Part shown: positions 1-11,173 of the stretch, piece by piece
Position numbering within the stretch: the stretch's first letter is position 1
How the letters are laid out: every line of letters starts with the position of its first letter
Origin: an uncultured Gammaproteobacteria bacterium
GTDB taxonomy: Bacteria > Patescibacteriota > Patescibacteriia > UBA2591 > UBA6264
Direction: 5' to 3'
Assembly (NCBI GenBank): GCA_964507075.1
Contig: CAZDOL010000005.1
Location: 12,164 to 23,336, forward strand
DNA: 11,173 nt
The notes under the pieces: model-generated
The model's input: the letters and a program-made list of their open reading frames with translations, nothing else
The model's database searches: none
What the model was told of the DNA's origin: nothing
Made by a program: the position numbers and the translations under genes

Positions 1-82
1 AATTAAATTACCTTGATGTATTATACAATAAAATTTAATTTCAAGGTTCTGACGAGCGGAGCGAGGAATGGTTCTTACAATT

Positions 83-862
83 TCATTTTTTCACTTTTTT
101 ATTATCTTTTTCGCCTTCCTTGACTTTGCTTGGAACCTCATCTTTATTTTCCTTTTTGCCGACAATAACCGCCTCTGCTACCAATCTGGTGATTAGCTCC
201 ACTGATTTTAAGGCATCATCGTTGGCTGGAATAGGCCAATCTACCAATTCTGGATTGGCATTTGTGTCTATTATAGCTATAACAGGAACCTTACACTTTA
301 TGGCCTCCAATAAAGCTGTTTTTTCATGAATGGCATCCACAATATAAATTAAATCTGGCTTTTTTTTCAAACTACTAATGCCTCCAACCATTGTCTTCAA
401 TTTCTCCAACTCTCTACTTAAATCCAAACGTTCTTTTTTTGTATATTTCTGCCAGGCATCAGATTCTGATTCTTCTGACATCTTGTTAAATTTGTCAATT
501 AACTTGAAAATTGTAGAAAAATTGGTCAAAGTTCCCCCCAACCATCTTTGGCTGATATAGGGAACGCCTGCCTTTTGAGCATATTTTTCAACAATATCCT
601 TAGCTATGGGTTTGGTACCCAAAAAAAGAATATTAGAGCCAGCGCTTATTTGTTCTATCACAAAATTAACTGCTTCTTGCAATTTAATAACTGTTTGGTC
701 TAAATCAATAAAATGAATGTTATTCCTTGATGCGCAAATAAATGGCTTCATTTTCGGGAGACATTTATTCTTGAGATGTCCTAATTGCGCGCCAGCCTCA
801 GCCAATTCATCGGCAGATGGTATTGAAATAGGAGTATGCTTTGCTTTAGATTGAGTAACCAT
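83..862 (-). CDS. rpsB: 30S ribosomal protein S2
   Basis: The translation carries the S2 signature stretches: AGAQLGHLKNKCLPKMKPFI (compare GxHFGHxxxxWNPKM), ILFLGTK, and GVPYISQRWLGGTLTNF (compare RWLGGxLTN). It also has IYIVD and VPVIAIIDTNANPELVDWPIPANDDALKSVELI (compare IPxxAxxDTNxDPxxxDxxIPxNDDAxRxI). Relative to classical S2 there are about 15 extra N-terminal residues and a Lys-rich C-terminal tail (KKENKDEVPSKVKEGEKDNKKVKK). The stop is TGA at 83-85. Confidence 0.93.
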   Translation of the reverse strand: MVTQSKAKHTPISIPSADELAEAGAQLGHLKNKCLPKMKPFICASRNNIHFIDLDQTVIKLQEAVNFVIEQISAGSNILFLGTKPIAKDIVEKYAQKAGVPYISQRWLGGTLTNFSTIFKLIDKFNKMSEESESDAWQKYTKKERLDLSRELEKLKTMVGGISSLKKKPDLIYIVDAIHEKTALLEAIKCKVPVIAIIDTNANPELVDWPIPANDDALKSVELITRLVAEAVIVGKKENKDEVPSKVKEGEKDNKKVKK

Positions 863-912
863 AAGTATTACTATTTTAATTAACTAACTTTTTAAGATTT
901 ATCAACAATTTT

Positions 913-940
913 ATTATAACAAACAAAACCCAAATAGCAA
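913..940 (-). promoter_or_regulatory. Candidate sigma70-type promoter for rpsB
   Basis: The minus strand reads TTGCTA (935-940), a 16-nt spacer ending in TGT (an extended -10 TGn), then TATAAT (913-918). It lies about 50 nt upstream of the rpsB ATG at 862. No Shine-Dalgarno sequence is visible in front of that ATG. Confidence 0.5.
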
Positions 941-965
941 CCCCATTTTTATAATAAATTAACTC

Positions 966-994
966 TTGACAAATTGGGTAAAATGTGCCATAAT
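966..994 (+). promoter_or_regulatory. Candidate strong sigma70-type promoter for the 1042-1608 gene
   Basis: TTGACA (966-971), a 17-nt spacer ending in TGC (extended -10 TGn), then CATAAT (989-994). An A/T-rich UP-like tract lies just upstream (946-965). It sits back-to-back with the rpsB promoter candidate, with 25 nt between the two -35 boxes. Confidence 0.65.
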
Positions 995-1028
995 ATCAAT
1001 AATGTTCTTTCAAGGAAGAATAAAAAAA

Positions 1029-1034
1029 AGGAGG
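1029..1034 (+). promoter_or_regulatory. Shine-Dalgarno sequence (AGGAGG)
   Basis: A perfect AGGAGG lies 7 nt upstream of the ATG at 1042. It is the only clear SD I can see in front of any gene in this window. Confidence 0.7.
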
Positions 1035-1041
1035 TGCTAAA

Positions 1042-1608
1042 ATGAAAATAGCACTTAAGTTGATTGTAATAGTATGTATTATCGTCTTTCTGACCCTCTC
1101 TTATGTTGGGATGAGAAAGAATCATCAAGTTGTTGGGAAGTTGGATTACGATTGGAATCAAAAAATCAAGGAGATTGGGAAAAATATTGATGCCAATACT
1201 GCAATGATTGACAAAAACACCACAACCATTGATTCCAACACTACAGTAATTGGTGCCAACACTACATTAATTGATGCCAACACTACATTAATTGATGCAA
1301 ATACTGAGTTAATTGGAAAAAACGCTACGGCAATTCAGACGCTTTCTGATGCACACAAAGAACTTGCAAATATCGTATATGCCCACGGCCGAAAAGTAAA
1401 TCGTGTAATTTGGGAATTAGTTTTCAAAATTGCTTATGGAGACACAGAAAAAGCCCGCATCACCTGGAATCAATACTGCAAGTGCACAAATCTTCCTTTA
1501 TGGGAAGAGGCTGTTTCCATGTTGAGCCAAAAAGAAGCTGAAAAATTGCTCAAGATTAATGAGATTCAATCTAAGATTCAGGCCATTGATGATCAATTAA
1601 ACCAATAA
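1042..1608 (+). CDS. N-terminally membrane-anchored coiled-coil protein with seven IxxNTxx (N@d-type) heptads; function unknown
   Basis: The 188-aa ORF has its own promoter, SD and terminator. Residues about 4-24 (KIALKLIVIVCIIVFLTLSYVGM) form a hydrophobic anchor. Residues 49-97 are seven consecutive heptads: IDANTAM IDKNTTT IDSNTTV IGANTTL IDANTTL IDANTEL IGKNATA. The C-terminal ~90 aa are unrecognised, contain CKC, and end in a short coiled-coil-like stretch (INEIQSKIQAIDDQL). Confidence 0.8.
   Translation: MKIALKLIVIVCIIVFLTLSYVGMRKNHQVVGKLDYDWNQKIKEIGKNIDANTAMIDKNTTTIDSNTTVIGANTTLIDANTTLIDANTELIGKNATAIQTLSDAHKELANIVYAHGRKVNRVIWELVFKIAYGDTEKARITWNQYCKCTNLPLWEEAVSMLSQKEAEKLLKINEIQSKIQAIDDQLNQ
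1186..1332 (+). repeat. Seven tandem 21-nt coding repeats (period of one heptad)
   Basis: Units start at 1186, 1207, 1228, 1249, 1270, 1291 and 1312. Units 4 and 5 (attggtgccaacactacatta and attgatgccaacactacatta) differ at one base. Confidence 0.9.
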
Positions 1609-1624
1609 TACCTACAACAAAAAA

Positions 1625-1660
1625 AACCGAGGTGGATTTATCATCTCGGTTTTCTCGTTT
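1625..1660 (+). terminator. Rho-independent terminator of the 1042-1608 gene
   Basis: The stem AACCGAGGTGG (1625-1635) pairs with TCATCTCGGTT (1641-1651), giving 11 bp including two G-U pairs, with the 5-nt loop ATTTA. It is followed by TTCTCGTTTT and lies 17 nt after the TAA stop. Confidence 0.7.
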
Positions 1661-1669
1661 TATATAAAC

Positions 1670-1702
1670 AAAAAGTTTGGGAACTCGGTTCCCAAACTTT
1701 TT
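1670..1702. terminator. Perfect-palindrome bidirectional terminator
   Basis: AAAAAGTTTGGGAAC (1670-1684), loop TCG, then GTTCCCAAACTTTTT (1688-1702). This is a perfect 15-bp inverted repeat with an A5 tract on one side and a T5 tract on the other. It lies 20 nt downstream of the stop of the minus-strand 1722-2039 gene and also backs up the plus-strand terminator. Confidence 0.78.
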
Positions 1703-1721
1703 ATTTCTCTATTAAATTCTA

Positions 1722-2039
1722 TTATTTCAAAGCAGACATAAATTCAGTAGTAAAAACATCCAGAGCTTTCTTCACTATCTCTTCATAGTTCTCAATCCGA
1801 GAGCTAAAAAACTCCTGCACTTTGGGATCTTTAGCATCTGGGTTCTCCCCTAGTAATTTCTCATAATCAGCCAAACCTTTATCATCTAAAGCATCCACTG
1901 AAACCAAACCCAATCTTCGCTGGATTTGTTCCATTAGTTTATTTTTATAAAGTTCTAATTCTTCTTCTGGTAAAGTAATGTTTGCTTGCTGAATTAAGCT
2001 ATCAGCAAAAGCTTCTATTGGATTTTTTTCTTCAGTCAT
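1722..2039 (-). CDS. Small acidic, probably all-helical protein of unknown function, partner of the giant protein
   Basis: The 105-aa ORF has no hydrophobic segment and is rich in E/D/L/K. The pattern ITLPEEELELYKNKLMEQIQRRL...LDDKGLADYEKLL...VQEFFSSRIENYEEIVKKALDVFTTEF recalls a small-protein family common in CPR genomes. I believe that family is catalogued as a DUF (possibly DUF5663), but this is unverified memory. It lies 56 nt downstream of the giant gene with no convincing promoter or terminator between them. Confidence 0.72.
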   Translation of the reverse strand: MTEEKNPIEAFADSLIQQANITLPEEELELYKNKLMEQIQRRLGLVSVDALDDKGLADYEKLLGENPDAKDPKVQEFFSSRIENYEEIVKKALDVFTTEFMSALK

Positions 2040-2095
2040 AATAATAATTTATTATAAATTTATAATTTTAAATTAATTAATATACAACCCCTAAA

Positions 2096-5000
2096 CTATA
2101 CTGCATTTATAATAGATCCTGGCATTAGTTGTTTAGCTTTTTCTAGGACTCCATTAATAAGCTTTTGTTGCTGCTCAATAAGAGAATTCATATTGCTATC
2201 CACTAAAGTGTTCGGCGTCCTATTCATTAACTCTTCAAAAGAGTTCATCATACCCGCATGTTCTGTAACCATATTATTTAGCACATTTCTTTGAGTTTCT
2301 ACCGCAGAAAATGATTGCTCCAAAATTGTTTCTTGCCCCGCAATCTGCTCTGCAATATCACCACTATGAAAAAAACGACGCATTGAGCCCCATAAGCCTG
2401 AGGCATCTTTTAGGTTTGTTAATGACTCTAAATTTCCACAAGCAGTATTACATGCATCTGTAGTTTGAAGCAGGCTTCCTTCTGAAAAAGTACTAATAGC
2501 GTCGCTTACACTCTTTATGTTTGTGCCTAATTCCGTCGCTCTATTTTGTATTTCACCACCCAACAAAGAAGACGTTTCTGTAACCTTCTTAACAAACTCT
2601 GCGCCAACTTCGTCGGTCCCACTAAGCAAACGAGCAGCTTCAACTAAATTTTCATTCCCCACCTTACCTATTCCCTGATCTATAACAGAACCAAAAACTT
2701 CTGGATTATGGAGTATAGTCTGTATTTGTTCTGGAGAAGCTTCCGCTCCTATCACTCCAACCGCTCTTTCTTGTATTTCTTGAACAAATCCTGAACCACA
2801 CTGATCGGGGCCTCCCATAATATTCACAGTCCTAAACAATTCTTTGCTGGTTGAGCCATCTATGTCTTTCATTACCTCTCCAATGAATTCGCGATTAGTA
2901 GCAATATTTTTTAAATCTTCTGGCGATAAAGCATTCGCTTTTTCTAGCGCTTCATTCACATCAGTATCTTCAAAAATTTTAGTAAAGTTTAAATCATCCC
3001 CTATCTTCAAAGAGCTAGCATCTCCACCATCAATTCCAACCAAAGCAGGATTTGCCGCCATTTTATCTTTGTATAAATCTATCAGATAATCTTTCTTAGA
3101 TTGGTCTAGTTCGTCCCAACCAGGCACTCTTGGCTTTAATTGATGTTCAGCTAATTTCCAAGATGTATCTCCTTCTTTAACTTTCACGGTTGAATATTTA
3201 GCCATTTTCTCTTCAAACTCTTTTCGGCTTTTCTCTAACTCTTCATCTAAATTAACCTTTGATTCTGTATCTAATGGCACTTTTTCGACTGGTTCTGTCT
3301 TTCCTGGCACTTTTTCGACTGGTTCTGACTTTAAATTTTTCTCGGCAGCCATTTTTTCTTTTTTCTCTCGCATTTTGTCACCGATAAAATCACTTATCAG
3401 ATAACCTGCGGCTCCACCAACAATACCGAAACCATATTTTAATATTTTAGAACGTTTTTGAGCACTTATCCTTTTCTTAACAGATTCTTCAAGGGCGTCA
3501 TTGGTCTTTTCTACATATCCCTTTTCGCCATCTTGTTTATTGCCCAAAAGCTTGTCTAATTTTGTTCTATCAATATCAAAAATTTTATCTTGCAATTTAG
3601 CATGCTCTATTGGATTAGATGCTTTAAATTTTGGGTCTGCAAGTTGTGCTTTAGCTCTAATAATTTCTTCTGGATTATCCATATTTAAATTTTCTGCCGA
3701 AATCTGACCTAATTCTTTAAATCTTTTACTTTTTGATATATACAAATCAGCAGCTGCTGAACCCAATTTCACTCCAGCATAAGCCATTAAAATATTTCTG
3801 ACTAATGGACATGACCTTGCCAATACACCAGCAATAGCAAATATGCCAGCCGTAACTAACTTCTCTCTGGTCTGATTATCTCCTGTTTTAGCTCCTCCCA
3901 AAAACACAGGACTACTTAGAAATGAATCTATTTTTGAAAAAATTTTACCAGCCAAACTTGCTTTGCGCTTAACAAAACCAAGTTCCATAATTTTCTGATT
4001 ATCTTCTAATTCCACTAATTGCGCGGACAGTTTTACTCTTTTTTCTATATCCTCTGGACTCAAACCTCCATCCTGCTCTGTTAGATATTTTTTAATTTGC
4101 TCTTTATGAAACTCTCTTCTCTTGGCATAAAGTTCTTGTAATTTCTTTTTTGATTCAGGATCTTTGGGGTCATACGCTTTCTCTAAATCATTAATTTCTT
4201 TACCTATAGCAGTATGTTCCTTGCTTTCTCCATCAATTTGATTTTGTTTTTCTATTGATAATCTAACTGAAATATCATCATAAAAATTATCAAGCATATT
4301 ATCCATTTCTTTTTTGTCTTCTTTAGACATATCTACTATATCTGCTTTACTCATATCTCCTAAAAGCATATATTTTACTTCGGCCGCGGCCTGTTCTCTG
4401 GCTTGGCGTTCCTTTTTACCATTCAAAAGAGTTTCCACAAGCCTGCCAACACCAATGCCAATGCCAGCGCCAATACCACCCGTAACCGCGCCCAAGGCAA
4501 TGCCACCAATACCATAAAGTGCTATTTTCCCAAGAGCTTTACCCCATTTTTTCCACTTAGATTCTTTACCTGATTTTTTCTTTTTTGTATTTTGATAAAC
4601 AATTTTTTCTAATTTAGCTTTTTGTGTATCTACAATTTTTTGAACCTCTTCTTTGGGAAGATCCATCTGTTCTGATAAAGCATCAATCTTATCCTCATAT
4701 GCTTTATTTTTATCTTGATCCTCTTTTTCGTAAGATAGCGTCATTAAATTTTTAATTTCTGCTTCGCACATTTCTTTAACATTTTCTTTATCGACAAATT
4801 TCACTTTCTCTTTTAATTTTGTCTTTTCTTCTTCGCTGATATCTTCCCTTAAGTCAATTTTTGTTTCATAAAGCATTTCTTTGTCTTCCATGGCTTTCCG
4901 ATTGGCTTCGTCTTCTTTTGCTTTTTCTTCAGGAGTCATCTCCTTGGGACCTTTTGATTTTTTATGTTTAGTGGTATTTTCTACGACTTCTGATTGTTCT

Positions 5001-5809
5001 TCTTTTTTTAACTTACCATTAAGTTCTTCTAATTTTTCTTGTAAATATTTTTCCATCTCTGGAAGATTTCTAAAATCCAAAAGACTTGCGTCTTCGCCAT
5101 TTTCCATTTTATATATCTTTCTGGTGATATCTCCAATTTTTCCTGGGTCTTTGCTCTTGAGAGCTTCTTGAATTTCTTCCATTAACTCTTTGTCTAGTGA
5201 TATTTCTCTCTCTGTAGATACTCCTGTATCCGTGGTTTCTGTACTTTCTGTTTTTTCCTCGGGCTCTCCTGTATTCATGGTTTCTGTATCTTTTACTGTT
5301 TCTTTTGCTTCTTCGGATTTTTTACCTTTAATCACAATCTCTTCTAATTTTTGATTTAATTCAGCAATATCTGTATCTATTGCCGCATTAGTTTCTTTTA
5401 ATTGGCCTCCGCGCAACAATCCCTCATTCGTTTCTTGGGTTTTTTGTTTTTGTTTGATTAAACCTAAAATTTTGGTAGCTCCACTATATTTATCCAAACC
5501 GTCCTGTAGTGTTAATGTTTTATCTTTAATCTCCTGAATATCTGTATCTATTGCCGCATTAGTTTCTTTTAATTGGCCTCCGCGCAACAATCCCTCATTC
5601 GTTTCTTGGGTTTTTTGTTTTTGTTTGATTTGGCTTTGAGAAAAAATAATGTTTTCCTCAGATTGTTTAAGAAAACTTTTAAATTCATCAACTGAATCAA
5701 ATCGCGCTAAAGATTGAGGATCTTTAGCTTCTTGCTCTTTGTTTTCTATATTATCAGAGTTCTTGACATCCTTTCCAGAATCTTTTGGAATATTTTTTTC
5801 CATATTCAT
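2096..5809 (-). CDS. Giant (1237 aa) polytopic membrane protein of unknown function: charged coiled-coil N-terminal region, Gly-zipper TM segments, Pro-rich linker, LysM-like module, unrecognised C-terminal domain
   Basis: An uninterrupted 3.7-kb ORF with its own promoter candidate. There is no signal peptide, and the N-terminal ~420 aa are K/E/D-rich. Hydrophobic segments: ALGKIALYGIGGIALGAVTGGIGAGIGIGVG (DNA ~4440-4545), LVTAGIFAIAGVLA plus ILMAYAGVKLGSAAADLY (~3740-3859), and ILKYGFGIVGGAAGYLISDFIG (~3381-3446). After these come the EPVEKVPGKT/EPVEKVPLDT linker, a LysM-like stretch (2984-3196) and a ~295-aa G/S/T/N/Q-rich C-terminal region. Confidence 0.9.
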   Translation of the reverse strand: MNMEKNIPKDSGKDVKNSDNIENKEQEAKDPQSLARFDSVDEFKSFLKQSEENIIFSQSQIKQKQKTQETNEGLLRGGQLKETNAAIDTDIQEIKDKTLTLQDGLDKYSGATKILGLIKQKQKTQETNEGLLRGGQLKETNAAIDTDIAELNQKLEEIVIKGKKSEEAKETVKDTETMNTGEPEEKTESTETTDTGVSTEREISLDKELMEEIQEALKSKDPGKIGDITRKIYKMENGEDASLLDFRNLPEMEKYLQEKLEELNGKLKKEEQSEVVENTTKHKKSKGPKEMTPEEKAKEDEANRKAMEDKEMLYETKIDLREDISEEEKTKLKEKVKFVDKENVKEMCEAEIKNLMTLSYEKEDQDKNKAYEDKIDALSEQMDLPKEEVQKIVDTQKAKLEKIVYQNTKKKKSGKESKWKKWGKALGKIALYGIGGIALGAVTGGIGAGIGIGVGRLVETLLNGKKERQAREQAAAEVKYMLLGDMSKADIVDMSKEDKKEMDNMLDNFYDDISVRLSIEKQNQIDGESKEHTAIGKEINDLEKAYDPKDPESKKKLQELYAKRREFHKEQIKKYLTEQDGGLSPEDIEKRVKLSAQLVELEDNQKIMELGFVKRKASLAGKIFSKIDSFLSSPVFLGGAKTGDNQTREKLVTAGIFAIAGVLARSCPLVRNILMAYAGVKLGSAAADLYISKSKRFKELGQISAENLNMDNPEEIIRAKAQLADPKFKASNPIEHAKLQDKIFDIDRTKLDKLLGNKQDGEKGYVEKTNDALEESVKKRISAQKRSKILKYGFGIVGGAAGYLISDFIGDKMREKKEKMAAEKNLKSEPVEKVPGKTEPVEKVPLDTESKVNLDEELEKSRKEFEEKMAKYSTVKVKEGDTSWKLAEHQLKPRVPGWDELDQSKKDYLIDLYKDKMAANPALVGIDGGDASSLKIGDDLNFTKIFEDTDVNEALEKANALSPEDLKNIATNREFIGEVMKDIDGSTSKELFRTVNIMGGPDQCGSGFVQEIQERAVGVIGAEASPEQIQTILHNPEVFGSVIDQGIGKVGNENLVEAARLLSGTDEVGAEFVKKVTETSSLLGGEIQNRATELGTNIKSVSDAISTFSEGSLLQTTDACNTACGNLESLTNLKDASGLWGSMRRFFHSGDIAEQIAGQETILEQSFSAVETQRNVLNNMVTEHAGMMNSFEELMNRTPNTLVDSNMNSLIEQQQKLINGVLEKAKQLMPGSIINAV
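3275..3327 (-). repeat. Two tandem 30-nt-period coding repeats (EPVEKVP linker)
   Basis: tggcactttttcgactggttctg occurs at 3275-3297 and again, identically, at 3305-3327. Confidence 0.85.
5366..5630 (-). repeat. Perfect 94-bp direct repeat (2 copies) inside the giant gene, in-frame period 171 nt
   Basis: 5366-5459 and 5537-5630 are identical base for base by my reading. Each encodes IKQKQKTQETNEGLLRGGQLKETNAAIDTDI (residues 61-91 and 118-148). The 77-nt spacer is unique sequence. Confidence 0.95.
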
Positions 5810-5852
5810 ATTTTTAAAATTAAATTATTTATTTTTGACTTTTAATAGTTAT

Positions 5853-5881
5853 AATATAGCAAAAAATAGCTCTTTTGTCAA
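5853..5881 (-). promoter_or_regulatory. Candidate strong sigma70-type promoter for the giant gene
   Basis: The minus strand reads TTGACA (5876-5881), a 17-nt spacer ending in TGC (extended -10), then TATATT (5853-5858). It lies about 45 nt upstream of the ATG at 5809. No SD is visible. Confidence 0.6.
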
Positions 5882-5887
5882 TAAGTT

Positions 5888-5900
5888 GGGGACAGTCCCC
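5888..5900 (-). other. Short GC hairpin overlapping the helicase stop codon
   Basis: GGGGAC-T-GTCCCC (plus strand ggggacagtcccc) is a perfect palindrome. There is no downstream U-tract, so it is not a canonical terminator. It sits directly upstream of the giant-gene -35 box. Confidence 0.3.
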
Positions 5901-8839
5901 TATATTCTATAATCACAAATATTATAAAAATCGCAATATTTGCACAATTGACTAGGATTTGGAGAGAAATCGCTCTTTTCAATTTGTTTAATCCTCTCGG
6001 TTAATTTTTCCCGCATTTTCTCCAATTCTTCGGGTTGAGCCGAGAAAAATACTTTTTCTCCGCTTTCTAAATAATAATAAGTTAAAAGGTTAACTGGCTT
6101 TTGAAATAGAGAATTTAAGGATTGAGAGGCCAATTGATAAATCAAAAGCTGTTCCTTGTCTTCGGCTGTTAATTTACTTTTTGGATTGCCCGTTTTGTAA
6201 TCTATTAGCTCTAGGCCCCCTTTCACAACATCTACTCTATCTATTTTGCCCTTAATCCAGTATTCTCCTAATTTAAAAACAAAATTCTGTTCCACTCCTA
6301 TGACTTGAGGAGGATTCTTAATAAAATCTTCATAAAAATCTTTTAAAATCCTTTTTCCTTTATCTTTGTATTCTTTTCTTTGTTCTTCGCTGTCATACCA
6401 ATCTTCGTTCCATGATTTTTGATATATTTTTAGCAAATCTTTTAATTCCAAGGTATTTTTTTTCTCTGGCTTATCTTTTTTTTCAATAAATAAATTTGTT
6501 TGCACCGCTCCTTTGCCAGCGAGCCATTGCTTAACAAAAATCTGCAAAGTATTGTGAATGGTATTTCCAAAACTAAAAGCTGGTTTTCCTTGTCGTGGAA
6601 GACGAAGTATGAAAGAAAATTTGTATTGCAAGGGACACTTTTGAAAAGCGCTTAGCTGAGAAAAACTAAATTTACTTGGCAAATATATTTTTTCCTTTTC
6701 ATCAACCAATAGGGTCTTTTCGTTGCGCATATAATGGCCAAGAGATGTTAGCCCTGTAAATTTTTGTTTTTCTTCTAATTTTAATTCTTCTAAAAAACGA
6801 GATAATTTTTTCGTAATTTTTCCACCATAATCCTCAGCTGATGTCAAAAATAGTCCGTCTTTGGCACGAGTTAATGCTACATAAAAAAGTCTTCTTTCTT
6901 CCTGTAAATGAACATCTCCTTCTGGAATTGATTCCTTGATTAATTCCAAGGGCAATTCAATTGCCTCTCTTCTGTGAATTGAAGGAAAACGACGGTCCAC
7001 TAAATTAACCACAAAAACCCATCTAAATTCTAATCCTTTGGCGCTGTGCACAGTGGTTATTTTAACTGCTTCTGGGCCAGAGTCTGTTTCAGATGACATA
7101 GACCCAGTATCGCCAGTATCAATCATCAAATCAATCATTTTATTGAAATTGGGCAAAGATTTGTCAAAATTAGCTTCTTCAAAACTCTCTGCTTTCTTAA
7201 AAAATTGATTAAGCCAAAAAATGCTTTGTTGTCCATCCTTCTTTTTAGACAAAATATTCAAATAACCGCTCTCTTGCAGGAATGCGTAGATAATCTTAGT
7301 AATGTTTTCGTTTTTAGCCAATTCAGTGTGTTTTTCAATCATATTTAAAAATTTGACAATTTCTCCAATTGTTTTTTCTGACAATCCTGGGATAATACTA
7401 GCATTTTTCATGGCCTGATAAAAAGACCAACTTTTTTTATTAGCAAAATAGATAAAATTGGACAAATCCTCGTGACTAATCTTTTGATTAAAAATAGGGG
7501 AAGAAAATAAACGATAAATAGATGTGCTTTCTCTATAATTATCCAGCAACCTTAAATAGGCCAAAATATCTAAAATGACTGGTTTGGAAAATAGCCCTCT
7601 GTGAGCTAAAAACTGATAAGGAATATTAGCAAAATGCAGGGCTTGACAAAACATTTCCGCGTGTTTATTCGCGCGAACTAAAATAGCAAAATCATTCCAA
7701 GTAGAATCAGAATTTTCTTTCTTTAAATCAATAATCTTTTTGATAACTAAGCTGGTCTCGTCCTCTTTGGTTTTAGCGTGAAAATGCCTGATTTCAGCTT
7801 TTCCTTTTCTTTCTGCCTCAAGCTTTTTGATTATTCCTTTGTATTGCGCCTCCAAACGAGCAGGATTATTGGCCTGGATAAAGTTATAAGATAGGTCTAA
7901 AATATTTTGAAAAGAACGATAATTTTTAATTAAAACGATTTGTTTTGATTTGGGATAATCTTTTTTAAATTGCAAAACATTATTATATGAGGACCCCCGG
8001 AAACGATATACAGATTGGTCATCATCAAAAACTACCGTAATATTATTTTTGGGCTCTAACAACATCTTAAGTAATTCATACTGAGCCCAATTAGTGTCTT
8101 GAAACTCATCAACTAATATATATTTAAATTGCTTTCTGTATTTTTCTAAAATCTGAGGACGATTTTTGAAAAGCTGAATAGTGTAATTAATTAAATCGCC
8201 AAAATCAAGCGCGTTATTGTCTAAAAGCAACTGCTGATAAGTATGATAAGCTTGAGATACTTCTTGTGCCCTGGCCGCTTCTTGGTTAAGGGCTTCGCCA
8301 GACATTGAAGAATCATTATTAAGCTTAAGGTTTTCAGCATAAGACAAATAATCAACAGGAGTAATCAATTCATCTTTAGCGCGAGAAAAATGCTTCATCA
8401 GAGCGGAAATAAATTTAGTGGGATTTCCTAAGGGACGATAATAATCAAGATTAAATTTATTAAAATTTTGCTGAACCAAAAAGGCCTGTTGGGTTTCGTC
8501 CAATAATTTAAAATCAATAGGCAAACCAATATCTAAAGCGTGCTCTTCTAAAATCCTTTGACAGAAAGAATGAAAAGTAGAAATCCAAAGCTCAACATAG
8601 CCATAGGGTAAGAGCCTATCAACCCTTTCTTCCATTTCCTGAGAAGCTTTGTCAGTGAAAGTCAAAGCCAAAATTTCTTCTGGTTTCGCCAACTTTTGCT
8701 CAATCAACCAAGCAATACGTCGAGTAATAACAGTTGTTTTGCCTGTGCCAGCACCAGCAATAATCAAACAAGGACCATTTTTAAAAGTCACTGCTTGTTT
8801 CTGTTCTGTATTCAAATTTTCTAAAACATTCTTTTTCAT
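5900..8839 (-). CDS. UvrD/PcrA-type SF1 ATP-dependent DNA helicase fused to a C-terminal Cas4/AddB-like 4-Cys PD-(D/E)XK nuclease
   Basis: All SF1A helicase motifs are present. They are Q-motif LNTEQKQAV, I AGAGTGKT (8735-8755), Ia ILALTFTDKASQEM, TFHSFC, II ILVDEFQDTN and III VVFDDDQSVYRFRGS. They continue with IV IKNYRS, AILVRAN, V TTVHSAKGLEF and VI ERRLFYVALTRAKDGLFL. The nuclease module (~5903-6690) has FSFSQLSAFQKCPLQYKF (Cys at 6635-6637), GKIDRVD...LELIDYKTG (6189-6251), QLLIYQLA and C-terminal CKYCDFYNIC (5915-5944). That gives the C...CxxCx5C pattern of [4Fe-4S] nucleases. Confidence 0.92.
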   Translation of the reverse strand: MKKNVLENLNTEQKQAVTFKNGPCLIIAGAGTGKTTVITRRIAWLIEQKLAKPEEILALTFTDKASQEMEERVDRLLPYGYVELWISTFHSFCQRILEEHALDIGLPIDFKLLDETQQAFLVQQNFNKFNLDYYRPLGNPTKFISALMKHFSRAKDELITPVDYLSYAENLKLNNDSSMSGEALNQEAARAQEVSQAYHTYQQLLLDNNALDFGDLINYTIQLFKNRPQILEKYRKQFKYILVDEFQDTNWAQYELLKMLLEPKNNITVVFDDDQSVYRFRGSSYNNVLQFKKDYPKSKQIVLIKNYRSFQNILDLSYNFIQANNPARLEAQYKGIIKKLEAERKGKAEIRHFHAKTKEDETSLVIKKIIDLKKENSDSTWNDFAILVRANKHAEMFCQALHFANIPYQFLAHRGLFSKPVILDILAYLRLLDNYRESTSIYRLFSSPIFNQKISHEDLSNFIYFANKKSWSFYQAMKNASIIPGLSEKTIGEIVKFLNMIEKHTELAKNENITKIIYAFLQESGYLNILSKKKDGQQSIFWLNQFFKKAESFEEANFDKSLPNFNKMIDLMIDTGDTGSMSSETDSGPEAVKITTVHSAKGLEFRWVFVVNLVDRRFPSIHRREAIELPLELIKESIPEGDVHLQEERRLFYVALTRAKDGLFLTSAEDYGGKITKKLSRFLEELKLEEKQKFTGLTSLGHYMRNEKTLLVDEKEKIYLPSKFSFSQLSAFQKCPLQYKFSFILRLPRQGKPAFSFGNTIHNTLQIFVKQWLAGKGAVQTNLFIEKKDKPEKKNTLELKDLLKIYQKSWNEDWYDSEEQRKEYKDKGKRILKDFYEDFIKNPPQVIGVEQNFVFKLGEYWIKGKIDRVDVVKGGLELIDYKTGNPKSKLTAEDKEQLLIYQLASQSLNSLFQKPVNLLTYYYLESGEKVFFSAQPEELEKMREKLTERIKQIEKSDFSPNPSQLCKYCDFYNICDYRI

Positions 8840-8842
8840 GCT

Positions 8843-9544
8843 CTACTCTAAATTTATTTTTTTTCTAACTCGTGGAGTTGATTTGATGATATTTATTGCG
8901 AACCCAAGAATAGACTCCAGTTTAGATTTAGGAATTCCTTTAACAGAAATGTCAAATTCGTATGCAGATGCATAGTCATGCAAGCGTCTATAAGATTTAG
9001 TTTTAAAATCAAATTTCTTTTCAAATCCGCTAACAAATCTGTATGTGTGTGGTTTGCTTTCGTATATACCAAAATCCCAAAGTTCATTTATGTGAATTTT
9101 ATATTTAAAATCATTCATTTTTTTTACTCTTATTCCTATATGGTCTCCGTAAGCACTTTCTTTTTCGTCGGTAATCCAATCTTGTTTGCCATAAAAAGCC
9201 CCAAAATTTTTAACACGTTGTTGTATTTTTTCTATTATCTCTTCCGTTTTTTCGCTCATAAAATCAATTGGAAATTCCTTGGCTTTTTCGGCTTTTTCTT
9301 TTAGAATCTCATAATTTTTCGCAAGTATTTCTGATTGTTCATAAATTTTATAATATCTATCATCATTTACCATATCAATTTGTCCCAACATTTCATATAA
9401 TTTAGTAGCTTCTGACCTCAAATTTGATTTTTCTGGAAATAATAATGTTCCTTTTCTCGTCCACAATATTATTTCTTTGCATAATGCAATGACTTCTTTT
9501 TCTTTACTGCCTAAGTTTTCGTAGTACTTTTTAAATGTTTCCAT
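8843..9544 (-). CDS. Hypothetical protein (233 aa), translationally coupled to the helicase-nuclease
   Basis: The ORF fills the space between its neighbours exactly. Its TAG stop (8843-8845) is 3 nt from the helicase ATG (8839), and its ATG (9544) is 3 nt from the upstream TAA. The N-terminal half is helical and charged; the C-terminal half is aromatic and Lys-rich (WDFGIYESKPHTYRFVSGFEKKFDFKTKSYRRLHDYASAYEF). There is no TM segment and no motif I recognise. Confidence 0.72.
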   Translation of the reverse strand: METFKKYYENLGSKEKEVIALCKEIILWTRKGTLLFPEKSNLRSEATKLYEMLGQIDMVNDDRYYKIYEQSEILAKNYEILKEKAEKAKEFPIDFMSEKTEEIIEKIQQRVKNFGAFYGKQDWITDEKESAYGDHIGIRVKKMNDFKYKIHINELWDFGIYESKPHTYRFVSGFEKKFDFKTKSYRRLHDYASAYEFDISVKGIPKSKLESILGFAINIIKSTPRVRKKINLE

Positions 9545-9547
9545 ATT

Positions 9548-10318
9548 TTAATGCTTTTTTATGCGTAACATATTTTTAAAATACGCCCAATGCCATGAGA
9601 TATGAAATATTGAAATTACAAACATTGCTATGCCAATTTCAACATGCCAAAACAGAATATTAAAAGGCAATGGAATTATTGAACCAAAATTAATTCTCAC
9701 AATTAATAAAATACCTAATATTCCAGAAATTAAAAATGTAATAAGTAATAAAATATTCCAAATTTTCCTGTGAGTTATAATCTTAATAATTTTTTTCTTA
9801 GATAAGATATGACTAATAAAATATAAAACGATTAGAAATAAAGAAATTGACAAAAGATGATAAACTCCTTTATTTTCCTCTTCATTCGCCTCTACCACAT
9901 CTATTGGCGTCCCAAGTTTTATGGATGCGGCAATACCTTTCACTATGCTTGGCTCCATACCATAATTATCATGCAAAAGTTGAAAAGAATAATTAGGATT
10001 TATTTTTGAACCATAATATTCTGATAATTTTTCTGCATACTTATTCGCCTCAATTTGATAAATTTCAGCAACCTCACTCACAGTTTTTGATTTTAATTCA
10101 CTGCCACTTATCAAATTATCAACATTTTCTTCCGAAACTCGGACCCTGCTCTCAGGAGCTGGCTGAGAGTGGTCGCATATTCCGTCATTATCAGTATCTA
10201 TAAATAACTCGCATTCCTCGTCACATAGAGTTTTTCCTACTGGACAATCTTCCCACGCCAAAGCTACTGCAGGGATTAGAGATAGTAAAGGCAAAACAAA
10301 GATTATTTTTTTCATCAT
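9548..10318 (-). CDS. Secreted/membrane protein: signal peptide, Cys-rich DxDxDG segment, soluble domain, and a C-terminal 3-TM His-bearing module (possibly DUF4405/cytochrome-b-like)
   Basis: Signal peptide MMKKIIFVLPLLSLIPAVALA (10256-10318). It is followed by WEDCPVGKTLCDEECELFIDTDNDGICD, where DTDNDGICD (10172-10198) matches a thrombospondin-type-3/DxDxDG Ca-binding loop. There are three TM helices at residues ~152-173, 186-207 and 221-246 (DNA 9581-9865). They carry H154, H170, H225, H239 and H243, including WHVEIGIAMFVISIFHISWHW. Confidence 0.8.
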   Translation of the reverse strand: MMKKIIFVLPLLSLIPAVALAWEDCPVGKTLCDEECELFIDTDNDGICDHSQPAPESRVRVSEENVDNLISGSELKSKTVSEVAEIYQIEANKYAEKLSEYYGSKINPNYSFQLLHDNYGMEPSIVKGIAASIKLGTPIDVVEANEEENKGVYHLLSISLFLIVLYFISHILSKKKIIKIITHRKIWNILLLITFLISGILGILLIVRINFGSIIPLPFNILFWHVEIGIAMFVISIFHISWHWAYFKNMLRIKKH

Positions 10319-10328
10319 AATATTTTAG

Positions 10329-11036
10329 CTATTTATTAACATTGACATTTGGAGACTTAGTCTCCAATTCTTTGAGTTTCTTCTTCCACCATTCTTTCAC
10401 GGCTTTTGTATGAACCTTAGGACCTGCCTTTCTGAGAAAAGTAATTCTTTCTTTAAATAATTTATGATGTTTTTTTAAATTTTCTGGATTCTGAAGCGCC
10501 CACAAAGAATGATTTAACTCTGCTTTTTCTTTTTTGGCTAAAAATTCAAGAGAAATGTATCTGTTTGATGATATATCAAAATCAATTGGAATTACTTTAA
10601 AATTATGATTTTTATTTAGTATTTTTTTAGCAAGAATTTTTATTCTTTTTTCTCGTGTTTGCTCGCAAAAAATATATAAATTAGATTTTCTAATTTTTCT
10701 TTTTTGAATGATTTTTTGACAATTTAAAAGATTTTCTAAAGTTGAAAGAGGGTTTTTTCCTAATACAAAGGACCAATCTTTTGTTATTTCTTTCAAGAAT
10801 AATCTTTTACTTAGCTTCTCTAATAATTTAACCATTTCACCTGCCTCGCTCCTCTTATACGGTTTAAACATATCTGTTCTCCCGCCACTACAAATAATTA
10901 CAGGAGATTTTGCTTTGTTTTTGGTTACTAAATCATAAATCTTATTAAAAACCGTTTTTAAATAAAAATTATAATTTTCATCCTTGAGGATATTTTTGGG
11001 TATCCCGTATCCTAAAATTAGAAAAACATTTCTCAT
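10329..11036 (-). CDS. DUF218 / YdcF-ElyC-SanA-like family protein
   Basis: The conserved DUF218 landmarks appear in order: FLILGYG, PVIICSGG, SEAGEMVKLL, LSTLENL (compare S-x-nT-x-EN) and LYIFCEQTREKRIKILA. The C-terminal ~70 aa are Lys-rich and unrecognised. The ATG at 11034-11036 overlaps the upstream TGA (ATGA). Confidence 0.62.
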   Translation of the reverse strand: MRNVFLILGYGIPKNILKDENYNFYLKTVFNKIYDLVTKNKAKSPVIICSGGRTDMFKPYKRSEAGEMVKLLEKLSKRLFLKEITKDWSFVLGKNPLSTLENLLNCQKIIQKRKIRKSNLYIFCEQTREKRIKILAKKILNKNHNFKVIPIDFDISSNRYISLEFLAKKEKAELNHSLWALQNPENLKKHHKLFKERITFLRKAGPKVHTKAVKEWWKKKLKELETKSPNVNVNK

Positions 11037-11173
11037 ATAATTAATTTAAATAATTTTTGGGCATTAGTGGTTGTTGTCTTGTCTACGTCTTCAAGAGAAA
11101 TATCTTTTATCTCCGCAATTTTTTGAGCAGTGAATAAAACATAACCAGGTTCATTCCGTTCTCCTCTATGTGG
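11033..11173 (-). CDS. tatD: TatD-family metal-dependent hydrolase, C-terminal 46 codons (5' part outside the window)
   Basis: Not in the supplied ORF track. The minus strand read from 11173 translates as PHRGERNEPGYVLFTAQKIAEIKDISLEDVDKTTTTNAQKLFKLII*. This matches the conserved TatD C-terminus (P-x-RG-x-RNEP-x-x-V...IA...E...T-x-x-N-A-x-x-LF). The TGA stop is at 11033-11035. Confidence 0.75.
   Translation of the reverse strand, partial: PHRGERNEPGYVLFTAQKIAEIKDISLEDVDKTTTTNAQKLFKLII

Follow-up and report, generated by a model that had tools for sequence, protein, structure and literature searches.

A giant modular protein and its DUF5663 neighbour: a candidate envelope module of Patescibacteria

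Why should a gene for a giant protein stand beside a gene for a very small one in a bacterial genome, and what might the two products do together? The question was raised by an 11,173-nucleotide stretch of DNA (hereafter, the window) from contig CAZDOL010000005.1, in which a sequence-only reading had noticed a self-contained unit encoding a 1237-aa protein and a 105-aa partner, and had compared this layout to chaperone/substrate or toxin/immunity pairs.

Gene layout and boundary signals

All features described here lie on the minus strand. The giant gene occupies positions 2096-5809 (1237 aa plus stop) and is followed, after an AT-rich gap of 56 nt (2040-2095), by the gene for the small protein (1722-2039; 105 aa), in agreement with the layout first reported. 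The small protein belongs to Pfam family PF18908 (DUF5663), which it matches over profile positions 8-84 of 84 with a score of 29.3 bits, above the gathering cut-off of 23.7. It lacks a signal peptide, and its pI of 4.4 and predicted structure of five helices (pLDDT 87.6) confirm the acidic, helical character assigned to it. The best match of this model among PDB folds had E=1.4, and a literature search for DUF5663, PF18908 and the member accessions found no paper. When both proteins were compared with Pfam, NCBIfam, PHROGs and PADLOC, DUF5663 was the sole match.

Upstream of the giant gene, a promoter-like site (5853-5881) consists of TTGACA-17-TATATT with an upstream TG, forming an extended -10 element. 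It agrees with the consensus at 11 of 12 positions and is the best site of the region; as a class, promoter-like sites were not enriched (7 observed versus 14.6 expected). In six relatives, L001, L004, L005, L007 and L017 among them, the -35 TTGACA does not vary and the extended -10 is retained. At the other end lies a terminator hairpin (1670-1702) with a 15-bp stem and A/T runs on both flanks, which can act bidirectionally and in which a comparison of six loci revealed 10 of 14 pairs with compensatory changes. Both boundary signals of the sequence-only reading were thus recovered, and its view that nothing convincing separates the two ORFs was upheld, as no hairpin was found in the 56-nt gap. 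The gap measures 34-60 nt in relatives and holds, some 11 nt ahead of the DUF5663 ATG, a conserved hexamer that resembles TATAAT, so DUF5663 may also be transcribed separately. Judging from these signals, the giant and DUF5663 genes of the window clade probably form one promoter-to-terminator transcript. The term self-contained suits this clade only; at locus L006 it fails, as the DUF5663 stop codon there is 6 nt from murB. The base composition of the module is similar to that of its flanks, and scanning the window for Rfam families and tRNAs gave no match.

Modules of the giant protein

The giant had no match in Pfam, NCBIfam, PHROGs, PADLOC or PDB sequences, and profile searches likewise gave no end-to-end match to a characterised family, as had been proposed. 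The matches listed by word-index homology searches, which had a ceiling of 8000 candidates, came from the close clade only, where homologues are 44-66% identical. Its structural model fared no better, with a best Foldseek match to the PDB at E=0.2 (TM <=0.38, rmsd about 25 A) and matches to the viral folds of BFVD at TM <=0.11 and rmsd >40 A.

The N-terminal region (aa 1-299; 4913-5809) is clade-specific, highly charged and signal-less, and carries a duplicated 31-aa motif; its profile matched no protein outside the close clade. It is followed by a conserved helical extension (aa 300-414; 4568-4912; KEMLYxTKIDL...KVKFVNKE), which precedes the core, aligns to the L006 protein and gave seven matches outside the clade in a profile search. 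The family-defining core, module M1 (aa 415-830; 3320-4567), contains a Gly-zipper segment, a KQNQIDG motif, a second hydrophobic hairpin, an NPxEY motif and a third Gly-rich segment. No recurrent Pfam domain was common to 30 M1 relatives, and the predicted structure of M1 has a pLDDT of 20-60.

Within M1, the Gly-zipper hydrophobic segment 1 (aa 425-462; 4424-4537; Kyte-Doolittle 1.68) has polybasic flanks and, in the alignment, an invariant T443, G444 and G445 (TGG) at its middle, with GxxxG runs at aa 433-455 of the translation. Hydrophobic hairpin 2 (aa 650-691; 3737-3862; TAxIFAxAGxLARxCPxVRNxLxAYAGxKxG) is the best-conserved stretch of the giant. It includes conserved Arg, Asn, Lys and Glu residues and is modelled, at low confidence, as a helix-turn-helix. 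Kyte-Doolittle values of at least 1.6 were reached in only two segments, aa 425-462 (1.68) and aa 652-691 (1.75), both of which are broken by a conserved turn (TGG and RxCP, respectively). The Gly-rich segment 3 (aa 788-809; 3383-3448), a candidate N-in/C-out anchor, is weakly hydrophobic, with a value below 1.2 (about 1.1 by hand calculation). Polybasic stretches border the hydrophobic segments of the protein. The charged, signal-less N-terminus of about 420 aa and the GxxxG runs described from the sequence were both seen, while the label polytopic, with two segments at the threshold and a third at about 1.1, was not established. The proline-rich linker was found as a spacer (aa 826-846; 3272-3334) with two copies of EPVEKVP, whose length and sequence differ among homologues.

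Module M2 (aa 871-945; 2975-3199), which 151 of the 199 collected proteins carry, had been called LysM-like. The predicted fold is in keeping with this description: in the model, DSSP assigns a strand at 875-876, helices at 883-894 and 903-919, and a strand at 939-940 (pLDDT about 60-80), giving a beta-alpha-alpha-beta order. Moreover, the M2 family profile matched the solved LysM domains of SafA (7r1l) and LytE (8i2e) in two collinear pieces with E about 2e-4, each piece being weak singly (i-E about 2). As in LysM, a beta1/alpha1 half (VxKGDSVWKxA) precedes an alpha2/beta2 half (ANPxx...LxxGxKIxx). In contrast to LysM, M2 has a helical insert of about 27 residues between the halves and a helical tail of about 100 aa after them (aa 946-1045; 2675-2974), which is conserved and was found in 82 proteins. 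The description does not extend to Pfam LysM (PF01476), which gave no match to the window giant at E<=1 and was matched by 2 of 46 M2 relatives (best E=1.8e-4). Matches of the M2 profile to TAL effectors (E about 1e-9) were rejected as an artefact of summed sub-threshold repeats, no single stretch of which passes, and a weak likeness of the insert to protein A was also set aside as an artefact.

The C-terminal domain (aa 1046-1237; 2099-2674) is clade-specific and modelled with a pLDDT of about 88 as a long three-helix bundle, with a CxxxC at 1114/1118. The last ~140 aa are common only to P0002 and P0022, and the C-terminal ~140-190 aa are mosaic among homologues.

Pairing and evolutionary rates

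An exhaustive profile search for relatives of the giant returned 401 proteins at E<=1e-3, a contig scan with the DUF5663 alignment and narrow patterns gave 3 loci, and 7 loci came from a metagenome scan with the M1 alignment. Every named member belongs to the Patescibacteria. In every locus with flanking DNA present, the DUF5663 gene adjoins a giant bearing M1 and/or M2. The pair occurs in nine genomic contexts with different neighbours: the window/L001/L005 type, L007/L009, L006/L013 (CorA, CysRS...MurB), L019, L021 (glycosyltransferases), L022 (ATP synthase, PheST), L023 (Lgt...rplT), L025 and L026. The partners in L025 and L026 also score above the DUF5663 gathering cut-off, and the L006 giant aligns to aa 306-1016 of the window protein with 33% identity (E=2e-95). 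The module adjoins rpsB-tsf or infC-rpmI-rplT/pheST, and in a purely descriptive comparison cell-envelope genes recur among its neighbours (MurB, Lgt/DsbA, glycosyltransferases, Peptidase_M23/S11 and DivIC), which agrees with an envelope role.

Two gene orders were observed, giant followed by DUF5663, or DUF5663 followed by a helical gene of about 60 aa and then the giant. DUF5663 lies upstream in five lineages (L019, L021, L022, L023 and L025), where it stands kilobases from the C-terminus of the giant. The third gene is inserted in most of the distant lineages, 1-31 nt from the giant gene or overlapping it by 8 nt; it was found neither fused nor free-standing in the window clade, and a Rosetta-stone search found no giant that had incorporated DUF5663 or the ~60-aa protein. 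The proposed pairing, which required synteny of the homologues in other genomes, held in all nine independent contexts, including those with reversed order. The description as a two-gene unit holds for the window clade but not everywhere, since most of the distant lineages have three genes. Since adjacency outlasts full neighbour turnover and the inversion of gene order, the linkage appears to be under selection. Comparative sequence evidence strongly supports the view that the giant and DUF5663 are a dedicated, conserved pair in very distant Patescibacteria, and both the linkage and the module appear to be previously undescribed.

The two proteins evolve at very different rates. DUF5663 is 79-93% identical to its clade homologues where the giant core is 45-69% identical, and one comparison gave 92% for DUF5663, 85% for ribosomal protein S2, 91% for a helicase and 50% for the giant core. 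DUF5663 changes as slowly as S2, while the divergence of the giant is about fivefold faster.

This difference in rate, together with the possible -10 element in the gap and the direct continuation into murB at L006, would suit an independent housekeeping gene that shares no function with the giant beside it. The persistence of the adjacency in nine contexts argues against this explanation, which we regard as very improbable. A polymorphic toxin, in which the variable C-terminus of the giant would be the toxin and DUF5663 its antidote, is largely refuted and seems to us scarcely credible. The mosaic C-terminus and the small acidic protein directly downstream in the window clade would agree with it, and LXG toxins with their Lap partners (T7SSb), like other polymorphic toxin/immunity systems, also combine one or two small helical genes with a large protein of variable C-terminus. 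Here, however, the conserved part of the giant is central rather than N-terminal, and no LXG or WXG domain and no toxin domain, at the C-terminus or elsewhere, was found; the C-terminus is modelled as a plain helical bundle, and Pfam, NCBIfam and PADLOC matched no toxin, immunity or defence family. DUF5663 does not co-vary with the C-terminus either, being 92-93% identical beside the window type (L005) or another type (L001). Its slow evolution and this lack of tracking disfavour the toxin/immunity layout suggested from the sequence, as does its upstream position in five lineages.

A possible envelope scaffold and its alternatives

We tentatively favour, at somewhat less than even confidence, a reading in which this locus represents one version of a module found throughout the Patescibacteria, comprising an envelope-spanning giant scaffold and one or more cytoplasmic partners, DUF5663 among them. 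The module would be vertically inherited and part of the core genome, and would consist of DUF5663 and an M1/M2 giant, plus the ~60-aa protein in most of the distant lineages. The first ~420 aa of the giant, charged and coiled, would face the cytoplasm together with the M1 core, with the two Gly/Ala-rich helical hairpins of M1 lying in or on the membrane. The last Gly-rich segment may then cross the membrane N-in/C-out, so that the variable spacer could present the LysM-derived M2 to the cell wall, with the fast-evolving helical tip at the outside. DUF5663, a cytoplasmic acidic protein under housekeeping-level constraint, would work together with the giant's conserved part: it could serve as an adaptor that reaches conserved cell machinery, or else as a factor that assembles or holds (holdase) the hydrophobic hairpins. 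The two may stand in a chaperone/substrate relationship.

The predicted topology draws on charge. The most hydrophobic segment preceding M2 has 3.9 K+R before it and 1.6 after it (n=123, p=4e-16, from related, non-independent sequences), an asymmetry that in the window clade was measured on hairpin 2, not on segment 3. In none of 129 proteins does a hydrophobic segment come after M2. A segment with a Kyte-Doolittle value of at least 1.6 precedes M2 in only about half of the family, and 40 of the 129 relatives have none upstream of it; together with the value of about 1.1 for segment 3 of the window protein, this makes membrane insertion less than secure. The giant lacks a signal peptide, so that a late internal anchor would have to bring about the export of some 430 aa. 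FimV/HubP polar landmark proteins, which combine LysM, one TM helix and a huge acidic cytoplasmic region, offer a comparison: the giant also has a LysM-type module, a putative membrane anchor and a large acidic, repeat-containing region that could recruit partners. However, its polarity is reversed, with the acidic part N-terminal and the LysM-like part C-terminal, and it lacks a signal peptide, the FimV C-terminal motif and any NCBIfam or Pfam match, which together rule out membership of that family.

Three further explanations were weighed against the envelope scaffold. The giant might be an effector, exported or inserted into the membrane of a partner cell through its bilobed hydrophobic hairpins, with DUF5663 (and the ~60-aa protein) as cytoplasmic chaperones that shield them. 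We consider this unlikely, although small acidic helical genes do stand beside a large helical protein with two hairpin-like hydrophobic segments of ~35-40 aa and no signal peptide, as for T3SS translocators with class II chaperones of the IpaB/IpgC type, chlamydial Inc proteins and the ClyA family, and the fast, clade-specific termini resemble surface or host-facing parts. The top PDB fold matches were ClyA-family pore formers (SmhB, AhlB, AhlC and YaxA), but none was significant (E >=0.2, within the TM and rmsd limits given above), and the low confidence of the relevant part of the model makes this a weak test. Neither protein matched a chaperone family or showed sequence similarity to these systems, no secretion genes were found in any flank examined, and the module sits at a core-genome site among ribosomal and tRNA-synthetase genes, apparently inherited vertically; a LysM-type wall-binding module would also suit a resident envelope protein better. 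Alternatively, the giant could be a wholly cytoplasmic scaffold that organises, for example, division or the nucleoid, its Gly/Ala-rich helices buried or peripheral and M2 serving as a LysM-derived protein-interaction domain, as in SafA/SpoVID. The SafA LysM acts in protein-protein contacts, and SafA is the best LysM match of M2. The marginal hydrophobicity, the Arg, Asn, Lys and Glu residues inside hairpin 2 and the missing signal peptide agree with such a role, which we nevertheless hold to be rather improbable in view of the strong positive-inside charge asymmetry, the polybasic stretches at the hydrophobic segments, the variable proline-containing spacers ahead of M2 and the fast evolution of the terminal domains. 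A prophage remnant, with the giant as a tape-measure-like protein and DUF5663 as its assembly chaperone, is extremely improbable. The length and helical character of the giant, its Gly-rich hydrophobic segments and its wall-related module would fit it, and a few tape-measure proteins appeared among the weak viral fold matches; these matches were the poor ones noted above, PHROGs and a tblastn search of 50,697 phage records gave no match, IMG/VR held no M2 relatives, and phage genes were absent from every flank examined. In the databases and flanks examined, nothing links the locus to a phage, defence or secretion system.

A broader version of the envelope scaffold, which we put forward with more doubt, is that DUF5663, the ~60-aa protein and the giant form a Patescibacteria-specific envelope apparatus, not recognised before, across Parcubacteria-type lineages. 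In such an apparatus, a wall-binding scaffold embedded in the membrane would expose a fast-evolving outer tip to the environment or host, and the strictly conserved partner in the cytoplasm would couple it to core machinery. Host attachment by the giant is speculation.

Although Patescibacteria (CPR) account for a large fraction of bacterial diversity, little is known of the machinery behind their envelope, division and host contact, and many of their conserved genes carry only the annotation hypothetical. Two anonymous ORFs have here become a defined, testable module of M1, M2 (carried by 151 or more representative proteins), DUF5663 and, for most lineages, another small gene; DUF5663 gains its first functional context, and the module nominates constructs for work on binding, localisation and genetics. 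Should the module prove a mundane scaffold, the gain in annotation would remain, as three new families and one domain variant. Were it instead a machine essential to the envelope or the host interface, it would mark the lineage and open a way into CPR biology, and a true envelope apparatus would be a defining part of the cell biology of these bacteria, not just an accessory pair of genes.

Linkage of the giant gene to DUF5663

The sequence-only reading had described a two-gene unit, and its two same-strand genes are borne out by their coordinates: the giant ORF (2096-5809, minus strand) encodes 1237 aa and lies 56 nt from the ORF of its 105-aa partner (1722-2039, minus strand). The small protein is a member of DUF5663, an already catalogued but uncharacterized Pfam family whose cut-off of 23.7 bits it exceeds with a score of 29.3. 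The gene order in the close clade is helicase, giant, DUF5663; since general synteny is shared within this clade, we examined the pairing in more distant genomes. At L006/L013, with CorA and CysRS upstream and MurB downstream, an 897-aa giant homologue, which aligns with giant aa 306-1016 (33% identity, E=2e-95), is followed by a 57% identical DUF5663. DUF5663 comes first, followed by a small gene and then the giant, in L019 (rpsB nearby; ~60-aa gene, 1263-aa giant carrying the family-defining core, M1), L021 (glycosyltransferases; 65-aa gene, 2405-aa giant), L022 from Kerfeldbacteria (ATP synthase and PheST; 118-aa DUF5663 homologue, 63-aa gene, 2209-aa giant), L023 (Lgt upstream, rplT downstream; 63-aa gene, 1378-aa giant) and L025 (various neighbors; 55-aa gene, 1666-aa giant with only the LysM-like module, M2). 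At L026, also with various neighbors, a 1475-aa M2 giant precedes DUF5663. Where no DUF5663 was called (L016, L020, L024), the contig ends exactly at its expected place. Adjacency is thus kept in nine contexts with different neighbors and in two gene orders, so the pairing passed its key test, synteny in other genomes, and the linkage is very likely real.

The small gene between DUF5663 and the giant (L019 6211-6414, L021 5779-5976, L022 5817-6008, L023 4782-4973, L025 4832-4999) abuts the giant start, being 1-51 nt away or overlapping it by 8 nt. Its products are helical, mutually homologous proteins of ~55-65 aa (EKIxRIxEIYxxFxxExxxL...) that match no Pfam family. No counterpart, free-standing or fused, was detectable in the window or L006 clades, and neither this protein nor DUF5663 occurs as a fused domain in any giant.

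A near-consensus extended -10 promoter and a palindromic terminator had been proposed as the boundaries of the unit, and both held up. The promoter-like site (5881-5853, minus strand; TTGACA-17 nt-TATATT with a TG extension, 11/12 matches) is the top-scoring match in the region, where such matches, taken together, are no more frequent than expected (7 found vs 14.6 expected); its -35 hexamer is invariant and its extended -10 kept in L001, L004, L005, L007 and L017. The terminator hairpin 3' of DUF5663 (1670-1702, 15-bp stem) is kept in six loci, across which 10/14 pairs show compensatory changes. The idea of a single transcript with nothing separating the genes stood in part: the 56-nt gap holds no hairpin, and it is short in relatives too (34-60 nt), but a conserved TATAAT-like hexamer lies ~11 nt 5' of the DUF5663 ATG. 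As this hexamer may provide an extra internal promoter, we infer co-transcription of the two genes and put it no more firmly.

Several features around the unit deserve mention. The convergent 188-aa ORF (1042-1608, plus strand), which has NTTxIDx heptad repeats at aa ~50-100 and a hydrophobic segment at its N-terminus, is kept beside the unit in most of the clade at just 32-58% identity and gave nothing beyond weak PHROG and JetC-like matches; the conserved terminator hairpin that serves it (1623-1653) and that of DUF5663 stand back to back. Upstream of the giant, always so in this clade, is a 979-aa AddA/AddB-like fusion of UvrD-type helicase and PD-(D/E)XK nuclease (5900-8839, minus strand; 71-92% identity across the clade). 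Between its stop codon and the giant's promoter is a short GC hairpin (GGGGACAGTCCCC, 5888-5900), which would be a weak terminator at best, being only partly conserved in relatives and lacking a T-run. A 256-aa protein (9548-10318, minus strand) matched no family; its N-terminus resembles a signal peptide, one stretch is rich in Cys (CPVGKTLCDEECELFIDTDNDGICD), and several hydrophobic helices lie towards its C-terminus. Its conservation in L001-L003 is 78%, and L005 gave an 85% match that covers just 21% of the query. The L013 giant orthologue (3253-5953) is broken into one ORF of 430 aa and another of 477 aa, which indicates a frameshift, pseudogenization or an assembly error; its L006 relative is one 897-aa ORF. 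L011 (CAZTWG010000011.1), labelled a Gammaproteobacteria MAG, carries a CPR-type DUF5663 (89% identical) and an S2, EF-Ts, PSP1 order that matches Patescibacteria loci; this contig is probably mis-binned.

Regions of the giant protein

The large protein had been said to fit no recognized family, and indeed it had zero matches in Pfam, NCBIfam, PHROGs, PADLOC and PDB sequences. A profile of aa 415-1045, searched exhaustively with HMMER, matched 401 proteins at E<=1e-3 and gave the following map. A charged, clade-specific N-terminus (aa 1-299) precedes a conserved helical extension (aa 300-414) found in 7 proteins outside the clade; the description of the first ~420 aa as highly charged and without signal peptide was correct. 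M1 (aa 415-830) comprises a Gly-zipper segment, a KQNQIDG motif, the near-invariant hairpin 2 (TAxIFAxAGxLARxCPxVRNxLxAYAGxKxG, present in 51 proteins), an NPxEY motif and a third Gly-rich segment. M2 (aa ~871-945) occurs in 151 of the 199 collected proteins and the helical tail behind it (aa 946-1045) in 82, followed by a three-helix C-terminal domain (aa 1046-1237) whose last ~140 aa are common only to two homologues, P0002 and P0022. No Pfam domain recurs among the 30 M1-bearing or 46 M2-bearing relatives. Every named member is a Patescibacteria entry (Parcubacteria, Kerfeldbacteria, Komeilibacteria, Nomurabacteria) annotated as 'hypothetical protein'.

The predicted GxxxG runs were found at aa 433-455. 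The label 'polytopic' is not secure: aa 425-462 and 652-691 are hydrophobic, but no other segment reaches Kyte-Doolittle >=1.6, the third (aa ~788-809) scoring ~1.1 by hand calculation. Both strong segments look like helical hairpins, as a conserved turn breaks each (T443-G444-G445; R665-x-C667-P668). The 'Pro-rich linker' corresponds to a short Pro-containing repeat, EPVEKVP x2 (aa 826-846). The N-terminal coding region contains a perfect 94-nt direct repeat (5366-5459 and 5537-5630, spaced 171 nt or 57 codons) encoding a duplicated 31-aa motif (IKQKQKTQETNEGLLRGGQLKETNAAIDTDI); both motif copies are present, diverged, in homologues, and the 100% DNA identity of the window copies points to gene conversion in the recent past or to an effect of assembly. 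P0002 and P0022, which share this C-terminal type, also conserve the CxxxC motif (TDACNTACG; 2453-2467, aa 1114-1118) of the C-terminal helical domain.

The 'LysM-like module' was right in that M2 matches solved LysM proteins in two pieces, but Pfam LysM misses the window giant and touches just 2/46 M2 relatives. Using a profile of the trimmed M2 domain, we found that SafA residues 2-15 (YTVKPGDTMWKIA) align with M2 positions 5-18 and residues 23-47 (EIIAANPQ...LIYPGQKINIP) with positions 46-73. The pieces are collinear in SafA, and LytE repeats match the first; the whole-sequence E is ~2e-4, either piece being weak on its own. The AlphaFold model of aa 875-940 is strand-helix-helix-strand. 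M2 is best described as a beta-alpha-alpha-beta domain of putative LysM origin that carries a helical insert of ~27 residues; its LysM likeness is partly supported, and it may bind a ligand or the wall. Sub-threshold resemblances of the insert to protein A helix motifs (LNEEQRNAFIQSLKDD, aa 897-915) and of the tail to a TALE repeat (LTPEQVVAIASN, aa 955-975) were rejected, since single stretches are non-significant and the large summed scores, including the TAL-effector matches of the tail, are additive repeat artefacts.

Constraint on DUF5663 and comparison with known systems

The small partner is acidic and helical, as proposed (pI 4.4, five helices, pLDDT 87.6). Its model has no structural neighbor in the PDB (best E=1.4), and the literature search, which covered ~8 million papers, found no published function or mention of DUF5663. 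With the window proteins as reference, identities are 92% for DUF5663, 85% for S2, 91% for the helicase and 50% for the giant core in L001; 80%, 74% (helicase) and 47% (giant core) in L007; and 41%, 49% (S2) and 30% (giant core) in L019. The giant diverges ~5x faster than DUF5663, whose S2- and helicase-like identities argue for constraint at housekeeping level.

These rates bear on the toxin/immunity layout suggested earlier. DUF5663 identity is independent of the giant's C-terminal type (93% in L005, which has the window's type; 92% in L001, which has a different one); as DUF5663 does not co-vary with this C-terminus and lies upstream of the giant in five lineages, we excluded this layout, and no toxin, immunity or defense family was found among the matches of both proteins. 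The top PDB fold matches of the giant are SmhB, AhlB and AhlC (E >=0.2, TM <=0.38). At these values, and in a region that the model renders with low confidence, identity with an alpha-pore-forming toxin was set aside and the likeness may serve as a lead only. A prophage tape measure was excluded, with no PHROG, phage tblastn or IMG/VR match, and viral fold matches were meaningless. FimV/HubP proteins combine the same ingredients as the giant, but in reversed polarity, and none of the family models matches it, so membership was rejected. Neither M1, the ~60-aa protein nor the LysM-derived M2 variant matched curated families, and both the module and the accessions of its members were absent from the literature searched. 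Because the obvious analogues were tested and none fits, we rate the module as no known kind of system, and new as a system.

A possible envelope-spanning scaffold

The module adjoins rpsB-tsf or infC-rpmI-rplT/pheST and has the base composition of its flanks; thus, it is part of the core genome. Envelope-gene neighbors are, qualitatively, frequent (MurB, Lgt/DsbA, glycosyltransferases, Peptidase_M23/S11, DivIC). Around the most hydrophobic segment N-terminal to M2, K+R averages 3.9 in the 15 aa before it and 1.6 in the 15 aa after it (n=123 related sequences, paired Wilcoxon p=4e-16); in the window clade this charge test selects hairpin 2, not segment 3, hydrophobicity is marginal across much of the family, and M1 was modelled poorly (pLDDT 20-60). 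No hydrophobic segment follows M2 family-wide, and the spacers before it are variable and often contain Pro. Together, the charge asymmetry, the missing segment and the variable spacers fit an N-in/C-out anchor. Given these topology observations, we tentatively favor, at somewhat less than an even chance, a reading in which the giant would be an envelope-spanning scaffold with one or more conserved cytoplasmic partners. Its charged N-terminus and M1 would lie inside the cell, M2 and the rapidly diverging helical tip would be outside, and DUF5663 may act in the cytoplasm on the conserved M1 part, as an adaptor or in its assembly.

Follow-up and report, generated by a model that had tools for sequence, protein, structure and literature searches.

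Gene organisation of the locus

The window (the whole stretch of DNA that was analysed, 11,173 nt) comes from a Patescibacteria genome of 613 kb, which is 92% complete and consists of 30 contigs. Its features are collected in Table 1. The two reading frames of 979 and 233 aa lie where the preliminary description had placed them; the 233-aa frame stops with TAG and, after 3 nt, is followed by the ATG of the helicase gene. The next junction upstream, between the 256-aa and the 233-aa genes, is also 3 nt long. At the window edge the translation of tatD ends with KLFKLII and its TGA overlaps the next ATG, so tatD and the DUF218-like gene share the ATGA. TatD and DUF218 had been named as flanking genes: the former is indeed there, as a 3' fragment, whereas the match to the latter is weak.

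Table 1. Features of the window, with positions counted from its first nucleotide
Feature	Position	Strand	Basis or remark
Helicase-nuclease gene, 979 aa	5900..8839	-	Whole ORF including stop codon; ORF list
SF1A PcrA/UvrD-type motor, aa 1-690	6770..8839	-	Motifs, PDB profile search, Foldseek
Motor motifs			Walker A AGAGTGKT, aa 28-35; DEFQDTN, aa 244-250; motifs III-VI present
Low-confidence linker, aa 691-715	6695..6769	-	AF2 pLDDT <50; replaces PcrA/UvrD C-terminal region
PD-(D/E)XK Cas4-like nuclease domain, aa 716-979	5903..6694	-	PF12705 over full model; invariant residues
Nuclease Cys codons	C735 6635-6637; C966 5942-5944; C969 5933-5935; C975 5915-5917	-	
233-aa gene, rare uncharacterised family	8843..9544	-	ORF; orthologue in sister lineage
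256-aa protein gene, not TatD	9548..10318	-	Sequence features by eye
DUF218-like gene, 235 aa, patchy accessory	10329..11036	-	Weak DUF218 match, E = 3e-4, below cut-off
tatD 3' end, ancestral upstream neighbour of helicase	11033..11173	-	tblastn with G002 TatD
Three-gene insertion, ~2.2 kb, between tatD and helicase	8840..11032	-	Comparison with relatives; holds the genes of the 235-aa DUF218-like protein, of an exported, Cys-rich membrane protein (256 aa) and of the 233-aa protein
REP-like palindrome, 19 nt, TTGGAGACTTAGTCTCCAA	10349..10367	.	Terminator scan; inside 3' end of DUF218-like gene
Sigma-70-like promoter match, strong, 11/12, TG-extended	5853..5881	-	Between helicase stop and 1237-aa gene

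The 979-aa protein joins a PcrA-type motor to a Cas4-like nuclease

Pfam matches of the 979-aa protein lie far above the gathering cut-offs: 281 bits for UvrD-helicase (PF00580, cut-off 23), 170 bits for UvrD_C (PF13361, cut-off 25.6) and 127.8 bits for PDDEXK_1 (PF12705, cut-off 22), the last covering model positions 2-247 of 247. By both helicase scores and the full set of motifs the protein belongs to the SF1A UvrD/Rep/PcrA superfamily. That all SF1A motifs are intact, as had been claimed, was borne out by orthologues: across 30 of them motifs Q, I, Ia, II, IV, V and VI show next to no variation, and a 57-sequence alignment has no exception at the motif III residues D272, Q275 and R281.

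The nearest relatives of the motor are PcrA, UvrD and Rep, not AddA, AdnB or RecB. PcrA is both the best NCBIfam match (1e-151) and the best PDB match (1pjr) of the protein, and a profile of the motor searched against the PDB scored 506 bits with PcrA, 243 with AdnB, 231 with AddA and 79 with RecB. Domains 1A/1B/2A/2B align end to end with those of PcrA, UvrD and Rep (1pjr, 2is1, 1uaa) at 30-35% identity and with all motifs, and the same three proteins are the top Foldseek matches of the AF2 model (mean pLDDT 82). The protein nevertheless falls outside the PcrA equivalog family TIGR01073, which is its best-scoring family but reaches only 506.5 bits against a cut-off of 911.2 and covers only aa 6-689. 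After aa 690 the Pfam scan found no tudor-domain family of the PcrA/UvrD kind; in its place stand the linker and a 265-aa nuclease predicted to be of the Fe-S type. The linker is probably flexible, judging from the model, and since it is predicted with low confidence the model does not fix the docking position of the nuclease.

The four-cysteine arrangement noted earlier in the nuclease (C735, C966, C969 and C975, spaced C-x230-C-x2-C-x5-C) proved invariant in every full-length orthologue. From this pattern the four cysteines should bind an iron-sulfur cluster. The genome encodes an IscU/NifU-type Fe-S scaffold, and a search of it for SufBD found none, so that cluster assembly would rest on the IscU-type scaffold only. 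As in Cas4 and solo-Cas4 proteins, a PD-(D/E)XK core is combined with C...CxxCx5C cluster-type ligands, and the C-terminal CxxCx5C aligns to PDB 9iab, which may correspond to ACE1, judging from its chain name and from PMC12094033. The domain differs from Cas4 proper in being fused to a helicase and in scoring just under the family cut-offs, with 55.7 bits against 65 for cas4 TIGR00372 (a match spanning the whole model) and 22.4 against 22.7 for Cas_Cas4 PF01930. No cas genes were detected within the window. The best PDB sequence matches of the nuclease domain are AdnB and AdnA, of which AdnB lacks a Cys where the alignment has C735.

We thus consider the 979-aa protein the Patescibacteria version of PcrA/UvrD, with a complete 3'-5' SF1A motor, in which the usual C-terminal tail has given way, via a flexible linker, to a Cas4-like PD-(D/E)XK nuclease. 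The nuclease could also be a structural or regulatory appendage, its Fe-S domain serving as a DNA-binding wedge or pin, in a protein that acts only as accessory replicative helicase or anti-recombinase and processes no ends. The clearly PcrA-like motor would suit this, 5' resection could come from RecJ, which the genome encodes, and in AdnAB the Fe-S subdomain of AdnA contributes structurally at the Y-junction (PMC8789073). However, the catalytic residues H762, D867, D880-Y-K882 and Q897...Y901 (QxxxY) are invariant in orthologues down to ~50% identity, which is not expected of a purely structural domain, and we regard such an appendage as unlikely.

The helicase-nuclease is an ancient core gene of Patescibacteria

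The DNA-repair toolkit of the Patescibacteria (CPR), bacteria with very small genomes, is still poorly known. The helicase was matched in 58 of the 60 relatives, mostly over its full length, and the nuclease domain in 85 of 150 other genomes of the phylum, where it mostly ends frames of ~960-1070 aa. Databases hold more than 2,800 clusters of the helicase-nuclease. Its dN/dS of 0.05 indicates strong purifying selection, and its synteny with tatD/cdd is conserved. The fusion is thus a core, ancient and vertically inherited gene of Patescibacteria, and the housekeeping character that had been suggested for it follows from this near-universal vertical conservation. The near-universal annotation "PcrA" in Patescibacteria hides a helicase fused to a nuclease with a predicted Fe-S cluster.

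The gene is also unique in its genome. The only PF00580 match and the only PF12705 match genome-wide both lie in it, and neither RecC nor AddB was matched in the 30 contigs of this 92%-complete genome, so that the lack of a second subunit gene, previously noted for the locus, extends to the genome; the check that had been suggested for recBCD, addAB and adnAB thus found none of them. UvrA and UvrB were not found in the same contigs either, while RecA, RecJ, RecO and RecR are present. In most relatives the orthologue is the sole UvrD-type helicase, and a second PF12705 protein of AddB size is not its regular companion among them.

The 233-aa gene came with a recent insertion

The 233-aa protein had been described as lacking a recognisable motif, and searches of Pfam, NCBIfam, PADLOC, PHROGs and the PDB likewise gave no match. 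It is nonetheless the product of a genuine gene: the orthologue in the sister lineage is 81% identical, with a dN/dS of 0.27. The family is rare, with 27 representatives among 1.84e9 proteins; of 400 other genomes from the class, only 2 have a member.

The preliminary description took the 3-nt gap as a sign of coupled translation, and we asked how probable it is that the helicase has in the 233-aa protein a dedicated subunit, accessory or regulatory, held at a fixed ratio by translational coupling. Besides the gap itself, the 233-aa gene is kept next to the helicase in the sister lineage and is under purifying selection, which may reflect a lineage-specific interaction of the two products. In addition, one distant homologue sits two genes upstream of recG, which may indicate a loose association with DNA repair. 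However, no homologue was found in any of the 60 relatives, both same-genus genomes included, although 58 of them have the helicase, and thus the module idea, which called for conserved linkage of the two genes, fails. In all five relatives examined for this junction (G001, G002, G003, G007 and G017, among them both same-genus genomes) tatD lies immediately upstream of the helicase, while in G000, the genome of the window, it is displaced to position 11033 and beyond. Distant members of the family lie in three unrelated contexts, none of which has an adjoining UvrD-type helicase. The gap is real but nothing special, as the neighbouring junction is identical and ~15% of same-strand gene pairs in this genome, by a crude gene call, are separated by 3 nt or less. 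The spacing of the 233-aa gene is therefore explained by the compact operon structure of the genome and not by partnership, and a two-gene module is very unlikely.

We conclude that the 233-aa gene, a rare accessory one, is not the partner of the helicase, and that it entered the tatD-helicase junction with a recent, lineage-specific three-gene insertion. A matching insertion was found elsewhere only in the sister lineage L039-L044. Since an apparent partner arrived in this way, close spacing of genes in a compact genome is a weak sign of partnership. Of the earlier picture of a minimalist enzyme with a novel accessory factor, the single chain without an AddB or RecC partner stands, but the accessory factor does not. 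Overall, we are confident of the identity of both genes (a PcrA-type motor with a Cas4-like nuclease, and a rare accessory) and of the absence of a partnership between them.

Comparison with other helicase-nuclease systems

The 979-aa protein is an ordinary single-chain helicase-nuclease, experimentally uncharacterised, and the novelty first attributed to its architecture was overstated. UvrD-Cas4-like fusions have been known bioinformatically since 2017, when a survey found them to form the largest branch of pfam12705, stand-alone in many genomes (Hudaiberdiev et al. 2017, PMC5704561). With these fusions our protein shares, by architecture alone, the N-terminal UvrD-like SF1 helicase and the C-terminal Cas4-like nuclease. 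The published UvrD-Cas4 clade, however, was linked to type III R-M or Dcm/Vsr contexts and has hosts that mostly also encode RecB (PMC5704561), whereas our gene belongs to the core, keeps its synteny with tatD and codes for the only RecB-family or UvrD-family protein of the genome.

The link of UvrD-Cas4 fusions to defence loci (Hudaiberdiev et al. 2017, PMC5704561) raises the question of an anti-phage function, either as such a fusion with type III R-M or Dcm/Vsr genes as neighbours, or as a Gabija-like GajB. The gene does adjoin a variable insertion, and GajB models of PADLOC reach 335 bits on the motor. These matches, however, span the generic UvrD core only, and PADLOC found among the neighbouring proteins neither a GajA OLD-family ATPase/TOPRIM nuclease, as Gabija would have, nor any other defence component. 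Defence genes are typically patchy, whereas this one is near-universal, single-copy, under strong purifying selection and still syntenic with tatD/cdd. It is moreover the sole SF1A helicase of the genome, which argues for an essential core role. The suggestion of an anti-phage module is thus not upheld, and we consider it scarcely credible for this gene.

Like AddAB and AdnAB, in which one of the RecB-type nucleases carries an Fe-S cluster, the protein combines an SF1A motor with a nuclease of this type. Whole-chain Foldseek searches matched AddA, AdnB, RecB, AdnA and AddB, with AddA, AdnB and RecB showing the motor-plus-nuclease layout. AddAB keeps its active motor, in AddA, apart from the Fe-S nuclease, which belongs to AddB. 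Similarly, in AdnAB the Fe-S cluster resides in the nuclease of the non-motor subunit AdnA, which cuts the 5' strand, while the active motor is in AdnB (PMC8789073). The protein studied here differs from both in having motor and nuclease in one chain, with no second subunit gene found in the 92%-complete genome.

In Dna2 and Bad the nuclease precedes an SF1B (5'-3') motor. Our protein has an SF1A motor, and its nuclease comes last, but the presence of a nuclease and an SF1 helicase in a single polypeptide is common to all three; for Dna2 and bacterial Bad, PMC7430649 describes one chain with an Fe-S PD-(D/E)XK nuclease and an SF1 helicase.

A possible role in DNA-end resection

The 979-aa protein is probably the sole DNA-end-processing enzyme of its genome. 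As RecBCD, AddAB, AdnAB, UvrA and UvrB were not found in it and RecA, RecJ, RecO and RecR are kept, the protein would most likely act alone, as a monomer or homo-oligomer, and be the only helicase-nuclease of the cell. Judging from homologues, which suggest both the polarity of the helicase and the strand preference of the nuclease, the motor would unwind DNA ends or gaps from the 3' strand and the nuclease would trim single strands. If the nuclease behaves like its Fe-S counterparts AddB, AdnA and Cas4, the trimmed strand would be the displaced 5' strand, and the product could then serve as substrate for RecOR-mediated loading of RecA. The protein would probably also perform the accessory-helicase duties of PcrA. 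We place the chances of this specific resection mechanism a little short of even.

Tentatively, and with somewhat less than even expectation, this can be extended to most Patescibacteria: a PcrA/UvrD orthologue permanently fused to an Fe-S Cas4-like nuclease may be a complete, partner-free resection machine that replaces AddAB, RecBCD or AdnAB and feeds RecOR/RecA. To our knowledge, every characterised bacterial resection machine has its 3'-5' motor and its 5'-strand Fe-S nuclease on different subunits; if the proposal is true, the two act here from a single chain. Confirmed by biochemistry, the protein would be a simpler helicase-nuclease for recombinational repair than any other known from bacteria, and a compact system for the cooperation of an Fe-S nuclease with an SF1A motor.

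Other features of the window

The DUF218-like gene occurs in 9 of the 60 relatives, sharing at most 67% identity in other families; several of the copies are interrupted by stop codons. The REP-like palindrome TTGGAGACTTAGTCTCCAA has eight copies in the genome. By eye, the 256-aa protein starts with a hydrophobic, signal-peptide-like segment, contains a Cys-rich/DxDxDG stretch and is hydrophobic, with His residues, in its C-terminal part; it gave no Pfam, NCBIfam, PADLOC or PHROGs match, and its orthologue in the sister lineage is 194 aa long. On the other side of the helicase-nuclease gene, the promoter match suggests that the downstream 1237-aa giant gene is transcribed separately.

The 979-aa protein joins a PcrA-type motor to a Cas4-like nuclease domain

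The preliminary description of the 979-aa protein as a UvrD-type helicase with a four-cysteine nuclease domain proved correct. The Pfam models UvrD-helicase (281 bits), UvrD_C (170 bits) and, over its full length, PDDEXK_1 (128 bits) all matched, and the best family for the motor was PcrA (TIGR01073, 506 bits), above Rep, UvrD, AddA and RecB. When a profile of 57 family sequences was searched against the PDB, PcrA (1pjr) scored 506 bits, AdnB 243, AddA 231 and RecB 79. Across 30 genomic orthologues and 57 database homologues every helicase motif was invariant or nearly so; in the nuclease domain of the same sequences, C735, C966, C969 and C975 (C-x230-C-x2-C-x5-C) were invariant, as were H762, D867, D880-Y-K882 and Q897...Y901. 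Its C-terminal CxxCx5C can be aligned with the one in a 273-aa PD-(D/E)XK endonuclease-like protein (PDB 9iab); judging from the chain name and the abstract of PMC12094033, the latter is probably the enzyme of that paper, ACE1, which belongs to the Cas4 family and is associated with Argonaute. Against Cas4 proper, the 979-aa protein scores slightly under the family cut-offs.

The AF2 model computed from the 57-sequence alignment (mean pLDDT 82) consists of a motor resembling PcrA (aa 1-690) and a compact nuclease domain, joined by a linker of low confidence (aa 691-715). Foldseek matched the motor to PcrA, UvrD and Rep, and gave AddA, AdnB, AdnA, AddB and RecB as whole-chain matches.

No second helicase-nuclease was found in the genome

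The possibility of a recBCD or addAB system elsewhere in the genome was not borne out: in the source assembly (613 kb, 30 contigs, 92% complete) neither RecC nor AddB was found, and the 979-aa gene is both the only PF00580 match and the only PF12705 match. UvrA and UvrB were likewise not found in this 92% complete genome, where only generic ATPase/helicase fragments scored, and SufBD was not detected; thus, both nucleotide-excision repair and the SUF pathway appear to be missing. RecA, RecJ, RecR and RecO all scored above their cut-offs, and an IscU/NifU-type scaffold is present.

The fusion is also the sole UvrD-type helicase in most of 60 related genomes, about a dozen of which have an extra stand-alone helicase of roughly 620-790 aa. 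Approximately half of the 60 carry no other PF12705 protein. Almost all of the additional ones are small, solo proteins (about 230-290 aa) and not partners of AddB size, the single exception being one relative (G060) whose only PF12705 match lies inside a 1129-aa ORF.

Conservation of the helicase-nuclease

The 979-aa protein was matched in 58 of the 60 relatives, in more than 40 of them at full length, with identities of 51-90%. Among 150 genomes drawn evenly from the phylum, 85 matched the nuclease domain (E <= 1e-10); most of these matches form the C-terminal part of a reading frame about 960-1070 aa long. In the protein database the homologues make up more than 2,800 clusters, named 'UvrD-helicase domain-containing protein', 'ATP-dependent DNA helicase PcrA' or 'PD-(D/E)XK nuclease family protein'. 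Compared with the sister lineage, the helicase gene shows 92% identity and a dN/dS of 0.05. From this wide conservation and low dN/dS we infer that it is a core, vertically inherited gene and not a defence island gene. The suggestion that it belongs to an anti-phage module finds no support; in the PADLOC run the GajB matches were confined to the generic UvrD core and none of the neighbours of the helicase matched a model.

The architecture itself is known. UvrD-Cas4-like fusions were described by Hudaiberdiev et al. 2017 as the largest branch of pfam12705, a monophyletic one, whose members stand alone or beside type III R-M or Dcm/Vsr genes, in hosts that mostly also have RecB (PMC5704561). 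What differs here is the setting: in a phylum of reduced genomes the fusion is nearly universal and part of the core, and it occurs without RecB, AddAB and UvrAB. Our literature search found no paper on Patescibacteria DNA repair with PcrA, on the biochemistry of such a helicase-nuclease or on its place in Patescibacteria.

The 233-aa gene upstream of the helicase

The genes discussed here are all encoded on the minus strand, and no Rfam family or tRNA was found in the window.

Genes and sequence elements of the window, following the direction of transcription
Feature	Position (nt)	Strand	Remark
tatD, 3' end (truncated ORF)	11033-11173	-	first in transcription order
DUF218-like gene, 235 aa	10329-11036	-	second
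REP-like palindrome, 19 nt	10349-10367		in 3' coding end of the DUF218-like gene
Exported Cys-rich membrane protein, 256 aa	9548-10318	-	third
233-aa ORF	8843-9544	-	fourth
Helicase-nuclease, 979 aa	5900-8839	-	fifth
Promoter-like site and hairpin	5853-5900		extended -10 match
1237-aa giant protein, then DUF5663 protein		-	downstream of helicase, past promoter-like site

The 256-aa ORF was considered as TatD and rejected, having no family matches; the real tatD is the truncated ORF. The 1237-aa ORF was likewise rejected as a missing AddA/AddB-like subunit, as it matched no helicase or nuclease family in Pfam or NCBIfam; its product looks like a low-complexity, partly hydrophobic protein of envelope type. 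The 90 nt that separate the helicase stop from this giant gene contain a near-consensus extended -10 promoter match (TTGACA-17-TATATT, 11/12) and a GGGGACAGTCCCC hairpin, which suggests that the 1237-aa gene begins its own transcript.

The 233-aa gene had been proposed as a translationally coupled accessory factor of the helicase. An 81%-identical orthologue with a dN/dS of 0.27 indicates that the gene is real. Its family is small: an exhaustive HMMER search through 1.84 billion representative proteins yielded 27 members, mostly about 220-260 aa long. They share a conserved helical domain at the N-terminus, a YGD motif, a C-terminal IKxxPR motif and invariant D62, D134 and H189. As a single sequence, the protein had no match in Pfam, NCBIfam, PADLOC, PHROGs or the PDB, and a Pfam scan of all 26 family members gave only scattered sub-threshold noise. 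The family profile matched only de novo designed helical proteins in the PDB, which we treated as spurious. With an AF2 model built from three sequences (pLDDT 54), Foldseek returned nothing below E = 0.17 (TM <= 0.24).

The adjacency of this gene to the helicase was seen elsewhere only in the sister lineage. None of the 60 relatives has a homologue, and only two of 400 other genomes of the class contain a family member, one of them degraded. In five relatives, two of the same genus (G001, G002) and three of the same family (G003, G007, G017), tatD lies directly upstream of the helicase and is preceded by cdd. In the source genome, tatD has been moved about 2.2 kb away by the DUF218-like, 256-aa and 233-aa genes, and the same three-gene insertion was found only on metagenome contigs of the sister lineage (L039-L044). 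Since G002 lacks it despite a 90% identical helicase, the parsimonious reading is that the insertion is a recent gain.

Contexts of distant family members were examined through the homologous proteins and their encoding contigs and by a class-wide genome search. One homologue (P0147, genome G069) has GIY-YIG ORFs on one side and, on the other, a 176-aa gene that precedes recG; another (P0140) lies between a peptidase and AbiEii/glyoxalase fragments, and the copy in G120 is decayed; none of the three is beside a UvrD-type helicase. The DUF218-like gene is patchy as well, being present in 9 of the 60 relatives and missing from the same genus. In genomes of other families its identity reaches 65-67%, and several copies are interrupted by stop codons, so that it behaves as a mobile or frequently lost accessory gene. 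The 3-nt gap between the 233-aa ORF and the helicase is real. The neighbouring junction measures 3 nt as well, an ATGA overlap joins tatD to the DUF218-like gene, and in a crude gene call about 15% of gene pairs on the same strand are no more than 3 nt apart.

Given the absence from relatives, the abutting tatD, the recent insertion, the unlinked distant contexts, the patchy DUF218-like gene and the commonness of tight junctions, we consider the 233-aa protein as helicase partner refuted by gene context. Of the earlier interpretation, the single-chain, partner-free housekeeping helicase with a predicted Fe-S nuclease stands, and the 233-aa accessory factor or two-gene module does not.

The palindrome within the DUF218-like gene, TTGGAGACT(T/A)AGTCTCCAA, encodes LETKSP there and occurs in eight copies in the genome (others e.g. 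at C5:24339-24357 and C5:43159-43498), three of them clustered at the end of contig C5. At the G069 locus (C4:261-4122) and on a JGI 3300037810 contig (L050, 598-5621), the distant 233-aa homologue comes after small GIY-YIG ORFs, its position is two genes upstream of recG, and radA is encoded on the other strand. Such a neighbourhood may point to a loose link with DNA-repair genes, or be coincidence.

A possible mode of action of the fusion

SF1A helicases such as PcrA and UvrD translocate 3'-5' on single-stranded DNA, and from this and the sequence and fold matches the motor would be expected to do the same. Cas4 is a 5'-3' ssDNA exonuclease, and AddB is analogous to AdnA. In AdnAB, AdnB is the motor and the Fe-S cluster is in the AdnA nuclease, which is positioned at the Y-junction and cleaves the displaced 5' strand (PMC8789073). 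By analogy, one chain with both activities could start unwinding at an end or a gap and cut back the 5' strand with its own nuclease, which would leave a 3' tail; RecO and RecR may then load RecA onto this tail, with RecJ as a putative second 5' exonuclease. Alternatively, the nuclease would be fed the 3' strand on which the motor tracks, as happens in RecB, AddA and AdnB; because the linker is disordered, the AF2 model gives neither a docking position for the nuclease nor the strand that reaches it. The fusion has probably retained an accessory-helicase or anti-RecA function of the PcrA kind. That neither UvrA nor UvrB was found speaks against a task in classical nucleotide-excision repair.

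Intein-like insertions and split helicase genes

Some helicase-nuclease orthologues carry intein-like insertions (G004:C3:55417-59424, G031:C18:18578-22891, G028:C73:12414-15596, G049:C1:10252-13287), as do the database proteins P0015, P0029, P0063, P0082, P0085, P0090 and P0091. These ORFs reach 1100-1443 aa, their match to the 979-aa protein is interrupted near aa 180, 277, 335 or 452, and the database members have Pfam Intein_splicing or Hint domains. In one genus (g25; G033, G043, G048, G053, G054) the helicase is encoded in two pieces. The break falls near aa 335, roughly in the middle of the motor, and the two resulting ORFs, of about 340-365 aa and 650-668 aa, occupy different loci. Their extensions seem not long enough to be split inteins, and stop codons occur in some of the copies. 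In G033 the halves lie 35 kb apart (C12:115130-116125 and 80604-82604).
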